A stretch of 64,000 nt of DNA from an uncultured Spirochaetota bacterium. GTDB lineage: Bacteria; Spirochaetota; Spirochaetia; SZUA-6; Fen-1364. The translations under genes and the position numbers were made by a program. Location of the stretch: the NCBI GenBank assembly GCA_963820525.1, contig CAWGAA010000001.1, forward strand, positions 2,048,001 through 2,112,000, read 5' to 3'. This document shows positions 1 through 64,000 of the stretch, one piece after another (position 1 is the stretch's first letter; each line of letters opens with the position of its first letter). The notes beneath the pieces are model-generated. The model worked only from the letters and a program-made list of their open reading frames with translations. It had not been told where the DNA came from and ran no database searches.

Positions 1-410
1 ATGGATGCCAAATACTCATAGGAAGTCCACACCGATGGAAAGACGGCGATTGCAACCCAGGAGTTGATTTGAAGAGCAGTATACCGAGTAGCCAGAATGG
101 CCAGAGTAAAGGCGATAGCGGGAATAACCAATGAAACAATGACCACGCCAAAGGGCATCAATTTTACCAGGTACGAGAAAAGTGTAAGGCTGCCTATCAG
201 GAAAGTACCGAATGCTATTATCGCCGTTGGTCGAGGCTGTGCATTGAATGCCAGAATAAGGATGGGGATGGGCGCAATCCAAACCAGCGGTCCAAAACCA
301 TTTAGCCCGATGGAAAAGAAATAGGAAAAACCAGCGGCGAAAACTGATAATAGAATGTATGCCCAGCGAGTGAACCCGCTGGGATTATCTCCCCGCCAGA
401 TCGATCGCAT
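1..410 (-). CDS. Membrane protein resembling the apolipoprotein N-acyltransferase (Lnt)/nitrilase N-terminus; runs off the window edge
   Basis: Hand translation from ATG 410: MRSIWRGDNPSGFTRWAYILLSVFAAG...GPLVWIAPIPILIL...FPSVWTSYEYLAS. Several TM helices and Lnt-like WxAxxP / PxxWxxxE motifs. Not in the ORF track because it is open at the edge. Confidence 0.55.
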   Translation of the reverse strand, partial: MRSIWRGDNPSGFTRWAYILLSVFAAGFSYFFSIGLNGFGPLVWIAPIPILILAFNAQPRPTAIIAFGTFLIGSLTLFSYLVKLMPFGVVIVSLVIPAIAFTLAILATRYTALQINSWVAIAVFPSVWTSYEYLAS

Positions 411-1734
411 AATCCTTGACGACATCCCTTCCATTGATAATGTCCTGAACCGTCGGCACCACCTCGTGATCCGCGGGAATGCCGTGCCCGCGAGCAATCT
501 CCATGACCGCGGTTGAAAACTCTTGGGTAGAGTAGCGGAGGATCAAGCCTGTCACAGGGAGAGGGAAGTCCCGCGAATTGTCGGTGCATGAGTACGTGCC
601 TCCAGACTCTTCGCCAATGAAAACCGCGCGCTTATGGTACTTCAGGAGCGAGCAGAGGTGTCCCGTGGAGGAGAAGCTCGCTCCGTTGATGAGCACAAAG
701 AGCCTTCCGGCGAATGCATTCTCGGCCGGCTGGAGCGGGATTTTGAGGTGATCGTAAGCCTGAGTTTCCTGGGAAAAATAGGGGGCCGGTTCTTGGATCA
801 GGTGCGATAACAAGTATGAGGTGGCATTCGGATCACCGCCCCCATTATCGCGCAGATCAAGGATCAGACTGGTAATACCGTCGTTTTTTATGGCCTGAAA
901 GGTGCCATCAATGAACGACTTGAATTGCGCAAGCGGGCGTGGGTCATAGAAATTGAAACTCCTGATCCTCAGCATCGCAATGGATTTCGTCTCCACCGAA
1001 TAGTCGAGGGGGTTGCCAGGGTCGGGGAATGAGGGGTCGCTTAATTGGTAGACAAGATCATCCCAAGAAATGCCGGAGAGCTCCACCGATCCAGAACCTT
1101 TCGAATCGAGGTAGTCGACGGTGAATCTGTCGGGTGAACCGATGAAGAGGCGGTACAGCTCACTGAATTGCTGGTTCATGATGGAGTACTTCTTCGTGAG
1201 ATTTTTCCCGTCAGCGGTTATATTCGTCAGAAGCGTGTCTATGACGGCGGTCACCGACATGCCGTTGATCGCGGTGATTTCGGCCCCCGCGGCGGGATTC
1301 GGGGCCGAGAACGGGCTCACGACGTACATGCGTTCTTTGATGACGTACACGCGAAAGGGAAGATATCGGCTGCCATCCCGCAGGCTTCGCTCTTCATCGC
1401 TGGGGAATCGAATGCCGGAGTGGCCGCAGCCGACCATCGCGACGATCGGCGAGAGGACGCGATAGAGCTCCAGCCTCCCCATCCCGTCGCGGAGCCTCGT
1501 CCGCTGCCGGTCTATGAACGATGAAAGCGCCGCCCTGTCGGCGTTGACCAGCGGGTTCCGTGCCATGATGGTTTGCGCGCAATACGTGAAGTCTTGCTGG
1601 AGCTCCGAAAGCGTGTATCCCTCGACAGAGACCCCGGCCGATGGAAGGCGGGCGGCCGTCGGGGCGGTCGAGCAGGAGAGAGAGAATGCCGAAAGTGCGA
1701 GGGCTAAGAGAATTACCGGTGCCAATCGACGCAT
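385..1734 (-). CDS. S41 family peptidase, lipoprotein
   Basis: AGGAG RBS before ATG 1734; lipobox SLSC; CGHS, LILDLRDNGGG, NGASFSS and IGEESGG motifs. Confidence 0.85.
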   Translation of the reverse strand: MRRLAPVILLALALSAFSLSCSTAPTAARLPSAGVSVEGYTLSELQQDFTYCAQTIMARNPLVNADRAALSSFIDRQRTRLRDGMGRLELYRVLSPIVAMVGCGHSGIRFPSDEERSLRDGSRYLPFRVYVIKERMYVVSPFSAPNPAAGAEITAINGMSVTAVIDTLLTNITADGKNLTKKYSIMNQQFSELYRLFIGSPDRFTVDYLDSKGSGSVELSGISWDDLVYQLSDPSFPDPGNPLDYSVETKSIAMLRIRSFNFYDPRPLAQFKSFIDGTFQAIKNDGITSLILDLRDNGGGDPNATSYLLSHLIQEPAPYFSQETQAYDHLKIPLQPAENAFAGRLFVLINGASFSSTGHLCSLLKYHKRAVFIGEESGGTYSCTDNSRDFPLPVTGLILRYSTQEFSTAVMEIARGHGIPADHEVVPTVQDIINGRDVVKDYAIDLAGR

Positions 1735-1932
1735 GGTGTGCTCCTGAGCCGCTCGCCTTTTTTCAGCCGCGCGCGATTGATGGCCTGGCTCACAGCCGGG
1801 CACTCTACCACACTCACCGTTTTCCTGCCAAGCACACCGCCGCATTGAGCCGGCCCGGCGTTCTGAAACCCGCATCGCCCCGCCGCGCCGGAACCCTTGC
1901 GTTGCGGGATACTTGTGCTTACAGTAGCTGCC

Positions 1933-3102
1933 ATGGCTTGGAAGCGCATCCTCATCATTGTGGCTGCGGTGGCAGTGGCGGCGTTTGCCGTCTGGCGAGT
2001 CTTTGTGGCAGTGCGCCCGGCAGGCCCGGTGGTCGGGCAAGCGACGGGTGTTCGCACGGCCGCGCCCGTGGCGGTGGAGATCACACCGGTCACACGCTCA
2101 ACGCTGCAGGACGCCGTGGAGTTCTCCGGAGTCCTGCAGTCCCGTTCCCGATTCGTCGTGTCCACAAAGGTTGCCGGCCGGCTGGAGCGTCTCCTCGTGC
2201 GGATTGGTGAGCGGGTCTCCCGTGGACAGCTCCTGGCCGAGCTGGAGGATGAGGAGTACCGGCAGGAGCTCGAACAGTCCCGTGCGGAGCAGGAGGTGGC
2301 GCAAGCCAACGTGGAAGCGGCGCGGATCAGCGCGGAGGCTTCCGCGCGCGAGCTTGAAAGAGTGCGCGTCCTCCAAGACAAGCAGATCGCCTCCGACACG
2401 GAGCTGGACAGCGCCGAGACTCAGTTGAGCAGAGCGCAGGTCACCCTCACCGTTTCCGAGGCGCAGCTTCGGCAGAAAGAGGTAGCGCTTTCAGCCGCGG
2501 AGCTGCGCGTCCAGCACACGCGGATCACCGCGCTCTGGGAGAACGGCGGCGGCCCGCGGGTGGTGGGAGAGCGTCTGGCGGAGCCGGGAGCGCTGCTTCG
2601 GGCGAACGACCCTGTGGTGTCTCTGCTGGAAACCGATCCGCTGGTGGCCCGGTTGCAGGTGCCCGAAGCGGTCTATCCACGGCTGCGACAGGGCTTGCGG
2701 GCACAGGTGCGCGCGCCGGCAATGCCGGGCCGCGCGTTTGCCGGCAGGCTTTCCACGGTGGCGCCTTTCCTCGATGAACGCACCGGGCAGGCGGAAGCGT
2801 GGGTGGAGATCGCCAACCCGGCAGGTGAGCTTGCCCCCGGGCTTGCCGTGCGCGTGAACCTGGAGTTCGGCCGGCTTGAGAACGTCGTTACTGTTCCCGC
2901 CGTCGCGATTGTCGAGCGCAAGGGGGAGAAAGGCGTGTTCCTTGTGGACCCCCAGAAGCCAATGGCGCGGTTTGTCCCCGTGCGCCCCGGTGCTGCGCAA
3001 GGCGAGCTGGTGCAGATCGTGCAGCCCGAGCTGTCGGGCAGCGTCGTGACCCTGGGCCAGCACCTGTTGGAGGACGGCGGCGCCGTGATACTGCCCAAAT
3101 GA
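1933..3102 (+). CDS. RND efflux periplasmic adaptor (membrane fusion protein)
   Basis: N-terminal anchor, lipoyl-like halves (KVAGRLERLLVRIGERVSRGQLLAEL), coiled coil; overlaps the permease start. Confidence 0.92.
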   Translation: MAWKRILIIVAAVAVAAFAVWRVFVAVRPAGPVVGQATGVRTAAPVAVEITPVTRSTLQDAVEFSGVLQSRSRFVVSTKVAGRLERLLVRIGERVSRGQLLAELEDEEYRQELEQSRAEQEVAQANVEAARISAEASARELERVRVLQDKQIASDTELDSAETQLSRAQVTLTVSEAQLRQKEVALSAAELRVQHTRITALWENGGGPRVVGERLAEPGALLRANDPVVSLLETDPLVARLQVPEAVYPRLRQGLRAQVRAPAMPGRAFAGRLSTVAPFLDERTGQAEAWVEIANPAGELAPGLAVRVNLEFGRLENVVTVPAVAIVERKGEKGVFLVDPQKPMARFVPVRPGAAQGELVQIVQPELSGSVVTLGQHLLEDGGAVILPK

Positions 3103-6100
3103 AAATCCCCCTTTTTACTGTCCGTCACCCGGTTCTCACTTCCATGATCGCCCTGATCGTCATCATCCTCGGGGTGATCGCGCTGCGGCAGCTTCCCCTG
3201 GACCTGATGCCCGACATCAGCTTCCCGGTGCTCTCGATCAACACCACCTATACAAATTCGAGCCCCCAAATCGTGGAGCAGCTCATCACCCGGCCCGTCG
3301 AGGAGGCCATGGGCGCCGTGCCCGGGGTGGAGCAGATCACCTCGGAATCCGCGGAGGGCTCGAGCGACGTGCGGATCTTTTTCGCCTGGGGCACCAACCT
3401 CGAGGCCGCGGCCAATGACGTGCGCGACAGGCTGGACCGCGTCATTCCGCGCCTGCCGGAGGACGCGGAGCGGCCGCGCCTTTTCAAGTTCGACCCGTCC
3501 AGCTTCCCCATCATGTTCCTCGGCTTGTACGGCAACGTGGACCCCGTGTACTTGCGCCGGCTCATCGACGAGCAGCTTACCTACCGCCTGGAGCGCATAG
3601 ACGGCGTGGCCTCCGTGGACATCTGGGGCGGGGTTGAGCGGGAAATCCAGGTGAACCTGCTGCCGGACCGCCTCCAGGTGCTGGGCCTCTCCGTGGACCA
3701 GGTGCTGTCCCGCATCAACGCGGCCAACCTGGAAAGTCCCGTGGGCGCCGTCACGGACGGCAGTTTCAGGCGATCTCTGCGCGCATCCGCCCTCTACGAG
3801 AATCTTGACCAGCTGCGCGACACCGTGGTTGCAGTCCGCGACGGGACGCCCATTGCCCTGCGCCAGGTGGCGGAGGTGGTGGACGGAAACGCGGAGGTCA
3901 CGCGCATCGCGCGCATCAATGGCCAGCCCGGCATTCGCATGTCGGTGAGCAAGCAGTCCGGCAGGAACACGGTGGAGGTGGCACGGCTGCTGCGGGCGGA
4001 GGTGGAGCGCATCCGCCAGGATTACCCGCAGATAGGGTTGATCGTGATCAACGACAGCTCCCGCTACATCCAAAATGCGCTCTCCAACGTCGGCACCTCC
4101 GCGTTGTACGGCGCCTTGATCGCGGCGGGGGTCCTCCTGTTCTTCCTTCGCAGCATGCGCAGCACCCTCATCATTTCGATATCCATTCCTTTCTCCATCA
4201 TCGCCACCTTTGTGCTCATGTACGCGAGCGGCTTCACCCTGAACGTCATGAGCCTGGGCGGACTGGCCATGGGCGTGGGCATGATGGTGGACAACTCCAT
4301 CGTGGTGCTTGAAAACAGCTACCGCCTGCGCCAGGCGGGACGACCGGCGGTGGAGGCCGCCGTGGAGGGGGCGGGCGAGGTGACCGCCGCCGTGGTGGCC
4401 AGCACCCTGACCACGCTGGTCGTGTTCCTGCCCCTCGTATTCACGCGGGGAATCTCCGGCATCATGTACAAGCAGCTTGCCATCGTTGTGAGCTTCTCCC
4501 TCATCGCCTCTTTAGTGTCCGCGCTGACTCTTGTGCCCATGATGTCCGCCCGGATGCTTGCCCGCCCGCTGGGTTCCGGCGGGGGCCGAATTGTCCAGAC
4601 GCTCGGCCGGGCCCAAGGCAAGATGGACCGGGTCTATGGATCCTTGCTGGACCGGGCCCTAAGACACCCGGGGGCCACCGTGGTTGCCGTGGCAGCCGGG
4701 CTTGCCGCCAGCCTGACCCTCGTGCCGCTCATCGGCTCTGAGCTCATGCCTGGATCAGACCAGGGGGAGGTGCGCATGAGCGGCGAGCTTGCGGTAGGGA
4801 CCCGCCTCGAGCTGACGGACCAGACCTTCCGCAGCCTGGAGGCGCGCACAAAAGAGGTGGTGCCGGAAGCCCAGACCATGCTTTCAAGCGTGGGCGGAGG
4901 GTTCCACGGATCCGGGAGCAGCACGGGGCAGATCAGCCTGACCCTCGTGCCCCGGAGCCAGAGGAGCCGCTCCGATGCCGAGATTGCGGAGGCCCTTCGC
5001 CGCCGGCTTTCCGGAACGCCGGGGGTGACCGTGCGCACCCGCACGAGCCAGAGCATGTTCATGCCGCGAATGGGCGGCTCTGGAGCAGAGCGCGTCCAGA
5101 TCGAAGTGCGCGGCCAGGACCTGGAGGCGGGCCGGGCCCTTGCCTTCCGGATCCTCGAGATCGTCCAGGAGGTGCCCGGGATCACGGACATTCTGTTCAG
5201 CCAGGAAGCAGGCGCCCCCGAGGATCTGCTGGTGGTGGACCGGCGCCGGGTGGCGGAGCTTGACCTCACGATGCAGCAGGTCACGAGCCTCCTGCGCACG
5301 CTGGTAGGCGGCACTCAGGCCGGCATCTTCCGTGAGGCCGCAAGCGAATCCCCCATCATGGTGCGGCTGGCCGAGCAGGATCCGTTCGACCTCCAGAGCC
5401 TGCTTTCCCTCCCCGTCATCAACGGGCAGGGCCAGGCCGTGCCCCTGAACAACGTTATCAGCGTCCGGCGTCAGATCGGACCCACGGTCATCGAGCGCAC
5501 GGACCAGGAGCGGATGATCACGCTGCTGGCCAACACAAGCGGCCGGGACGTGGGCTCCATTGTCGCTGATGCGCGCCAGAGGCTGCGTTCGCTTCCGGTG
5601 CCATCGGGGCTGTCGGTGCGCTTCAGCGGGGACTGGGAGGAGCAGAACGAGAGCTTCCGGGAGCTTGCCATCAGCATCGCCTTGTCCCTGCTTCTGATTT
5701 ACATGGTCATGGCAGGTCTGTACGAGTCTCTGCGAGACCCGTTCATCATCATGTTCTCCATCCCGCTGACCGCCATCGGAGTGCTTCTCATGCTGTTCCT
5801 GACCCGCACTACCTTCAATATCCAGACCTGGATCGGTGTGCTCATGTTGGGCGGCATCGTGGTGAACAATGCCATCCTGCTCGTGGACACCATGAACCTG
5901 CTTCGCCGGCGCGACGGGATGAAACTGATGGAGGCGGTGAGCGAGGCCGGACGCCGCAGGCTCAGGCCGGTGCTCATGACCTCACTGACGACGATTGTCG
6001 GCCTGCTTCCCCTGGCACTGGGGCTGGGCGAGGGAGGCGAGCTTCAGGCCCCGCTTGCGCGTACCGTGATCGGCGGCCTTGCCAGCGGCACCTTCATCAC

Positions 6101-6173
6101 CCTGCTGTTCATCCCAGCGCTGTACCTGCTCTTCGAGCGGCGGCGCGAGCGCAGAAAGAAAGCGGCAGCATGA
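3099..6173 (+). CDS. RND efflux permease (AcrB/AcrD/AcrF family)
   Basis: 1024 aa; GMMVDNSIVVLEN, GIVVNNAILL and RRLRPVLMT motifs. Confidence 0.95.
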   Translation: MKIPLFTVRHPVLTSMIALIVIILGVIALRQLPLDLMPDISFPVLSINTTYTNSSPQIVEQLITRPVEEAMGAVPGVEQITSESAEGSSDVRIFFAWGTNLEAAANDVRDRLDRVIPRLPEDAERPRLFKFDPSSFPIMFLGLYGNVDPVYLRRLIDEQLTYRLERIDGVASVDIWGGVEREIQVNLLPDRLQVLGLSVDQVLSRINAANLESPVGAVTDGSFRRSLRASALYENLDQLRDTVVAVRDGTPIALRQVAEVVDGNAEVTRIARINGQPGIRMSVSKQSGRNTVEVARLLRAEVERIRQDYPQIGLIVINDSSRYIQNALSNVGTSALYGALIAAGVLLFFLRSMRSTLIISISIPFSIIATFVLMYASGFTLNVMSLGGLAMGVGMMVDNSIVVLENSYRLRQAGRPAVEAAVEGAGEVTAAVVASTLTTLVVFLPLVFTRGISGIMYKQLAIVVSFSLIASLVSALTLVPMMSARMLARPLGSGGGRIVQTLGRAQGKMDRVYGSLLDRALRHPGATVVAVAAGLAASLTLVPLIGSELMPGSDQGEVRMSGELAVGTRLELTDQTFRSLEARTKEVVPEAQTMLSSVGGGFHGSGSSTGQISLTLVPRSQRSRSDAEIAEALRRRLSGTPGVTVRTRTSQSMFMPRMGGSGAERVQIEVRGQDLEAGRALAFRILEIVQEVPGITDILFSQEAGAPEDLLVVDRRRVAELDLTMQQVTSLLRTLVGGTQAGIFREAASESPIMVRLAEQDPFDLQSLLSLPVINGQGQAVPLNNVISVRRQIGPTVIERTDQERMITLLANTSGRDVGSIVADARQRLRSLPVPSGLSVRFSGDWEEQNESFRELAISIALSLLLIYMVMAGLYESLRDPFIIMFSIPLTAIGVLLMLFLTRTTFNIQTWIGVLMLGGIVVNNAILLVDTMNLLRRRDGMKLMEAVSEAGRRRLRPVLMTSLTTIVGLLPLALGLGEGGELQAPLARTVIGGLASGTFITLLFIPALYLLFERRRERRKKAAA

Positions 6174-7687
6174 GCCGGGCCGTACTTTTGCGCAGAATGC
6201 GGCCCCTGCTGGCTGCAGCTCTCCTCCTGGCCGGCCGCACGCTGCCGGCGCAGGCTCAGGCCTCCGATTCTCCGTCTGCCGGCGCGGTGCAGCCCGCTGA
6301 TTCCTCTTCTGCCGGCGCCATGCAGCCCGCGCCCCGGGAACTCGCGCTGTCCCTCCAGGAAGCGGTGCTTACGGCGCTCGAGCACAACCAGTCGCTTCGG
6401 GTCGAGCGTCTCGGGCCCGAGCTGAAGGCCACGAATCTGAAGGAGGAGGAGGGCGCCCTGGACCCTGTCCTGGCCGCGGATGCCGAGCAGATCGTTGCCG
6501 GCTCCCCGCCCGGCGTCTCGGCGGGCAGCGGCGCCGAGGCCGGCCTTTCCCTGAGCTTCTCCACCGGCACTTCGCTCAGCACCTCCGTGTCCGCCGGCTG
6601 GGGAGACTCGTGGGCGGCGGGAGCGGACCTCGAGGTGACGCAGGCCCTGCTGGCCGGCGGCAACGTGGCAGCCAACCGCGCGCGGGTGGAGCAGGCCCGC
6701 CTGGATCTCTTCTCCTCAAGGTACGAGCTTCGCGGCTTTGCGGAGTCTCTGGCTGCCGACGTGGAGTCCGCCTACTGGGGCCACTACCTCGCCCTTCGCC
6801 AGCGCGACATCTACCAGGAGTCCCTGGGACTGGCCGAGCGCCAGCTTGAGGAAGCCCAGGTCCGAATGCAGGTGGGGCGGATCGCGGCAATCGAGCTTGC
6901 AGCCCCGCGGGCGGAGGTCACCTCCCGCCGGGAGGCCCTGCGGCAAGGTGAAAAGAACGTGCAGTCCACCCGGCAGCAGCTGCTCATGCTGGTGAACCCG
7001 GCAGACACCGGCTTGGACTCCCCACTGCGGCTGGTGGACACGCCGGCACCGCCGACAGGCGCGCTGGGCGATGCCTCCGCGCACGTGTCTCTGGGCCTCC
7101 GCCAGAGGCCGGATCTCGCGCAGGCCCGGCTTGCCCTGCAGCGCGGCGAGCTTGAGGTCGTGCGCACCCAGGCAGGGCTCCTGCCCCGACTGGATCTTTT
7201 CGTGCGGCTGGGCGGCACGGGCTACGCCTCCTCTTTCGGCGGTTCTGTGGTCGGTATTGCCGATGAGCCGTATGCCAGCGCCGGCCTGAGCTTTTTGATG
7301 CCGCTGGGAAACCGCGCGGCCGAGGCGCGCGCCGAACGGGCCCGGCTGACCAAGGCGCAGGCCGATGAAGCCCTGAAGGGGATGGAGCGCAGCGTGGAGG
7401 CGGACATCAGAAACGCCTGGCGGGAGGCTGAGTTCTCCGCCGGGGGGATCGCGGCCAGCGCCGAGCTTCGCGGCCTGCAACAGGAGAAGCTTGCCGCGGA
7501 AGTGGAGAAATTCAGAAACGGCACCTCTACGACCTACCTGGTTGCCCAGGCCCAGCGGGACCTGCTGGCAGCCCAGCTGGGCGAGGCTCAGGCCACGGTG
7601 CAGTACCTCCTGGCGATGGTGACGCTCTACCGGCTTGAAGGCTCGCTTCTCGAGCGCAGGGGAATTGCCGCGGAACGGGTGGAATAG
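6170..7687 (+). CDS. TolC family outer membrane efflux protein
   Basis: Signal peptide, LSLQEAVLTALEHN, two OEP repeats; coupled to the permease by an ATGA overlap. Confidence 0.9.
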   Translation: MSRAVLLRRMRPLLAAALLLAGRTLPAQAQASDSPSAGAVQPADSSSAGAMQPAPRELALSLQEAVLTALEHNQSLRVERLGPELKATNLKEEEGALDPVLAADAEQIVAGSPPGVSAGSGAEAGLSLSFSTGTSLSTSVSAGWGDSWAAGADLEVTQALLAGGNVAANRARVEQARLDLFSSRYELRGFAESLAADVESAYWGHYLALRQRDIYQESLGLAERQLEEAQVRMQVGRIAAIELAAPRAEVTSRREALRQGEKNVQSTRQQLLMLVNPADTGLDSPLRLVDTPAPPTGALGDASAHVSLGLRQRPDLAQARLALQRGELEVVRTQAGLLPRLDLFVRLGGTGYASSFGGSVVGIADEPYASAGLSFLMPLGNRAAEARAERARLTKAQADEALKGMERSVEADIRNAWREAEFSAGGIAASAELRGLQQEKLAAEVEKFRNGTSTTYLVAQAQRDLLAAQLGEAQATVQYLLAMVTLYRLEGSLLERRGIAAERVE

Positions 7688-7688
7688 C

Positions 7689-7955
7689 TCAAAACCCTAG
7701 CCGTCCTGCTTTTTTCAAAGCCAACAAAGCATAGAGAGTCATCCACTTATTGGCGGCTCCACGATCGCCAACTTTCCACAGACACTGGGTTGGTGCCCAT
7801 TCCAGAATGAATCTTCCTTCTCTATCAGGAGCCTAGAAGCTTCCATGCACGATCAAGCCTTGGCTCATTCCCATATCCCATTCTGCTTAAATGGTACAGG
7901 ACTTCCACCAGGCCAGCCCGCCAGTGGAACGGAAATATCATTGTCTGAACGTCCT
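7689..7955 (-). pseudogene. 3' part of the terpene-cyclase/prenyltransferase-fold gene split by IS110; additional frameshift near 7830
   Basis: Hand translation DVQTMIFPFHWRAGLVEVLYHLSRMGYGNEPRLDRAWKLL, then after a shift DREGRFILEW...NKWMTLYALLALK*. It continues ...RKLVNK of the 9356-10043 part in frame. Confidence 0.8.
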
Positions 7956-7968
7956 ACTATGATGCCCG

Positions 7969-9066
7969 TCAAGCAGGAATCTTCGATTCCTCCTCCGTCC
8001 CACGAATCCTCACCCAGTCTTTGAGTTTGCGCTGGTACAGTTGCTCCTCCTTCCATCGATACGGCGTGTTCGACAGCAGCATCCTGCGCATCATGCCAAA
8101 GGTCTTTCGCAAGACCGCAATTCGCGCTCGACCGTACCCTTTGCGTTGGACAAGCTCCCGGAAGAACTCTCCCAACAGCGGCGATGAATCCGCCAAGTGG
8201 AGCACAGCCTCGGTGAACAACGTGCGCGCCAGGCACCGACTGCGCCGATTCAGTCGACCCACGTGCGTGGTGCCTCCGCTGGAGCGCACAGTCGGCACCA
8301 CCCCCAGGTAAGCCAACAAAGCCCGCAGGCAGCGAAATCGGCGGATATCTCCGACCTCCGACAGAAACCCCAGCGCCAAGAGCGGAGTCACCCCGCGGAT
8401 CCCGATGAGCACCAGCACTTGCTGTTCGAAGGGCTTTCCCGCGCGGTAGATCTCCCGCTGCAGACTCTTCTTCTGCTCTTTAAGCTGGGCAAGAATCCCA
8501 AGGCTCATCGTGATGCTGAACAGACTGGCCGGGGAAAGCTCAAGGGCGGCAATCAGCTGCAGCCCCACCGTGGGATTGTCCACTATCCGGACGCCGAGCT
8601 TACGGTCAGTGATGCCATTCTCGACCAGCACGCTCTGCGCCTGCGCCTTCAATTGGCGGCTCTGATTGTTGAGAATCTGCCAGTGGGAGAACAGCCGCCG
8701 CAACTCCCGCACCTCAGGGGTCGGCTGCCAGACCTCGGGCAGCACCAGCTCCCCACTTTGAGCCGCTGTCCACAGCCCCAGCGACAGTGCCCCCGCATCA
8801 TGGCGATCCGTCTTGTGCCAAGAGTCGCGGATGATGCGAAACCGATACGGGTCGATGACGACGCAGCGAGCTCCTCGGCGCTGAATCCGCTCCGCCCACC
8901 AGAAGCTCCCAGAGCAGCTCTCCAACGCCACCGAGTCCTGCGGCCCAAGGGTCGCTACATAGCCGGCGGTCTCCACCCTGGCCAGATAGCGCACCTCATG
9001 GCCAGCCTCGTCGCGAATCGACACGGCGGCACTGCCTTTGTGTAGGTCAAGCCCGTGATACCTCAT
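7969..9066 (-). CDS. IS110 family DEDD transposase/recombinase
   Basis: MRYHGLDLHK, ALES, KTDRHDA (DEDD), C-terminal GVVPTVRSSGG serine motif; GGAGG RBS. Confidence 0.95.
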   Translation of the reverse strand: MRYHGLDLHKGSAAVSIRDEAGHEVRYLARVETAGYVATLGPQDSVALESCSGSFWWAERIQRRGARCVVIDPYRFRIIRDSWHKTDRHDAGALSLGLWTAAQSGELVLPEVWQPTPEVRELRRLFSHWQILNNQSRQLKAQAQSVLVENGITDRKLGVRIVDNPTVGLQLIAALELSPASLFSITMSLGILAQLKEQKKSLQREIYRAGKPFEQQVLVLIGIRGVTPLLALGFLSEVGDIRRFRCLRALLAYLGVVPTVRSSGGTTHVGRLNRRSRCLARTLFTEAVLHLADSSPLLGEFFRELVQRKGYGRARIAVLRKTFGMMRRMLLSNTPYRWKEEQLYQRKLKDWVRIRGTEEESKIPA

Positions 9067-9084
9067 CAGTCCTCCCTTCGGCTC

Positions 9085-9340
9085 GGATCTCCACAGCGGA
9101 GGAGGAGACTCCCGTGAAGGCACTGATGGCTCCACTCTACTATCCAGCATCGCCTCTGGCGTGCTATGTTGGTGGTGCGAAACGGCGGTAGGTGGCCGGC
9201 CAAACTTGTTATCGTGGTCGTCGTTGACGCCACAGGACGTTGACGGCCATCTACCGCGCTCCTTTCCCCGCTCGGTACCGAGTTGTCACGCAGTATACAG
9301 CCACCCACCACCTCGTCCATCAAAGCCTTCTCGGCCGACG
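9085..9340 (-). ncRNA. Predicted bridge RNA of the IS110 element (ends approximate)
   Basis: Stem 9185-9198/9244-9257 encloses guides AACGUCCU and AACAAG, which match both sides of the actual target. A second stem-loop at 9129-9178 carries AUAGUAG, matching the donor junction. Confidence 0.8.
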
Positions 9341-9355
9341 TGCATCATATCAACT

Positions 9356-10043
9356 TGTTTACCAACTTCCGTGGATCCCTGCGTTTATAGATTCCTCCTC
9401 GATCAAGGAAGTATTCAATGAGACTGCGGCAGCTTTGATGCTTCCAGCACGTAGGCCCTATCTCGGCAAACGCTGCAAGCGCCTTGAATGATCCACGTAT
9501 GCAGCTCTTCGTCTTGTTTGGTTGGGCCTTGGGTTCATGCATTTCACAGAGATATCCACCATCGGCCCTTACTGATTTTTCAAGAAGTTCGATGCTGCGC
9601 TGCAGACGCGGGTCTTTTCGATAGCCCAGCATAATGAAGGTTCGGATGTTGTACCCGTACAGACAGGAGAAGTGCTTGTACCAGTCACCATCTTCTTGTT
9701 GGAGACCAAGATATCGCTCCGCGGCGAGCTCTACCTTTGGGTGCGTTCTATCAAGGCCAAGCTCCGCGAGATAGGCCAGGCAGAAGTGGGTTGTGGCAAA
9801 GCTGCCGTACTCCGCGCCGTCTCCGACCGTCTTCTGTGTCCTTGGATTCGTCTGCAGCCAATACCCTTTTGGATGCATTCTTTCGAATAGCCGAATCACC
9901 GCCGCCGATTGAGCGAGTTTTTGACGCGCTGCAATTACTTCTGGATTATTGGCAGGCACATCTGATAGTTCCGTCAGCGTCCGATATCTAGCGGAAGGAT
10001 CTGAGGGATCGAGAAGCCAAGTCAGTATCGGATTAGCTTTCAT
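9356..10043 (-). pseudogene. 5' part of a terpenoid-cyclase/prenyltransferase-repeat (alpha-alpha toroid) protein gene interrupted by IS110
   Basis: WLLDPSDPSARYRTLTEL, QQEDGDW and RADGGYLC QW-like repeats; truncated exactly at the IS110 core. Confidence 0.75.
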
Positions 10044-10468
10044 TTATCAGCTTTCGACCCGCGCATGTCCATCACCGCGCGGAGTATCGTCTTGGCAGCC
10101 TGGAATGAAGACTCATCTGTAACGATAACGCGTACAGCATACCCCTCGGGATGTTTCTTTGCGGATTCGATTTCCGCCTTGATCTGCTTTGGCAGCCGGG
10201 ACGCGAGGAGGCGCTCCCTTTCCTTTTCCCTCACCCCCAGGACGACGAGAAATGAACCTTGTGCGGGCGAAAGGTAAAACAGTGCCTTTTTCGTGTCGTG
10301 AACCTTGTACTGCCAGCCGTAGTTTTTCCCGTAGTATTTCCACTCCTGGGCATACCCGCGGGGTATGGCAACAAGCTGGGCGAACAATGAATGGGCGCCG
10401 CCAAGGATCTGCTTCACGTCTCTGTCGGTCGGCGCGTTGTCCTTTTCTCGAAACGAACTGCCTTTCAT
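10040..10468 (-). CDS. DUF3788-like protein
   Basis: EWKYYGKNYGWQYK..KKALFYLSP and AKKHPEG pattern; GGAGAGG RBS. Confidence 0.7.
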   Translation of the reverse strand: MKGSSFREKDNAPTDRDVKQILGGAHSLFAQLVAIPRGYAQEWKYYGKNYGWQYKVHDTKKALFYLSPAQGSFLVVLGVREKERERLLASRLPKQIKAEIESAKKHPEGYAVRVIVTDESSFQAAKTILRAVMDMRGSKADK

Positions 10469-10562
10469 TTTCCTCTCCACTCCGCCAATGATTACGACAA
10501 GTCCCGCGATTTTCAACCCTATTCTTGAAGAACGGCCGTCCGGCGGGTATTCTTAGAACTCA

Positions 10563-10843
10563 ATGGCAAAAAAAACTGTCAATAAGGTCGCTACGACCAA
10601 TCTGGGATTCGAAGCCAAGCTCTGGGCAGCGGCGGATGCGCTGCGCAACAACATGGATGCCGCGGAGTACAAGCACGTTGTACTCGGGCTCAAACCGTGA
10701 GGGAAAACGTGCGCGCGCAGATCAGGGTGCAGATAAAACGGATTCTACGGAAGTACGGCTACCCGCCGGATAAAGAGGCCAAGGCAACGGAGACCGTGCT
10801 TGAACAGGCGGCCGTGCTTTGCCCCGAATGGGCCGCGGCATAA
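10563..10843 (+). pseudogene. Type I R-M remnant: hsdM 5' end joined to hsdR 3' end
   Basis: [43 protein letters not shown] (HsdM N-terminus), then out of frame [39 protein letters not shown] (HsdR C-terminus). Confidence 0.88.
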
Positions 10844-10861
10844 AAACGGAGGACAAATAAG

Positions 10862-11725
10862 ATGTGCGAGTTCTGCACGAAACACGGCGAGGGAAAAACC
10901 TGGTATCTCCAGATGAAGAACTACTCCCAGGAGCTGCGGAGTGCAAAGCTTTCCCCCGCGCAGCGCAAGGCGTCGGGTTTTGAAACCCGATCGGAGTGGC
11001 TGGACGCCTTTTTCAGGGGATTCGTCCTGGGGGAGGGACGCGGCGGGGAGGAAAAACCCGCGCGCCCTTTGACTGAGGATGCCATCACCCGCCGTCAAAT
11101 GATCGTCCACTTCGGCCAGATCATACCCCTCAAAGACGTGGAGGAAATCCTGGACGTGATGACGTCTATCACGCGGGTTCCCTGCGGCTGCCGCTACATC
11201 ACCACCGGAAAGGCGGACAAGCGCTACTGTTTCGGCGTGGGCTACGACCCCACCGGCGCAATGGGGCGCTACCCCGACGCCTCTTCGGGACTGGAAGTGA
11301 TGGGCCGAGATGAGGCGAAGAAGATCTTCCGGGATTTCGACCGCGAGGGTCTGATTCACAGCATCTGGACGGGGATCTCGCCCTACGTAATCGGTATATG
11401 CAACTGCGACCATGACTGCCTTGCATACCGCACCAGCATAGCGCAGAACGGTCCGGCGTCCTTCTTCCGCGCGGAGTACGTGTGCGAGGTGGACGTCGAC
11501 AAATGCACGGGCTGCAAGTCGTGCATGAAGCAGTGCCAGTTCGGCGCGCAGTTCTACTCCCATTCAATGGGCAGGGTATACATCGATCCCACGCGCTGCT
11601 ACGGATGCGGTTTGTGCATGGCCGCGTGCGCCGAGAATGCCGTCCGGCTCCTGCCGCGCAAGGGACATAAGGTCGCGGGCAACTTGTGGTTGAAAGCCGG
11701 GAAAGAGTCCAAAACGCCGGTGTAG
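10862..11725 (+). CDS. 4Fe-4S dicluster (ferredoxin-domain) protein
   Basis: CTGCKSCMKQC and CYGCGLCMAAC; extra CGCR and ICNCDHDC motifs; GGAGG RBS. Confidence 0.85.
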   Translation: MCEFCTKHGEGKTWYLQMKNYSQELRSAKLSPAQRKASGFETRSEWLDAFFRGFVLGEGRGGEEKPARPLTEDAITRRQMIVHFGQIIPLKDVEEILDVMTSITRVPCGCRYITTGKADKRYCFGVGYDPTGAMGRYPDASSGLEVMGRDEAKKIFRDFDREGLIHSIWTGISPYVIGICNCDHDCLAYRTSIAQNGPASFFRAEYVCEVDVDKCTGCKSCMKQCQFGAQFYSHSMGRVYIDPTRCYGCGLCMAACAENAVRLLPRKGHKVAGNLWLKAGKESKTPV

Positions 11726-11868
11726 CGGGTTGCGGGTTGGCTGTGCAAAGCCAGCCCTCGCCTGCCCGTCCAGTGTAAAGGCCGGACCGTTCCGTGCATT
11801 GCCGCCGCGGAGACGGGCGATATCCTGCCCTCTCCGGCAGCGCATGGCGCCGGAGAGGAGCGTCGAAC

Positions 11869-12774
11869 GTGCAGAAGAAGATCCCGGTCATCCTCGACAC
11901 CGACATCGGCAGCGACATCGACGACACCTGGGCCCTGGCGATGATGCTCAACTCGCCGGAGCTCGACATGAAGCTGGTCGTTTCCGAGACCGGCAACACC
12001 GACTACCGGGCGAAGATCATCGCCCGCCTGCTCGAGGTCGCTGGCCGGACGGACATCCCCGTCGGGGTGGGGATCTGGCAGGACTCCGACACCGGCGGCC
12101 AGGAGCCCTGGGTCAAGGACTACGACCTGCGGAAGTACCCGGGCACGGTCTACCACGACGGGGTGGAGGCGATCATCCGCACGATCCGCCAGAGCGAGGA
12201 GCCGGTGAGCCTGATCTGCATCGGCCCGTTGCCCAATATCCGTCTGGCCCTGGCCAAGGCTCCGGACATCGCCCCGAAGGCTCGCTTCGTCGGCATGCAC
12301 GGCTCGCTCCGGCGCCAGTACGACGGCGCCCCGGGCGCCTCGGCCGAGTACAACGTGGTGGCCGACCCGCCGGCCGCCATCAAGGTCTTCAGCGCCCCTT
12401 GGCGGGAGGGGGTGATCACGCCCCTGGATAGCTGCGCGCTGGTCCGGCTGAAGGACGACAGGTACCGGAGGGTCCGCGCCTCGGCCGATCCGCTCATCCA
12501 GGCGGTGCTGGAGAACTACTCGGTCTGGTGCGGGACGAGCCCCGAGGCCCGCGCGCGCTTCGAGGCCGGCTCGAGCATCCTCTTCGACACGGTGGCGATC
12601 CACCTGGCCTACTCCACCGAGTTCCTGGTGGTGGAGACGCTGGGCGTCAGGGTCGAGATGAACGGCTTCACCCGCGAGGACCCCAAGGCCCGGCCCTTCC
12701 ACGTGGCGATCGACTGGAAGGACCTCCCCGGCTACGAAGACGAGCTGGTCAGGAGGCTCCTGCGGCGAGGATGA
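11869..12774 (+). CDS. Nucleoside hydrolase (IU-NH family)
   Basis: ILDTDIGSDIDD, IGPLPN, AEYN, PLD motifs; GTG start after AGGAG. Confidence 0.9.
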   Translation: MQKKIPVILDTDIGSDIDDTWALAMMLNSPELDMKLVVSETGNTDYRAKIIARLLEVAGRTDIPVGVGIWQDSDTGGQEPWVKDYDLRKYPGTVYHDGVEAIIRTIRQSEEPVSLICIGPLPNIRLALAKAPDIAPKARFVGMHGSLRRQYDGAPGASAEYNVVADPPAAIKVFSAPWREGVITPLDSCALVRLKDDRYRRVRASADPLIQAVLENYSVWCGTSPEARARFEAGSSILFDTVAIHLAYSTEFLVVETLGVRVEMNGFTREDPKARPFHVAIDWKDLPGYEDELVRRLLRRG

Positions 12775-12878
12775 AAGCGGAAGGATCTGGTGCAGCCGCC
12801 ATGCCGACTTCTCCTTTCCAATCTGTCGCCGCGTTCTACTCGAGATCCGCGGAATATGACCTGAACAGCGCGCCGGAT

Positions 12879-13760
12879 TTAATTCTGCCTAAGCATATCC
12901 GAAACCTTCACTTCGGGATGGTGGTAATCTATTCCCTCATGTTTACACCAGTGATGAATTGCCTTTGTAGGACACCATTCGTCGCAGGCAAGACACATCT
13001 CGCAATGGTGCTGCCAAACCGGCTTCTTTTCGATTATTTTGATATTCTGGGCGGGGCAGACCTTTGCGCAAATGGAACAGCCATTGCATTTCTCGTCGAC
13101 ATAAATGCTCTTATCGGTCAATGGGATCATTTCATAATATTCTAGACTTGTGTCTTTTGGTTCTTTTGAGCGCTCTATGAGGGCATTTAAATATGCCTTG
13201 TGCATCATTCGATATAGAGGGGCCATTAGCGAATTAAATAATGATTTGACAATCCTGTGTTTGGTCTTTCTCTTGTTGACTATGTATCCGCAGATGACCG
13301 CGGTTTTCTGCCTGCACTTTTTAAACATTGATTCTTGATCTTTATTTATAGGAATTGGAATATGATCGTAGTCCAGGTTGTTCATAGGAAGTCTTACAGA
13401 ATACTCCCCTGAAAGCCGTCCACCAATCGATTTGACAAACCGAGCAAAGTTTTTTAAGGTGGGAAGCGCGTTCACAATCTCATAACCTCCGCAAGTACAT
13501 ACGGCAAATACATGCTTTGATCCGATATTTTCCAGTTTCTTGATAAAGCTTTCCACCATAAGAGGTACACCGTGGAGCTGAGCCATATAAGACGGGAAAA
13601 CGATCACAATACTCTCAGCTTCAGTTCTTATGCTTTCTTTGGCTATGACCGAGGGAATGGATATCAAAGCCCCCTTGATCTTTTGGGCAATATCTCTTGC
13701 TACAGACAGGGAATTTCCGGTTCCAGAAAAGAAATAGACTTCGGTATTCAAAATAGACAT
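12879..13760 (-). CDS. EFR1-type flavodoxin-ferredoxin protein
   Basis: YFFSGTGNS flavodoxin motif; CNGCSICAKVCP and CEMCLACDEWCP. Confidence 0.88.
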   Translation of the reverse strand: MSILNTEVYFFSGTGNSLSVARDIAQKIKGALISIPSVIAKESIRTEAESIVIVFPSYMAQLHGVPLMVESFIKKLENIGSKHVFAVCTCGGYEIVNALPTLKNFARFVKSIGGRLSGEYSVRLPMNNLDYDHIPIPINKDQESMFKKCRQKTAVICGYIVNKRKTKHRIVKSLFNSLMAPLYRMMHKAYLNALIERSKEPKDTSLEYYEMIPLTDKSIYVDEKCNGCSICAKVCPAQNIKIIEKKPVWQHHCEMCLACDEWCPTKAIHHWCKHEGIDYHHPEVKVSDMLRQN

Positions 13761-13884
13761 GCTCCTTCGATCTTTTTCTCTAGTAAACTGCATCCGTTAT
13801 TCTTTGACAAGGCAAGAATGTCCGCTGCTCGCCGAAGTTCAGCGGCACGAGCAGCATGTCCGCCGCATAGAGGAAGCTATCTTC

Positions 13885-14647
13885 TTACAAAAGGACCGAT
13901 ATACCCCGACTCCGCAAGTAATCTTTCACCTACCGAATACTCAACAGACGGTAATGAAAGACCGATGCCGCCAACAATATGCTGGCCCCACCCTGCAAGA
14001 CCGCATCTGCAAAATGCTGGAGTTCCCCGGCCCCCCCGGATGCCACCACCGGAACCGCCACTGCCTCCGAGATCGCTTTGGTAAACTCCAAGTCATACCC
14101 TGCCTGGGTCCCATCACCATCCATACTGGTCGGCAGTATCACGCCCGCCCTAAACCCTCGCACTGTTTTGCCCATTCTACCGCGTCTTTCCCAACCGGTT
14201 GCGTGCCCCCTGACACCACAAGTTCAAACCCAGACGACATGGCCTTGTTTCGACGCGCATCAATCGCTACGGTAATATGCTCCGAACCAAACTTCGCTGC
14301 AGCTTCACTGATCAGCGCCGGGCGTCTTACCGCCACGCTGTTCATGGAGACCTTGCCGCGCCTGCCTCCATCAGCAGGTCGATATCTTCCAGCGCGGGAA
14401 TACCGCCACCGACGGTCAGCGGGATCTCTATGACCGACGAAACGTTTCTTACCCATTCAAGCCGAGTCTTGCGATTTTCTACAGTGGCCGCAATATCAAG
14501 CATGGCCAACTCATCAGCACCTTCTCGCTCATAAAATGAGGCATTTTCCACCGGATCGCCTGCATCCTTCAGGTCTGTAAAATGGATTCCCTTGACTACA
14601 CGCCCATTTTTCATATCAAGACACGGCATGATTTTGACTATCCTCAA
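13885..14647 (-). pseudogene. hisF: Imidazole glycerol phosphate synthase cyclase subunit, disrupted
   Basis: [45 protein letters not shown]. Two 1-bp deletions (about 14360 and 14148) and an in-frame TAG at 13930-13932. Confidence 0.9.
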
Positions 14648-14664
14648 TAGTTTCTCCTTTCCTC

Positions 14665-15957
14665 TCACGCACCGCTCAAGTAGCGCGCGGTCGTAGCATT
14701 GGTGCGCGCCAATTTCCGCGCAATCAGGCGGGAGAGAAAGATTCCATAGTGCGGATAGCTTTTTATTACTTTGATGAAGGAGTTCTTGTGGATACGGATG
14801 AGCTTGCAGTCCTCCTCCGCCCGCACGGTGGCGCTGCGGCGGTTATCCAAGAGGAACGACATCTCGCCCATGAAGATATCCGCAGGTGTGATGAAGCCCA
14901 CGAGCTGTTTCTTATGGAAGATGCTGAAGCGGCCGCTGAGGATGTAGTAGACGAAGGTGGACGCTTCTCCCTCGCGGAAGACGATATCGCCGCGCTTGAA
15001 CCTCACCGCTTCTTCTTCACGGAAGCCTTGAGGAGATGCCATATCCGTGGGACAGTGCTCGATGGTCAGCGTGGCCTCGTTGCCCTTGGAGTTGTAGGAA
15101 AGCCCCTTCGCGAAGCCGCGCGCCATCAAAATGCCGCGACCCAGGAGCGCGGTGGTGTCCCGCGTGGCAAGAGAAGCGAGGTATTTACGTACGTCAAAAC
15201 CATCGCCCTGGTCGCGGACGCGGAACGTGGAGCGTTCGGGGTGGATCTCGTATTCCAGGGTTACACGCTTGGCTGAAATCCGCGGGTCTCTGCACTTGTC
15301 CGCAACCAGCTCGAAGATGCCGCGGCCCTGATCCAGGAACGCCTTCTTCTCTTCGTAGCTGATCTTGCAGTTGCCATGTTCGATGCCGTTCAAGATCAGC
15401 TCCGAGAGAGCAATGGTGAGGTTGGTCTTTACCTGCTCGTCGGCAAAGCCCTTGTTGGTGAGGTAGATGGCCAGAAGATTGACATAGCTGGGCACGGCGA
15501 GCACGTCGTTGTCTATCGTAAGGGATCCGGACACCTTGTCCGTAAACCTGTCCGAGATGTCGCGCTGCGAGATCACCTGCAGGTTCTCTCTGATGATAGC
15601 GATGGTTTTGGCCAGGTTACTGCGAATACGGCCGTGCTCGAAGAGGTTGAGCACATTGAGCCGTTTCAGCGAATCTGCGAGCGCCTTCTCCTGGTCCACG
15701 CTCTTGTCGAAAAGCCCAATGATTCCGAAGTTATGCAGCCACGTGTCCGCGGTGATTTGTTCAATGATGTGCCTGCGGTCCAGAACCTGATCCGAAAAGT
15801 TTATAATGGCGATTTCCGGCATCTCGAAATTCAGGTACTCAATCGCCTGCTCGGTTTCAGAGTAATACCCAATCATGTCCGCGGAGGAAAAGTGCGTAAG
15901 TTCCTTTTCAATGTCCAGATTGAGACTGTTGTCCGAGCATAGGACGCCGATTCGCAT
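14665..15957 (-). CDS. Signalling protein: REC-like N-terminus, anti-sigma-type HATPase, C-terminal cNMP-binding domain
   Basis: ELILNGIEHGN, DQGDGFD and GRGI (HATPase); IVFREGE, FMGEMS and RRSATVRA (cNMP). Confidence 0.85.
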   Translation of the reverse strand: MRIGVLCSDNSLNLDIEKELTHFSSADMIGYYSETEQAIEYLNFEMPEIAIINFSDQVLDRRHIIEQITADTWLHNFGIIGLFDKSVDQEKALADSLKRLNVLNLFEHGRIRSNLAKTIAIIRENLQVISQRDISDRFTDKVSGSLTIDNDVLAVPSYVNLLAIYLTNKGFADEQVKTNLTIALSELILNGIEHGNCKISYEEKKAFLDQGRGIFELVADKCRDPRISAKRVTLEYEIHPERSTFRVRDQGDGFDVRKYLASLATRDTTALLGRGILMARGFAKGLSYNSKGNEATLTIEHCPTDMASPQGFREEEAVRFKRGDIVFREGEASTFVYYILSGRFSIFHKKQLVGFITPADIFMGEMSFLLDNRRSATVRAEEDCKLIRIHKNSFIKVIKSYPHYGIFLSRLIARKLARTNATTARYLSGA

Positions 15958-16096
15958 AGATGCTCCTGGAGCTTGATAAAAGCTGTCAATAAACCTCGAG
16001 AGATTACGATAACAAGTTCTCCCGATAGTAGCAAGGTGCCGACCCATAGGGAGAGGGAGTAGCGGGGGCTCAAGCTCCTGGTGCTCCCTTCCATGG

Positions 16097-16291
16097 CTAT
16101 ATTGGCTGTTTATTCTTCTTAATGAGATCTCTCTCTATTCCTTCTTTCTGTTTTTCAGTAAGCTCCGGCAGCTTTATATCAACTGTATCAAGAGTGCTCT
16201 CCATTTTCCTGTATTCCTCAGATTCTTTCAACCTGCGGAGCCTCTTTTTTGACCTGCGCCTGTCCCATCGGTTGATCTTTCTCTTCGCCAT
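16097..16291 (-). CDS. Small basic hypothetical protein
   Basis: Strong AAGGAGG RBS; MAKRKINRWDRRRSKKRLRRLK, 64 aa. Confidence 0.6.
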   Translation of the reverse strand: MAKRKINRWDRRRSKKRLRRLKESEEYRKMESTLDTVDIKLPELTEKQKEGIERDLIKKNKQPI

Positions 16292-16314
16292 GGAGTGGTC
16301 CTCCTTGGTATTAA

Positions 16315-18056
16315 CCCGCATTTCTCACAAACGGCACTCTGCGCAGTCTGATCATCATGAGGCGGGGCTCAACTTTGAAAAACGGTCTATTCCTTGCTGT
16401 CAGCCCCTACACGTAGATCGATTTCGTGACCCGAGTCAGTCCAATCGCCCGATTGAGCGCACTTTACAGCTCATAAGGGAAGATTCGGCGACTTCAGGAC
16501 AGTCTTCTCCCAATAAACTACTCAAGACAAGGCTCAATACACGCTAACCCGATTGAAGGGAGAGTTCGTGAATACTCAGAATCACCTGACGGAAAAGCTC
16601 TTGATATGGATAACCGCTTGCGAAGCTCACATAGATCCGGCGCACACTGACGCGCACCTGTGCGCCAATCTTCAATAGCTTCAAACGAATCGTGTCGCAC
16701 TGTGCCGAGGCCAGCTCTGTCCCCTTCAAAGCGGTCCTTCTGAGGGCACTCATGATTACGTAGGCCGCAGAGGAGAACCACAACCGAAGCTGATTCGCCC
16801 TCATCGTGGCGGAACTGGTTCGATCTGCAAAAAGGTAAAGCTGCTGTTCTTTGATACGATTCTCCATGTCTCCGCGAGCACAATAGAGCTGCTCGTACAG
16901 CTGCTGGCCAGGGAAGCGGTCCTGCATAAGTGAAGTCACCACAAACCGAGGGTTCTCTCCCTTGCGCAGATACTCCGCCTTGGCGACAACACGTCTGCTT
17001 TTCGACCATGTCTTTTTCGTCCGATAGATCAGCTCCGCGTACTTTCGCGACGGCTCACCAGTGGACAGATACTGCCTACGGGCTTCTGAAAGCTCCTTGC
17101 GGATCTTGCGTAAGAGGCGTGCGTTTTTCGCGATTCCGAACAGGAAATCCACGTCGTTGGACTCGCACCACACCATGATCGCTTCCCGGCAGAACCCGCT
17201 GTCGGCCCGCACAACAATACGTACCTGCGGCCATCGCTCACGGATCTGCGCAACGATCCTCGCCAACTCCTTCTCGGCACCCGAACATGCGTCTATATTG
17301 GAGGGACGTAGCTTCGCACATAAAAGATGATCCCCGCAGAAGATGTACAACGGCAGGTAGCAATAACAATCATAATAGCCATGAAAGAACCTGCCCTCTT
17401 GATTGCCGTGCAGAGGGTCGTCGGTTGCATCCAGATCCAACACGATTTCTTCAGGAGCTTGCTCATAACTGGCCAGGAATGTGTTCACCAGGAACATCCC
17501 AACCATTGTTTCGTTCACCGTGATTTTCTTGTATCGATGCGTAGAGAGGCTTGCCCCGCCGGCGGTCTCAAGCCGATTCAGCGTGCTTTTTCCGGCAAGG
17601 GCTTTGCCTCTGTCCCGTTTCTGCCTCCTCGTTTCCCCGTTGACATCGAGTTTCCCGCAAACGGCAGCCAGAACGGGATCTTTGCGCAGCTGGTCGTGAT
17701 CGTTGAGGTCTTCGTATCCCAGGCAAATGCCGAATACCCTTTGGCTTATCAATTGCTCGATGGAATGCTCGATATAGCCTTTCTCTCGATAGTCTGTGAA
17801 ACAGCCCGCGAATGCTTTGATGATGCCTGTGGCGCGTTCGACCTCTCGAAGAATGAGAGCGCCGGCATCGGAACTGATCGCGCCTCCGTCGAAGTTTCCG
17901 ACTACCTTTTTCTTGCCAAGGTCTTGAAAGCTAAACAGGGATGGTGTACAGTCTGTTTGCATCGTATAGCCTTTCTGTTCTGGTTTATTTTGTTTGTTGC
18001 AAAGCAATTATACCAGAGCGAAAGGCTTTTTCATATCCATTTGTGAGAAATGCGGG
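16315..18056 (-). mobile_element. IS1380 family element with 17-bp perfect TIRs and TTAA target duplication
   Basis: cccgcatttctcacaaa (16315-16331) / tttgtgagaaatgcggg (18040-18056); TTAA at 16311-16314 and 18057-18060. Confidence 0.92.
16544..17962 (-). CDS. IS1380 family DDE transposase
   Basis: FDGGAISSDAG, GYEDLNDH, LDLDATDD, RADSGF, YCARGDMENRIKE motifs. Confidence 0.95.
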   Translation of the reverse strand: MQTDCTPSLFSFQDLGKKKVVGNFDGGAISSDAGALILREVERATGIIKAFAGCFTDYREKGYIEHSIEQLISQRVFGICLGYEDLNDHDQLRKDPVLAAVCGKLDVNGETRRQKRDRGKALAGKSTLNRLETAGGASLSTHRYKKITVNETMVGMFLVNTFLASYEQAPEEIVLDLDATDDPLHGNQEGRFFHGYYDCYCYLPLYIFCGDHLLCAKLRPSNIDACSGAEKELARIVAQIRERWPQVRIVVRADSGFCREAIMVWCESNDVDFLFGIAKNARLLRKIRKELSEARRQYLSTGEPSRKYAELIYRTKKTWSKSRRVVAKAEYLRKGENPRFVVTSLMQDRFPGQQLYEQLYCARGDMENRIKEQQLYLFADRTSSATMRANQLRLWFSSAAYVIMSALRRTALKGTELASAQCDTIRLKLLKIGAQVRVSVRRIYVSFASGYPYQELFRQVILSIHELSLQSG

Positions 18057-18545
18057 TTAAGTATAGTACTGCATAGCGGGAAATCTGAAGGTAGCTTCTA
18101 CCGCATGTTCCCTGCGTCCCCTTAGGTAAAAGCTCCCTTCTGGTATGCGTCAATCACGTATAATGATTGGGTAGCTGGCGGCACAACGGACAGGGCCGCG
18201 GGAAGCGTCACACTCACTGGCGGTATGAAGGATAGATTAGTCAACATTGAGTTGAATACCAATCTTGTGCAATCCTGGGTGGGAGGCCAGAGTGAAAACC
18301 TGGGGGGATCCTTCAGGGAAATCTAAGCTCTGGAACAGCAAGCAATTCAGTTTCATTTTGTTCAAGCGACAACTACGGACCCTTCAGGCCCACTTTAATC
18401 GTCTACTATACGGTTCCCATCAGCGGTGCTCCATAGCTGGAGTGAGCCTCTTCGGCCCCCGCCTCGGGGTTCAAACACCCATCGGGGGCCTATCTATCCC
18501 GAGAGAGAGCCATGCAACAAGGTCGCCACTGACACTGTAGACAGT

Positions 18546-18643
18546 ATATAACGCATCCTAGCTGTCCCGTGCCTTTTGATCGCACAGGTCTGCGCGCTAT
18601 TCAGTTGCGAACGGCGACAGTAACCGCCAACTGCATGTTGTGC
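18546..18643 (-). other. Degenerate attC-like site after the serine hydrolase gene
   Basis: On the - strand GCACAAC lies about 16 nt after the stop; internal cagttg/caactg IR; GTTATAT at 18552-18546. Confidence 0.4.
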
Positions 18644-18659
18644 GATGAGCGTTTGCATT

Positions 18660-19817
18660 TTATTCAATAAATTCCAAATCAATATCGTCTAATATTCTTA
18701 ATAGAGATGAATCCGTTTGATTAATAAGTAATATTGTTCCAATATTCTTATCCCTATAAATTCTAACTTCTGCAATGTATCCAAGTCCTCCACCCTGATG
18801 CCAGTAATACCTCATTCCATTTAAATTATTAATAAACCAGCTTATTGCCATGCTTTGTTTGCTGTTTGTAAATTGCTCTTTGAAAAATAATTCTTTCATT
18901 GGCTTGGATAAGACTTTTGAGTCTTCATTTAATAAATCAATAAATATTTTGGAGTATTCCTTAGAACTTGAAATAATACCACCATGGGATGGGAAATCAA
19001 AATACCAGGCATTTTCAAGGGTCTTATAATTCTTTTCTATTTGTATATCAGCTCCCTTCAAAAATAAGACCATTACTTTATAAAAAAGCGAATTTCTCAT
19101 GAAATAAGGTTTTGCAGAATTTGAATGATTTCTGTCTGAAAAATTAATTCTATTTTGATCTAATTGCAATATGTCAAAAATATTTTCTTTTATATAATCT
19201 TCGTATTTTCTACCAGAAACAGTTTCGATTATTTTTCCTAGAATAGCAAATCCTAAGTTTGAATAAGACCAATCTTTTCCGGGCTTGAATTTTAAATTAT
19301 TATTAGCATTCATGGCATTGAATAACAATTTATCGCTGTCAAAATAAATATGTTCATTCGACCAGTGTACATAAAAATTACCAAGGACAGGATTTGGTAT
19401 ACCTCCAGTATGCGACAAGACCTGATTAACAGTGACATTTTTATATGGAATATCCGTTATGTATTTTTCAAGATTATCATTTAAATTTATTCTTTTATTT
19501 TCGCTCAACTGCAATATTGCGATCGCAGTGATTAATTTTGTTGTTGAAAATACATTCATCGTATGATCAGAAGTCATTTTAATCTTATTTTTTATATCTG
19601 CAAAACCTGCTGCATATTCAAATATTATTCCGTCTTTATTAAATACTACATATTGCAGTCCCGGATAATCCTTGCTAGTGCATAATAATCTGTCTAAATA
19701 ATCTGCAACACGTTCCTTATTGTCAGATATTTGATTATCCATTATCTGTCTTTTATTACAGGACAATAAAAAGACACATAAGAATAGCAATAATATTCTT
19801 TTAGTAATTTCATTCAT
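18660..19817 (-). CDS. Serine hydrolase (beta-lactamase/PBP-like), lipoprotein, AT-rich
   Basis: SxxK (STTK), YSN and HQGG motifs; lipobox LLSC; GGAGG RBS. Confidence 0.88.
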   Translation of the reverse strand: MNEITKRILLLFLCVFLLSCNKRQIMDNQISDNKERVADYLDRLLCTSKDYPGLQYVVFNKDGIIFEYAAGFADIKNKIKMTSDHTMNVFSTTKLITAIAILQLSENKRINLNDNLEKYITDIPYKNVTVNQVLSHTGGIPNPVLGNFYVHWSNEHIYFDSDKLLFNAMNANNNLKFKPGKDWSYSNLGFAILGKIIETVSGRKYEDYIKENIFDILQLDQNRINFSDRNHSNSAKPYFMRNSLFYKVMVLFLKGADIQIEKNYKTLENAWYFDFPSHGGIISSSKEYSKIFIDLLNEDSKVLSKPMKELFFKEQFTNSKQSMAISWFINNLNGMRYYWHQGGGLGYIAEVRIYRDKNIGTILLINQTDSSLLRILDDIDLEFIE

Positions 19818-19831
19818 TAATAACCTCCAAT

Positions 19832-19936
19832 TACAGCAAACGCTCGTGGCCCGAGGCCAACAGGGCCAAGGGCCATGTGACGGATCGGCGCGCTGCAGCG
19901 CCGCGGAGCCCGAGGCGCTCGTAAGGCTATTGCGCC
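19832..19936 (-). repeat. Degenerate copy of the attC family at 43408 and 46114
   Basis: Shares cggcgcgctgcagcgccgcggagcccgaggcgc and the flanking pattern with those sites; L boxes are deleted. Confidence 0.7.
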
Positions 19937-19997
19937 ATTTTATACCAAATCATTCATGCTTATCCAGAAATTCTTTCGGTGGATTATCCCGCCTGCC

Positions 19998-20564
19998 TTA
20001 CAGAAAAAAGAAGTATCTTGGTATGCGCTCCATGTACTGGCGATAATTTTCTCCATATTTATTTATACAGGCTTTTTCTTCATCAAGAATTTGTCTGTGG
20101 TAAATGATACCCACCAGAACTACCAACCCAATATAAAGCCATATCCCAGCAGCGATCGCCGAACCTAAGAGCGCAAAAAACAATCCCAGCCATTGAGGGT
20201 TACGTGAGATACGATAAGGCCCATTCACGACTGGTTGGCCGACAGGTGTTTTTCTGAAATAATAGAGAGCGCTCATTTCCAATACGAAGCCAATCAAATA
20301 GACTGTGGCACCTGAGAGAAAAACTGGATTACGGATATTCATTGGAGTTAAAATCATCATCAGAATATATGCCATCATCGCAAGTTGCCCGAACAGGCGA
20401 ATGAACGTGAACATGCTTTTATTCTCATATTTCGGATTATTGAAAAGCCAGACTCTTGCCTCCTTTGAGTACAATGATACAGAGATAATAAGCCCCATAA
20501 AATAGATGATGAGCGGTATCCATCCATTCACTATGCCTACTTGAAATGCGGGTAATAAATACAT
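19998..20564 (-). CDS. Isoprenylcysteine carboxylmethyltransferase/PEMT-family membrane protein
   Basis: GPYRISRNPQWLG and EEKAC..KYGENY motifs; AGGAG RBS; preceded by a GTTGGGC core site at 20602-20596. Confidence 0.8.
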   Translation of the reverse strand: MYLLPAFQVGIVNGWIPLIIYFMGLIISVSLYSKEARVWLFNNPKYENKSMFTFIRLFGQLAMMAYILMMILTPMNIRNPVFLSGATVYLIGFVLEMSALYYFRKTPVGQPVVNGPYRISRNPQWLGLFFALLGSAIAAGIWLYIGLVVLVGIIYHRQILDEEKACINKYGENYRQYMERIPRYFFFL

Positions 20565-20632
20565 CTCTTACTCCTGCGAAAATTGTAGCGGTACCGCCCA
20601 ACATTAATGTCGCCGCGGGTGTCCCTAGCTCA

Positions 20633-21238
20633 TCACCCTGCGCCGTGCTCGGTAACGTACTCGAGGTACCGCGAGGCCACAAGGTGGAGCACATAAAATG
20701 CGAAACGGGGATTTTGATAGTACAACTGGAGGACTTTGGCCTCGGTTATCTTGCCGATCGTCGAGTCTTCTGCGCAAACGGCCGTGCTGAGCCTCTCCTT
20801 CACGGGCGAGAAAATGCCGAATTCCCCGAGAGACGACCCTTTCCCCACGGTCTTTCCGAGATCCGGCAAGAGAACCGATCCCGAGAGAACGCAGTACATA
20901 GCATCGGCCTTATCGCCTCGCCGAAAAAGGACTTCGTTCTTCCTCATCCGGACCCTGGTCATGTGGGGAATCAAGATCTCGATGGACGGTTCGGCCTCCG
21001 AGACCTCCCTCACCTTTCTTATCAAAAGCATGACTTGAACCAGCCGGAGGATGTTGAGCGGAAAGAGGAAGACGTGAAGAATCAGCACGGGATAAAGCTG
21101 GCCGAAACCGCCGTAGATCATGAAGAAGACATTGGAGCAGATCGCGAGTATCCGGAGGGGAATCATCGTCTTGGAATAGAAGCTCGCCGCCACAAGAACG
21201 GAGGCGACGTAGCCGGCGATGTCGATCCACGTGATCAT
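20633..21238 (-). CDS. Membrane protein with C-terminal cNMP-binding domain
   Basis: TM N-terminus (LRILAICSNVFF..YG); LFRRGD, LGEFG and RLSTA. Confidence 0.85.
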   Translation of the reverse strand: MITWIDIAGYVASVLVAASFYSKTMIPLRILAICSNVFFMIYGGFGQLYPVLILHVFLFPLNILRLVQVMLLIRKVREVSEAEPSIEILIPHMTRVRMRKNEVLFRRGDKADAMYCVLSGSVLLPDLGKTVGKGSSLGEFGIFSPVKERLSTAVCAEDSTIGKITEAKVLQLYYQNPRFAFYVLHLVASRYLEYVTEHGAG

Positions 21239-22644
21239 GGTCTTTCTCCCGTGAAATGGATGGCCATGAGCGTGATGTCGTCGTACTGCTCGGCCTCTCC
21301 AGAGAATTCCTTGATCTTCGCCAGGACGTCTTCGATGATTCCATGGACATCCTTTCCCGTCCCGCAGATTTCGACCAGCGCATTCGTGAGTCTTTTTCCC
21401 GTGAACATCTCGCGCCCCGGATTGCTCGCCTCCGTGACGCCGTCGGTATAGAGGAAGAGAAAATCGCCCGGCATGAGGCGCAGCGTCTGGTTGCTGAACG
21501 TAAGAGCCGGCATGTTGCCGACAATGCAGTTCCTGTCCACGGGCACGAGCTTGAGTCCCGTCGGAGCGGAGAAGACAAACGGAGGCAGATGACCGCCGTT
21601 GGAGTACTCCGTCTCGCCCGTCTTGATGTCGAGGATTCCGCAGAATACCGTCACGAAGGAGCAGGATTCGTTGTCGGGATAAAGGATCTCGTTTACCCGC
21701 CTGAGCACCTCCTGAGGCGGGCAGCCGCGCATGGCCTCCGTCTTGAGGAGCGTCTTGACGATCGTCATGAAAAGAGCCGCCGGCACGCCTTTATCGGAGA
21801 CGTCGCCGACCAGGAAACAGAGCTTGTTCTCCCCCACGAGAAAGAAATCGTAGAAGTCCCCTCCCACGTCCTTGGCTGGATTCATGCAGGCGTAGATGTC
21901 GAATTCCTTCCTGTTGGGGAACGGCGGAAAGATCCTCGGAAGCATGCTGGCCTGTATTTCCTGGGCCGTCTTCAACTCGGCCTCGATCTTGTCCTTCTTG
22001 TTCTTGATCGACCTGTAGTTCAGCGCCCGATTCACCATGAAGGAAAACATAAAAAGCCCGAAGGAGTTGGCCACCGTCATGGGGATAATAATGCTTCGAA
22101 CAGTGCCCCAGGGATCCGGATTGGGCCCGGGGATCAGCACGACCAACAGCATGTGGAGCAATTCGAAGCATCCGGCGTAGAGGCCGGCGAAGAGCGGCCG
22201 GATGAATTTCTTTCTCATGACGAGGAAAACGATTCCGCCGAAGACGCCGGATAGAAAAGCGGCGAGGGAACAAGGAATCGTCGTGTTGCCGGGGATCGAG
22301 AGCCGATAGAGTCCGGTGATGAGCCCGGTCCCGATGCCGGCCACGGGGCCGCCAAGCATCCCCGCTATGGCTGCGGGAAGATCGCGGACGTTGGCGAACA
22401 CCCCCCCGCCCATGGGGAAGGCGTCGATCGACGCGAAGATCCCGAGGATGCCGAAAAGAACGATGATGACGATCGTGTCCTTCACACTGGAAAGCATTTT
22501 CTCCGAGCGCTCGATCCTATTGAGAGCGCCGGACTGGAAGAGGATGTAGAAGATAATCAAGAGGGTGCAGACGTACTGGATGAGATCGAAGAACATGATC
22601 AATCCGGTTGATATCCCGTCCCATGAGCCGGCTAGATTCGGCAT
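21235..22644 (-). CDS. PP2C/SpoIIE (RsbU-like) phosphatase with LytS-type 5TM sensor
   Basis: ANVRD..AIAGMLGGP (5TMR-LYT); VGGDFYD, GDVSDKG, YTDGVTE, DDITL. Confidence 0.92.
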   Translation of the reverse strand: MPNLAGSWDGISTGLIMFFDLIQYVCTLLIIFYILFQSGALNRIERSEKMLSSVKDTIVIIVLFGILGIFASIDAFPMGGGVFANVRDLPAAIAGMLGGPVAGIGTGLITGLYRLSIPGNTTIPCSLAAFLSGVFGGIVFLVMRKKFIRPLFAGLYAGCFELLHMLLVVLIPGPNPDPWGTVRSIIIPMTVANSFGLFMFSFMVNRALNYRSIKNKKDKIEAELKTAQEIQASMLPRIFPPFPNRKEFDIYACMNPAKDVGGDFYDFFLVGENKLCFLVGDVSDKGVPAALFMTIVKTLLKTEAMRGCPPQEVLRRVNEILYPDNESCSFVTVFCGILDIKTGETEYSNGGHLPPFVFSAPTGLKLVPVDRNCIVGNMPALTFSNQTLRLMPGDFLFLYTDGVTEASNPGREMFTGKRLTNALVEICGTGKDVHGIIEDVLAKIKEFSGEAEQYDDITLMAIHFTGERP

Positions 22645-22663
22645 GAACCAAACTCCTTTCCCT

Positions 22664-23083
22664 TCAGAGATACTTGATGAGATCGAGAATGTTCTTGCCG
22701 TCCCGTCGGGCGTACTGCATGCGGTCCATGATGGTCGTCACCAGGTGGATGCCGAGCCCGCCCACGGGGCGCTGGTGGAGAGGCAGCGAGAGCGTATCCG
22801 GAGGGACTTGCGAGATCGGATTAAAGGGCACGCCGGAATCTGATATGGTGACGCAGAGGCCCGCGGGGTTGTTGGCGGGTTGGACTTCTATCTCCATGTC
22901 GCCCGTTGCTTCCGGGTACGCATATTGGATGATGTTGACGAGGATCTCCTCGCAGGCGAGCCGAATTCGAGAAACCCCGAGATTGTCGAAGCCCATGGTC
23001 CGCGCGATCCCTACCACGAAATCCAGCGCGTCCTCCAGATTGCAGAGTCGGGCTTCTTTTCTCAGATATGGCATAAAAGCCAC
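22664..23083 (-). CDS. Anti-sigma factor / Ser kinase (RsbW-like)
   Basis: ACEEILVNIIQYAY, DSGVPFNP and GGLGIHLV motifs. Confidence 0.9.
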   Translation of the reverse strand: MAFMPYLRKEARLCNLEDALDFVVGIARTMGFDNLGVSRIRLACEEILVNIIQYAYPEATGDMEIEVQPANNPAGLCVTISDSGVPFNPISQVPPDTLSLPLHQRPVGGLGIHLVTTIMDRMQYARRDGKNILDLIKYL

Positions 23084-23090
23084 CCGGTTT

Positions 23091-23405
23091 TTAGTATTTG
23101 TCCTGCACGGTCATGAAATTGGCCAATCCCGTCAGATTGATGACGTCCAAGACCGCCTCCGAGGCGCCGATGAGAAAGACTCGACTGCCTTCTCCGACCT
23201 TCTGCTTGGCAAAGACTATGACCCGGATGCCGGCGCTCGAGATGTATTCGAGTTTCTCGGCGAAGAACACCATGTCGTTGATCTGTCGGCCTTTGTATCG
23301 GGCGATCTCTTCCGAAAGCGCCGGCGCATTGGCGGCATCCAGACGGCCAGAGAGGTGGATTTTCAGCACGCCGGTGTCGTATTCAACTTTGAATCGGGAT
23401 TCCAT
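23091..23405 (-). CDS. STAS anti-sigma factor antagonist (RsbV-like)
   Basis: LSGRLDA and YISSAGIR (phosphorylatable Ser). Confidence 0.92.
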   Translation of the reverse strand: MESRFKVEYDTGVLKIHLSGRLDAANAPALSEEIARYKGRQINDMVFFAEKLEYISSAGIRVIVFAKQKVGEGSRVFLIGASEAVLDVINLTGLANFMTVQDKY

Positions 23406-23466
23406 ATCAACTCCTTAATTCGGCGGTTGTCCGTGGCCCCCCGGGGCAATTTTACATCGTTTTCCT

Positions 23467-25581
23467 TTACTTGCCAACGAGGATGATTATGGACCGCGGG
23501 CCGACGAGAATCTCGTCCTGGTCCAACGGAGCCTCCTTCCCCGGCTCCGCTATGTCTTGGGGGGGAGCCATTGCGGTGTTGGCGAAAACAAACCATCGTC
23601 TTTGCGGAGGCAGGCGAGGCGGTTCGAATCCGTGCATATCCCAGTGCATGTTCATGGCCACGTAGACGTCGTCGTCGGAGACCCGGCCTTGCCGGGCATG
23701 CCGGCCGCAGAGCATGAACGCGAGGCATCGGCTGGACGGCGAGAAATCCGCGTTCCACGCCTTTTGCCCGTGCCAGGTGATATCGGCGAATCCACTGCCC
23801 ATGTAGTCCTGATTTCTGAAATGCGCGGGACTGCGCAGCACCGAATGCGCTCGGCGAAACGCGATAATCCTTTTGAAGAACGCGCTTATCTCCTGGTTCT
23901 GTGTGAGCAAATCCCAGTTCAGCCAGGAAGTCTCGTTGTCTTGACAATACGCGTTGTTATTGCCGCCCTGCGTCCTTCCCATCTCGTCCCCGAAAAGGAT
24001 CATGGGCACTCCCTGGCTCACCATGAGAAGACTCACCGCGTTCTTGATCTGACGCGTTCGCAGTTCCCCAACGCCCGGATCCGAGGAGTGGCCTTCCCAA
24101 CCGCAGTTCCAGCTAAGGTTGTCGTTATTGCCGTCACGGTTATTCTCCCCATTGGCCTCGTTGTGTTTGGTGTTGTATGAGACCAGGTCCATGAGCGTAA
24201 ACCCGTCGTGGCAGGTGATGAAGTTGATCGAGGCGTTCGTGTTTCGCCTTTGCCACTCGTAGAGATCGGGAGATCCCTGAAGCCGTTGCGCCATGGCTGC
24301 CGCGCATCCTTCGTCCCCTTTGAGAAAACGACGAACATCGTCGCGATACCTGCCGTTCCATTCCGCCCAACGACCCCAGGAGGGGAAGGACCCGACCTGA
24401 TACAGGCCGCCCGCATCCCAGGCCTCCGCAATGAGCTTGCACTTGCCGAGGATGGGATCAAAAGCGAGGGTCTCCAGGAGCGGGGGATTGGCCATGGGCG
24501 CCCCGTTTTGGTCCCGGCCCAGTATGGAGGCGAGATCGAACCGGAATCCGTCCACATGGTACTCGGAAGCCCAGAATCGGAGACAATCGAGAATCATGGT
24601 GCGGACTATGGGGTTGTTGCAGTTGAGAGTGTTTCCACATCCCGAGAAATTGAGGTAGTAGCCGTCGGGGGTAAGCATGTAGTAGGTCTTGTTGTCGATA
24701 CCCCGATAGGAGATATAAGGGCCGTTTTCATTGCCTTCCGACGTGTGGTTGAAGACAACGTCCAGAATGACTTCAATGCCGGCACCATGGAGGGTCTTGA
24801 CCGTTGCCTTGAGCTCGTCCGCCTGCATGCCGAGTTTTCCCGTGGCGGCGTATCCGGCTTTGGGCGCAAAGAACCCGAGATTGGAGTAGCCCCAGTAGTT
24901 CAACAGGCGTTCGCCGGTGATGGGGGAGACGCGGGAGCCCTCGAACTCGTCGAACTCATGGATGGGCATGAGTTCCACGCAATTCACGCCGAAGTCCTTG
25001 AGATAGGGGATCTTCTCGCAAATGCCCGCGAACGTGCCGGGATGCCTGATCTTCGAAGACGAATGGGCGGTGAATCCCCTGACGTGCATCTCGTAGATCA
25101 CGAGATCCTCCATGGGGATTTCCAGGGGTTTGTCGCTCTCCCAATTGAAGTCGTCGAAAAACACGCGCGAACGGTGGGAGTACTTCCTGCGCCAGTCCGG
25201 TTCCCTGCCCCATTCGTCCCGGCCGGCGATTACCCGGGCATAGGGATCCGTCAAGAACTTCGTCCTGTCGAAGCGGTGTCCGCCGCCGGGATCAAACGGC
25301 CCATCCATCCGAAAGGCATAGTCGACGTTTTCAAAGTCGAAATCGAACACGATCATCGTGTACACATTCCCGATCCGGAATTCGTCCAGGAAGGGGATCA
25401 CGGCGAACGGCTCTTCCTCATCCTTTCGAAACAGAGCCAGCTCGCAGGACACGGCGTGAGACGAGAACACGGAGAAGTTGACGCCCTCAGGCACGAGCGT
25501 CGCTCCGAAGGGCAGCGGCTTGCCGACGCGGAGGTCGAATCCGGCCATCTTGTGCGTGGGATGCGTGTCGATTCGTATCAT
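23467..25581 (-). CDS. glgX: Glycogen debranching enzyme / isoamylase (GH13)
   Basis: PFGAT, YEMHVRGFT, NYWGY, DVVFNH, DGFRFDL, AEAWD, CHDGFTL, GNNNAYCQD. Confidence 0.95.
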   Translation of the reverse strand: MIRIDTHPTHKMAGFDLRVGKPLPFGATLVPEGVNFSVFSSHAVSCELALFRKDEEEPFAVIPFLDEFRIGNVYTMIVFDFDFENVDYAFRMDGPFDPGGGHRFDRTKFLTDPYARVIAGRDEWGREPDWRRKYSHRSRVFFDDFNWESDKPLEIPMEDLVIYEMHVRGFTAHSSSKIRHPGTFAGICEKIPYLKDFGVNCVELMPIHEFDEFEGSRVSPITGERLLNYWGYSNLGFFAPKAGYAATGKLGMQADELKATVKTLHGAGIEVILDVVFNHTSEGNENGPYISYRGIDNKTYYMLTPDGYYLNFSGCGNTLNCNNPIVRTMILDCLRFWASEYHVDGFRFDLASILGRDQNGAPMANPPLLETLAFDPILGKCKLIAEAWDAGGLYQVGSFPSWGRWAEWNGRYRDDVRRFLKGDEGCAAAMAQRLQGSPDLYEWQRRNTNASINFITCHDGFTLMDLVSYNTKHNEANGENNRDGNNDNLSWNCGWEGHSSDPGVGELRTRQIKNAVSLLMVSQGVPMILFGDEMGRTQGGNNNAYCQDNETSWLNWDLLTQNQEISAFFKRIIAFRRAHSVLRSPAHFRNQDYMGSGFADITWHGQKAWNADFSPSSRCLAFMLCGRHARQGRVSDDDVYVAMNMHWDMHGFEPPRLPPQRRWFVFANTAMAPPQDIAEPGKEAPLDQDEILVGPRSIIILVGK

Positions 25582-25582
25582 G

Positions 25583-27421
25583 TCAGCCCTCGACCGGCGT
25601 CAGGGTCACCTTGATCTTCGGTCTATGGTTAGAGTTCGGCAGCTCCACAGAAAGCCCGGTTGCGTCGAATTTCCTCCAGGGACTGGAATCGACCATCACC
25701 TCGGTGATCTTTACGCTGCCCGGCGGGAGGAAATCGGGTTGGACCCGGAGGATTCCGTCCGGGAAGCCGTCCAGATGGGGCTTGAAATGCAGCACGAGCG
25801 GCTGTTTTGTATGGAGAAGGTTCGTGTAGACCTGGGCGAGGTAGCAGAGCTCCGTGGAATGGTATCCACTCATGGAATGGCTTCCCTTCAGCCGCTCCGT
25901 TCCGACAAGGAAGGGAATGCCGTTGGCGAGGACGTTAAAATAGACGGCGCCGTCGTCGTGGTCAAGGAAAAAAGTGTTGTAGAACGCGGTGGACTCTCGT
26001 CCGATTTTAAGATATGCGGGTTTCTTCAGTATGCCGTACAGAATCTGGTAGGCGAGGATGCCCTGCTCCTGCTGCCACCACGCCTTGCGGTCGTGCCAGG
26101 CAAACCGATGAAGCTGTTCGCCTTTCTGCTTCATCCGCTCCACGACGTCGTACCACCCGAATCTCTGCCTGTCCATTCCTGACTCGGGCATCAGCGCGGC
26201 GATCTTTTCCGCGAGTTTGACATACCGCTGGTCAGGGACAACGCTGTTGATCCGCATCAGGTTCCAGGCGATCTTGAGATTATGGCCTATCACGGCGCGA
26301 TTCTGCTGCCATCCCCACGCCTGGTCCTTGCTCCAGTCCTCGAAGAACTTTTCCTGCACAAAAGGGCTTGCCGCGTAGTCCGGGAAGCGTTCTACGATGC
26401 AGTCGGCCGTGGACTTCAGGAAATCGATGTGCTTCTTCTCGCCCGACGCAAGGCAGAGGTTGATGAGGTAGGCGGGCGCGTGATCGCCCACCGAGTTCCA
26501 GTTCTTCTTGGCCCGGTTGCGGCCGAGGCTCTCGCTGCGGGGGTCCAGGGTCACGGGATCCAGGTGGGAGAAGTATCCGCCCTTCTTCCTGTCAAGGAAG
26601 AACCGGTCGAACAGGTCGATCGTCATGCGGATGTCTTTCATGATCCGGGGGTCGCCGTTTATCCTGTAGGCCTGCGTGGGACCGGCCAGTGCGTAGATCT
26701 GCTCATAAGCGGGGATGGCGTCGTAGTCGTCGCCGAACTCGGAGGCGAAGATCTTGTCCTCATTTTCTCCCGAAACCTTGATCCCGTGGTACCAGTAGAT
26801 AATGTTCTCATCGACGTCGTAAAAGCGCATGTGATCGCGCAGGTATTGAGTTCCCTTCTCGGCCGCTTCAAGGTACTCGTTGTTTCCCGTAAGCAGGAAC
26901 GCGGTGGCGAAGCCGTACACGAGACGGGAGATGGTGTCCGTCTCCTGACGGAAATTGTTCTCGTAATGGCCCTTGCGTTCGCCCGTCAGGTCTATCTGCG
27001 TGCAGTATTGGCGGTAATCGATCCGGTGCTCTTTTCCGAACTGGGCTCTCAGGTAGAACTTACAGATTCCTTCAACCTGCTTGATCCACCAATCCGGTTC
27101 CTCAAAGCGGTACTTGCCGGGTTTCTTGCCCGGGAAGTCCAGGGCCTTTGCCTCGAAGAAGTACTCGCCGTCCTTCGGATAATAGACTCCATACGCGAAA
27201 ACCATCTGCCCCTTTTCCAGCAGTTCCGGTACTTGCGCCGTGCAGTCGATGTACGGCTCGTCAAGATTGCGAAGGATGCGGGCGTACAGGTTTATGCCCA
27301 GGATAACGTTGTACATCCTGCCGTCTGACGTCTCCATCCGAAAGGTATTCGCGGCCTTATCGAAGTCGACGACATATCCACTGATGGTGTCCGAAAACTC
27401 AAATCCGCTGATTTTCATCAT
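25583..27421 (-). CDS. Long-form AGE-family (N-acylglucosamine 2-epimerase-like) epimerase/isomerase
   Basis: 612 aa; SRLVYGFATA, KNWNSVGDH, GHNLK, AWWQQEQ and K.SHSMSGYH motifs of the (alpha/alpha)6 family, plus N- and C-terminal extensions. Confidence 0.85.
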   Translation of the reverse strand: MMKISGFEFSDTISGYVVDFDKAANTFRMETSDGRMYNVILGINLYARILRNLDEPYIDCTAQVPELLEKGQMVFAYGVYYPKDGEYFFEAKALDFPGKKPGKYRFEEPDWWIKQVEGICKFYLRAQFGKEHRIDYRQYCTQIDLTGERKGHYENNFRQETDTISRLVYGFATAFLLTGNNEYLEAAEKGTQYLRDHMRFYDVDENIIYWYHGIKVSGENEDKIFASEFGDDYDAIPAYEQIYALAGPTQAYRINGDPRIMKDIRMTIDLFDRFFLDRKKGGYFSHLDPVTLDPRSESLGRNRAKKNWNSVGDHAPAYLINLCLASGEKKHIDFLKSTADCIVERFPDYAASPFVQEKFFEDWSKDQAWGWQQNRAVIGHNLKIAWNLMRINSVVPDQRYVKLAEKIAALMPESGMDRQRFGWYDVVERMKQKGEQLHRFAWHDRKAWWQQEQGILAYQILYGILKKPAYLKIGRESTAFYNTFFLDHDDGAVYFNVLANGIPFLVGTERLKGSHSMSGYHSTELCYLAQVYTNLLHTKQPLVLHFKPHLDGFPDGILRVQPDFLPPGSVKITEVMVDSSPWRKFDATGLSVELPNSNHRPKIKVTLTPVEG

Positions 27422-27431
27422 GCCCCCCGCC

Positions 27432-29453
27432 TCATACGTTGGAAGGATCGTGATCGGCGCCCATCCCGATCAGTCGGACAGGCCGGAAGGGATACTTCCC
27501 GAGCTTCCTGTCGCCATAATAGCCGTCGTAGCCGAATTGGAAATTCACGCCCCATGCGAACGTGGCGCCGAAAGCGGACGATGAAAGATAGAAGCCCTGT
27601 GGCTTTGTAACGGTATCCGGAAAAAAATCGGGATGAAACCATTTGCCGTCGTTGTAGGAGAGGTCAACCAGAGTGCCGAGCTCTCGGATGTTGGCCAGCC
27701 TCCAATCCCGATGACCGCCCGTGTCGAGGTTTTCACAGTAACTGAGCGCTTCGGCAAGGGTCATGGGAGAAACCTCATCCTTCTTCCACATCAGCCTGGT
27801 GACATGGTCCGTCACGGTTCCGTCCCTGTTGTCGGAAAACGAGTAGCGTTCAGCGTCTCCGAAGGCGGGGTTGTAACCGCCGCGGACCGCGCGTACCGGA
27901 TACGGGATGTCCTTGTGATAGCAGATCGCGCAGCCGTAGGCGAAATACACGCCCCACGCCATTTTCTGATCGGCGTGGTAAGAATCCTTGGACCAGTAAA
28001 ACTCGGGCCGCGCATCAGGGAAGAAAGCGGGATCGACCGCGGGGATGGCGTCACTGTAAACTGCTATGGTCCTGAGTTCTTCGCGGTTTGGCAGTCTCCA
28101 GTCCGAGTAACCTCCGTAGTTCGCGCGGTTCAGGCCATCCACAAATTCCCGGGCGCCCGACCAACTGTACCGATCAAGTCTATAGTTCAAGGCGCCGGCC
28201 TCGGGGGACTTAATCTCCCAGACCAGGCCCGTCGAGCCGTCTATCACCATCCGCCATCCCTGATCCCAACCGGCGCTCGCGGGCAGAGGAAGCCCCCGAT
28301 CCCGAAGTCGGACAAACCCGCGCGGTTGCTGATGCTGCGCGTCCTGCCCGAAGAGAGGCTCGCCTTTATTCGGAGCGTCAATACGGACGCCTTCCACATC
28401 GTAGCAGGCGGTCTGGCCCGTTGCGGGAAGAACGAAAACCTCGGGTTTCGGTTTCGGAGGCTCGATGTTCCGAACGGCCCTGTAAAGGAGTTTGGCGTCC
28501 CTTCCCGCATAGTATCCGTCGTATCCGAAATTGAAATTCGTGACCCACGCGAATGTTCTTTCATGGACCGTGGACGAGAAGTAGTGAAGAAAGGGAGGAA
28601 CGAGCCCTTCACCCGGGAAGACATCCTTGAAGAACCAGGAGTTGCCGGTATACGCGAGGTTCAGGATCGAATTGATCTCCTTGATGTTCGGCAGCCGCCA
28701 ATCGGCGAAGCCCGCCAGCCGAAGGTTTCGACATCCCTCCAGGGATTCGTACCAGTTCGAACGGGGGTTCTCAGCGCGCTGCCACATGAGTCCGGTGGCG
28801 AGATCCGTCACCGTGCCGTCCCGGTTGTCGACGAACCGCCGGGCATCCATCTTTCCGAACAGCTTACTCCATCCGCCACGCACTGCCATGGCGTAACGCC
28901 GCGCGGCCTTGGCCTGGGCCGTCGCGGCGCCGAGGCCGGAGAAGATGGCCCAGGCAAGGTACGGCTGCATCTCGTACGTCGCGTCGCACCAGAACATGCC
29001 GATACGGCAGGACGGGAAATACCATGGATCCAGCGCCGGGCTTGTCCGGCCATAGTCGAAAACGGATCGAAGCTCGTCCTTGTTCGGCATTCGCCAGTCG
29101 TCGAATCCGCCGTAGCGCTTGCGGTTCAATTCCGCCACATGGACCGTTCGCGCCTCTTCCCACGTGAAAAGAGCGTCGGCGGCATTGACGTCGGCCGGAT
29201 CAGGGGATTTGACTTCCCAGACCAATCCGGTGTTGTCGTCGAGGACGGTGCGAAAACCGTCGACCCATCCGGCAGAGTCCTCAAGAACTCCGCCCCGCTC
29301 GTCCAGTTTCTTGAAGGCAGGCGGATTCGTCACGGAGCATCCGTTCTGACCCCATAGGGGATCTCCGGGGGCGGGCTGAATTTCGTTTCCATCCCGGTCG
29401 TAGCATCGGACCTGTCCCGTGTCGGGAAACCGGAAGCAATTCTCCCCGCTCAT
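27432..29453 (-). CDS. Protein with four DUF1566 (Lcl, C-type lectin fold) domains
   Basis: Four copies of D..TGL.W ... DWR(L/M)(P/A)N..EL ... W.V.F..G ... VR; two PxTGQxxCYD units; AAGGAG RBS; no evident signal peptide. Confidence 0.88.
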   Translation of the reverse strand: MSGENCFRFPDTGQVRCYDRDGNEIQPAPGDPLWGQNGCSVTNPPAFKKLDERGGVLEDSAGWVDGFRTVLDDNTGLVWEVKSPDPADVNAADALFTWEEARTVHVAELNRKRYGGFDDWRMPNKDELRSVFDYGRTSPALDPWYFPSCRIGMFWCDATYEMQPYLAWAIFSGLGAATAQAKAARRYAMAVRGGWSKLFGKMDARRFVDNRDGTVTDLATGLMWQRAENPRSNWYESLEGCRNLRLAGFADWRLPNIKEINSILNLAYTGNSWFFKDVFPGEGLVPPFLHYFSSTVHERTFAWVTNFNFGYDGYYAGRDAKLLYRAVRNIEPPKPKPEVFVLPATGQTACYDVEGVRIDAPNKGEPLFGQDAQHQQPRGFVRLRDRGLPLPASAGWDQGWRMVIDGSTGLVWEIKSPEAGALNYRLDRYSWSGAREFVDGLNRANYGGYSDWRLPNREELRTIAVYSDAIPAVDPAFFPDARPEFYWSKDSYHADQKMAWGVYFAYGCAICYHKDIPYPVRAVRGGYNPAFGDAERYSFSDNRDGTVTDHVTRLMWKKDEVSPMTLAEALSYCENLDTGGHRDWRLANIRELGTLVDLSYNDGKWFHPDFFPDTVTKPQGFYLSSSAFGATFAWGVNFQFGYDGYYGDRKLGKYPFRPVRLIGMGADHDPSNV

Positions 29454-29493
29454 GACTTTCTCCTTTCTGACCGAACGGTTGTTTGTCTTTGGG

Positions 29494-29556
29494 CAGTATA
29501 ACACATGCGAGTGGGGCTAAATAAGCATTGCTCGCCAGTGCTATTGGAAGTACAAT
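29494..29556. promoter_or_regulatory. Divergent sigma70-like promoters
   Basis: + strand TTGCTC-17-TACAAT (29528-29556); - strand extended -10 TGT-TATACT (29502-29494). Confidence 0.5.
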
Positions 29557-29582
29557 ACCATGACGCGCATCCGGAGGAAAAA

Positions 29583-30752
29583 ATGGTGACATTATCCGTG
29601 CGAATTCCGTTGAACCCATACCGCAAATCCGGAAGAACGGTTTCCCGTATTGCTCTCGACGTGACCGGCGCGGGATTCCGCGTCTCGCAAACCACGGAGG
29701 ACGTCGGATCTCTGGACTTCGTCGATAGGTCATTGGAGCTGCCAACCGCGGGTTCCTACACAATCGCCGCGCGGATTTTCGAACGAGAGGACCCCATCGC
29801 CTCGGGAGAGGCGGTGGTGGCTGTGGCGGACGGAATGAACGTCGTCACCTTCCTCCTCATTACGTCCCGAGGAGATTTCTCTCCGGCAAAGGCTTCCCTC
29901 GCGGGGCGGTTGAGCGCAGGAACCGGACTGCGCTTCGATCTTCCCACCGAGGCGCAGTGGGAATACGCCTGCCGCGCCGGTACGACGAAGGCGTACAACA
30001 ACGACACGGATTGCCTGGTCGCGGAGAAGAACGACAGGTTGAAGGACCAGAACCTCGAGCCTCTCGCGTGGTACGGGGGGAATTGGAACGTCGAAGGCGA
30101 GGATTCCGAGAGAAAGCGCGAGGTAGGCCTCAAGGCGCCGAATGCCTGGGGGCTCTACGACATGCTGGGGAACCTTTGGGAGTATTGCCTGGATTGGTAT
30201 GACGCCTATCCCGCAGACGCCGTTGATCCGCTGGGCCCGGCCCAGGGCCAGAAGCGCGTGGTCCGGGGAGGGAGCTGGCACGCGTGGGCCGGCCTCTGCC
30301 GGTCGGCGATGCGGCAGAAGTCACGCGGCGCGTTCCGCGGCCAGGGCGTGCGCATTGCTTGTTCGACGGAGGGATCGCCCCCCGAGGCCGTATGCCTGAT
30401 CGTCGACGTTTCCAAGACCGGCGCGGGGAAGCTGGAAATAGAGTTCGCAAAGACCGTTCCGCCGGATCTGTTGACGAATGATGCGTACCGGACAACCAAG
30501 ATCGTCCTGAAGCGCATTAGAGCCGGATCCTTTATCATGGGCTCCCCGCCCGAGGAAACGGGCCGGAACTCCGACGAAACTCAGCACTCGGTAACGCTCA
30601 CAAGGGATTTCTTCATGGGCGTATTCATGATCACGCAGAAACAATGGGAACTGCTCATGGGGTCGAATAACAGCGTGAAGCGCGGAGAGAAGCTTCCAAT
30701 CGAGAACATCGATTGGGAGGATTGCCGGGGAGGCCAATGGCCGCCCGGTTGA
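29583..30752 (+). CDS. FGE-sulfatase (SUMF1)-domain protein, apparently circularly permuted
   Basis: LPTEAQWEYACRAG, PNAWGLYDMLGN and RGGSW come before AGSFIMGSP and MITQKQW; GGAGG RBS. Confidence 0.85.
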   Translation: MVTLSVRIPLNPYRKSGRTVSRIALDVTGAGFRVSQTTEDVGSLDFVDRSLELPTAGSYTIAARIFEREDPIASGEAVVAVADGMNVVTFLLITSRGDFSPAKASLAGRLSAGTGLRFDLPTEAQWEYACRAGTTKAYNNDTDCLVAEKNDRLKDQNLEPLAWYGGNWNVEGEDSERKREVGLKAPNAWGLYDMLGNLWEYCLDWYDAYPADAVDPLGPAQGQKRVVRGGSWHAWAGLCRSAMRQKSRGAFRGQGVRIACSTEGSPPEAVCLIVDVSKTGAGKLEIEFAKTVPPDLLTNDAYRTTKIVLKRIRAGSFIMGSPPEETGRNSDETQHSVTLTRDFFMGVFMITQKQWELLMGSNNSVKRGEKLPIENIDWEDCRGGQWPPG

Positions 30753-30771
30753 TCTTTTCAAGGAGGCAACG

Positions 30772-32064
30772 ATGAGAGAATCCGCATTCCGAACGCGGAC
30801 GATGTGGCAGGCCTTCGACGCGCACTGCGTGGGGGTCCTTGCCCAGTACGACCGCAACGCGTACGGCGGCGTGATTTTCGACGGCCGCTATCTCTACTAC
30901 ACGCCCAGCCGTCAGGAAGGCATCGCATTCGCGGGTCCCAACGTCATCTTCCACGGCCGCGTCCTGCGTTTTGACACTCGGGGAGACTTTTCCGACGCGG
31001 CGAGCTGGGCCGCCTACGACGCGAAGACCACAGACGGGATGGACACGCGCGGTTACGCCGGCGGGGTGTTCGACGGCAGGTACGTGTACTTTGCGCCGTG
31101 GTGCAGCCAGGGCTTCGACCACCACGCCCGCGTTTTACGCTACGACACGCGGGGTCAGGGATTTGAGGCCCCCTCAAGCTGGAGCGCGTTCGACGCTGGT
31201 AGGACCGACAGAGAAGGCCTTTGCCACGGGTACAACGGCGCCATTTTCGACGGCCGCCATGTGTATTTCATTCCCCTCTTCAACAACGAGCTCTTCAACC
31301 ACGGCCGCGTCCTTCGATACGATACCGAGGGCGATGATTTCAAGAACCCGGCCCGGTGGGAGGCCTACGACGTCAAGGACACGGACGGCATCCAGAACGT
31401 GGGATACTGCGGCGCTGTGTTCGACGGCAGACACATCTACTTCGTTCCGAGCGCATCTTCCACCTCCCCCGTGGACGCGAAAAGCCATGCCCACGTCCTT
31501 CGTTACGACACAAAAGGGGCCGGCTTCCGGGACGCCGGGAGCTGGCGGGCCTTCGACGCGGGCAGGACGGACGGGATGGAGACCCGCGGGTACTCCGGAG
31601 GCGTGTTTGACGGCCGGCACGTGTATTTCGTTCCCAATTTCCTCATCGGGGAGAGCTGGCACGCCCGCGTGCTGCGTTACGACACGCGGAAGGGCTTCCA
31701 GGAGCCGGCGAGCTGGGAAGCCTTTGACGCTGCGGGCACGGACAACCTGCCCACCGTCGGATTCGCCGGCGGAGCGTTCGACGGTCGATACGTCTACTTC
31801 ACGCCCCGCAACCAGAAAGGCAGGCATTTGCGCTACGACACGCAAAGCTCATTCAAGGAAAGCGCTTCATGGGAAGCCTTTGACGCCGGAAGCGTCGACG
31901 GCCTTGTCACCGAAGGCTTCATCAACGCCGCCTTTGACGGGAAATACGTCTACTTTGTCCCGCACATCGACTCTGCCAACACGTATCACTGCCGGACCCT
32001 GCGGTTCAAGGCGCGGGAGGACGCTTTCCTTCCGCCGAGCATCTTCGGGGGCTCGTTTTATTGA
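30772..32064 (+). CDS. Seven-repeat beta-propeller-like protein (FDGRYVYFxP repeats)
   Basis: Seven ~55-60 aa repeats of G..FDGR(Y/H)VYF.P ... LRYDT ... SW.AFD; AAGGAGG RBS. Confidence 0.8.
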   Translation: MRESAFRTRTMWQAFDAHCVGVLAQYDRNAYGGVIFDGRYLYYTPSRQEGIAFAGPNVIFHGRVLRFDTRGDFSDAASWAAYDAKTTDGMDTRGYAGGVFDGRYVYFAPWCSQGFDHHARVLRYDTRGQGFEAPSSWSAFDAGRTDREGLCHGYNGAIFDGRHVYFIPLFNNELFNHGRVLRYDTEGDDFKNPARWEAYDVKDTDGIQNVGYCGAVFDGRHIYFVPSASSTSPVDAKSHAHVLRYDTKGAGFRDAGSWRAFDAGRTDGMETRGYSGGVFDGRHVYFVPNFLIGESWHARVLRYDTRKGFQEPASWEAFDAAGTDNLPTVGFAGGAFDGRYVYFTPRNQKGRHLRYDTQSSFKESASWEAFDAGSVDGLVTEGFINAAFDGKYVYFVPHIDSANTYHCRTLRFKAREDAFLPPSIFGGSFY

Positions 32065-32081
32065 GGGGGCTCTCTCCCGTT

Positions 32082-32726
32082 CTATTCGAGATCCGGCCTG
32101 TGGAAGAACCGCCATTTCGCGTCCCGCGGCGCGACGGCGAGAACATCGTAATCCATGACGATCCTGGCCGGCGTCGATTCCATTCCCGCAAGCTTCAAGG
32201 CCCAGATGTTCCATCCCTTCTCCATGGTGATATCGTCATACCGGTAGTTGATGATGCGGGTCATATCGATGAGCTTGCCGCTCGGGTCGTATATCTTGGT
32301 TTCCGTGATCGGATTAAGCCCGTGGATACGGACTTTCCGCGTGGCAAACCGGTAGTAGACGTAGTAGCTGCCTACGGGAAGCTGGGTCGAGCCGGGAAGA
32401 ATGTTGGTGAAGTACGCCATGTAGCGATACCTCTGCATCGCATCGAAAATCGAAAACTCGATGCAGTTGCTCACCATGGCGTCGTAGTCGCTGACGGACA
32501 CGGACGGAGACCGGGGAACAAGGGTCTCCATGGGAGATGCCTTTTCCCGAGGCACTTCCGGTAAAACCATGCGGAATGAACCGTCCGGCGCGATGTCGCA
32601 CTCGGACAGAACGTGGTTCTTGGGGTCGTTGACCTTCGTTCCGAACCAGAAATACGATCTGAGCCTGGCATTAGCCAGTCCGGCGGACTTCCAGTCCTCC
32701 ATGATTCCGGTAATGGCGTTGTCCAT
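32082..32726 (-). CDS. Hypothetical protein (MEKGWN motif)
   Basis: GGGAGG RBS, 214 aa, directly downstream of the ThDP gene. Confidence 0.7.
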   Translation of the reverse strand: MDNAITGIMEDWKSAGLANARLRSYFWFGTKVNDPKNHVLSECDIAPDGSFRMVLPEVPREKASPMETLVPRSPSVSVSDYDAMVSNCIEFSIFDAMQRYRYMAYFTNILPGSTQLPVGSYYVYYRFATRKVRIHGLNPITETKIYDPSGKLIDMTRIINYRYDDITMEKGWNIWALKLAGMESTPARIVMDYDVLAVAPRDAKWRFFHRPDLE

Positions 32727-32743
32727 ACGACCTCCCTTTTTCC

Positions 32744-34396
32744 CTAGACGCGTCCCATGGCGAACGGCGGATACACCTCGGATTCGACGACCGCGTCGAT
32801 CAACGTCGGTTTTTTGGACCGCAGGGCCTTGATAAAAATCGGCGCGAAATCCTCGATTCGCTCCACGCGGTAGCCCTGCGCGCCGCAGGCTTTTGCGTAG
32901 GCGACGAAGTCCGGGTTTTGAAACTGCATGAAGGCGTGGTCCCCGTACATGTCGATGAGGAATTTCTTGATGATGTTGAACTCGCCGTTGTTGAAGATCA
33001 CCCAAATGACGGGAATGTCGTACTGCACCGCGGTCAAAAGCTCGAACCCGGCCATGAGATATGCGCCGTCGCCGACCCCACATACGATCGTCTTGTCGGG
33101 GAACGCGCATTTCATTCCCATGGAAGCGTTGCAGTGGCTGGCCATAGGCCCGAAGCTGCCGGGATTCTGGTAGATCTGGTTCTTTGTGAGCTTCAGGTAG
33201 CAGCTGAGCCACAGCATGTCGGACCCGGCGTCGCCCAAGACAATGCTCTCCGCCGGCAGATTTTCCGAGATGACCTTGACCAGAGCGGCGGGATGGATCT
33301 TCTTCCCGTTGTAGGAGATCGGCGTATCGTACCATGTATCCTTCCCTACGGCCTTCTTCGTCACGGGCGGCTTTCGGGCGGCGAGCTCCGCGAGAATTCC
33401 CTGCAGTGCGGGCTTGATGTCGCTCACCAATCCCACGTCCGCCCTGTACACCTTGTCGATCTCCGCGGGATCGATGTTGACGTGGAGGAGCGTCTTCTTT
33501 TGAAACAGATTCACCCTGTACGCGAAAGTCGCGTTCTGGGCAAAGGAGTTGCCAAGCGACAGGATCATCGAGCATCGATCGAAGTACGCATTGGCGCCGG
33601 GATCCCCGGAAGACCCGAAAACGCCCTGGCAGAGGGGATGGTCCTCGTTGAGGATGCCCTTGGCGTCCATCGTTGTCATGAACGGAATCTGATACGCATC
33701 GACGAGTTGGAGCAATTCGGCTTGGGCGCCGCTTCGGTAACACCCGTAGCCGATAAGAAGCGCCATCGTCTGGTTTCCGGCAATGGCGTCTGCCATGCGC
33801 CCGGCGAGCTCCTTGACCCTGCGCGCGTCGGGCAGGACGGGCTTCACGTCCACTCGGATGGAGCGGAAGCTCAAGACGGTCGCGCCGGTGACGTCCTTGG
33901 GGATGTGAACATGGACGGGACCGGGCCGGCCTTCAAACGCGGTGTTGATGGCCTCCTCAAAGACGTTGCAGGTCTGTTCGGGATCTTCAAGAAGGAAGGA
34001 TTTCTTCGTCGTGAGAGAGAACATCTTGTGGGAATCAGGGGTCCGGTTCAAGCCCGATGCCTCATTGAGCGCGCCCTTGCCCCGCATGCCCGCAGAGACG
34101 TATCCCGTGATCCCGAGGATGGGCAGCGAGTCGGAATAAGCCACCGCCATGCCGGAAAACAGATTGAACGCGCCCGGTCCGCCGGTGGCGAAACACACCC
34201 CAAGCTTCCGGGAGAACATCGCGTAACCGCAGGCCATGAAGGACGCGGCCTGCTCGTTGCGTACGATTACCGTCTTGATCAGCTTGGAGTCTCGAAGGGC
34301 CAACAGCATGGTGGCGTTCACCTGGCCCGAACCGCCGAAGACGTGGTCCACGCCGACCGACTCGAGGATCTTCACGACGCTTTGATTGACGTCCAC
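32744..34396 (-). CDS. Thiamine-diphosphate-dependent enzyme (acetolactate synthase-like superfamily)
   Basis: RNEQAASFMA catalytic Glu, GPGAFN, GDGAYLM...NN ThDP motif; GTG start after GGGAGG. Confidence 0.92.
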   Translation of the reverse strand: MDVNQSVVKILESVGVDHVFGGSGQVNATMLLALRDSKLIKTVIVRNEQAASFMACGYAMFSRKLGVCFATGGPGAFNLFSGMAVAYSDSLPILGITGYVSAGMRGKGALNEASGLNRTPDSHKMFSLTTKKSFLLEDPEQTCNVFEEAINTAFEGRPGPVHVHIPKDVTGATVLSFRSIRVDVKPVLPDARRVKELAGRMADAIAGNQTMALLIGYGCYRSGAQAELLQLVDAYQIPFMTTMDAKGILNEDHPLCQGVFGSSGDPGANAYFDRCSMILSLGNSFAQNATFAYRVNLFQKKTLLHVNIDPAEIDKVYRADVGLVSDIKPALQGILAELAARKPPVTKKAVGKDTWYDTPISYNGKKIHPAALVKVISENLPAESIVLGDAGSDMLWLSCYLKLTKNQIYQNPGSFGPMASHCNASMGMKCAFPDKTIVCGVGDGAYLMAGFELLTAVQYDIPVIWVIFNNGEFNIIKKFLIDMYGDHAFMQFQNPDFVAYAKACGAQGYRVERIEDFAPIFIKALRSKKPTLIDAVVESEVYPPFAMGRV

Positions 34397-34398
34397 GG

Positions 34399-34626
34399 CT
34401 AGGCCTCCCTTTTTTCGTTGAACCTCGCTCGTATCGTCTTTGGGGGATTCTTGGAGAAGACGACTCCGTTCGTGCCGGCATTGTCCAGGGTGTAGCCGTC
34501 GAAGAAGATGTAGATCCGGTCTTTCGGAACATTGGTCAACTCGGAGAAGATGGAAACATACTTGTCGGCGATGACCGCTTTTTGGTCTTCGGTCAACTCC
34601 AGGCTCTGGATGGTGATGGCGGGCAT
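34399..34626 (-). CDS. 4-oxalocrotonate tautomerase family protein
   Basis: Pro-1 (MPAITI), LTEDQK, 75 aa. Confidence 0.85.
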   Translation of the reverse strand: MPAITIQSLELTEDQKAVIADKYVSIFSELTNVPKDRIYIFFDGYTLDNAGTNGVVFSKNPPKTIRARFNEKREA

Positions 34627-34681
34627 ACAACCTCCTTGATCTTCCCGCGATCCGGCGCGGGAGCGACTGCAAGAGATTTGC

Positions 34682-35452
34682 CTATAAGGCCTTCAAGACT
34701 TCGGCGATTTTCTCTCCGTAGGCGATGGATGATTCAACGGAGGTCCCCGTAACGAACGGCCAGTCGTAGGCCACCTCGGGATCCTTGCGGGTGGCGGATT
34801 CGCGGGCGATGCATTTCCCCTTGGGTCCTACGGCATCGCGGACAAGGTGCTCCGCCGGCCAGAGAAAGCCCGGGGTATGAACGTCGGTACCCTTGTTGTC
34901 CGGCGTCGTGCCGTACAGATCGTAAGTGAAATCGAATTCCGGGCCGTAGAAGTCCCATGCCGCGGGGTGAGCGGTGATTTTTTTGCCGTAGATGATGCTC
35001 TTGTTGCCTTTCTTCGGGTCACGGATGAACACCAGCGTCGTGACGGCGTAGCAAAGCGCGCCGATCAGTTTGTTGGAGGAATAGGCTTCCCTGATCAGTC
35101 TGTGGAGGTTCCAGTTATTGCACATGTCGATCATCGCGCCCAGGCCGCCGGTGAGGACCACGGCGTCGTAGTCCGCCATTTTTGCGTCCTTGAACTTGAT
35201 CGAATGAGCCCATTCGTTTCCGTCAACCAGCTCCTTGATTCGTTTGCAGACCTCCGGGGGATTGGTGTGGAACTTGATGACGGGATCAAAGAAGTCCGGG
35301 TCCACGCTGACGCGCAGCGGCAGCGGCTTCTTACCCAGGGGCGTGGTCAGCGTGACCTCGAAACCGGCCGTCTTTATGATATCCCAGGGCGCCTGGAGTT
35401 CCTCGCCCCACGATCCGTAGTTCGTCGCTGCGATCAAGACCTTCTTACCCAT
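34682..35452 (-). CDS. DJ-1/PfpI (class I GATase-like) protein
   Basis: WGEEL, YDAVVLTGG.GA, GALCYA nucleophile elbow. Confidence 0.88.
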   Translation of the reverse strand: MGKKVLIAATNYGSWGEELQAPWDIIKTAGFEVTLTTPLGKKPLPLRVSVDPDFFDPVIKFHTNPPEVCKRIKELVDGNEWAHSIKFKDAKMADYDAVVLTGGLGAMIDMCNNWNLHRLIREAYSSNKLIGALCYAVTTLVFIRDPKKGNKSIIYGKKITAHPAAWDFYGPEFDFTYDLYGTTPDNKGTDVHTPGFLWPAEHLVRDAVGPKGKCIARESATRKDPEVAYDWPFVTGTSVESSIAYGEKIAEVLKAL

Positions 35453-35496
35453 CTACGTTCCTCCTCTAAAGAGATCCATTTTAAAACCGCGCAGAC

Positions 35497-35832
35497 CTAT
35501 GCCTTGTCCTGTCCAGGGATGACCTTTTTTATCGGCGCGAAGACGTCGATCGCCTCCGTTTCACCCAGGGCGACAAACGAATGCTCGGCGTCGGGGGGTA
35601 TGAAGTAGGCGTCGCCCGCTCCCAGAACGTGCTTCTCGCCGTCGAGCATGATCTCGAAACCGCCCCTGATGACGTATCCGAACTGCTCCTCATTGTGATG
35701 GTGCAGGGGAACCACGCTCCGGTCCGCCATGTTCCAATGGAAGACGCTCATCCGCTGCCCGATTCCCAGGTATTGAAAGATGACCCCGCCGCCGAGGTCT
35801 TTCTTGGAGATTCTCTCATGGTAGCAGAACAT
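35497..35832 (-). CDS. Cupin domain protein
   Basis: HHHNEEQFGY and GDAYFIPPDAEH motifs. Confidence 0.9.
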   Translation of the reverse strand: MFCYHERISKKDLGGGVIFQYLGIGQRMSVFHWNMADRSVVPLHHHNEEQFGYVIRGGFEIMLDGEKHVLGAGDAYFIPPDAEHSFVALGETEAIDVFAPIKKVIPGQDKA

Positions 35833-35833
35833 G

Positions 35834-36418
35834 TCACTCCTGCCTTTCCTCGATTTTTTCGATGATCGTTCTGGCGAAGCGCGCGAACAGGCCGCCCGTC
35901 CTTGCGGTTACCAGATCCCCGTCTACGACGATATCCTCATCTACATACACGGCGCCGGCGTTCCGGACGCTTCCTATGACGTTGTTGTGGCACGTAACGC
36001 GCCGCCCGCAGATGGTTTCCGGTATGGGATCGAAGATCCACAGGGAGTGGCAGATGCATCCCTTCAGGACAGCGGGATTGGACATGGCTCGGCGGAAAAA
36101 GAGGACTGCCGGCGCCAGGTCCCCAGGTCTTTCCGCATAGCGGAGCATGTCCGCCACATAGCCGGCAGGAACAATGATCGCGGAATACCCGGCCAGCGCC
36201 GCATCGTCGAGATCCTCGAAGCTCTTGTCCACCGTGACTTCCATGCCCAGTTCCAGGCCACGGAAACAAAGCCGCGGCTGCCCCCACAGGCGGGTGAGGA
36301 ATTCGACCCGGATTCCCTCTTCGGGGAATCGATGCGTATAGTAGCTTATTTCCTGGTCGATGAACCGATTCTCCAGAAGGACGCCTATTTTCTTTTCGTT
36401 CTGCATACTCTTTTTCAT
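35834..36418 (-). CDS. DJ-1/PfpI family protein
   Basis: FIDQEI, AGYVADMLR, GCICHS, VVDGDLVTAR. Confidence 0.88.
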   Translation of the reverse strand: MKKSMQNEKKIGVLLENRFIDQEISYYTHRFPEEGIRVEFLTRLWGQPRLCFRGLELGMEVTVDKSFEDLDDAALAGYSAIIVPAGYVADMLRYAERPGDLAPAVLFFRRAMSNPAVLKGCICHSLWIFDPIPETICGRRVTCHNNVIGSVRNAGAVYVDEDIVVDGDLVTARTGGLFARFARTIIEKIEERQE

Positions 36419-37231
36419 TGTCAGAAAAGATCATAGCCTGTCCGGGCCCCTAGCGCAACTACAAGAACAGCCATTCTCAATGTTTGCTGTAGATGCCGGG
36501 CTATGCGCGAAGATCTGAATTACCGTCTATATGCACACAATCTTTCATCGAAGAGCTTTTCCTTCTCCTCATTATAAAAAGGGTCTGTAGGAAACAGCCG
36601 ATTAATGGGGTAACGAGAAATGATGGTTGGCTGAAAATGCTGGATCATATTCCAACGATCGGTTTCAGTGTCCTTTCCATCCAATCCCCAACTATCATCA
36701 CGATGAAGCATTAGGCCGAATGTCTTATGATGTTCCTTCACTATTCGTTTGTACTCCGACGCAAATTCATACAAATTGGCCTGGATTGGCGGATAGGTCT
36801 CGCAAATAACATAGTCAATAGTGGGCAAATCACAGATTTTTGAAAGCCGTACTCCTCTCTGAGTTCCCCACGGCACCCACCTGTGAATGAAATCAACACT
36901 GAAGGTAGAATCGATAACTTCTTCGTACGCGAGGCTCCAGTTATGTAAACCGAAATAAATCACACCTTTGAAATTGGGATTATCGCTGTTTACATCTAGA
37001 CAGCCTTTGAAATGCCGCCTATCCATGAGTCAACATACTGAGAAGTGACGAAATCATCCCATGCTGCCCAAACCCCGGTGTTTCTTGGAAGAGAAACCAA
37101 GCGAGTGCCACTCTGGACCGTCGCCGGCACATTATATCTGGGATAATATTCAGTCTTGCCGCCACCATTTGGCACCATGGCTTTAGTATGTACTGGAAAT
37201 TTAGAGACGACTTCCCCGTTATACGCAACTA

Positions 37232-38443
37232 GTACATAGTCATTGAAGTTTACAATACATTGAACATATGCCATACTGTCTGATGGAGGGGAACAGTATG
37301 GGAGGCAAGAGATATCGGGTTCGGTTGCGAAAGAAAGAGCTGAAGCAGCTCAAAGCTCTTGTTCACAAGGGAGTGCAGAAAGCAAGAGTGATCAACCGCG
37401 CGCGCATACTCCTCATGGCCGATGAGAGCATTGGAGGGGAGCACAAAAGCGACGGGGAGATTTCGAAGATCCTTGCAATCTGCCTGCGGATGGTGGCGGC
37501 GACGCGCGAGAAGTACTGGCGATTTGGGCTACGGCAGGCGCTGGGAGAGAAGCCTCGCTCGGGGCATCCTGCGAAGCTTAGCGGGAAAGGCGAGGCGATC
37601 CTGACCACGATAGCCTGCACGGATGCGCCGCAGGGACGCAGTCGGTGGACGCTGCGGCTGTTAGCGGACAAGTTGGTGGAGATGAAGGAAGTGAAGTCGA
37701 TCTCGCATGAGACGGTGCGAAGGACATTAAAAAAAACGACCTCAAGCCGTGGCAGAAGAAGCAGTGGTGCCTTGGGCAGATAACGGGGGAGTATCTGGCG
37801 CGGATGGAAGACATCCTGGAAGTCTACGAACGGGCCTACAATCCTCGCTTTCCCGTGATCTGCTTCGATGAGCGCCCGTATCAGCTTCTTCATGGGTTGG
37901 CGGAGGAGCTGGCGATGAAACCCGGCCGCGTCGCGAGGGTGGATTACCAGTATCAGAGGCGAGGGACCTGCTGCCTGCTGGCGGTCGTGGAACCTCGGGG
38001 CGGCAGACGGAGGGTGGAAGTGCACCGTCATCGGGGCAAGCGAGAGTATGCCTCCTTCATGAGAAGACTGGCCGCCCAGTGGTACCCGCAGGCTGAGCGG
38101 ATCATCCTGATCCAGGACAACCTGAACACCCACGGCCCCGGGTCGTTCTACGAGTTCTATCCCGCCAATGAGGCCAGAGCTCTGGCGAAGCGCTTTGAGA
38201 TCCACTTCACACCGAAGAAGGCTAGCTGGCTGAACATGGTGGAGATCGAGCTGTCGGTACTTTCGAAGCAGTGTTTCGGGGGACGGATAGCTACCGTCTC
38301 TGAACTGAAACGGCAGGTCAGGGGGTGGGAAAGACGCCGCAACAAGGACCAGGCAAAGATCAGCTGGCGATTCACCACAGAGAGAGCACGCGACAAGCTT
38401 CAAAGGCACTACCAAGCTATTGTGAACTAGATGGACGAGGTAC
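37232..38443 (+). mobile_element. IS630 family element inserted at CTAG with TA duplication
   Basis: TA-gtacatagtc... / ...gacgaggtac-TA imperfect TIRs; the empty site restores the host reading frame. Confidence 0.88.
37298..38430 (+). CDS. IS630 transposase in two ORFs, probably joined by a -1 programmed frameshift
   Basis: HTH ORF 37298-37783 plus DDE ORF (CFDE, QDNLNTH, SWLNMVE); A8 slippery run at 37729-37736. Confidence 0.9.
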
Positions 38444-39284
38444 TAGGTGAACAACGCAGTATTTCTGCCAGGATTTAAGCACCGAGTCGCTGTATGCGGG
38501 AAGATCCCAATAATCGATTCTCTTGTTATTCTGATATCCAGGATCCATCCCACAATAGAGGCAATCCTCATTGAAGAAGTATCCTGAAGTGAAAGGCTTC
38601 ATAGGCTTGAGATATATTCTTTTATACATATTGATGAACCACTCCATTGCTTCCAGATTCATCGAGTCAAAAGCAGGAAGCTTATTGGAAGATCCAAGAG
38701 ACCAGACGGTTGCCGGAACGATCGATCCATCTCGAGTCAATGAATACGCGCGGTATTTCGCGGGGAAGGTATCGTTATTAAAGGCGGGGATGTATTTCTG
38801 AAGGCCCGCGGACGTTAGCCATAGATCTATGGTACTCTTTTTAAACACTTCTGCAACCGCTATGCATGCTGAAATATCCTCAGGATGAAAATAGATCGGA
38901 CCATGTTCGACACCGGATACAGGGTGTTTTTTCAAGATATCCGTAAGCTGGTAGGCTTCCGAGGCAGTCGATATTGCCCCAAAGCTCGAGGTGTAGTAAA
39001 CACTAACTTCCTGCAGGAAATAATATCCTTTAATGAGTTTCTGTTGGTACTACGTTTCGTCATACTGCGGTTCTTCGTGTTTCAGGGTGTTGCACGAAAC
39101 TATCAATAACCATGAGACGAGAGAGACACTACGGATAATATGAGTTTTATTCATAAGAAAACCCATCCTCTCAGCTCCTATGCATGCAAGAACGTCTCGC
39201 CGAAAAAATCGGATCAGCTTCATCAATATGGCTATACCCAACATGCACAACATGTTATTATAGCTACAGCTTGTCGGGTAATTG

Positions 39285-39671
39285 TTAGCTCTCCGGAGCC
39301 CGCTTACCGTGGATACGCGGGGTTGGCGTCTTTCTCGCGGGGGACGGTAGCTTTTTAAGAAGGCGATCGGTGACGCGCAACGACATCCTCTCCATTTGAG
39401 CGATGATTCTGTCCAGTTCGCGGCCGGTGGCAACCCAGACGGCGAGAAGGTCGGCCTGTTCGCGCGTCAGGCGGACTGTGACGGTTTTTCCATCCACCTT
39501 GCGGGTCCACTGGTAGTAGGGACCGTGAAGGCGGGGCGGAGAAGCTTGGCAGGCGCAGCCGGGCTTGCCGCAGGCCATGAAGCGTTTCAGCAAGGTGCCA
39601 CGGCGGAAATAGCCGACTCGGCTGAGGGCGCGCTGGAGCTGCTGGTAGTTTTGCGGAAGATCGGTTTTCAT
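39285..39671 (-). CDS. DUF6788-like Cys/His small protein
   Basis: RGTL...CGKPGCAC...HGPYYQWT.K..GKT motif. Confidence 0.8.
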   Translation of the reverse strand: MKTDLPQNYQQLQRALSRVGYFRRGTLLKRFMACGKPGCACQASPPRLHGPYYQWTRKVDGKTVTVRLTREQADLLAVWVATGRELDRIIAQMERMSLRVTDRLLKKLPSPARKTPTPRIHGKRAPES

Positions 39672-39682
39672 AGAAATATATC

Positions 39683-39710
39683 TTGACAGAAAACTGTCTA
39701 CAGTTATAAT
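39683..39710 (+). promoter_or_regulatory. Consensus sigma70 promoter for the transposase, overlapped by a palindrome
   Basis: TTGACA-16-TATAAT; gacag-aaaa-ctgtc at 39685-39698. Confidence 0.7.
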
Positions 39711-40912
39711 ACTGTTAGATATGTTGCCCGTCAAGCTTCCCCGGCGTTGGTTTTTCTCCCGGATCCTCGCTTCGATGTGCGTGTGCGTCTTTCTCGGCCT
39801 GGGCATCTTGATCTTCTCCAGCGCCCCCTCCATGGCAGCCGCCGATAGAGCAATCGTTCCCCAGGAGGTTCGTCGTCCATGCAAACCACTTCTGCCAGTG
39901 CCAAGCGCCAACCCGCTCTGATTCCCAGGTCTATGCGCCCGACCATCTCCATCGCGGAGGACCACAGGCTGGTCCAAATGACCGACACCCTGGACTGGAC
40001 AGAAATGGAGGAGCAAGCCCAGCAGATACGATCCGCCAAGCTCAAGAACGCCGCTGGGCGGCCGCCGCACCTGCGCGCCTTGCTGGGAGCTATGCTGCTG
40101 ATGGCCACCCGAAAGCTGACATACCGGGAGGCCGAGGACTTGATCTGCTACTACGCCCCAGCGCGCTACTTGTGCGGGCTGACCGAAACGGAGTGGACCC
40201 CGGACTTCACCACCATCCAGGACTTCACCGAACTGATGGGCGAGCAGGGGATCAAGCTCATCAATCAATGCGTGGTGCAAATGGCGGTGAAACAAAAGTT
40301 GGCAGATCCCAAGACACTGGTGGCCGACACCACAGCGCAGGAAGCGGCGATCCCCTATCCCAACGAGATGGGGCTCATGGCCGGCTTTCTGACCTCGGTG
40401 GCTGCCGCAACCCGAAAAGTTGGCCGAGCGCTGAAGGGATTCGTGCAGGAGACGGTGAGTCAATTCGAGGCGGCCAAGAAGAAGGGGCGAGAGTACCGCC
40501 TGTTCGCCAAGACCAAGGAGAGCAAGGATCGGGTGATGGGGCAGATGATCGCCATCGTCAAGAAGCTCAACGAGCATCTGAGCAAGGCGCTGGGCGCCCC
40601 TGCCGCACAGTGGGAAAAGCTACGCAAGCATGCAATTGTGGCCAAAAGCAAGCTGGTTCAGTTGCAGGAAACGATGAGCAAACTGATCCCGCAGATCCGC
40701 TACTGGATTCGCACGGGCTGCGTGGCCAGCGGCAAGATCATCAGCCTGCATATCCCGCAGCTCTACAGCATCGTACGCGGCAAAGTGGGCAAATCGGTGG
40801 AGTTTGGGCTGAGCTGGGGCATCAGGCGACTGGCGGGGGGTACCTGCTGGCCACGCTGGCCCCGAATCGCCGCGAGTTACAGGACACGAAGTTCGCGGTG
40901 CGAGCGGTCAAA

Positions 40913-42836
40913 CCCATCTTCGACACTTTGAAAAATGAAATGTTTACCCTATAAGGAATTAGAAGACACGAAAATTCTGTTGGCACTACAGATCAACTTC
41001 CTCCGTGGTAGCTCTTATTCGCGAACCGTCTGCGGCACTGCGACACCCGCGGCCTGCAATACTGTGTGGCACACCCCCCGCAGGTCGGTGCGCAGATATA
41101 GCTTTTTGCCATGCATTTCCACTTCCACCTCCTGCAGTGCTCGAAGGTCCCTATTGATATCCGCCCACTCCAGCTTGTCCCCGTGCTTCTCAAGTCTAGT
41201 TTCCAGCTCTTTTCGTAGAACAAGGGCGAGGAAACTGCAGAACACGTGGCCGCGGATCGTGTCGTCAACTTTATGATAGATCGGGCGGGTCTCCAGAAGG
41301 CTCTTGGCCGAACGGAATATCGATTCCACCATCCACAGCTGCTTGTACTTCAGTGCCACATCCGCGGCGGAAAATGCGGTGTTGGTGCGAAGCACCCACA
41401 TGCCGTCGAAGAGTGCCTCCTCGGAGAGCTTGGCCTCGTCGACGGTGAAGTGCTCCTTTCCCGCGGACTTCAGGTATCGCCTGTAGCCCTTGTTGCCCAC
41501 GAGACTCTTGTCCCCGCTTTTGAGCTTCTCTTTCAAAGACTCCACGATGGCCTTTCTGTCCGCGGCATCCTTTCGGGCCTGATCCTCGTTGTAACACACG
41601 ATGTAACGCCTATCCCCCACCCACTGCTCCCGCACCGATAGGGGGGAGGGATCCCCTGCCTTCTTCTTCTCTCCTGTGACTACTTGGAACTTCTCAGAGG
41701 AAGGAAGCACTTCATCGCGTACCGTCTTGTCCTTGTGCATGCGCGCTCCCAGGATGTAGGACATGCCAAGCTCATCAGTTTCAAGTTTCTCGATCGTCTC
41801 TGCGCTTATCATCCCGCGGTCTGCCACCACGCACACCGAAGCGATGGCGAAGCGGCTCTTCAGTCGCTGGACCACAGGGATGAGAGAACTGACATCGGTA
41901 AGATTGCCTGGCCACAGCTCGCAGCAAATCGGCCGCCCAGTGCCGTCCAGCACCGCGCCGACCACCATCTGTTTCAGGTCGGGTCTGTGGTCCTTGCTGT
42001 GCCCGTACTGTCCCAGGCTTTCTCCCCCTTGCCCCTCGAAGTACAGGCTCGTGGTGTCGAAGAACACCAGCTCCAACTCGCTGAACAGATCGCGGTTACG
42101 GCGAAAAAGCTCCTCTTCGATGAGGTCACTTTCGGCATCGCAGGCTTCGCGCATCATGGCCGAGCTGGATGCTCTGTTCTCCCAGCCAGCCCATGGCGCG
42201 GTAGAGGTGATGAAGCTCGATTCCCTCTGTCCCGCTGATCTGGAAATCCTCTTTCCAGCGCTCTGCCGCGCGGTCGCTTCCCGGATCGAAGAGGCGGTGC
42301 AGCACGGTGAGGAAGATCGCCCGTTCCAAGGAGAAGCGCCATGAGCGAGCGGCCACTTGGCCCTTTATCGCCTCTTTGATCCCCAACTGCTGCCACAATC
42401 GGTCGAAGAGAAGGGCGGGACCGATGGACAGTGTGCGGTGCGCTTGGATGGTGCCCTCGCGGTGAGCATCGATGATCGTTCGAATCGAGGAGAACTTCGC
42501 CAGCGATCGGGTGAGGGCATCGATCTTGCCTGATGCGGTGAGTGCATCCAGTTGGCCGAGGGTGGTGAGGACACGTTGTTTGACCTTTTTGCCCTCACGC
42601 TTGCTTTCAACGATCTGAAGGTACTTGTATCCGTGCGAGTTCTTGATGCGGACGAACATTGCCTGCCCCCCCTCTACGGATACTACCATGAAGATGGCAT
42701 CTATGCAAGTATTTTCTTCATAAATTGCCAATTCCGTGGCACTACATAAAGTGGTCCGGTTGTAAAAAAACCTTCAAATTCCCTGCAAATTCGAGGGGTA
42801 CGGCTTCCTGGAGACGCTCAAAGTGTCGAAGATGGG
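40913..42836 (-). mobile_element. IS1634 copy A, TCAAA target duplication
   Basis: TIR cccatcttcgacactttg at both ends; TCAAA at 40908-40912 and 42837-42841. Confidence 0.93.
41015..42659 (-). pseudogene. IS1634 transposase with a +1 frameshift near 42127
   Basis: cgaaagTgacc here versus cgaaaggacc in copies B and C. Confidence 0.85.
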
Positions 42837-43407
42837 TCAAAGACCACATCGCGCTCTTTGGCAAGGCGCCGCTGGCTTATGCCTACGACCGTGGTGGATA
42901 CAGCGCGGAGAATGTCTCCACCTTGAAGAAGTTGGGGGTCAAGGATGTGGGACTGGCCCCCCGTGGACGTACGCAGTGGTCGGTAAGCGGGCCGGTGCGC
43001 GACCGGCTGGTCAGAGAGAGGGCAATGGTGGAGGCGGGAATCGGCACCATCAAGAGCCCGAGATACGGGTTCAATCGTCCAGCTGCTCGTTCGGAGGCCA
43101 TGATGGGAGCGTGTGGGCAGCGCGCTGTGTTGGGATTCAACACCAACAAGCTGATCCGCGAACTTGCCGGGCGAAAGGGGATGACGCTGAACGGCTAACG
43201 GAATACGGGACGCCTGGTCACGAGACTGACAGTGCACCAGCGGGGTACGCACACAAGACACACAGCGCACCGGAAGGCGCGACATAGGTCCGCGGCCCGT
43301 CGAACACCGAGCCAACGGGCGCCTGAATTACCCGACAAACTGTAGCTAATATAAAACCCATCGAATGCAATTCAAGCTTATGTCGCGGTAAATCCCCGAA
43401 TCATTGC

Positions 43408-43544
43408 CTATAACGTCCCGCCAGTATGCGACGTGGGCTGAGGCCCAACAAGGGCCGAAGCCCATGTGGCGGAGCGGCGCGCTGCAGCGCCGCGGAGTCC
43501 GAGGCGCCCGTCAGGGCGCCGATGCACATTACGGGCTGTTGTGG
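43408..43544 (-). other. attC-like integron recombination site
   Basis: On the - strand CCACAAC...GTTATAG with internal IRs; near-identical to 46114-46250. Confidence 0.75.
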
Positions 43545-43566
43545 GCCGTTGCACCTCTCACTATTG

Positions 43567-45488
43567 CCCATCTTCGACACTTTGAGCGTCTCCAGGAAGC
43601 CGTACCCCTCGAATTTGCAGGGAATTTGAAGGTTTTTTTACAACCGGACCGCTTTATGTAGTGCCACGGAATTGGCAGTTTATGAAGAAAATACTTGCAT
43701 AGATGACCTCTTCATGGTAGTATCCGTAGAGGGGGGCAGGCAATGTTCGTCCGCATCAAGAACTCGCACGGATACAAGTACCTTCAGATCGTTGAAAGCA
43801 AGCGTGAGGGCAAAAAGGTCAAACAACGTGTCCTCACCACCCTCGGCCAACTGGATGCACTCACCGCATCAGGCAAGATCGATGCCCTCACCCGATCGCT
43901 GGCGAAGTTCTCCTCGATTCGAACGATCATCGATGCTCACCGCGAGGGCACCATCCAAGCGCACCGCACACTGTCCATCGGTCCCGCCCTTCTCTTCGAC
44001 CGATTGTGGCAGCAGTTGGGGATCAAAGAGGCGATAAAGGGCCAAGTGGCCGCTCGCTCATGGCGCTTCTCCCTGGAACGGGCGATCTTCCTCACCGTGC
44101 TGCACCGCCTCTTCGATCCGGGAAGCGACCGCGCGGCAGAGCGCTGGAAAGAGGATTTCCAGATCAGCGGGACAGAAGGCATCGAACTTCATCACCTCTA
44201 CCGCGCCATGGGCTGGCTGGGAGAACAGAGCATCCAGCTCGGCCATGATGCGCGAAGCCTGCGATGCCGAAAGGACCTCATCGAAGAGGAGCTTTTTCGC
44301 CGTAACCGCGATCTGTTCAGCGAGTTGGAGCTGGTGTTCTTCGACACCACGAGCCTGTACTTCGAGGGGCAAGGGGGAGAAAGCCTGGGACAGTACGGGC
44401 ACAGCAAGGACCACAGACCCGACCTGAAACAGATGGTGGTCGGCGCGGTGCTGGACGGGGCAGGGCGGCCGATTTGCTGCGAGCTGTGGCCGGGCAATCT
44501 TACCGATGTCAGTTCTCTCATCCCTGTGGTCCAGCGACTGAAGAGCCGCTTCGCAATCGCTTCGGTGTGCGTGGTGGCAGACCGCGGGATGATAAGCGCA
44601 GAGACGATCGAGAAACTTGAAACTGATGAGCTTGGCATGTCCTACATCCTGGGAGCGCGCATGCACAAGGACAAGACGGTACGCGATGAAGTGCTTCCTT
44701 CCTCTGAGAAGTTCCAAGTAGTCACAGGAGAGAAGAAGAAGGCAGGGGATCCCTCCCCCCTATCGGTGCGGGAGCAGTGGGTGGGGGATAGGCGTTACAT
44801 CGTGTGTTACAACGAGGATCAGGCCCGAAAGGATGCCGCGGACAGAAAGGCCATCGTGGAGTCTTTGAAAGAGAAGCTCAAAAGCGGGGACAAGAGTCTC
44901 GTGGGCAACAAGGGCTACAGGCGATACCTGAAGTCCGCGGGAAAGGAGCACTTCACCGTCGACGAGGCCAAGCTCTCCGAGGAGGCACTCTTCGACGGCA
45001 TGTGGGTGCTTCGCACCAACACCGCATTTTCCGCCGCGGATGTGGCACTGAAGTACAAGCAGCTGTGGATGGTGGAATCGATATTCCGTTCGGCCAAGAG
45101 CCTTCTGGAGACCCGCCCTATCTATCACAAAGTTGACGACACCATCCGGGGGCACGTGTTCTGTAGTTTCCTCGCCTTGGTTCTTCGAAAAGAGCTGGAA
45201 ACCAGACTTGAGAAGCAAGGGGACAAGCTGGAGTGGGCGGATATCAATAGGGACCTTCGAGCACTTCAGGAAGTGGAAGTAGAAATGCATGGCAAAAAGC
45301 TGTATCTGCGCACCGACCTGCGGGGGGTGTGCCACACGGTATTGCAGGCCGCGGGTGTCGCAGTGCCGCAGACGGTTCGCGAATAAGAGCTACCACGGAG
45401 GAAGTTGATCTGTAGTGCCAACAGAATTTTCGTGTCTTCTAATTCCTTATAGGGTAAACATTTTATTTTTCAAAGTGTCGAAGATGGG
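43567..45488 (+). mobile_element. IS1634 copy B, flanks do not match (TATTG / CTTTA)
   Basis: Same TIRs as copies A and C. Confidence 0.93.
43743..45386 (+). CDS. IS1634 family transposase
   Basis: FFDTTSLYFEG, GHSKDHRPD, VADRGM, LETRPIYH. Confidence 0.95.
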   Translation: MFVRIKNSHGYKYLQIVESKREGKKVKQRVLTTLGQLDALTASGKIDALTRSLAKFSSIRTIIDAHREGTIQAHRTLSIGPALLFDRLWQQLGIKEAIKGQVAARSWRFSLERAIFLTVLHRLFDPGSDRAAERWKEDFQISGTEGIELHHLYRAMGWLGEQSIQLGHDARSLRCRKDLIEEELFRRNRDLFSELELVFFDTTSLYFEGQGGESLGQYGHSKDHRPDLKQMVVGAVLDGAGRPICCELWPGNLTDVSSLIPVVQRLKSRFAIASVCVVADRGMISAETIEKLETDELGMSYILGARMHKDKTVRDEVLPSSEKFQVVTGEKKKAGDPSPLSVREQWVGDRRYIVCYNEDQARKDAADRKAIVESLKEKLKSGDKSLVGNKGYRRYLKSAGKEHFTVDEAKLSEEALFDGMWVLRTNTAFSAADVALKYKQLWMVESIFRSAKSLLETRPIYHKVDDTIRGHVFCSFLALVLRKELETRLEKQGDKLEWADINRDLRALQEVEVEMHGKKLYLRTDLRGVCHTVLQAAGVAVPQTVRE

Positions 45489-45538
45489 CTTTATTCAGAA
45501 TGGACAAAGAGACATATAATGATCTGAATAGTGACCAC

Positions 45539-45572
45539 TTGACAATAATGATGAAAGTATATACATTGTATA
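45539..45572 (+). promoter_or_regulatory. TA promoter with operator palindrome
   Basis: TTGACA-17-TACATT; tataca-t-tgtata at 45560-45572, just before GTG 45574. Confidence 0.65.
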
Positions 45573-45573
45573 G

Positions 45574-45864
45574 GTGACATATATACGCTTCACTTGGGAC
45601 CAAAAGAAAAGCAAAGCGAATTATGAGAAGCACGGTATATCTTTCGAAGAAGCCAAATCAATTTTCTACGACCCGGCTGCACGTCAAATTTATGATCCAG
45701 ATCATTCAGCTGATGAAGATAGATTCATCATGCTCGGAATGAGTCATAAGTTAAGGGTCCTTATAGTTTGTCATTGTTATAGGGAGAAGGAAGAAAAAAT
45801 CAGGATTATATCTGCACGCAAGGCAACTGCTGTTGAAACACGTCTTTATGAGAGGAGGAGATAA
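45574..45864 (+). CDS. brnT: BrnT family toxin (RelE-like ribonuclease)
   Basis: FTWDQKKSKANYEKHGISFEEA, EDRF, IRIISARKAT. Confidence 0.92.
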   Translation: MTYIRFTWDQKKSKANYEKHGISFEEAKSIFYDPAARQIYDPDHSADEDRFIMLGMSHKLRVLIVCHCYREKEEKIRIISARKATAVETRLYERRR

Positions 45865-45865
45865 T

Positions 45866-46087
45866 ATGAGAAAGGAATATAACTTCGATAAATCTATAAG
45901 AAATCCGTATTATCGTAAGCTGAAAAAGCCCATATCGATCCGGCTTGACGCAGAGACAATCGAGTATTTTAAAAAATTGTCCGAAGAGACGAATATCCCG
46001 TATCAAAATTTGATAAATAGCTATTTATCAGAATGCGCTTCAAAGAAGCTGAGACCGACACTGCATTGGATGAAACGAGGCGCATAG
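45866..46087 (+). CDS. BrnA/CopG-type antitoxin
   Basis: MRKEYNF...KKPISIRLD..TIEYFK...PYQNLINSYL. Confidence 0.88.
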   Translation: MRKEYNFDKSIRNPYYRKLKKPISIRLDAETIEYFKKLSEETNIPYQNLINSYLSECASKKLRPTLHWMKRGA

Positions 46088-46113
46088 AGATTTAAGAAAG
46101 CTGGCGCAATGTC

Positions 46114-46250
46114 ACACAACGTCCCGCCAGTATGCGACGTGGGCTGAGGCCCAACAAGGGCCGAAGCCCATGTGGCGGAGCGGCGCGCTGCAGCGCCGCG
46201 GAGCCCGAGGCGCCCGCAAGGGCGCCGAAGAGCATTACTGGCTGTTGTGG
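46114..46250 (-). other. attC-like integron recombination site
   Basis: On the - strand CCACAAC-agccagtaatgc...gcatactggc-gggac-GTTGTGT; L boxes pair with one extrahelical base. Confidence 0.8.
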
Positions 46251-46272
46251 GCCGTTGCACCTCTCACTATTG

Positions 46273-48195
46273 CCCATCTTCGACACTTTGAGCGTCTCCA
46301 GGAAGCCGTACCCCTCGAATTTGCAGGGAATTTGAAGGTTTTTTTACAACCGGACCGCTTTATGTAGTGCCACCGAATTGGCAGTTTATGAAGAAAATGC
46401 TTGCATAGATGGCCTCTTCATGGTAGTATCCGTAGAGGGGGGGCAGGCAATGTTCGTCCGCATCAAGAACTCGCACGGATACAAGTACCTTCAGATCGTT
46501 GAAAGCAAGCGTGAGGGCAAAAAGGTCAAACAACGTGTCCTCACCACCCTCGGCCAACTGGATGCACTCACCGCATCAGGCAAGATCGATGCCCTCACCC
46601 GATCGCTGGCGAAGTTCTCCTCGATTCGAACGATCATCGATGCTCACCGCGAGGGCACCATCCAAGCGCACCGCACACTGTCCATCGGTCCCGCCCTTCT
46701 CTTCGACCGATTGTGGCAGCAGTTGGGGATCAAAGAGGCGATAAAGGGCCAAGTGGCCGCTCGCCCATGGCGCTTCTCCCTGGAACGGGCGATCTTCCTC
46801 ACCGTGCTGCACCGCCTCTTCGATCCGGGAAGCGACCGCGCAGCAGAGCGCTGGAAAGAGGATTTCCAGATCAGCGGGACAGAGGGAATCGAGCTTCATC
46901 ACCTCTACCGCGCCATGGGCTGGCTGGGAGAACAGAGCATCCAGCTCGGCCATGATGCGCGAAGCCTGCGATGCCGAAAGGACCTCATCGAAGAGGAGCT
47001 TTTTCGCCGTAACCGCGATCTGTTCAGCGAGTTGGAGCTGGTGTTCTTCGACACCACGAGCCTGTACTTCGAGGGGCAAGGGGGAGAAAGCCTGGGACAG
47101 TACGGGCACAGCAAGGACCACAGACCCGACCTGAAACAGATGGTGGTCGGCGCGGTGCTGGACGGCGCTGGGCGGCCGATCTGCTGCGAGCTGTGGCCAG
47201 GGAACCTCACCGATGTCACCTCCCTTATCCCTGTGGTCCAGCGACTGAAGAGCCGCTTCGCAATCGCTTCGGTGTGCGTGGTGGCAGACCGCGGGATGAT
47301 AAGCGCAGAGACGATCGAGAAACTTGAAACTGATGAGCTTGGCATGTCCTACATCCTGGGAGCGCGCATGCACAAGGACAAGACGGTACGCGATGAAGTG
47401 CTTCCTTCCTCTGAGAAGTTCCAAGTAGTCACAGGAGAGAAGAAGAAGCCTGGGGATCCCTCCCCCCTATCGGTGCGGGAGCAGTGGGTGGGGGATAGGC
47501 GTTACGTGGTCTGTTACAACGAGGATCAGGCCCGAAAGGATGCCGCGGACAGAAAGGCCATCGTGGAGTCTTTGAAAGAGAAGCTCAAAAGCGGGGACAA
47601 GAGCCTCGTGGGCAATAAGGGCTACAGGCGCTACCTGAAGTCCGCGGGAAAGGAGCACTTCACCGTCGACGAGGCGAAGCTCGCGAAGGAGCAGCTGTTC
47701 GACGGCATGTGGGTGCTGCGCACCAATACCGCGTTTGCCGCCGCGGATGTGGCACTGAAGTACAAGCAGCTGTGGATGGTGGAATCGATATTCCGTTCAG
47801 CCAAGAGCCTTCTGGAGACCCGCCCGATCTATCACAAAGTTGACGACACTATCCGGGGGCATGTGTTCTGCAGTTTCCTCGCCCTTGTTCTACGAAAAGA
47901 GCTGGAAACGAGACTTGAGAAGCACGGGGACAAGCTGGAGTGGGCGGATATCAATAGGGACCTTCGAGCACTTCAGGAGGTGGAAGTGGAAATGCATGGC
48001 AAGAAGCTGTATCTGCGCACCGACCTGCGCGGGGTATGCCACACGGTATTGCAGGCCGCGGGTGTCGCAGTGCCGCAGACGGTTCGCGAATAAGAGCTAC
48101 CACGGAGGAAGTTGATCTGTAGTGCCAACAGAATTTCCGTGTCTTCTAATTCCTTATAGGGTAAACATTTCATTTTTCAAAGTGTCGAAGATGGG
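46273..48195 (+). mobile_element. IS1634 copy C, TATTG target duplication
   Basis: TIRs; TATTG at 46268-46272 and 48196-48200. Confidence 0.93.
46450..48093 (+). CDS. IS1634 family transposase
   Basis: Intact, near-identical to copy B. Confidence 0.95.
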   Translation: MFVRIKNSHGYKYLQIVESKREGKKVKQRVLTTLGQLDALTASGKIDALTRSLAKFSSIRTIIDAHREGTIQAHRTLSIGPALLFDRLWQQLGIKEAIKGQVAARPWRFSLERAIFLTVLHRLFDPGSDRAAERWKEDFQISGTEGIELHHLYRAMGWLGEQSIQLGHDARSLRCRKDLIEEELFRRNRDLFSELELVFFDTTSLYFEGQGGESLGQYGHSKDHRPDLKQMVVGAVLDGAGRPICCELWPGNLTDVTSLIPVVQRLKSRFAIASVCVVADRGMISAETIEKLETDELGMSYILGARMHKDKTVRDEVLPSSEKFQVVTGEKKKPGDPSPLSVREQWVGDRRYVVCYNEDQARKDAADRKAIVESLKEKLKSGDKSLVGNKGYRRYLKSAGKEHFTVDEAKLAKEQLFDGMWVLRTNTAFAAADVALKYKQLWMVESIFRSAKSLLETRPIYHKVDDTIRGHVFCSFLALVLRKELETRLEKHGDKLEWADINRDLRALQEVEVEMHGKKLYLRTDLRGVCHTVLQAAGVAVPQTVRE

Positions 48196-48219
48196 TATTG
48201 CAAATCTTTATAGCCCTTA

Positions 48220-48792
48220 TCAAGGAAGCTCAGGAAGACCTATCCGTGATAAGTAATTGCAGAACCTCAACGAAAGCTCTTCTCTGAATAGTTCTGATAC
48301 AGAAGCTATATAGCAGATTTTATGTATTAGGATGAATGATTCAAATGGTAAAGTCAAATAATGCTTGAAATCAAGAACTAGATCTGGAATCGGCAAGTCA
48401 CCTGTTTGACCTTTTATAAAGTGATATCGTTGATCCCGGTTTTGCTTAACATAACCCCATCTTTCAGAATTGAGTCGATCTTGCTTAATATTAAAAGCAT
48501 CTACGAGATGATCTCCAGACCTAAAGCTATCACCGAGAAAGCACGGAGCTATAAGAATATTCGGCAGGTATTGATTATTTGTTATGATACCTGCAGGTTG
48601 TCCATTTCGATCTGAATTGCTTTGCTCGAGATCGCAGTCTTGGCTCAACACAATCATGTAAGGATAGGTTATTTGAAGGACAGCGCTATTTACATCAATT
48701 ACATCGAGTTTCGCGTCACGTAATATGTCACCTTGGCATATCCGAGACTTGTCATGTCGTGTGAACCGCGTTAATACGTTACTTTTCCACAC
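48220..48792 (-). CDS. Hypothetical protein with PemK/MazF-like motif spacing
   Basis: CQGDIL...PYMIVLSQDCDL...ILIAPC...LVLDF...YLSRIGLP. Confidence 0.7.
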   Translation of the reverse strand: MWKSNVLTRFTRHDKSRICQGDILRDAKLDVIDVNSAVLQITYPYMIVLSQDCDLEQSNSDRNGQPAGIITNNQYLPNILIAPCFLGDSFRSGDHLVDAFNIKQDRLNSERWGYVKQNRDQRYHFIKGQTGDLPIPDLVLDFKHYLTLPFESFILIHKICYIASVSELFREELSLRFCNYLSRIGLPELP

Positions 48793-48961
48793 GGCCTATA
48801 ATTTTCTTTGTCACTTTCACAGTTGGATAGTGCGAACTATCAATAACATGGGATGGTTGCATTTTAGCACTTGAAGAGGGTTTTGTTGTTGGTGCTTTTG
48901 AATTTGTTTTAGATTCAGAGAAGTACTCCGAACTAGATGATGAACTAGTCTTTGCCGGCAT
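48779..48961 (-). CDS. Small Ser/Lys-rich peptide overlapping both neighbours
   Basis: 60 aa; overlaps the upstream stop and downstream start; GGGG SD-like sequence upstream. Confidence 0.55.
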   Translation of the reverse strand: MPAKTSSSSSSEYFSESKTNSKAPTTKPSSSAKMQPSHVIDSSHYPTVKVTKKIIGRVEK

Positions 48962-49718
48962 TTGTTACCCCCATTAGTGTCCGCAAAGGTTCTTTTATAG
49001 AATTCTCAAAGAGCTCCTGAATCGACCTATTAAATTTGCGTACTTGAGCAGGAATATCAGACGAAACATCTTGCGAGTAGCAATCATAATCAAGAATATA
49101 TTGACGGCGAGTTATTTTGGCTGGGAATTCCGGATTGAATATTCCATAATTGCAAACTATTTGATATTCATCTTTGTTTAAAGCATATTGGCCCATTGTT
49201 CTTGAAAGATATTGAATGTTCTCTCCAAAACCGCTATTAGAGCATGTTAGAAAGTCCGAGATATATTCTGCCCAATCGAGCGGATTGCCATCTTTCAGAT
49301 TTATTGTATTTATATATCTGAGCCCAATCCTTGTATAATCAGGCTTTGGGTATGCCGAAGCAAAAGCTTGAACAATAATTTGAATTCTTTCCAAGTATTC
49401 TTCAAGCGATGTATAATGGAAGTCTTCAATTGCGAGAAAAGAGTAATTCAGTGTTAGTTTGAATCTTTCAGATTTGTCAAGGATGATCCAGCTTGTTATT
49501 GGAGCGGCGATACTCCCCTGTGGAGTACCATCCTTGATCTCTGCCCTATATTCGAATCCTTTTTCCTCTTGTAAAACGGGCATCTGAATGCGAATTGACT
49601 CATGGAATTGAGGAGAAATTTTCTCCCTAAGAACAAGGATAGGATTGTAGTCTATACGAAAAATGACATTTGAGAGAAAATTATTACTGTACTTGATTTT
49701 ATTGAGATCAATATGCAT
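48945..49718 (-). CDS. TIGR04255 family protein
   Basis: YSNNFLSNVIFRIDY, YTSLEEY, RIGLRYIN.I, ILDYDC, LFENSI pattern. Confidence 0.85.
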   Translation of the reverse strand: MHIDLNKIKYSNNFLSNVIFRIDYNPILVLREKISPQFHESIRIQMPVLQEEKGFEYRAEIKDGTPQGSIAAPITSWIILDKSERFKLTLNYSFLAIEDFHYTSLEEYLERIQIIVQAFASAYPKPDYTRIGLRYINTINLKDGNPLDWAEYISDFLTCSNSGFGENIQYLSRTMGQYALNKDEYQIVCNYGIFNPEFPAKITRRQYILDYDCYSQDVSSDIPAQVRKFNRSIQELFENSIKEPLRTLMGVTNAGKD

Positions 49719-49884
49719 TGAAATAGTCTCTCTGTTCCGCTGCAAGTTGTTTCTTCAAATAAAATGATCAATAAATGATAGATCATCAAGCGGTCCGTAT
49801 TTCCTTTTCGAGTCAATAGTTATCTGATTATGTTTTTGCATATGCCACTTTTCAGTATGTTATTCAATGTGCCTGTGCAATGGC

Positions 49885-50080
49885 CCACAACGTAAAGGGT
49901 TTACGACATGCCCCGTCCCGAAGGGCTGGCACAGGGGTTGCCCCCGCAAAACATAGACAAGAGTGTACCACACATCTTAGAGGACCGTAAGAAGATTTGA
50001 TCTGCAAGCCCTGTGCCAGAGGGGCATGTGGCGAAGCCCGGAGCGACCGGAGGGAGCGGAGCGTAAACCCTATGTTGAAT
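49885..50080 (-). other. Long (196 bp) attC-like site
   Basis: On the - strand ATTCAAC...GTTGTGG; nested IRs agggtttacg/cgtaaaccct, catgcccc/ggggcatg, ctggcacaggg/ccctgtgccag. Confidence 0.75.
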
Positions 50081-50110
50081 GAAGTCGCTCCGCCCGCGCT
50101 ATGGGTTTTA

Positions 50111-51262
50111 TTAGGCGCTGTTCCAATAACTATTAGAGGCCTCTTCCGGCGGAAGTTCAATGATTTGTATATTCACACTATTGCAGCGCGGACATCGTTT
50201 TCCAATGATCTCGGGCGCTTCCAAGAAAAAATCATACGATCGCTGTTGAGATTCTAGATCGATGCATAACAAACGACGGATGTATTTCAGATTTTCATTT
50301 TTGTGCCCGTTGCTCAAGAGGCCGTAAAATCGTATACGCTTGAATCCTTCCGGCAGCACATGCAGGAGAAATCTTCTCATGAACTCGGAGGAGCCAAGTG
50401 TCATTACCTTTTTCCGGTTTTTATCCCTGTAGTCCTTCCAGATAAAGCTTACATTTCCGCCGGTGAAATTCAAAATCCGTTTGTTGCTGATCGCTACCCG
50501 ATGCGTATATCGCCCTATATATTTCAGTACACGTAACGGATCGGAAAACGGCTTTTTGGCATAGACGACCCACCTTCTTGCATAACACGTATCCAACAGC
50601 TTTGCAAACTCGGCTGCCTACTCTGTCTTAAGCGACTTGCCAAAGAAACTCAACTCTTTTGCTGCATATGCCTGTTTCAAATAATGCAGGTATTTACCTC
50701 TGAACAATCGATTGAGAATGTGTATCGAGATAAAGAAATTGTTCCTGCTTTCAATCCATGCGGATTTATCCCGGCTCAATCCCCCTCCGGTAACAATGCA
50801 GTGCAGATGTGGATGGTCAAGTAAGTTTTGGCTCCAGGTGTGGAGAATGGCGATAAACCCGATCTTCGCGCCGAGATTCTTCGGGTTTCCCGCAGCTTCT
50901 TGAAGAGTTTCGTTTGCGGCGCGAAAGAGAATGTCGTAGAGCACTCTTTTGTTCTGGAGAATAAGGGAATTCAATACCGCCGGGACGGTGAAGACGATAT
51001 GGAAATATTTTATGGGCAGAAGCTCTTGTGTCCGCTCGTAAACCCATTGCGCCTGCTTGCTCGCCTGGCATTTGGGGCAATGCCGGTTCCTGCATGAATT
51101 ATAGGATATCTGTTCATACCCGCATTCATGGCAAACAAATTTATGGCCGCCCAATTTCGGACCGCGGCAGTTTATGATTGCGTTTACGACTTTCCACTGA
51201 TCATAACTGATGCCTTCCAGTAACTGAGTGCTTTGTCTGAAAACATCGGCGACTTTTATTAT
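50111..51262 (-). pseudogene. IS91-like (HUH, Zn-binding) transposase with in-frame TAG; native start not identifiable
   Basis: SCRNRHCPKCQ, YFHIVFTVP, HTW...HPHLH, YIGRY, RFLLHVLP.GF.RIRFYG; TAG at 50618-50620. Confidence 0.88.
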
Positions 51263-51267
51263 GTCGG

Positions 51268-51372
51268 TCCGCTGCGCTGTCCCGTCTGCGGAAACAGGAT
51301 GTCCGTGATCGCCCTCATGCGCTATCCCGCAGAGAACCGGACCATCATCGCCCGACCGTCTCGTCACCACCC
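51268..51372 (+). pseudogene. C-terminal fragment of a second IS91-like transposase
   Basis: Hand translation PLRCPVCGNRMSVIALMRYPAENRTII resembles the PLxCPxCGxxMxIIA tail. Confidence 0.5.
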
Positions 51373-51416
51373 CTACTCAGCGCCCTGACAGTCAGGTAAC
51401 CTGCCGGGTTCAGCAG

Positions 51417-51827
51417 CTATCTCTTTTTCAGCGCTGTCTCCACTGCCTTGAGGAACGCTCGGGGGGTCCATGTCGCGCCGCCCACAACGTCCACGTCCGG
51501 GGACTGCTTCTCGATAACCTTCAGGGCAAGCGGCGCAAGGTATTCTCTGATAGTTGTTGGAGAGACAACCGTGATCCGTTGGATTTTCCCTTGAGCAACA
51601 TCAACCTGAACCTTCACTCGTTTGTTGCCTACGAAGGTACCGAAGGGCGGCACGATCTTGTACTCTCCAATGTATGTTCCATCCGGAATTCCGCTGAGAT
51701 CAACTTGGCCGACACGGTAGTCCTGCTTTGGAATCCCAAACGACATCGTTGCCGCCACGATGATGATGACCATCCCGCCAACTATTGAAAGGAGTACGAT
51801 CAAGACGATCCGTCCGCGCTTCTTCAT
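51417..51827 (-). CDS. FMN-binding domain protein with membrane anchor
   Basis: DGTYIG, DVDVVGGATWT flavinylation-like motif, KAVETAL; GGAGG RBS. Confidence 0.85.
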   Translation of the reverse strand: MKKRGRIVLIVLLSIVGGMVIIIVAATMSFGIPKQDYRVGQVDLSGIPDGTYIGEYKIVPPFGTFVGNKRVKVQVDVAQGKIQRITVVSPTTIREYLAPLALKVIEKQSPDVDVVGGATWTPRAFLKAVETALKKR

Positions 51828-52055
51828 AGCGGTCCTCCCGTTTATCCGGGATCTCAGGGCTGATCCCTGCAGGCCCCGACTTCCCTGACTGTATTGCATA
51901 GTCGACGCGCGTGCAATTCCCGGCTCCCATGGCTTTCCGTGGGCTGGCGCCGCTCCCACAACTTGCTTCGCAAGTTGCTGCCGCGGTTCGCCGCGACGGG
52001 AATACCGTCGCGGCTGGATTGACCCTCCTGCCCGCATTTTCGTACTATTCCCGCC

Positions 52056-54473
52056 ATGAGCGGATACCCCGCAGGCGACATCGAACGCAAGTGGCAGCAC
52101 TATTGGGAGAAGAACAAGACCTTCGGCGTCACCGAGGACCCCGCCGTGCCCCGGGATCGGCGCAGGTACGTCCTGGACATGTTCCCCTACCCCTCATCGG
52201 CAGGCCTCCACGTCGGCCACCCCGAAGGCTACACGGCCACCGACATCTATTGCCGCTTCCTCAGAATGAAGGACTATCACGTCCTGCATCCCATGGGCTT
52301 CGACTCCTTCGGGCTCCCCGCCGAAAACTACGCCATCAAGACGGGCACCCACCCACGCGTTTCCACGGAGAAGAACATCCAGCGCTTCACCTCCCAGATA
52401 AAGGCGCTGGGCTTCTCCTACGACTGGGACAGGCGCCTCTCCACCCACGAGCCGGAGTACTACCGCTGGACCCAGTGGATCTTCCTCAAGTTGTGGGAGA
52501 AGGGCCTCGCCTATGAAGCGGAAGTGCCCATCAACTGGTGTCCCTCGTGCCTCACCGGCCTGGCCAACGAGGAGGTGAAGGACGGGCGCTGCGATCGCTG
52601 CGGCACCCCGGTGACGCGCAAGAACCTCCGCCAGTGGATATTGAGGATCACGGCATACGCGGAGAAGCTTCTCTCGGGCCTGGACAAGCTGGACTGGTCG
52701 GAATCCCTGAAGCTCATGCAGAGGAACTGGATCGGCCGAAGCGAGGGGGCCAACGTCCACTTCACCCTGGAGGGCAGCGGCACGATCGAGGTCTACACGA
52801 CGCGGCCCGACACCCTTTTCGGCGCCACCTACATGGTGCTCGCCCCCGAGCACCCCCTGGTGGAGAAGATCACCGCCGCCGGGCAGAGAAAGGCGGTGGA
52901 GGGCTACATCAAGCAGGCCTCGATGAAGTCCGATCTCGAGCGGACGGAGCTGGCCAAGGAGAAGACGGGCGTATTCACCGGGGCCTTTGCCCTAAACCCC
53001 ATGAACGGAAAGAAGATCCCGGTGTGGATCTCGGATTACATCCTCATCTCCTACGGCACCGGCGCCATCATGGCGGTTCCCGCCCACGACGAGCGGGACT
53101 TCGAGTTCGCGACCAAGTTCGGCCTCCCCATCGTGCAAGTCGTTTCAAAAGACGGGAGCCTCTACAAGCTCACCGAAGCGGAGGTGCTTGACGGCATCGC
53201 CGTCAACTCGGGGGAGTTCGACGGCCTTCCCACGGTGGAGTTCAAGAAGCGGATCGTCGAGTGGCTGGAGGCCAGGGGCATCGGGAAACGCGCGGTGAAC
53301 TACAAGCTGCGGGATTGGATCTTCTCCCGGCAGAGGTACTGGGGAGAGCCCATCCCCATCGTCCACTGCCCCGCGTGCGGCCCCGTGGCGGTGCCGTACG
53401 ACGAGCTTCCGCTGAGGCTCCCCGAAGTGGCCACCTACAAGCCGACGGGGACCGGTGAATCTCCCCTTGCTACCATTGAAGAGTGGGTCAACACGAAATG
53501 CCCGAAGTGCGGCGAGCCCGCAAAGCGGGAAACAAACACGATGCCCCAGTGGGCCGGCTCCTGCTGGTATTACCTGCGTTACCTCGATCCGAAAAACGAC
53601 ACGGCGTTCGCCGGCCGTGACAAGATCGATTACTGGATGCCGGTGGACCTGTACGTGGGCGGGGCGGAGCACGCCGTGCTCCACCTCCTGTACTCCCGCT
53701 TCTGGCACAAGGTCCTCTTCGACATCGGCGTCGTGAACTCAGACGAGCCCTTCATGCGCCTTATCAACCAGGGAATGATCCTGGGCGAAGGCGGGGTGAA
53801 GATGTCCAAGAGCCTGGGAAACGTCATCAACCCCGACGACATCATTGCCGAGTTCGGCGCGGACTCGATGAGGGTCTACGAGATGTTCATGGGCCCCCTG
53901 GAGGTCTCCAAGCCCTGGTCCACGCGGGGAATCGCCGGGGTGAAGCGCTTCCTCGACAGGGTTTGGCGCATGTCGGAGCTCCCCCTCACGGAGGAGGAGC
54001 CGCCCGAGGCCCTTGTCAAGCTCCTGCACAAGACCATCAAGAAGGTGAGCCAGGACACGGAGAAGCTGGAGTTCAACACGGCCATCGCCCAGATGATGAT
54101 CTTCGTGAACGAGACGAGCGGCCTGGGGAAGCTTCCCCGAAATCTCTGGGAGCCGTTCGTGCTCCTGCTTGCCCCTTACGCGGCGCACCTGGCGGAGGAG
54201 CTGTGGGAGAAGATGGGCCGCTCCCCGTCCGTGGGCCGCCAGAAATGGCCGGATTGGATCGAGGCGCTCACCGCAGAAGACCTGGCCGAGGTCGTGTTTC
54301 AGATCAACGGAAAGATCAGGGCAAAGGAAAACCTCCCCGTCGGGCTCTCGGGGGAGGAGCTCAAGACAAAGGCCATGGCCAATCCGCGCATCAAGGAGCT
54401 TCTGGACGGCAAAGAGGTGCGGAAGGTCATCACGGTGCCGGGCAAGCTGGTGAATATCGTCGCGAGCCTTTGA
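52056..54473 (+). CDS. leuS: Leucine--tRNA ligase
   Basis: [41 protein letters not shown]. Confidence 0.99.
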
Positions 54474-54474
54474 C

Positions 54475-55611
54475 GTGGCGACCCATCGCGAGAGACGGGA
54501 AAAGCTGGCTTCCTACATCGGGGAGAAGGCGATCTTTGCCCTGATCCTCGAGGACTTCGAGAACCTCCGCTCCCGTTCCCTGCGCTACCTCTCGGGACAT
54601 CCAACCGACGCGATTCTCTTCATCTTCAAGAGCGGCAAGACCGTGCTCGTTCCGTGGGATGTCTCCATGGCGCACGAGCGCGCCGACGTGGACGAGATCG
54701 TGCCCTACACGGGCTTCCGCCGCTCATTCCGAGAAGCGGCCTCGACCATTCTGCGGGATAACGGCCTGGAGGCGGCCGGAGCGGATCGAAAGATCGAGGT
54801 CTCGGCAAAGACCCCCTACCCCCGCTACCGGGACCTGTGCTCCGAGCTTGAAGGGACCGCGGTCCTCTGCGAGGAGCGCGGCGTCGATACAGTCCTCTCC
54901 CGCATGCGCGCCGTCAAGGATGCAGCGGAAGCCGCTTCCCTGCGGCGGGCGGCCGCGATCACCAACAAGATCGTGGACAGCGTGGAGGCGCTTTTGGAGG
55001 GAGGCGAGACCGGGCTCACGGAGATCGAGCTTGCCCAATTCGTCCAGCGTGAAGCCCTGCGCCTCGGAGCCGAGGGGCTGGGGTTCGAGACGCTCGCGGC
55101 CGGCCCGGGGCGCAGCTGGGGCATTCACCCGTTTCCCGTATGCTCGGGCGGGGGCTTCGGCGGCCCGGGGCTCTCCATCCTCGATTTCGGCGTTTCGGTT
55201 GACGGTTATACGAGCGACGTGACCATCACGCTGGCCCGCGGCCGGCTTTCCGAGGAGCAGGAACGGATGATCTCCCTGGTTCAGAGAGCGTATGACGCGG
55301 CGGTTTCTGCAAGCCACCAAGGCGCCTCCCCTCAAGAGCCTGCCCGCGGGGCGGAGGAAGTGCTGGCCGCCGAAGGATGGAAAATGCCCCACGCCCTGGG
55401 ACATGGAATCGGCCTCGATGCCCACGAGGGGCCGCTTCTTCGAAGCCAGGGAGAGCCCTCGGATCCCGAGCTCCTCCCCGGCATGGCGTTCACGATCGAG
55501 CCCGGCCTCTACCATCCCGAGCACGGCGGCGTGCGCCTGGAAAACGATCTTCTCATCACGGAGCGCGGAACCGAAGTCCTCACGAACGCAAGGATCATCA
55601 GGCTGGCGTAG
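54475..55611 (+). CDS. Xaa-Pro peptidase (M24 family)
   Basis: DFG...GYTSDVT, HALGHGIGLDAHE, TIEPG, GVRLEND. Confidence 0.93.
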   Translation: MATHRERREKLASYIGEKAIFALILEDFENLRSRSLRYLSGHPTDAILFIFKSGKTVLVPWDVSMAHERADVDEIVPYTGFRRSFREAASTILRDNGLEAAGADRKIEVSAKTPYPRYRDLCSELEGTAVLCEERGVDTVLSRMRAVKDAAEAASLRRAAAITNKIVDSVEALLEGGETGLTEIELAQFVQREALRLGAEGLGFETLAAGPGRSWGIHPFPVCSGGGFGGPGLSILDFGVSVDGYTSDVTITLARGRLSEEQERMISLVQRAYDAAVSASHQGASPQEPARGAEEVLAAEGWKMPHALGHGIGLDAHEGPLLRSQGEPSDPELLPGMAFTIEPGLYHPEHGGVRLENDLLITERGTEVLTNARIIRLA

Positions 55612-56224
55612 CCTTCTTTCGGAGGATCATCGCCTGTGCCGGAAGCGGCCCCCTGATATCGAAGGAGCGGAAATCCTCTATAGAAAAGAGCCCTGACACG
55701 GCCTTCCGGATGGCCTCCTCGGAGTACAGGGAATAGAACCTTGGAGGGGAGTAGGGGTCCCGGGGCAGCGTGCCTTCATGATCCCTGCCCCCGAAGTTGC
55801 AGAGGTAGAAGAGGCCTCCGGCCTCGAGCACGCTGAAGGTCCCCTGGAGGGCTTTCCCGAACTCTCTTTTGGGCACATGGTGGAGGCAGTTCATTGCGTA
55901 GACGGCACTGAAGCTTTCCCGGGGAAGATCGATCGCGCAGGCATCGAGAAGCCGTGCCGTGAGCCCCTTGGAGCGGCAGATCTCCACCATGCGCGGGGTG
56001 ATGTCCGTGGCGAGCACCTCCATCCCCATGCTGAGGAAAAACGCGCCGTCCCTTCCGGTCCCCGCCCCAAGCTCCAGGAGCCGCCGCTTTCCCTCACGAA
56101 GGAGAATCCGGCAGAATCTCTCGCGCTCATCGAGCTTCCACCGCTGAATCGGTCTCTCGTCCCGCGCTTCAGGATTCCGCGAGTATGACCGTATAAGCCT
56201 TTCCCTGATGGACGGCGATTCCAT
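55598..56224 (-). CDS. Class I SAM-dependent methyltransferase
   Basis: LLELGAGTGRD motif I; LEAGGLF. Confidence 0.9.
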   Translation of the reverse strand: MESPSIRERLIRSYSRNPEARDERPIQRWKLDERERFCRILLREGKRRLLELGAGTGRDGAFFLSMGMEVLATDITPRMVEICRSKGLTARLLDACAIDLPRESFSAVYAMNCLHHVPKREFGKALQGTFSVLEAGGLFYLCNFGGRDHEGTLPRDPYSPPRFYSLYSEEAIRKAVSGLFSIEDFRSFDIRGPLPAQAMILRKKATPA

Positions 56225-56308
56225 CGGTACAGAGGATAGCGCACGCCGAAAGGAAAGTGAACCCGCAGGAAAGGGAGCGGCCCTGGCGCATGGTCGCCGC
56301 GACGCGGC

Positions 56309-57142
56309 TCAGTGCACCTCATCTCCCCCTGACACGGCGAGCCCGCGGGCATCCAGGTACGCCTGGAGGCGGGCGCCCCCGGGCCCGAAAAGCACGTGCT
56401 GCCCATACGTCATGGCCGGGACGCCCAGGCATCCATCCTGTCCCGCGGTAAGGACGGAAACAAAGGGATCCTCCATGAACCATTCACCTTCCGAAGCGTA
56501 AAGCACGACGTCCTTGGTCGGCAGGCAATCTATATCATACGCAGTAAACCCGCCCTCCGCGAGCTTCTGCGCAACCTTGACCAGGTCCAGTTTCCATGGA
56601 TCGGGAAAGCGCCGCATGTATTGGGACAGGCGCGCTGAGTTCACCAGGCCCGTGTCAATGCCGCCCTCCCACAGACGGCGAAAGACTTCAGCCAGGGGAC
56701 CGTCCTCCCAGCTCAGTACAAGGCGGGGTGCGCCGCCGGGCGCATCTTCAGCCTCCGAGCCTGACGGCCACAATCCCCCGGCAGGCCTGAGATCCCCCGG
56801 CTCGGCGGACGCCGTAGAGCCTCGAGGGCCTGCCCTTGCGCCTCCGCCGGCCCCTGGGCTCCAGGGATAGGCCAGGACCGGGGCATTGGCGGTCTTGCCG
56901 CAGGTGATGGCAACGGGATCCTGCCATTGGTCCACGGACACCTCTTTCAGGCAGCCGCGCCCATCCGGATACACGAGGGTGAACCGAAGGTCGGGCAAGG
57001 AGGCGAGCCACCGCGCAGGCGGCGGAGGGATGATGACCTCGAGATCCACGTCCGGGTTGAACAGCGCGCAGCCGGCCATGGCGCCCAGGACTGCCGCGAC
57101 GAGAAACGGGCGCGCCAAGCCGGGAAGGGATGCGAGCTTCAC
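56309..57142 (-). CDS. Hypothetical lipoprotein
   Basis: Lipobox MAGC; GC-rich coding pattern. Confidence 0.7.
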   Translation of the reverse strand: MKLASLPGLARPFLVAAVLGAMAGCALFNPDVDLEVIIPPPPARWLASLPDLRFTLVYPDGRGCLKEVSVDQWQDPVAITCGKTANAPVLAYPWSPGAGGGARAGPRGSTASAEPGDLRPAGGLWPSGSEAEDAPGGAPRLVLSWEDGPLAEVFRRLWEGGIDTGLVNSARLSQYMRRFPDPWKLDLVKVAQKLAEGGFTAYDIDCLPTKDVVLYASEGEWFMEDPFVSVLTAGQDGCLGVPAMTYGQHVLFGPGGARLQAYLDARGLAVSGGDEVH

Positions 57143-57174
57143 CCTTCCAATGAACCCCCCTTTTGAACGCGCGC

Positions 57175-57219
57175 TTGACAGAAGGTGCTTTTGGGTTTAT
57201 TCATGAATGAACGTTCATT
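57175..57219 (+). promoter_or_regulatory. Promoter and probable TetR operator
   Basis: TTGACA at 57175 with TATTCA 17 bp later; perfect palindrome aatgaacgttcatt at 57206-57219. Confidence 0.7.
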
Positions 57220-57226
57220 TAAGAAT

Positions 57227-57826
57227 ATGGCACGGCCGGCAGACGCGGACAAGCGCCGCAAAATCCTCGAATCCGCCTTTCAGGTCTTCGGCAAAAAGGG
57301 CTTCGAGAGCTCCACGATGAAAAGCATCGCCCGGGAGGCCGGAATCGCCCCCGGCTCCATCTACACCTACTTCCGCGACAAGCAGGATCTGTTCCACTCC
57401 ACGGCGCGTGAGATCTGGGACCGCCTCCTTTCGAGATTCAGGAGCGTCGTCGCCTCCCCCCGGGGAATCGAAGAGAAGCTCGCCGAGCTTCTCGACGTTG
57501 GCTTCTCCGCCCTCAAGGCGAGCCTTCCCCTCCTTCGGGGGATGCTCTTCGAGGCGGCGCAGGACCGCATGTTCCAGGAGAACCTTGACGCGCTATGCGG
57601 ATACATCAGCGCGCTTCTGGCGCAGGGAAGGCGGGAGGGAATCCTCGAGGTGCCGGAGGATGAGGGACAGTGGAAGCGGATCGTGCGGGTGACCGTGGTC
57701 GGCATCATCTTCTCCGCGGCGCTCGCGCAGCAGAAAGACACGGACGGTGAGATCGCGGCCCTGAAGGCGGCCATCACGAGGATGCTGGCGGATCGCTTCG
57801 TCGCGAAAAGGGGAAAGGCAAAGTGA
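57227..57826 (+). CDS. TetR/AcrR family regulator
   Basis: ILESA..VF..KGF..STM..IAREAGIAPGSIYTYF.DK HTH. Confidence 0.93.
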   Translation: MARPADADKRRKILESAFQVFGKKGFESSTMKSIAREAGIAPGSIYTYFRDKQDLFHSTAREIWDRLLSRFRSVVASPRGIEEKLAELLDVGFSALKASLPLLRGMLFEAAQDRMFQENLDALCGYISALLAQGRREGILEVPEDEGQWKRIVRVTVVGIIFSAALAQQKDTDGEIAALKAAITRMLADRFVAKRGKAK

Positions 57827-59091
57827 AACGAACAATCATCTGGATCGCCGTCGCCGTGGTCCTTCTGGCAGCCGCCTACACAGTTTTTCAGAGAGTGTCG
57901 CGCCGGGCCATCCGGGAGACGGCATCAGAGGCCGTGCCCGTGCTGCTCGCGCACCCCTCGCGGGGCGCCGTCGAGCGCGGCATCTCCTACTCGGGAACCC
58001 TCGAGCCACGCGAGATCGTCACCCTCACTCCCAAGACCTCCGGAAGAATAGAGCGGATCTCGGTGAAGGAGGGGGACACGGTGAAGCGCGGGCAGGTCCT
58101 CGTTCTCATGGAGGGCGATGTGGCCCGCCTCCAGCTCGACCAGGCCTCCTCCGCCCTCCAGGCGGCCCAGGCCCAGTACGACAAGGCCAGAAAGGGAGCG
58201 CGATCCGGGGAGCTGGACAATGCCCGGGCGCTCCTCGATCAGGCGGAGAAGGATTTCGGAACGGCCGGCGAGAACTACGATCGCTCGCGGCGTCTCTTCG
58301 ATGAAGGAACCATCTCCAAGGCGGGCTATGAGGAGGCGGACAAGAAGTTCAGCACGGCCCGGACCCAGGTGGACAATGCGCGGCGGAGCGTCCGCATGAT
58401 GGAGGAGGGCGCCACTTCGGAGGAGCTGGCCCTCGCCGCGGCGAACGTCAGGGCGGCAAAGGCACAGGCGGACCTCGCCCAACTCCAGCTCGACAATACG
58501 CGGATCACGTCGCCCGCCTCCGGCAGGGTAGCGAAGGTGTTCATCGACAGCGGCAACATGGCGGGGGTATCGACGCCCCTCCTGGCGATCATGGCAGACG
58601 ATTCCATGATCGTGAAGATCGCCGTTCCGGAAACCCACTACGGAGAGTTCCGGCGGAACGAAAAAAAGATCCCCGCGCGCGTGCGGCTTACGGCGCTTCC
58701 CTCACTCGGCGAGATCCCGGGAAGCATCTCCAGCATCGCCGCGGTCATCGATCCTGCCAGCAGAACCTTCACGGTTGAGGTGGAGCTTTCCAACCCCGAG
58801 GGGAATCTTCGCGCCGGGATGTACGCGAATGTCTGGTTCACCCTCGAGGCCGCATCCAATGCCCTTCTCGTTCCGGCCGCAGCACTGGTCACCCGCGGTG
58901 AAAAAATGGGCGTGTTCGCCGTGAGGAGCTCGAGCCGGCCCGCCGCCGCGTTCACGCCGATTACCATCGGTGTGGCGAACGAAGAGAGCGTCCAGGTCCT
59001 TTCCGGGCTGTCCGAGTCCGACGCGGTCGTGGTGGAGGGAAACGCGTTCCTGGAGGACGGACAGGCAGTGGCCCCGAGGGAAGCCCCATGA
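57823..59091 (+). CDS. RND efflux periplasmic adaptor
   Basis: SGRIERISVKEGDTVKRGQ, ITSPASG, IDPASRT, LRAGMYA. Confidence 0.92.
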   Translation: MKRTIIWIAVAVVLLAAAYTVFQRVSRRAIRETASEAVPVLLAHPSRGAVERGISYSGTLEPREIVTLTPKTSGRIERISVKEGDTVKRGQVLVLMEGDVARLQLDQASSALQAAQAQYDKARKGARSGELDNARALLDQAEKDFGTAGENYDRSRRLFDEGTISKAGYEEADKKFSTARTQVDNARRSVRMMEEGATSEELALAAANVRAAKAQADLAQLQLDNTRITSPASGRVAKVFIDSGNMAGVSTPLLAIMADDSMIVKIAVPETHYGEFRRNEKKIPARVRLTALPSLGEIPGSISSIAAVIDPASRTFTVEVELSNPEGNLRAGMYANVWFTLEAASNALLVPAAALVTRGEKMGVFAVRSSSRPAAAFTPITIGVANEESVQVLSGLSESDAVVVEGNAFLEDGQAVAPREAP

Positions 59092-62000
59092 AGCTTCCCG
59101 AGCGTGCGATAAAGTTTCCCATCACCACGATCCTGATCTTCGTGACCCTCGGAGTCCTGGGCTTCATCTCCCTCAGGAGGATCGGCCTCGAGCTGTTCCC
59201 CAATGTCGGCTACCCGACGGCCGCCGTGTTCACCCCCTACCCCGGCGTCGGGCCTTTCGAGGTGGAAAGCGGGGTCTCCAAGCCCATCGAGGACGCCGTC
59301 TCCACGATCAACGGGGTGCAGAAGGTGGGCTCGACGTCCACGGAAGGGCTCTCCGTGGTCATCGTGAACTTCACGTGGAACACGGACATGAGCACGGTGG
59401 TCTCGGAGATCAGGGAAAAGATCAGCGCAATCGAGAGCACCCTTCCCGAGGGAAGCGAGCGTTCCGTGATCTTCCGTTTCAACCCTGAGGTCCTGCCCGC
59501 CCTCACCTTCACCGTCTCCTCCCCCGTGGAAGGCATGGACCTGCGCCGCCTGGTGGAGAAGAGCATCACGCCGGAGATCGAGCGGCTGCAGGGAGTGGCG
59601 TCAACCTCCGTGTTCGGCGGCCGGAAGTCCGCCGTCACGGTGAAGCTCGACCTGGACGCCATTTCGAAGAAGGAGATCCCGATACTGCGGATCCTGCAGG
59701 TCTTTAAGGGCGAAAACGTCAATCTCCCCGGAGGCTCGATCAGCCTCAAGGACCGGTTCATCGTGCTTCGCACGATCGGAGAGTTCTCCAGTACGGCCGC
59801 GATCGGGGACGTGCTCCTGGGCTACCGCGAGGGGGTGGCCGTCTTTCTCAAGGACGTGGCCGACATCGGCCTGGACTACCTGCCGCAGGAGGAGTTTTCC
59901 CGCGCGGGCGCCTCCCCGGGAGTGCTGGTGGAAGTGCAGAAGATGCAGGGCCACAACACGGTGGACGTGATCCGGCGGGTGAAGGCGGCCCTCTCCGGCA
60001 TGAAGGCCGGCCTCCCCCCGTCCGTGGAGATCGTCATCCGCACCGACCAGTCGGTGTCCATCCTCGAGTCCCTCTCGGGGCTCACCGATGCGGCCTGGCA
60101 GGGCGGTCTCCTTGCGGTTCTCGTCCTGGTGCTGTTCCTCAGGAACTTCCGGTCCATCCTCATCATCTCCCTCGCCATCCCCGTGTCCGTGATCGCCACC
60201 TTCTCCCTGATGGATTTCGCCCGAATCGACATGAACATCATGTCCCTGGCGGGCCTCACCCTCGGCGTGGGGATGTTCGTGGACAACTCCATCGTGGTCC
60301 TCGAGGTGATCTTCAGGAAGCAGCTCTCCGGCATGGCGCCGCGCGAGGCGGCGATCCTGGGCGCCGGCGAGGTCACGACGGCCGTCACCGCCTCCACCCT
60401 GACGAACATCGTCGTGTTCGTCCCCCTGGTCTTCGTTTCGGGGCTGGCCAACATCATCATGCGAGATCTCGCCTACACCTACTCCTTCTCCATGATCGTC
60501 TCCCTCCTCATGGCCCTCACCCTGGTTCCCGTGCTCTGCGTGCGCTTCCTGAAGCTCTCCGCCGGCACCACGATCGCCAAACGCCGGCTGCACGGGCAAA
60601 AAATCGACCTAGAGATAAGCCTGGCCGACGTGGAGCTTCACACGGGGATCGCGCCGGTGGACCGGGCCTCAAGCCTTGTGCGGCGCGCTATCCTTTGGCT
60701 CGACGAGGCGTACGAGCGCGCCCTGCAGTGGTCGATCCGGCACGCCGTCGCAGTCATCGCGGTGGCGATCGGGCTGTTTGCCGCGAGCCTCGCGTCGATC
60801 CTCCTCCTCGGCATGGAGTTCCTCCCCGAGACCGACGAGGGCAGGTTCACGATCGCCCTGGAGACCAAGGTGGAATCCCCCTTCGAGAAGACCGAAACGA
60901 AAGTGAAGCAGGTGGAGGCCATCCTGCGCGAGGACCTGGGAAAGCGACCTCGCCTCGCTGTCCTCGGTGATCGGCAGATCGGGCTCGGGCGGACACCTCG
61001 GCACCACGGGAAGCCACCTCGCCAGCGTTTCGGTGTCCCTGGTTCCCAAGGACGCGCGCGGCCGCTCGGTGTGGAGCATCATCAACGAGATCTCCAGAAA
61101 GATCCGCTCCCGGGTCACCGACGTCAAGTTCACGGCGTCCGTGGAGGGGCTGTCATCCCTCATCAACCTGGCCGCCGGGAGCCCCAAGCCCATCGTCGCG
61201 GAGATCTCCGGCGCGGACCTGTCGCGCTCCTCGGCCTTCGCCCGGGCCGTGTCCGCCGAGATGGAGAAGGTGAGCGGGACGCGCGACGTGGACGTTTCCT
61301 ACAAGACGGGAAAGCCCGAGATCCAGTTCAGGGTGAAGCGGCGCGAGGCGGCGAGCCTGGGCCTGAGCCCCCTGGAGATCGCAGCGACGATCCGGGCGGC
61401 GTACAGGGGGGCGCAGGTTTCCCGCTACAAGCAGGGGGACGACACCTATGACGTCTACCTTCTCCTCCGCGACGAGGACAGGAACTCCCTCACCCGCATC
61501 GAATCGCTTTTCCTCGTCAACCCCGCGGGAACGCGCATTCCCCTGGAAAACCTGGTGGAGATCCGCCAGGAGACGGGCCCTGTTTCCGTGGAAAGGAGCG
61601 ACAAGACGAGGATGATCAAGGTCACCGCCGCCCTCACCGGAGAGAGGCCGCTCAACAAGGTCATGGCGGACGTCAGGACGCGCGTCTCGCGGCTCGGGCC
61701 GCCCCCTTCGGGAATCAGCCTCGCCCTCACGGGGACCAACAAGCAGATGACCGAGGCATTCCGGGACCTCCTGTTCGCCCTGCTCCTGGGCGTCGGCTTG
61801 GTCTACGTGATCATGGCCAACCAGTTCGAATCTCTCCTGCACCCCCTGATCATCATGTTCTCCATTCCCTTCGCCCTCATCGGCCTCACGGCCGCCCTCC
61901 TGGCAACGGGCACGACGTTCAGCCTCGTGGCATTCATCGGCGGCATCCTCCTGGTGGGCTACGTGGTGAACAACGCGATCCTCCTCATCGACTACATCAA

Positions 62001-62268
62001 TGTGCTTCGAAGAAGCGGCCTTCCCCTGGAACAGGCCATCGCCGTGGGGGGAAGGACGCGCTTGAAGCCGATCCTCATGAGCACGGGCACCACGATCCTG
62101 GGGCTCCTTCCCATGGCACTGGGGATGGGAACCGGCGCGGAGCTCCGCGCTCCCATGGCGCGGGCAGTGTTCGGCGGTCTCGCCTCCTCCACCCTCATAA
62201 CCTTGATCCTGATCCCGACCATCTATTGGGTCGTGGAGACAAAGCTGAAAAGGAAGAAAACGGCATGA
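59088..62268 (+). CDS. RND efflux permease with a +1 frameshift at about 60942 (error or pseudogene)
   Basis: GMFVDNSIVV in ORF1; VVNNAILL and RLKPILM in ORF2; removing one A at 60941-60943 joins them. Confidence 0.88.
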
Positions 62269-63632
62269 AACGCCACCTCGTTCTCGCCCTGGCGCTGGCC
62301 GTCGCAGCCTGTCAGGCCGGCGGCGAGCCTTTGTCCATCGACGCGGCCTACGCGGCGGTCACCACGGCCTCCGAGGCGGTCCGCGTGAAGCGCCTGGAGC
62401 TGGAGAAATCCAGCGCCCGCCATGCCCAGGCCGTAACGCAGGCGTTCCCCCGGCTGGACGTGCAGGCCTCGGGCTCCTATATGACAAACCCGCCGGCGGG
62501 CATCACGGTCCCCGCGGGCTCCCTGGGAACCCTTCCGCCCGCCCTCGGCTCCCTGCCGCTGCCTCCCCAGGATACATCGGTGGTCGAGGCCGCCAAGAGC
62601 ACCACGATGAAGGTTGACGCCACCCTGTCACAGCCGCTTTTCACCTGGGGAAAGATCTCCAACGCCATCCGCCTGGCCTCCCTGGAGGTGGAGGCGTCCG
62701 GGGCCCAGCTCGCCGGACAGGAGCGCGACACGGAGCACGACGTGCACGCCGCCTACTTCGGCGCGCTCCTTGCAGAGCAGTCCGCTTCCGCGCTTTCTTC
62801 AATGCGCACGATACTTACGGGCATCCTGGAAGACAGGCGCAAGTCCTTTGGCGAGGGAACGATCATCCGCCAGCAGGTTCTGGAAGCCGAGTCGAACGTG
62901 GCCTCCCTTGACAGCCGGCTCACAGATGCAGAGGAAAGCAGGAGAACCGCGTACGAGAGCCTCGGCTACCTCACGGGTCTCGACCCCCAGGCCATCACCC
63001 TCGCCACCCCCTTTCGCTCCGAAATCCCGGAGCTGGACGAGGAGGTCCTGAAGGAGGCCGCGCTCAAGGGCTCGAGCGCGCTCGCTCTCAGCCGAACCAG
63101 GGTGAGCCAGGCGCGGGTGCGCCTGGATATCGAGCGGGGCGGCTCGGCCCTTCTTCCCGATCTGTCGCTTCTGGCCACGCTCGAGGTGACATCCCCGCAG
63201 AGCCCGCTTCTGGGCGGCTCGATGAGCGCGTGGACCGCCAACTTCATCGTCAGCGTCGCCGGTAGGGTCCGCGTGATCGACAGCGGGGAATCCTGCTTCA
63301 AGGTCCAGCAGGCCCAGAAGGACATGGAGGAAGCCGGGGAGGGACTCTCCGGCGCCGAAAAGGCCCTGAAGCTCTCCGTGAGAAAAGGCGTTCAGGCGGC
63401 TCGAAGCGCCGCCGGCGCGGCACGCGAGAAGGCGGCGCGTTTGGCGGCGGCGGAGGAGCAGGCCAAAAACGCGCGCGTCTCCTTCCAGAACGGCCTGTCC
63501 ACGCGGGAGGAGCTCTCATCCGCGGAGCTCGCCCTTGCCCAGGCCCGCCTTGACGGAATTCTGGCCGGCTACAATCTCGAGGAATCCCTTGGCAGCCTGG
63601 AATACATTACGGGGGTGAAGCTGCCGCGCTGA
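62265..63632 (+). CDS. TolC family outer membrane efflux protein
   Basis: Signal peptide, QPLFTWGK, OEP repeats; ATGA coupling to the permease. Confidence 0.88.
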   Translation: MKRHLVLALALAVAACQAGGEPLSIDAAYAAVTTASEAVRVKRLELEKSSARHAQAVTQAFPRLDVQASGSYMTNPPAGITVPAGSLGTLPPALGSLPLPPQDTSVVEAAKSTTMKVDATLSQPLFTWGKISNAIRLASLEVEASGAQLAGQERDTEHDVHAAYFGALLAEQSASALSSMRTILTGILEDRRKSFGEGTIIRQQVLEAESNVASLDSRLTDAEESRRTAYESLGYLTGLDPQAITLATPFRSEIPELDEEVLKEAALKGSSALALSRTRVSQARVRLDIERGGSALLPDLSLLATLEVTSPQSPLLGGSMSAWTANFIVSVAGRVRVIDSGESCFKVQQAQKDMEEAGEGLSGAEKALKLSVRKGVQAARSAAGAAREKAARLAAAEEQAKNARVSFQNGLSTREELSSAELALAQARLDGILAGYNLEESLGSLEYITGVKLPR

Positions 63633-63636
63633 AACC

Positions 63637-64000
63637 TCACCGCTTGTTCTTCGACATCTCCTCCCGCGCGATCCCGACGATCTCGCGGGTCTTGCCGTCC
63701 TCTCCCGTCATGACGGAGCCGGAAAAGAGCATCGGCACTTCGGTCCCCTCCTTAGTGCGGTACTTCATCTCGTAGTTGGCGACGGACCCTGCGGCGAGCA
63801 GGCCAACGATGCCTTCCTCGGTGAACAGGACCTCCCCCCTTCCCACCACCTCCCTCATGTGCCGGCCGACGAGCTCCTCCTCCCGGTAGCCCAGCCGCCT
63901 GCAGGTGGCCCTGTTCACGCTCTTGATGGTGCCGCCCAGGTCCAGGATCACAAGCGTGTCTCCCATGTCGTTGAGGCTGCCGAGGATGTTCTCATTGTAC
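63637..64000 (-). CDS. PAS-domain protein, C-terminal part (start outside the window)
   Basis: VNRATCRRLGYREEELVGR, YRTKEGTEVPM, IVGIARE. Confidence 0.8.
   Translation of the reverse strand, partial: YNENILGSLNDMGDTLVILDLGGTIKSVNRATCRRLGYREEELVGRHMREVVGRGEVLFTEEGIVGLLAAGSVANYEMKYRTKEGTEVPMLFSGSVMTGEDGKTREIVGIAREEMSKNKR

Follow-up and report, generated by a model that had tools for sequence, protein, structure and literature searches.

The minus strand of the 64,000-nt stretch of Spirochaetota DNA analysed here (the window) carries, at positions 9336-9110, what is very probably (we put the probability at about 0.9) the gene of a bridge or seek RNA that guides the DEDD recombinase encoded downstream of it, the two forming a 1400-bp IS110-family element inside a squalene-cyclase-like gene. 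The kind of RNA and its mechanism are already known (bridge RNA or seekRNA, since 2024), and the mixed layout of the element is a variant of them: the polarity of the guides and the subterminal repeats of 8-10 bp are IS1111-like, and the position of the RNA is IS110-like.

The insertion sequence and its empty site

Positions 7954-9353 of the window were confirmed to be a 1400-bp insertion sequence of the IS110 family. Its parts outside the RNA, and the target sequences on both sides of it, are the following:

7954-9353 (minus): insertion sequence, 1400 bp including one copy of the core dinucleotide; the homology of relatives begins and stops at these borders
9354-9359 (minus): left target AACA (9359-9356) and core AG (9355-9354), equal to the 3′ side of loop 1
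9342-9349 (minus): left subterminal inverted repeat TATGATGC, kept in 12 of 12 aligned relatives
7969-9066 (minus): recombinase gene, 365 aa; Pfam Transposase_20 at 7.7e-15, DEDD_Tnp_IS110 at 0.0037, below the cut-off
7967-7972 (minus): TTGACG, a −35-like hexamer at the right end, overlapping the stop codon of the recombinase gene
7954-7965 (minus): right subterminal repeat GCATCATA (7965-7958), followed by GT and core AG (7955-7954), as read from the sequence
7948-7953 (minus): right target GACGTT, as read from the sequence

The borders are exact to the base because they are fixed by contigs of the empty site, which were found in two metagenome runs (X4 and X5) from two studies. A 1781-nt contig of run X5 joins position 7953 to 9354 and skips exactly 1400 bases, with two letters that fit either side of the joint. 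A contig of run X4 covers 7300-7955 and then continues with the letters following 9355, i.e. it represents the site without the element.

The host frame is still open after scripted removal of 7954-9353, and the restored frame aligned with a homologue across the junction (residues 3-272, 27% identity, E 5e-15). The preliminary description of this DNA had given the empty target as gAACGTC-CT-TGTTt on the plus strand; the X4 and X5 contigs and the restored host frame prove this reading right to the base. A search for an orthologue of the host gene carrying the empty site returned only homologues of 24-36% identity. The element, which interrupts the squalene-cyclase-like gene, is present in a single copy within its genome.

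A further irregularity was noted in the host gene itself. With the element removed, a stop is met after ...LLGS and the gene continues in the +1 frame (about 7827), and the X4 empty-site contig contains 5 extra bases behind 7827, with which the host frame runs on. The window therefore contains either a 5-base frameshift besides the insertion or an assembly error near 7827.

In minus-strand sense, the left junction is ...aaaca-AG|ttgaTATGATGC..., with the core at 9355-9354 and the left end starting at 9353 (ttga precedes the subterminal repeat), and the right junction reads ...GCATCATAgt-AG|gacgtt..., with the core at 7955-7954. The core AG is thus present at both junctions and corresponds to the two letters shared at the X5 joint; no other duplication was found. 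In the window, the two copies of the 8-bp inverted repeat are set back from the ends of the element by 4 nt on the left and by 2 nt on the right; in the relatives, the subterminal repeats are 10 bp long (TATGATGCGC and GCGCATCATA).

The first six bases of the left subterminal repeat (9349-9344) are TATGAT, a −10-like hexamer. When the ends are joined through one core, TTGACG and TATGAT are separated by 17 nt, and both hexamers are kept in relatives. A candidate for an internal promoter, TGGACG-16-TATACT (9319-9292, minus strand, 9/12), was rejected as unconvincing, one being found where 0.4 are expected.

The C-terminal part of the recombinase is matched by PF02371 (Transposase_20), and the string GVVPTVRSSG at residue 255 fits the motif G--P----SG as stated in section 6 of Siddiquee 2024 (PMC11187229). 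The N-terminal, RuvC-like DEDD domain (PF01548) scored 17.5 bits against a curated cut-off of 29 bits. Residues D7, E49, D87, D90, S262 and S263 are invariant among nine relatives. The four acidic residues stand opposite the D/E/D/D columns of IS621 in an alignment that is weak and non-significant, and the SG motif of the recombinase aligns to that of IS621.

Predicted fold of the 5′ non-coding RNA

The 5′ non-coding end of the element comprises 287 nt, and only 15 nt follow the stop codon at the right. The features of the RNA are listed in transcript order:

9317-9334 (minus): 5′ strand of the predicted terminal stem P0, pairing with 9129-9112 in the MFE fold; RNAalifold columns 30-51/256-277, two compensatory pairs
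9299-9312 (minus): ALT arm GGUGGUGGGUGGCU, competing 5′ partner of 9197-9184
9288-9295 (minus): conserved UAUAC-UG segment, pairing with 9259-9252 when ALT forms (5 pairs, 93% paired)
9244-9257 (minus): 5′ arm of stem P1, pairing with 9198-9185
9234-9241 (minus): 5′ side of loop 1, AACGUCCU, reverse complement of core plus right target, pairing with the top strand (8/8)
9213-9234 (minus): inner hairpin P2 of loop 1, 94.9% paired
9205-9210 (minus): AACAAG on the 3′ side of loop 1, identical with the left target and core, pairing with the bottom strand (6/6)
9185-9198 (minus): 3′ arm common to P1 and ALT, according to pairing counts
9131-9181 (minus): loop 2 domain, closed by P3 (9181-9177 with 9135-9131; 93% paired)
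9167-9176 (minus): 5′ side of loop 2, ACCACCAACA, incompletely complementary to core plus left end
9145-9166 (minus): inner hairpin P4 of loop 2, 94% paired, with compensatory changes in 6 of 8 pairs
9137-9143 (minus): AUAGUAG on the 3′ side of loop 2, identical with the right end and core

The segment 9335-9067 (269 nt) folds at −117.8 kcal/mol (MFE z-score −3.65), and none of 200 shuffled sequences folded as well. The predicted architecture consists of (i) a terminal stem, (ii) a first domain with an internal loop around 9234-9213, and (iii) a second domain (9181-9131) with an internal loop around 9166-9145.

In the fold common to 27 sequences (34 pairs), 92.3% of the cells are paired, compared with 83.6% after shuffling and 27-54% when the partners are slid. 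Seventeen of the 34 pairs have changed on both sides, and the observed values were reached in 0 of 500 shuffles; since alignment A5 was made to fit the model and its members are related, these counts are generous towards the structure. Covariation among homologues had been proposed in the preliminary description as a check, and it bears the helices out by compensatory changes (those 17 pairs).

A covariance model (R1) built from 11 sequences was run over the window and the fetched loci; at E up to 0.0003 it gave 31 matches, all on the recombinase strand and 5′ of the protein match, and 27 of these make up the family fold above. We assigned the RNA to the minus strand because the family fold contains many conserved G-U pairs and because R1 scores 152.5 bits on the recombinase strand of the window, compared with 19.2 bits on the other strand. 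A search of positions 7800-9500 against Rfam 15 revealed no matching family, the three matches obtained being at chance level (E above 2). Of the 20 sequencing runs listed as containing this DNA, none is recorded as an RNA run.

The preliminary description had closed the first loop with a 14-bp stem. Segments 9257-9244 and 9198-9185 do pair over 14 positions, with a single A.C mismatch, but this stem (P1) is only one of two conserved pairings of its 3′ arm. The arm has two mutually exclusive 5′ partners that covary with it, P1 (9257-9244) and ALT (9312-9299). In P1, 80% of the cells are paired and 7 of 14 pairs have changed on both sides; the main helix of ALT is better paired (92.5% of cells), with 7 of 11 pairs changed on both sides. 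These counts were made on a MAFFT alignment fitted to neither structure. At column pair 103-186 of alignment A6, P1 is paired in all 23 sequences, by five types of pair, and 23 of 27 relatives have the ALT arm upstream, at a constant distance.

When ALT is formed, the released P1 arm pairs with the UAUAC-UG segment. The hairpin closed by P1 (9257-9185) is 73 nt long, whereas ALT requires a longer transcript. Judged from these pairing patterns, a possible role of the two helices is to distinguish a precursor from a processed form, or to act as a switch. If they do form a switch, it would add a regulatory layer to these RNAs for which the literature compared here contains no description.

A hairpin of 16 bp is predicted next to the recombinase gene (9068-9110, minus strand), in which CUCCUCC is paired with the recombinase Shine-Dalgarno sequence GGGAGGA in a single-sequence fold. 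As modelled, this hairpin could hold back translation of the recombinase.

Guides in the two loops and their variation among relatives

The four guide strings named in the preliminary description lie exactly where it had placed them: AACGUCCU at 9241-9234, AACAAG at 9210-9205, AUAGUAG at 9143-9137 and ACCAACA at 9173-9167. By our arithmetic, the chance of finding the exact 8-, 6- and 7-mer in 287 nt is about 0.4%, 7% and 2%, respectively. The guide matches go beyond chance because such exact matches are improbable and, decisively, because the sequences of the loops change together with the flanks in the relatives.

For this comparison, 28 of the 31 elements were curated; L073, L076 and L085 were dropped, as the end motif was missing or the RNA disrupted. 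The left end was located by the TATGAT motif and the right end by ATCATAGT, which yielded left flanks for 26 elements and right flanks for 18 (17 distinct events).

The 3′ side of loop 1 matches the left flank of its own element at 4.35 of 6 non-core positions on average, compared with 2.11 for the flanks of other elements. The corresponding values for the 5′ side and the right flank are 5.06 of 7 and 2.48. The summed match was 63/96 for the 16 distinct left guides and 68/91 for the 13 distinct right guides, sums reached in 0 of 20000 permutations in both cases, although these figures are no true probabilities, the relatives being kin. Covariation of guide and target had been set as a test beforehand, and its outcome was positive for both sides of loop 1.

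The agreement extends to 10 contiguous bases for the right guide of L044 and to 9 for that of L049. At the other extreme, L054, L051, L047, L070 and L071 match one of the guides in only 1-3 positions, and the lowest scores with an element's own flanks were 1-2 of 6 (left) and 1-2 of 7 (right). The poorly fitting insertions may represent off-target events or later changes. The rules that can be read from these data are a guide of 8-10 nt for the right flank, a guide of 6-7 nt for the left flank, and a core of AG or GG.

The guides of the window recur in L058, a decayed copy in another genome, where the left match is better (8/8). This copy (2196-3600) combines the target guides of the window with different flanks. 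Its left flank GACATAACAAG is also found in L050, whose right guide would fit the right flank of L058; the two sites may be closely related targets, or one conserved gene may have been used repeatedly.

The final five bases of the right end, followed by the core, recur on the 3′ side of loop 2. The 7/7 match of AUAGUAG to the donor junction, claimed for the window, recurs as such in 17 of the 18 elements whose right end was found. The 5′ side fits less well: it matches at 5 of 8 positions in the window, the family mean is 4.3 of 6 non-core positions for own ends compared with 3.3 for the ends of others, and it seldom pairs with the core. The preliminary description had likewise found only a partial match (5/7) for ACCAACA on this side. 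Because the version present in L058 (ATCAACA) has one more match, the 5/7 found for the window comes down to a single base difference. According to the part of Durrant 2024 (PMC11208160) that deals with the donor guides, one of those of IS621 also pairs discontiguously.

The core provides a link between the two loops. Where AG is replaced by GG, the exchange is seen in four places at once, at both junctions and in the guides for target and donor. The left junction agrees with both of these guides in 23 of 26 elements, and the right junction with the donor guide in 17 of 18. The assignment of loop 1 to the target and of loop 2 to the donor, made in the preliminary description, therefore withstood the comparison with relatives: loop 1 varies with the flanks, loop 2 follows the right end and the core on its 3′ side, and the helices carry compensatory changes.

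By analogy with experiments on IS621, ISEc11 and ISEc21, the element would be excised as a circle, and its joined ends would place TTGACG 17 nt from TATGAT, creating a promoter that could drive the RNA and the recombinase gene. The RNA would then bring target and donor junction together in one synapse by pairing with both strands of each, and strands would be exchanged at the core, which is AG in the element sense and CT on the other strand.

Layout in comparison with known systems, and spread of the relatives

The element shares several properties with IS621, as described in Durrant 2024 (PMC11208160; see also Hiraizumi 2024, PMC11208158). In both, the RNA is encoded in a long left end upstream of the recombinase. 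It has a target loop followed by a donor loop, both of them internal loops; each loop reads the two strands, and each pairing takes in the core. One imperfect donor guide, a promoter (here a predicted one) spanning the circle junction, and a recombinase with a Transposase_20 domain, the SG motif and, in our element probably, a DEDD domain are further common features.

The element differs from IS621 in several respects. The order within the loops is reversed (the guide order given for IS621 in the relevant part of Durrant 2024 is opposite to that of the window), the core is AG or GG in the element sense instead of CT, the subterminal repeats comprise 8-10 bp instead of 2-3 bp, and an additional, alternative closing helix is present. 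From the viewpoint of the RNA, AACGTC-CT-TGTT is the target sequence, and its core is then CT, like that of IS621. The proteins are very distant: phmmer with the single protein against the PDB gave no match at E up to 0.01, and a profile of nine relatives reached only 23.1 bits with IS621 and 21.4 bits with ISCro4, in both cases over the C-terminal domain only.

With the seekRNAs of the IS1111 group (ISEc11, ISPa11, ISKpn4 and ISPst6), the RNA shares the order in which the complement of the top strand precedes (5′) the match to the bottom strand, together with subterminal repeats, which lie within 7-17 bp there, as far as these are set out in Siddiquee 2024 (PMC11187229). The short seekRNAs of 74-96 nt given in that text are close in size to the 73-nt target hairpin closed by P1. 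In contrast to the element described here, IS1111 elements have their non-coding region downstream of the gene for the transposase, and the donor loop of the window is a simple internal loop. The transposases of the group are 330-350 aa long in the same account, compared with 365 aa here, and the identity to IS5075 is 26%.

Two elements mentioned in Siddiquee 2024 are of special relevance. ISMtsp17, a relative of IS1111 that has an upstream non-coding region (section 6), resembles our element in combining this position with IS1111 features, a comparison based on its one-sentence description. A literature search for ISMtsp17 returned only Siddiquee 2024 and its preprint, and this was the sole printed precedent found for IS1111 features with an upstream region. 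ISEc21 of the IS110 family likewise has an upstream non-coding region, and its transposase belongs to the 345-385 aa size class; in its seekRNA, however, the match to the bottom strand comes first, whereas the complement of the top strand comes first here, going by the sections on ISEc21.

The preliminary description had stated that the core and guide order is flipped relative to IS621. The flip is real and holds for both loops, but it is the order of the IS1111 seekRNAs (Siddiquee 2024) and not new in itself. The same description had pointed to a combination of IS1111-like subterminal repeats with a 5′ non-coding RNA, and this also stands, with repeats of 8-10 bp and an RNA upstream of the recombinase. 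A 2026 review, in the part that treats the layouts, still distinguishes two: in the IS110 layout the RNA is upstream and its bottom-strand guide precedes the other, and in the IS1111 layout the RNA is downstream and the top-strand guide leads. We did not find the mixed layout described in the consulted passages of Durrant 2024 (main text), Siddiquee 2024 or the 2026 review; Supplementary Table 5 of Durrant 2024 may include ISfinder elements that combine these features.

The profile of nine relatives scored 49.5 bits with IS5075 of the IS1111 group (positions 4-322; 26% identity over residues 5-310), 84 bits with an Agrobacterium sequence, and 131-132 bits, over the full length, with a 413-aa transposase of Rhodococcus annotated as 'IS110 family'. 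Compared by bit scores only, the protein does not settle whether the element belongs to the IS110 or to the IS1111 sub-group.

The weak full-length likeness to IS5075 (49.5 bits over 4-322, 26% identity), the repeats of 8-10 bp and the leading position of the top-strand complement could all be explained if the element were a true member of the IS1111 family whose RNA gene has moved upstream, and which would then represent no separate lineage. ISMtsp17, as named in Siddiquee 2024 (PMC11187229), would be a precedent for such a move. We nevertheless consider this origin rather unlikely, as the Rhodococcus 'IS110 family' protein of 413 aa scores 131-132 bits compared with 50 bits for IS5075, and the length of 365 aa falls outside the 330-350 aa of IS1111. 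Much less credible still is the view that the RNA is an ordinary IS621-type bridge RNA and the flip a product of misplaced borders or of the wrong strand. The target loop follows the right flank with its 5′ side and the left flank with its 3′ side (26 left and 17 right junction events), opposite to what is reported in Durrant 2024. The upstream position of the RNA and the CT core on the plus strand do agree with IS621, but the borders are base-exact from the empty-site contigs, the strand of the RNA is set by the G-U pairs and by 152 bits compared with 19, and the repeats measure 8-10 bp, not 2-3 bp.

The subterminal guides of IS200/IS605 elements operate through a single-stranded DNA mechanism, and G-T pairs would be tolerated in a folded DNA as well, so the guides might conceivably act as single-stranded DNA rather than RNA. 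We regard this as highly improbable: the predicted promoter reconstituted at the junction would read into the structure, and its two ends are held together by a long terminal stem, a feature of stable RNAs. Moreover, this recombinase family uses RNA in every tested case described in the consulted parts of Durrant 2024 and Siddiquee 2024.

Returning to a bridge or seek RNA of mixed layout as the preferred reading, the arrangement would correspond to an IS621-type element whose end junction has been inverted relative to the RNA-recombinase cassette. We tentatively suggest, at odds somewhat below even, that the clade, which is centred on Spirochaetota, constitutes a third layout of the IS110 family and possibly an intermediate between IS110 and IS1111, in which the bistable closing stem could tie the form of the RNA (full-length or 73-nt) to its activity. 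The polarity of the guides and the position of the RNA are in any case separable, which bears on how the IS110 and IS1111 groups arose from each other. Bridge and seek RNAs are under development as programmable recombination tools, and the element offers a distant recombinase-RNA pair, which may be reprogrammable, as the preliminary description had proposed.

Matches to the recombinase were present in 29 of 61 related genomes. Most of the 46 loci obtained from public genome contigs come from Spirochaetota MAGs; Planctomycetes, Dehalococcoidia and other groups contributed a few. Among 151 genomes sampled within the phylum, R1 matched in 8, one of them being that of the window. This genome contains 9 Transposase_20 matches, this locus among them, and R1 gave no match at the other 8 loci, which include a decayed relative of 43% identity (C1:1654900-1655931).

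The best-scoring annotated relative is located on a Rhodococcus plasmid (L092, 935-2591) and has an upstream non-coding region of 260 nt. Its ends, when joined, place TTGACG 17 nt from TATGAA, the 4-bp repeat GTAC is present at both junctions, and four other plasmid records contain empty sites. ATCCGTA, which repeats the right end and core of L092, lies on the 3′ side of a hairpin, placed as is the donor guide of the window. A search for target guides in L092 revealed no match of 6 nt or more to its own flanks.

A weak R1-like RNA (17.6 bits, E 0.005) was observed in L014 (2134-2265, minus strand) directly upstream of a recombinase gene whose product is 31% identical to ours; it contains ACCAACAA and GAAUAG in the expected places.

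Several relatives, namely L045/L046 (about 5419-5560), L050 (4359-4410) and L054 (4360-4500), have the right end (TTGAC...GCGCATCATAGTAG) two or three times in tandem. In these elements, 250-1400 bp of extra DNA separate a decayed right-end-like site, found just after the recombinase gene, from the true end, an arrangement that recalls the modular circles of ISPpu9 as outlined in the part of PMC12288879 consulted.

Follow-up and report, generated by a model that had tools for sequence, protein, structure and literature searches.

The locus described here raises the question whether three overlapping genes of an uncultured Spirochaetota bacterium form a toxin-antitoxin (TA) system of a new kind. 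The genes are located within a stretch of 64,000 nucleotides (the window) and were termed A, B and C in the order of transcription. They had been read in the initial annotation as chaperone or sensor (A), unstable antitoxin (B) and toxin (C). This reading was supported, and all computational checks proposed with it came out favourable. The three genes are considered here, with a probability of about 55%, to be a self-contained, horizontally mobile, three-protein module of the TA type.

Gene organization and cassette borders

Three intact open reading frames (ORFs) are present on the minus strand, as annotated initially, with overlaps of 17 nt (A/B) and 14 nt (B/C) (Table 1). An alternative TTG start of A at 49745 would result in a protein of 266 aa; the homologues fit the ATG at 49718. 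The GC content is 0.36-0.41 across 48200-49799 versus 0.52-0.62 in the flanks, in agreement with the AT-rich cassette described before. In antitoxin-toxin operons, a small overlapping gene usually comes first and the toxin last. C is the last gene of the operon and is situated behind the small overlapping gene B.

Table 1. Features of the three-gene cassette and its borders (positions in the window)
Feature	Position	Strand	Remarks
attC-like repeat, border on the gene C side	46104..46260		DNA fold -49 kcal/mol, z -4.81
IS element between gene C and the attC-like element	46262..48195	plus	DDE transposase ORF 46378-48093
Gene C, presumed toxin	48220..48792	minus	190 aa, GTG start, MazF/Kid/CcdB-type fold (predicted)
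Gene B	48779..48961	minus	60 aa, small middle ORF
Gene A, TIGR04255 family	48945..49718	minus	257 aa, ATG at 49718
AT-rich leader 5' of gene A, presumed promoter region	49719..49874	minus	156 nt
attC-like imperfect hairpin, border on the gene A side	49875..50080		DNA fold -47.7 kcal/mol, z -5.84

The leader in front of A had been estimated at about 170 nt and was corrected to 156 nt. Promoter scanning upstream of A yielded a single promoter-like site (49855-49827, CTGAAA-17-CATAAT, 9/12), which was no better than those obtained with shuffled sequence. A palindrome in the leader was spotted by eye.

Each border folds into a long imperfect hairpin with CACAAC...GTTG at its ends, and none of 200 shuffled sequences was as good in either case. 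The borders are attC-like by fold and ends, with an ambiguous orientation. The element on the gene A side begins with GTGCAATGGCCCACAAC, which is the reverse complement (one mismatch) of the end of the element on the gene C side. The latter repeat has 17 matches in the genome, most of which form a single cluster on contig 3, next to partial integron-integrase matches, and a 95% identical copy is found at 43412-43554. A full-length intI gene was detected at contig 1:1954228-1955157 (448.6 bits, cut-off 265), 94 kb before the start of the window. An integron-cassette context of the trio is plausible.

The transposase of the IS element next to C belongs to Pfam DDE_Tnp_1 (E 3.6e-12), and the element has perfect terminal inverted repeats of 19 nt (46273-46291 and 48177-48195). 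A second copy is located upstream, and a 300-nt stretch is 94% identical between the copies. The neighbouring cassettes had been described as mostly disrupted; IS elements do abound in the area, but the next cassette, which carries BrnT/BrnA (45574-46087), is intact. Features typical of mobile TA modules (AT-rich DNA, attC-like hairpins, the BrnT/BrnA neighbour, and a plasmid copy of the trio beside an 'abortive infection family protein' gene) were counted in favour of a TA function. The same applies to about 13 of 42 loci with restriction-modification, TA, phage or integrase genes close by, a number obtained by manual reading with no background control.

Conservation of the three-gene unit

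Related loci were searched with an alignment of the 12 closer C sequences as query. Loci that encode a C relative numbered 68 and stem from many bacterial and archaeal phyla; 65 of them have a TIGR04255 gene directly upstream in the same orientation. In the other three, inspection by eye showed the 3'-terminal part of a frame resembling A immediately before B: one begins at a contig end (L006), one retains only the 3' end of A (L002), and one was missed by phmmer (L044).

The gap between A and C is filled in related loci by an ORF of 39-115 aa. A single same-strand frame, encoding a B-like protein, was open over the gap in 41 of 43 close loci, in which none of the remaining same-strand frames was open; B stops before the beginning of C in the remaining two. 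Opposite-strand frames were open across the gap in 10 of 129 cases, with GC contents as low as 0.18. The B equivalent on a Methylocystis plasmid (70 aa) is a PGAP-annotated gene. Conservation of the middle ORF, which had been proposed as a check of the TA reading, was hence found in place, size and C-terminal motif.

The N-terminal part of B (about 40 residues) is Ser/Lys-rich, hypervariable, poorly ordered and of low complexity, and lacks a conserved Cys/Ser/Thr pattern. The C-terminal tail, at about residues 40-60 (HYPTVKVTKKIIGRVEK), is conserved and carries the motif ID..Y.K....K.lgYV.KQD (alignment A4). Searches of B against Pfam, NCBIfam and PADLOC gave zero matches at E≤1. A DNA-binding domain was not detected in B (neither Pfam nor NCBIfam gave a domain at E≤1; N-terminus not conserved). 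Four N-terminally extended C relatives (P0022, P0074, P0195 and P0237) were considered as B-C fusions and rejected; they lack B-like sequence, and their frames look over-extended.

The trio looks like a widely conserved three-protein module without a name, and no paper naming it was found in the literature search.

Protein C

Searches of C against Pfam, NCBIfam and PADLOC also gave zero matches at E≤1. Relatives numbered 1665 at E≤0.001, and the unnamed family comprises 2048 representatives of 50%-identity clusters. Sequence searches of the PDB with single proteins and profiles yielded nothing meaningful, and the ESM Atlas yielded only clusters without names.

The fold of C was examined with a confident predicted model (pLDDT 88.4). 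Every match listed by Foldseek against the PDB was a MazF-type toxin or CcdB (best E 4.9e-4, TM 0.61 normalised to the target). The best 11 rows of VIA-align were MazF, Kid, CcdB or toxins of TA pairs (Z 9.3-7.1); 93-111 residues of these toxin chains of 94-118 residues were covered, and the top alignment comprised 111 residues of a 115-residue chain at an rmsd of 3.4. Type III toxins followed at ranks 12-15 (Z 6.5-4.2), and the next row, which was unrelated, reached 3.4. With nearly the whole toxin chain aligned, the predicted model of C falls within the CcdB/MazF fold superfamily, as a core of about 110 residues with MazF/Kid/CcdB fold plus two insertions.

The likeness to PemK/MazF proposed initially was thus confirmed by fold and not by sequence. 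Pfam PF02452 (PemK/MazF) gave no match to C, and a six-frame search of the own genome with this profile found only another locus. Comparison of a 34-sequence alignment of C with 14 PemK domains by hhalign resulted in a probability of 0.57% (E 0.1, 21 columns). As judged from the model, C is MazF-like by fold only, and a common fold does not show a common function.

Residues invariant across the 34 sequences were Q20, G21, D22, Q51, D52, C53, D54, G93, R122, D141, F142, K143, Y161, E171 and R183; besides the invariant Cys, nearly invariant His residues are present. The QGD, SQDCD and ILIAP motifs noted before are real, and QGD and QDCD belong to the invariant set. The invariant acidic/Cys cluster is presumably unlike the corresponding residues of MazF or CcdB, so that C may be neither a MazF-type nor a CcdB-type toxin. 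The polar cluster (D22, Q51-D52-C53-D54, R122, D141-x-K143, E171 and R183) appears to differ from that of MazF, and the chemistry may therefore be that of an RNase, a gyrase poison or something else.

Protein A and the modelled complex

The assignment of A to TIGR04255 was borne out by a match to the full NCBIfam profile (positions 1-252 of 252, E 1.1e-30, 107.3 bits, cut-off 30), and a six-frame search of the genome with this profile gave the same result. No Pfam family, SecB included, matched A at E≤1. The family is sporadically distributed; in a sample of 401 genomes from a single phylum, 27 contained it above the cut-off. Fusions of A to other domains were not found among proteins of 451-2000 aa, which is weak evidence. 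A literature search without supplements and subscription journals yielded no paper on TIGR04255 or DUF7689. The predicted model of A (pLDDT 93.3) consists of two tandem sheet-plus-helix halves; its fold matches were weak (all Z≤7.4; TBP, AdoMetDC, and the McsB/guanidino-kinase domain) and named no function. Conserved family-wide are Y102, L133-R134-Y135-x-N137, D210, D212 and F237, and the pocket positions R134, Y135, N137, D210 and D212 are conserved throughout TIGR04255 whatever the partner genes.

Modelling of the three chains together, which had been suggested initially, passed its controls with a score of 0.70 (runs 0.75, 0.70 and 0.70) versus 0.02 for the best control. Of the solved complexes, 116 of 157 attained this mark, as did 2 of 215 mismatched pairs; these counts hold only roughly here because the job comprised three chains and custom alignments. 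Contacts agreed between runs to at least 68%, and the partner pLDDT was 51. The entire modelled interface of B is formed by residues 40-60, which bridge both larger proteins: residues 50-56 pair with strand 38-44 of C as an additional beta-strand, and residues 42-48, including the conserved Tyr45, are placed in the conserved pocket of A around R134, D210 and D212. Tyr45 contacts residues 136, 194, 208 and 210 of A in the model. On A, the interface comprises residues 134, 136, 138, 190-198 and 204-212, which include or adjoin the family-conserved R134, Y135, N137, D210 and D212. With A replaced, B was not placed confidently though C was present (score 0.02); a simple B-C antitoxin-toxin pair alone is therefore not supported.

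In the mechanism proposed for the TA-type module, C would be the effector, presumably a toxin, and B would serve as neutralising or adaptor protein. The N-terminal 40 residues of B may be the protease-sensitive part, and the 20-residue C-terminal tail would form the bridge between A and C. A may act as an accessory protein of general use that keeps hold of the middle protein, in a role similar to that of the SecB-like chaperone of toxin-antitoxin-chaperone (TAC) systems. Loss of B, or its release from A, would set C free. Counted against this mechanism were the missing DNA-binding domain of B, the weak fold matches of A, the mostly housekeeping neighbours, and the lack of a relative in phage records.

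Other TIGR04255 operons

All 26 analysable TIGR04255 loci of the 401-genome sample contained A followed by two tightly spaced same-strand genes that varied by locus; three genes rather than two followed A in L087 and L096. The middle gene, encoding a protein of 67-225 aa, varied together with the last gene. The last gene encoded a PIN protein in two loci (E 1.5e-13 in L086; split into two ORFs in L075), DUF7689 in three, and a member of the C family, as judged by profile, in four. PIN is a classical toxin fold, and the occurrence of toxin-like PIN genes in the third-gene slot was counted in favour of a TA function.

Nine loci had a last gene of 128-159 aa, for which searches gave no identification. 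Five of these loci were scanned, and two middle genes matched PDC-M32A and one last gene PDC-M32B. The PDC-M32 matches in L073, L087 and L090 reached E values down to 2.5e-7 (PDC-M32A) and of 7.5e-8 (PDC-M32B); the PDC-M32A match of the middle genes spans only about 263-359 of 375 profile positions, and TIGR04255 proteins themselves did not match PDC-M32A. A by-eye guess that last genes of 93-99 aa are HicA-like with HicB-like partners was dropped, since Pfam, NCBIfam and PDB sequence searches gave no support. A search for an A-binding motif common to the middle proteins of the other operon types gave a best single score of 4.2 bits and a summed score of 11.3 versus 2.7 ± 2.2 (maximum 8.2) in 60 shuffles, which does not demonstrate a common motif.

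We tentatively suggest, at somewhat less than even odds, that many bacterial and archaeal three-gene modules with a TA or defence role belong to one large class, so far undescribed, with TIGR04255 as their shared hub. One conserved pocket (R134, Y135, N137, D210, D212) would grip a short Tyr-bearing segment of whichever middle protein is encoded alongside, and would thereby control at least five unrelated effector families. These would be the MazF-fold QGD/SQDCD, PIN, DUF7689, PDC-M32B-like and 93-99-aa families. The trio of the window would then be a minimal form, with the middle protein reduced to a disordered stretch and a 20-residue bridge.

Comparison with known systems

In TAC systems, one helper family is combined with several families of toxins, and the TIGR04255 helper likewise occurs with several last-gene families. 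A known example, the HigB-type toxin, antitoxin and SecB-like chaperone of Mycobacterium tuberculosis, resembles the trio in its three co-transcribed genes and in a neutralisation thought to need the antitoxin plus a dedicated third protein (PMC9098466). The third protein of the trio is modelled holding a short segment of B (42-48 in the pocket of A; 0.70 versus 0.02). In contrast to TAC, A belongs to TIGR04255 and matched no SecB profile, so that the SecB homologue that marks TAC is missing; its model has two tandem sheet-plus-helix halves, and its gene is the first, not the last. Further differences are the predicted MazF fold of the toxin candidate and the middle protein of only 60 aa, without a DNA-binding domain.

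MazEF, Kis-Kid and CcdAB share with the trio the toxin-type fold predicted for C (Z 9.3-7.1), a small upstream overlapping gene, and the modelled position of the C-terminal tail of B on C. Unlike these toxins, C has no sequence relation to them, comprises 190 aa with two insertions, and carries other invariant residues; moreover, the trio has an obligatory third gene, and B has no counterpart of the DNA-binding, autoregulating antitoxin that characterizes type II systems. The type III toxins ToxN, AbiQ and CptN belong to the same fold superfamily as C (Z 6.5-4.2) but are neutralised by tandem-repeat RNAs. Tandem repeats of this kind were not found within the trio operon, an Rfam search gave no relevant match, and the stretch between the genes A and C is occupied by a conserved frame that codes for a protein.

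Panacea (PanA), described as a hyperpromiscuous antitoxin domain (PMC8832971), resembles TIGR04255 as one conserved domain whose toxin partners are numerous and unrelated. In the two-gene Panacea systems, however, PanA acts as the antitoxin, whereas TIGR04255 is a separate third protein. Matches to PDC-M32 were obtained with middle and last genes of a single TIGR04255 operon group (L073, L087, L090), not with B and C of the window.

Alternative functions

An abortive-infection or other phage-defence system overlaps with the TA-type reading and differs in its biological role, with A as sensor and not as chaperone. The pocket of A would normally hold the tail of B, and a phage product or infection cue would displace or destroy B and release C. 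Defence systems are commonly built from one constant component and exchangeable effectors, and the conserved A with its variable effectors fits this design; PDC-M32, a defence candidate of PADLOC, is matched by partner genes in some of the TIGR04255 operons. Restriction-modification genes (EcoRI, type I, GmrSD, NgoFVII/Z1) adjoin the trio in L011, L012, L025 and L031. The search of a plasmid collection returned one record, and the copy on the Methylocystis plasmid adjoins a gene annotated as 'abortive infection family protein'. Against a defence role, most neighbours of the trio in other genomes are housekeeping genes (no enrichment figure), and A, B and C themselves matched 0 families of PADLOC-DB 2.0.0 at E≤1, so that none of them matches a named or candidate defence system of this database, as anticipated in the initial annotation. 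Searching of a phage collection by tblastn gave no match, and a pattern scan of IMG/VR gave 58 pattern matches and zero relatives, which is weak evidence as the scan covers its patterns only. Altogether, a defence role is considered rather unlikely.

It is improbable that A is an enzyme which modifies the conserved Tyr of B, or a small ligand, in the R134/D210/D212 pocket, and that this modification decides whether B holds C. The longest fold alignments of A were those with the catalytic domains of McsB, a protein arginine kinase, and of phosphagen kinases (181-189 residues, Z 7.3); this Z is within the range of common arrangements, and TBP and AdoMetDC score about the same. The invariant Arg/Asp/Asn pocket, family-wide whatever the partner, and the modelled position of Tyr45 would suit such an activity, but Pfam and NCBIfam profiles revealed no nucleotide-binding motif.

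A low probability is likewise assigned to A as DNA-binding autoregulator of a two-component B-C TA pair. Regulators encoded by a third gene are exemplified by omega in omega-epsilon-zeta and PaaR in PaaR-PaaA-ParE. A is the first gene, could supply the DNA-binding function that B lacks, and has a fold similar to the TBP saddle (lowest Foldseek E 2.2e-4; VIA Z 6.4; 166-173 residues aligned). The TM-scores to TBP are low, however (0.25-0.44, rmsd >10 Å), the conserved surface of A is the pocket filled by the tail of B in the model, 257 aa with invariant Arg/Asp are unusual for such regulators, and an operator was not recognised.

A non-toxin function as housekeeping or peptide-maturation module, in which A and C process B as a precursor peptide with a recognition tail, would accommodate the hypervariable part of B beside a conserved tail modelled in touch with both larger proteins and the invariant Cys and nearly invariant His of C, but is very improbable in view of the absence of a transporter or further maturation gene from the conserved unit, the middle proteins of 67-225 aa and the PIN nucleases as last genes of other operons, the sporadic distribution and mobile locations, and the low-complexity variable part of B with no conserved Cys/Ser/Thr pattern.

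Significance

If the TA-type reading is true, it would provide the first function for TIGR04255 and a function for the unnamed MazF-fold family of C. It would also add a second, independent helper-dependent TA design beside the SecB-based TAC systems. B, with 60 aa and a 20-residue bridge, would be a very small and tractable model of the control of a toxin by a third protein. The invariant D/C/D/K set on the MazF fold hints at a chemistry that is not described for that fold.

Gene arrangement in the window

The initial annotation had described three overlapping, intact open reading frames in one AT-rich stretch, and these were recovered on the minus strand as gene A, encoding a TIGR04255 protein, gene B, encoding a small protein, and gene C, encoding the presumed toxin. 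The overlap is 17 nt between A and B and 14 nt between B and C. The GC content was 0.36-0.41 across 48200-49799 and 0.52-0.62 in the flanks. The A product is a full-length TIGR04255 protein (NCBIfam, E 1.1e-30, 107 bits against a cut-off of 30) and the single copy in this genome. Neither B nor C matched Pfam, NCBIfam or the 2023 release of the PADLOC database at E<=1.

Features of the A-B-C trio and its surroundings
Feature	Position	Strand	Detail
430-aa ORF with DUF6788 domain and further DDE transposase, upstream of the cassettes	39285-40577, 41015-42157	-	
BrnT/BrnA pair, intact, next AT-rich cassette	45574-46087	+	BrnT toxin Pfam E 5.2e-29; BrnA/CopG antitoxin E 3.1e-7
157-nt attC-like element beyond IS	46104-46260	.	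hairpin, z -4.81; 17 genome matches
IS element, left of C	46262-48195		DDE transposase, perfect 19-nt terminal repeats
Gene C	48220-48792	-	190 aa, GTG start
Gene B	48779-48961	-	60 aa
Gene A	48945-49718	-	257 aa from the ATG fitting homologues; 266 aa if from upstream TTG
Long imperfect hairpin, right of leader	49875-50080	.	DNA fold z -5.84
IS91-type transposase	50111-51370	-	two ORFs: Zn_Tnp_IS91 + Y2_Tnp N-part; Y2_Tnp C-part

Conservation of the trio

Loci encoding relatives of C were collected by a scan using one genome per species. The resulting 68 loci span many bacterial phyla and archaea (Methanothrix, Methanoperedens, ANME-2, Methanobrevibacter, Nanoarchaeota and Aenigmatarchaeota). 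An A relative was located directly upstream on the same strand in 65 of them; in the remaining three, an A-like frame was seen by eye to end just upstream of B. These exceptions are L006, which begins at a contig end, L002, which retains only the 3' end of A, and L044, whose A escaped phmmer.

Within the closer clade (43 loci), the gap between A and C measures 87-316 nt and is filled by an ORF of 39-115 aa. As a control for the B frame, stop-free frames across this gap were counted. In 41/43 loci precisely one same-strand frame was open, and no other same-strand frame was; 10/129 opposite-strand frames were open, and the lowest GC content of the gap was 0.18. In the two exceptions, L034 and L043, B stops short of C. 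The B proteins have N-termini without similarity and share a C-terminal motif, roughly ID..Y.K....K.lgYV.KQD, with which the tail of B in the window, HYPTVKVTKKIIGRVEK, agrees. The small middle frame of the originally proposed system is thus conserved between A and C. Clade L044-L067 is more distant, at 23-32% identity to C; its middle frame was judged by eye to be longer, very roughly 100 aa, and likewise to end in a short strand-like tail.

The same arrangement was annotated independently by PGAP on a Methylocystis iwaonis plasmid, as a TIGR04255 family protein followed by overlapping hypothetical proteins (70 aa and 192 aa); its neighbours are a recombinase and an 'abortive infection family protein'. 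A decayed copy, with the TIGR04255 gene in two pieces, was present at L043:1953-2649. In a Methanoperedens MAG (L014:2387-6980) the trio has a phage portal gene (Phage_portal_3, E 8.3e-31) on one side and a DUF2213 gene on the other, and may belong to a provirus.

When 150 ORFs flanking the trio in 42 loci were compared with Pfam, most proved to be housekeeping genes, in line with what a small mobile insertion would give. In about 13 of the 42 loci, the two nearest genes per side included ones for restriction-modification, toxin-antitoxin systems, phage functions or integrases, according to a by-eye reading without background control.

Family and predicted fold of C

A word-indexed search returned 1665 relatives of C at E<=0.001, all labelled 'hypothetical' and without Pfam domains. 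Comparison of a C profile with 1.84 billion cluster representatives gave 2048 matches at E<=0.001, of which 994 reached E<=1e-10 and 295 reached E<=1e-30. C represents a real, large and unnamed family. Invariant residues in 34 aligned sequences were Q20 G21 D22, Q51 D52 C53 D54, G93, R122, D141 F142 K143, Y161, E171 and R183.

The AlphaFold model of C was confident (pLDDT 88.4, pTM 0.83). The PDB matches listed by Foldseek were all MazF-type toxins or CcdB (best E 4.9e-4), the best match having a TM of 0.61 normalised to the target. An independent all-against-representatives alignment agreed: the top 11 rows were MazF, Kid, CcdB and other toxin-antitoxin toxins (Z 9.3-7.1; 93-111 residues aligned, chains of 94-118), ranks 12-15 were the type III toxins CptN, ToxN and AbiQ (Z 6.5-4.2), and the next row reached a Z of just 3.4. 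The PemK profile did not match C, and profile searches of PDB sequences with C found no relatives. The likeness to PemK/MazF noted initially held for the predicted fold and failed for the sequence; when C was compared profile to profile with 14 PemK domains, the probability was 0.57% and the sole stretch aligned was the 'NILIAP' segment cited then. C thus has a predicted MazF/CcdB-type fold, which carries two insertions and a set of conserved residues of its own, and it falls outside the sequence-defined PemK family.

TIGR04255 operons with other partners

TIGR04255 scored above the cut-off in 27 of 401 genomes sampled from the same phylum, including that of the window. Among 28 other TIGR04255 loci (L071-L098), 26 were analysable; in L094 and L097 the profile missed the A ORF. 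Each of the 26 has A followed by two tightly packed same-strand genes (three in L087 and L096), which overlap or stand a few bases apart and vary in identity by locus. The last gene belonged to the C family by profile in four loci (L080, L083, L084 and, weakly, L091 at E 1.3e-3) and was C-like by eye (QGD... S.TCD) in four more (L074, L076, L079, L095). It was DUF7689 in three (E down to 1.5e-44), PIN in two (L086 at E 1.5e-13; L075, split into two ORFs), an unnamed family of 93-99 aa in four, and a protein of 128-159 aa with no family assigned in nine. Five loci of the last group were compared with PADLOC: two middle genes matched PDC-M32A and one last gene PDC-M32B, of a candidate defence system. 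The majority of the partner proteins had no Pfam or NCBIfam match.

TIGR04255 thus heads such tight operons in general, with A as the constant element. Since the last genes are variable and include PIN and the PDC-M32B match, the slot of C is taken in some other loci by a classical toxin domain and in another by a defence-candidate protein. A defence system with A as its sensor is the first rival reading of the trio. The middle and last genes of these operons can be sorted into five or more unrelated types (PIN, DUF7689, PDC-M32-like, the 93-99-aa family and C-like). Decayed copies were also seen, namely the PIN gene in two ORFs (L075:2591-2992) and a TIGR04255 gene with an in-frame TAA (L085:1480-2187).

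Model of the three-protein complex

The A-B-C complex was modelled from user-built alignments, with B scored as the partner and three controls. The score was 0.70 (runs 0.75, 0.70 and 0.70); the best control reached 0.02. In the calibration of the tool, the mark was reached by 116/157 solved complexes and 2/215 mismatched pairs, counts that apply only roughly here because three chains and user alignments were employed. The runs share at least 68% of contacts, and the pLDDT of B was 51. Residues 40-60 of B alone make contacts. Residues 50-56 pair with a beta-strand of C (residues 38-44) and also contact C 83-89 and 95-100; residues 42-48, including the conserved Tyr45, lie against A 134, 136, 138, 190-198 and 204-212. 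As the control with A replaced and B and C kept scored 0.02, the model favours a ternary arrangement over a simple B-C pair. Sequence searches of the PDB found no relatives of A or C, and recall of a known complex by the model is therefore unlikely. A solved complex of this kind is not known to us, though for the fold of C there are MazE-MazF complexes.

Conservation in A was assessed with 63 C-linked proteins and 17 that have other partners. Conserved in both sets were Y102, L133-R134-Y135-x-N137, D210, D212 and F237. In the model, the surface facing B 42-48 is the pocket conserved across the TIGR04255 family. The second rival reading takes A as an enzyme acting on the tyrosine of B. The A model was confident (pLDDT 93.3, pTM 0.89) and consists of two tandem halves, each with a sheet and a helix. 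Fold matches were weak and pointed in several directions, to TBP, to AdoMetDC and related proteins, and to the catalytic domains of phosphagen kinases and of the arginine kinase McsB (best Z 7.4; longest alignments 181-189 residues, Z 7.3). No function was drawn from them, since according to the alignment tool's note such Z values can mean a common arrangement only. A third rival reading would make A a DNA-binding regulator.

Putative cassette borders and mobile surroundings

Contig 3 carries most of the 17 matches to the 157-nt element, next to partial hits for integron integrase. At 49875 stands the box GTGCAATGGCCCACAAC; reverse-complemented, it equals the end of this left element except for one mismatch. 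A full-length integron integrase is encoded 94 kb ahead of the start of the window. On account of the hairpins, repeat matches, box and distant integrase, the integron cassette setting assumed initially is plausible, though unproven, and the array has an ambiguous orientation.

On contig 3 the repeat clusters at 831-891 kb, adjacent to a pair of partial matches to integron integrase (825.8-826.6 kb); contig 1 has another, small cluster at 3085-3095 kb as well as two full-length integron integrases (682 kb and 1954 kb). In the window, the BrnT/BrnA pair is followed by the attC-like element. In the stretches 43380-43640 and 46090-46350, the attC-like element is directly followed by a copy of a DDE IS element, and the junction (GTTGTGGGCCGTTGCAC CTCTCACTATTG) is identical in both; the two IS copies share a 300-nt stretch of 94% identity. 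Either the attC-like site is a target of the IS, or attC and IS were duplicated together. The IS91-type transposase beside the cassette border is probably a frameshifted pseudogene. The region of 39-51 kb is rich in mobile elements throughout and ends at the leucyl-tRNA synthetase gene (52056).

Interpretation

A non-toxic peptide-processing module is the last of the rival readings. The best-supported reading of the trio is a three-protein toxin-antitoxin-type module, with which the toxin, antitoxin and helper roles proposed initially agree. C would be the effector, B a short, largely disordered neutraliser or adaptor, and A a conserved helper holding B. Such a module would resemble toxin-antitoxin-chaperone systems in logic; it stands outside them because A is not SecB.
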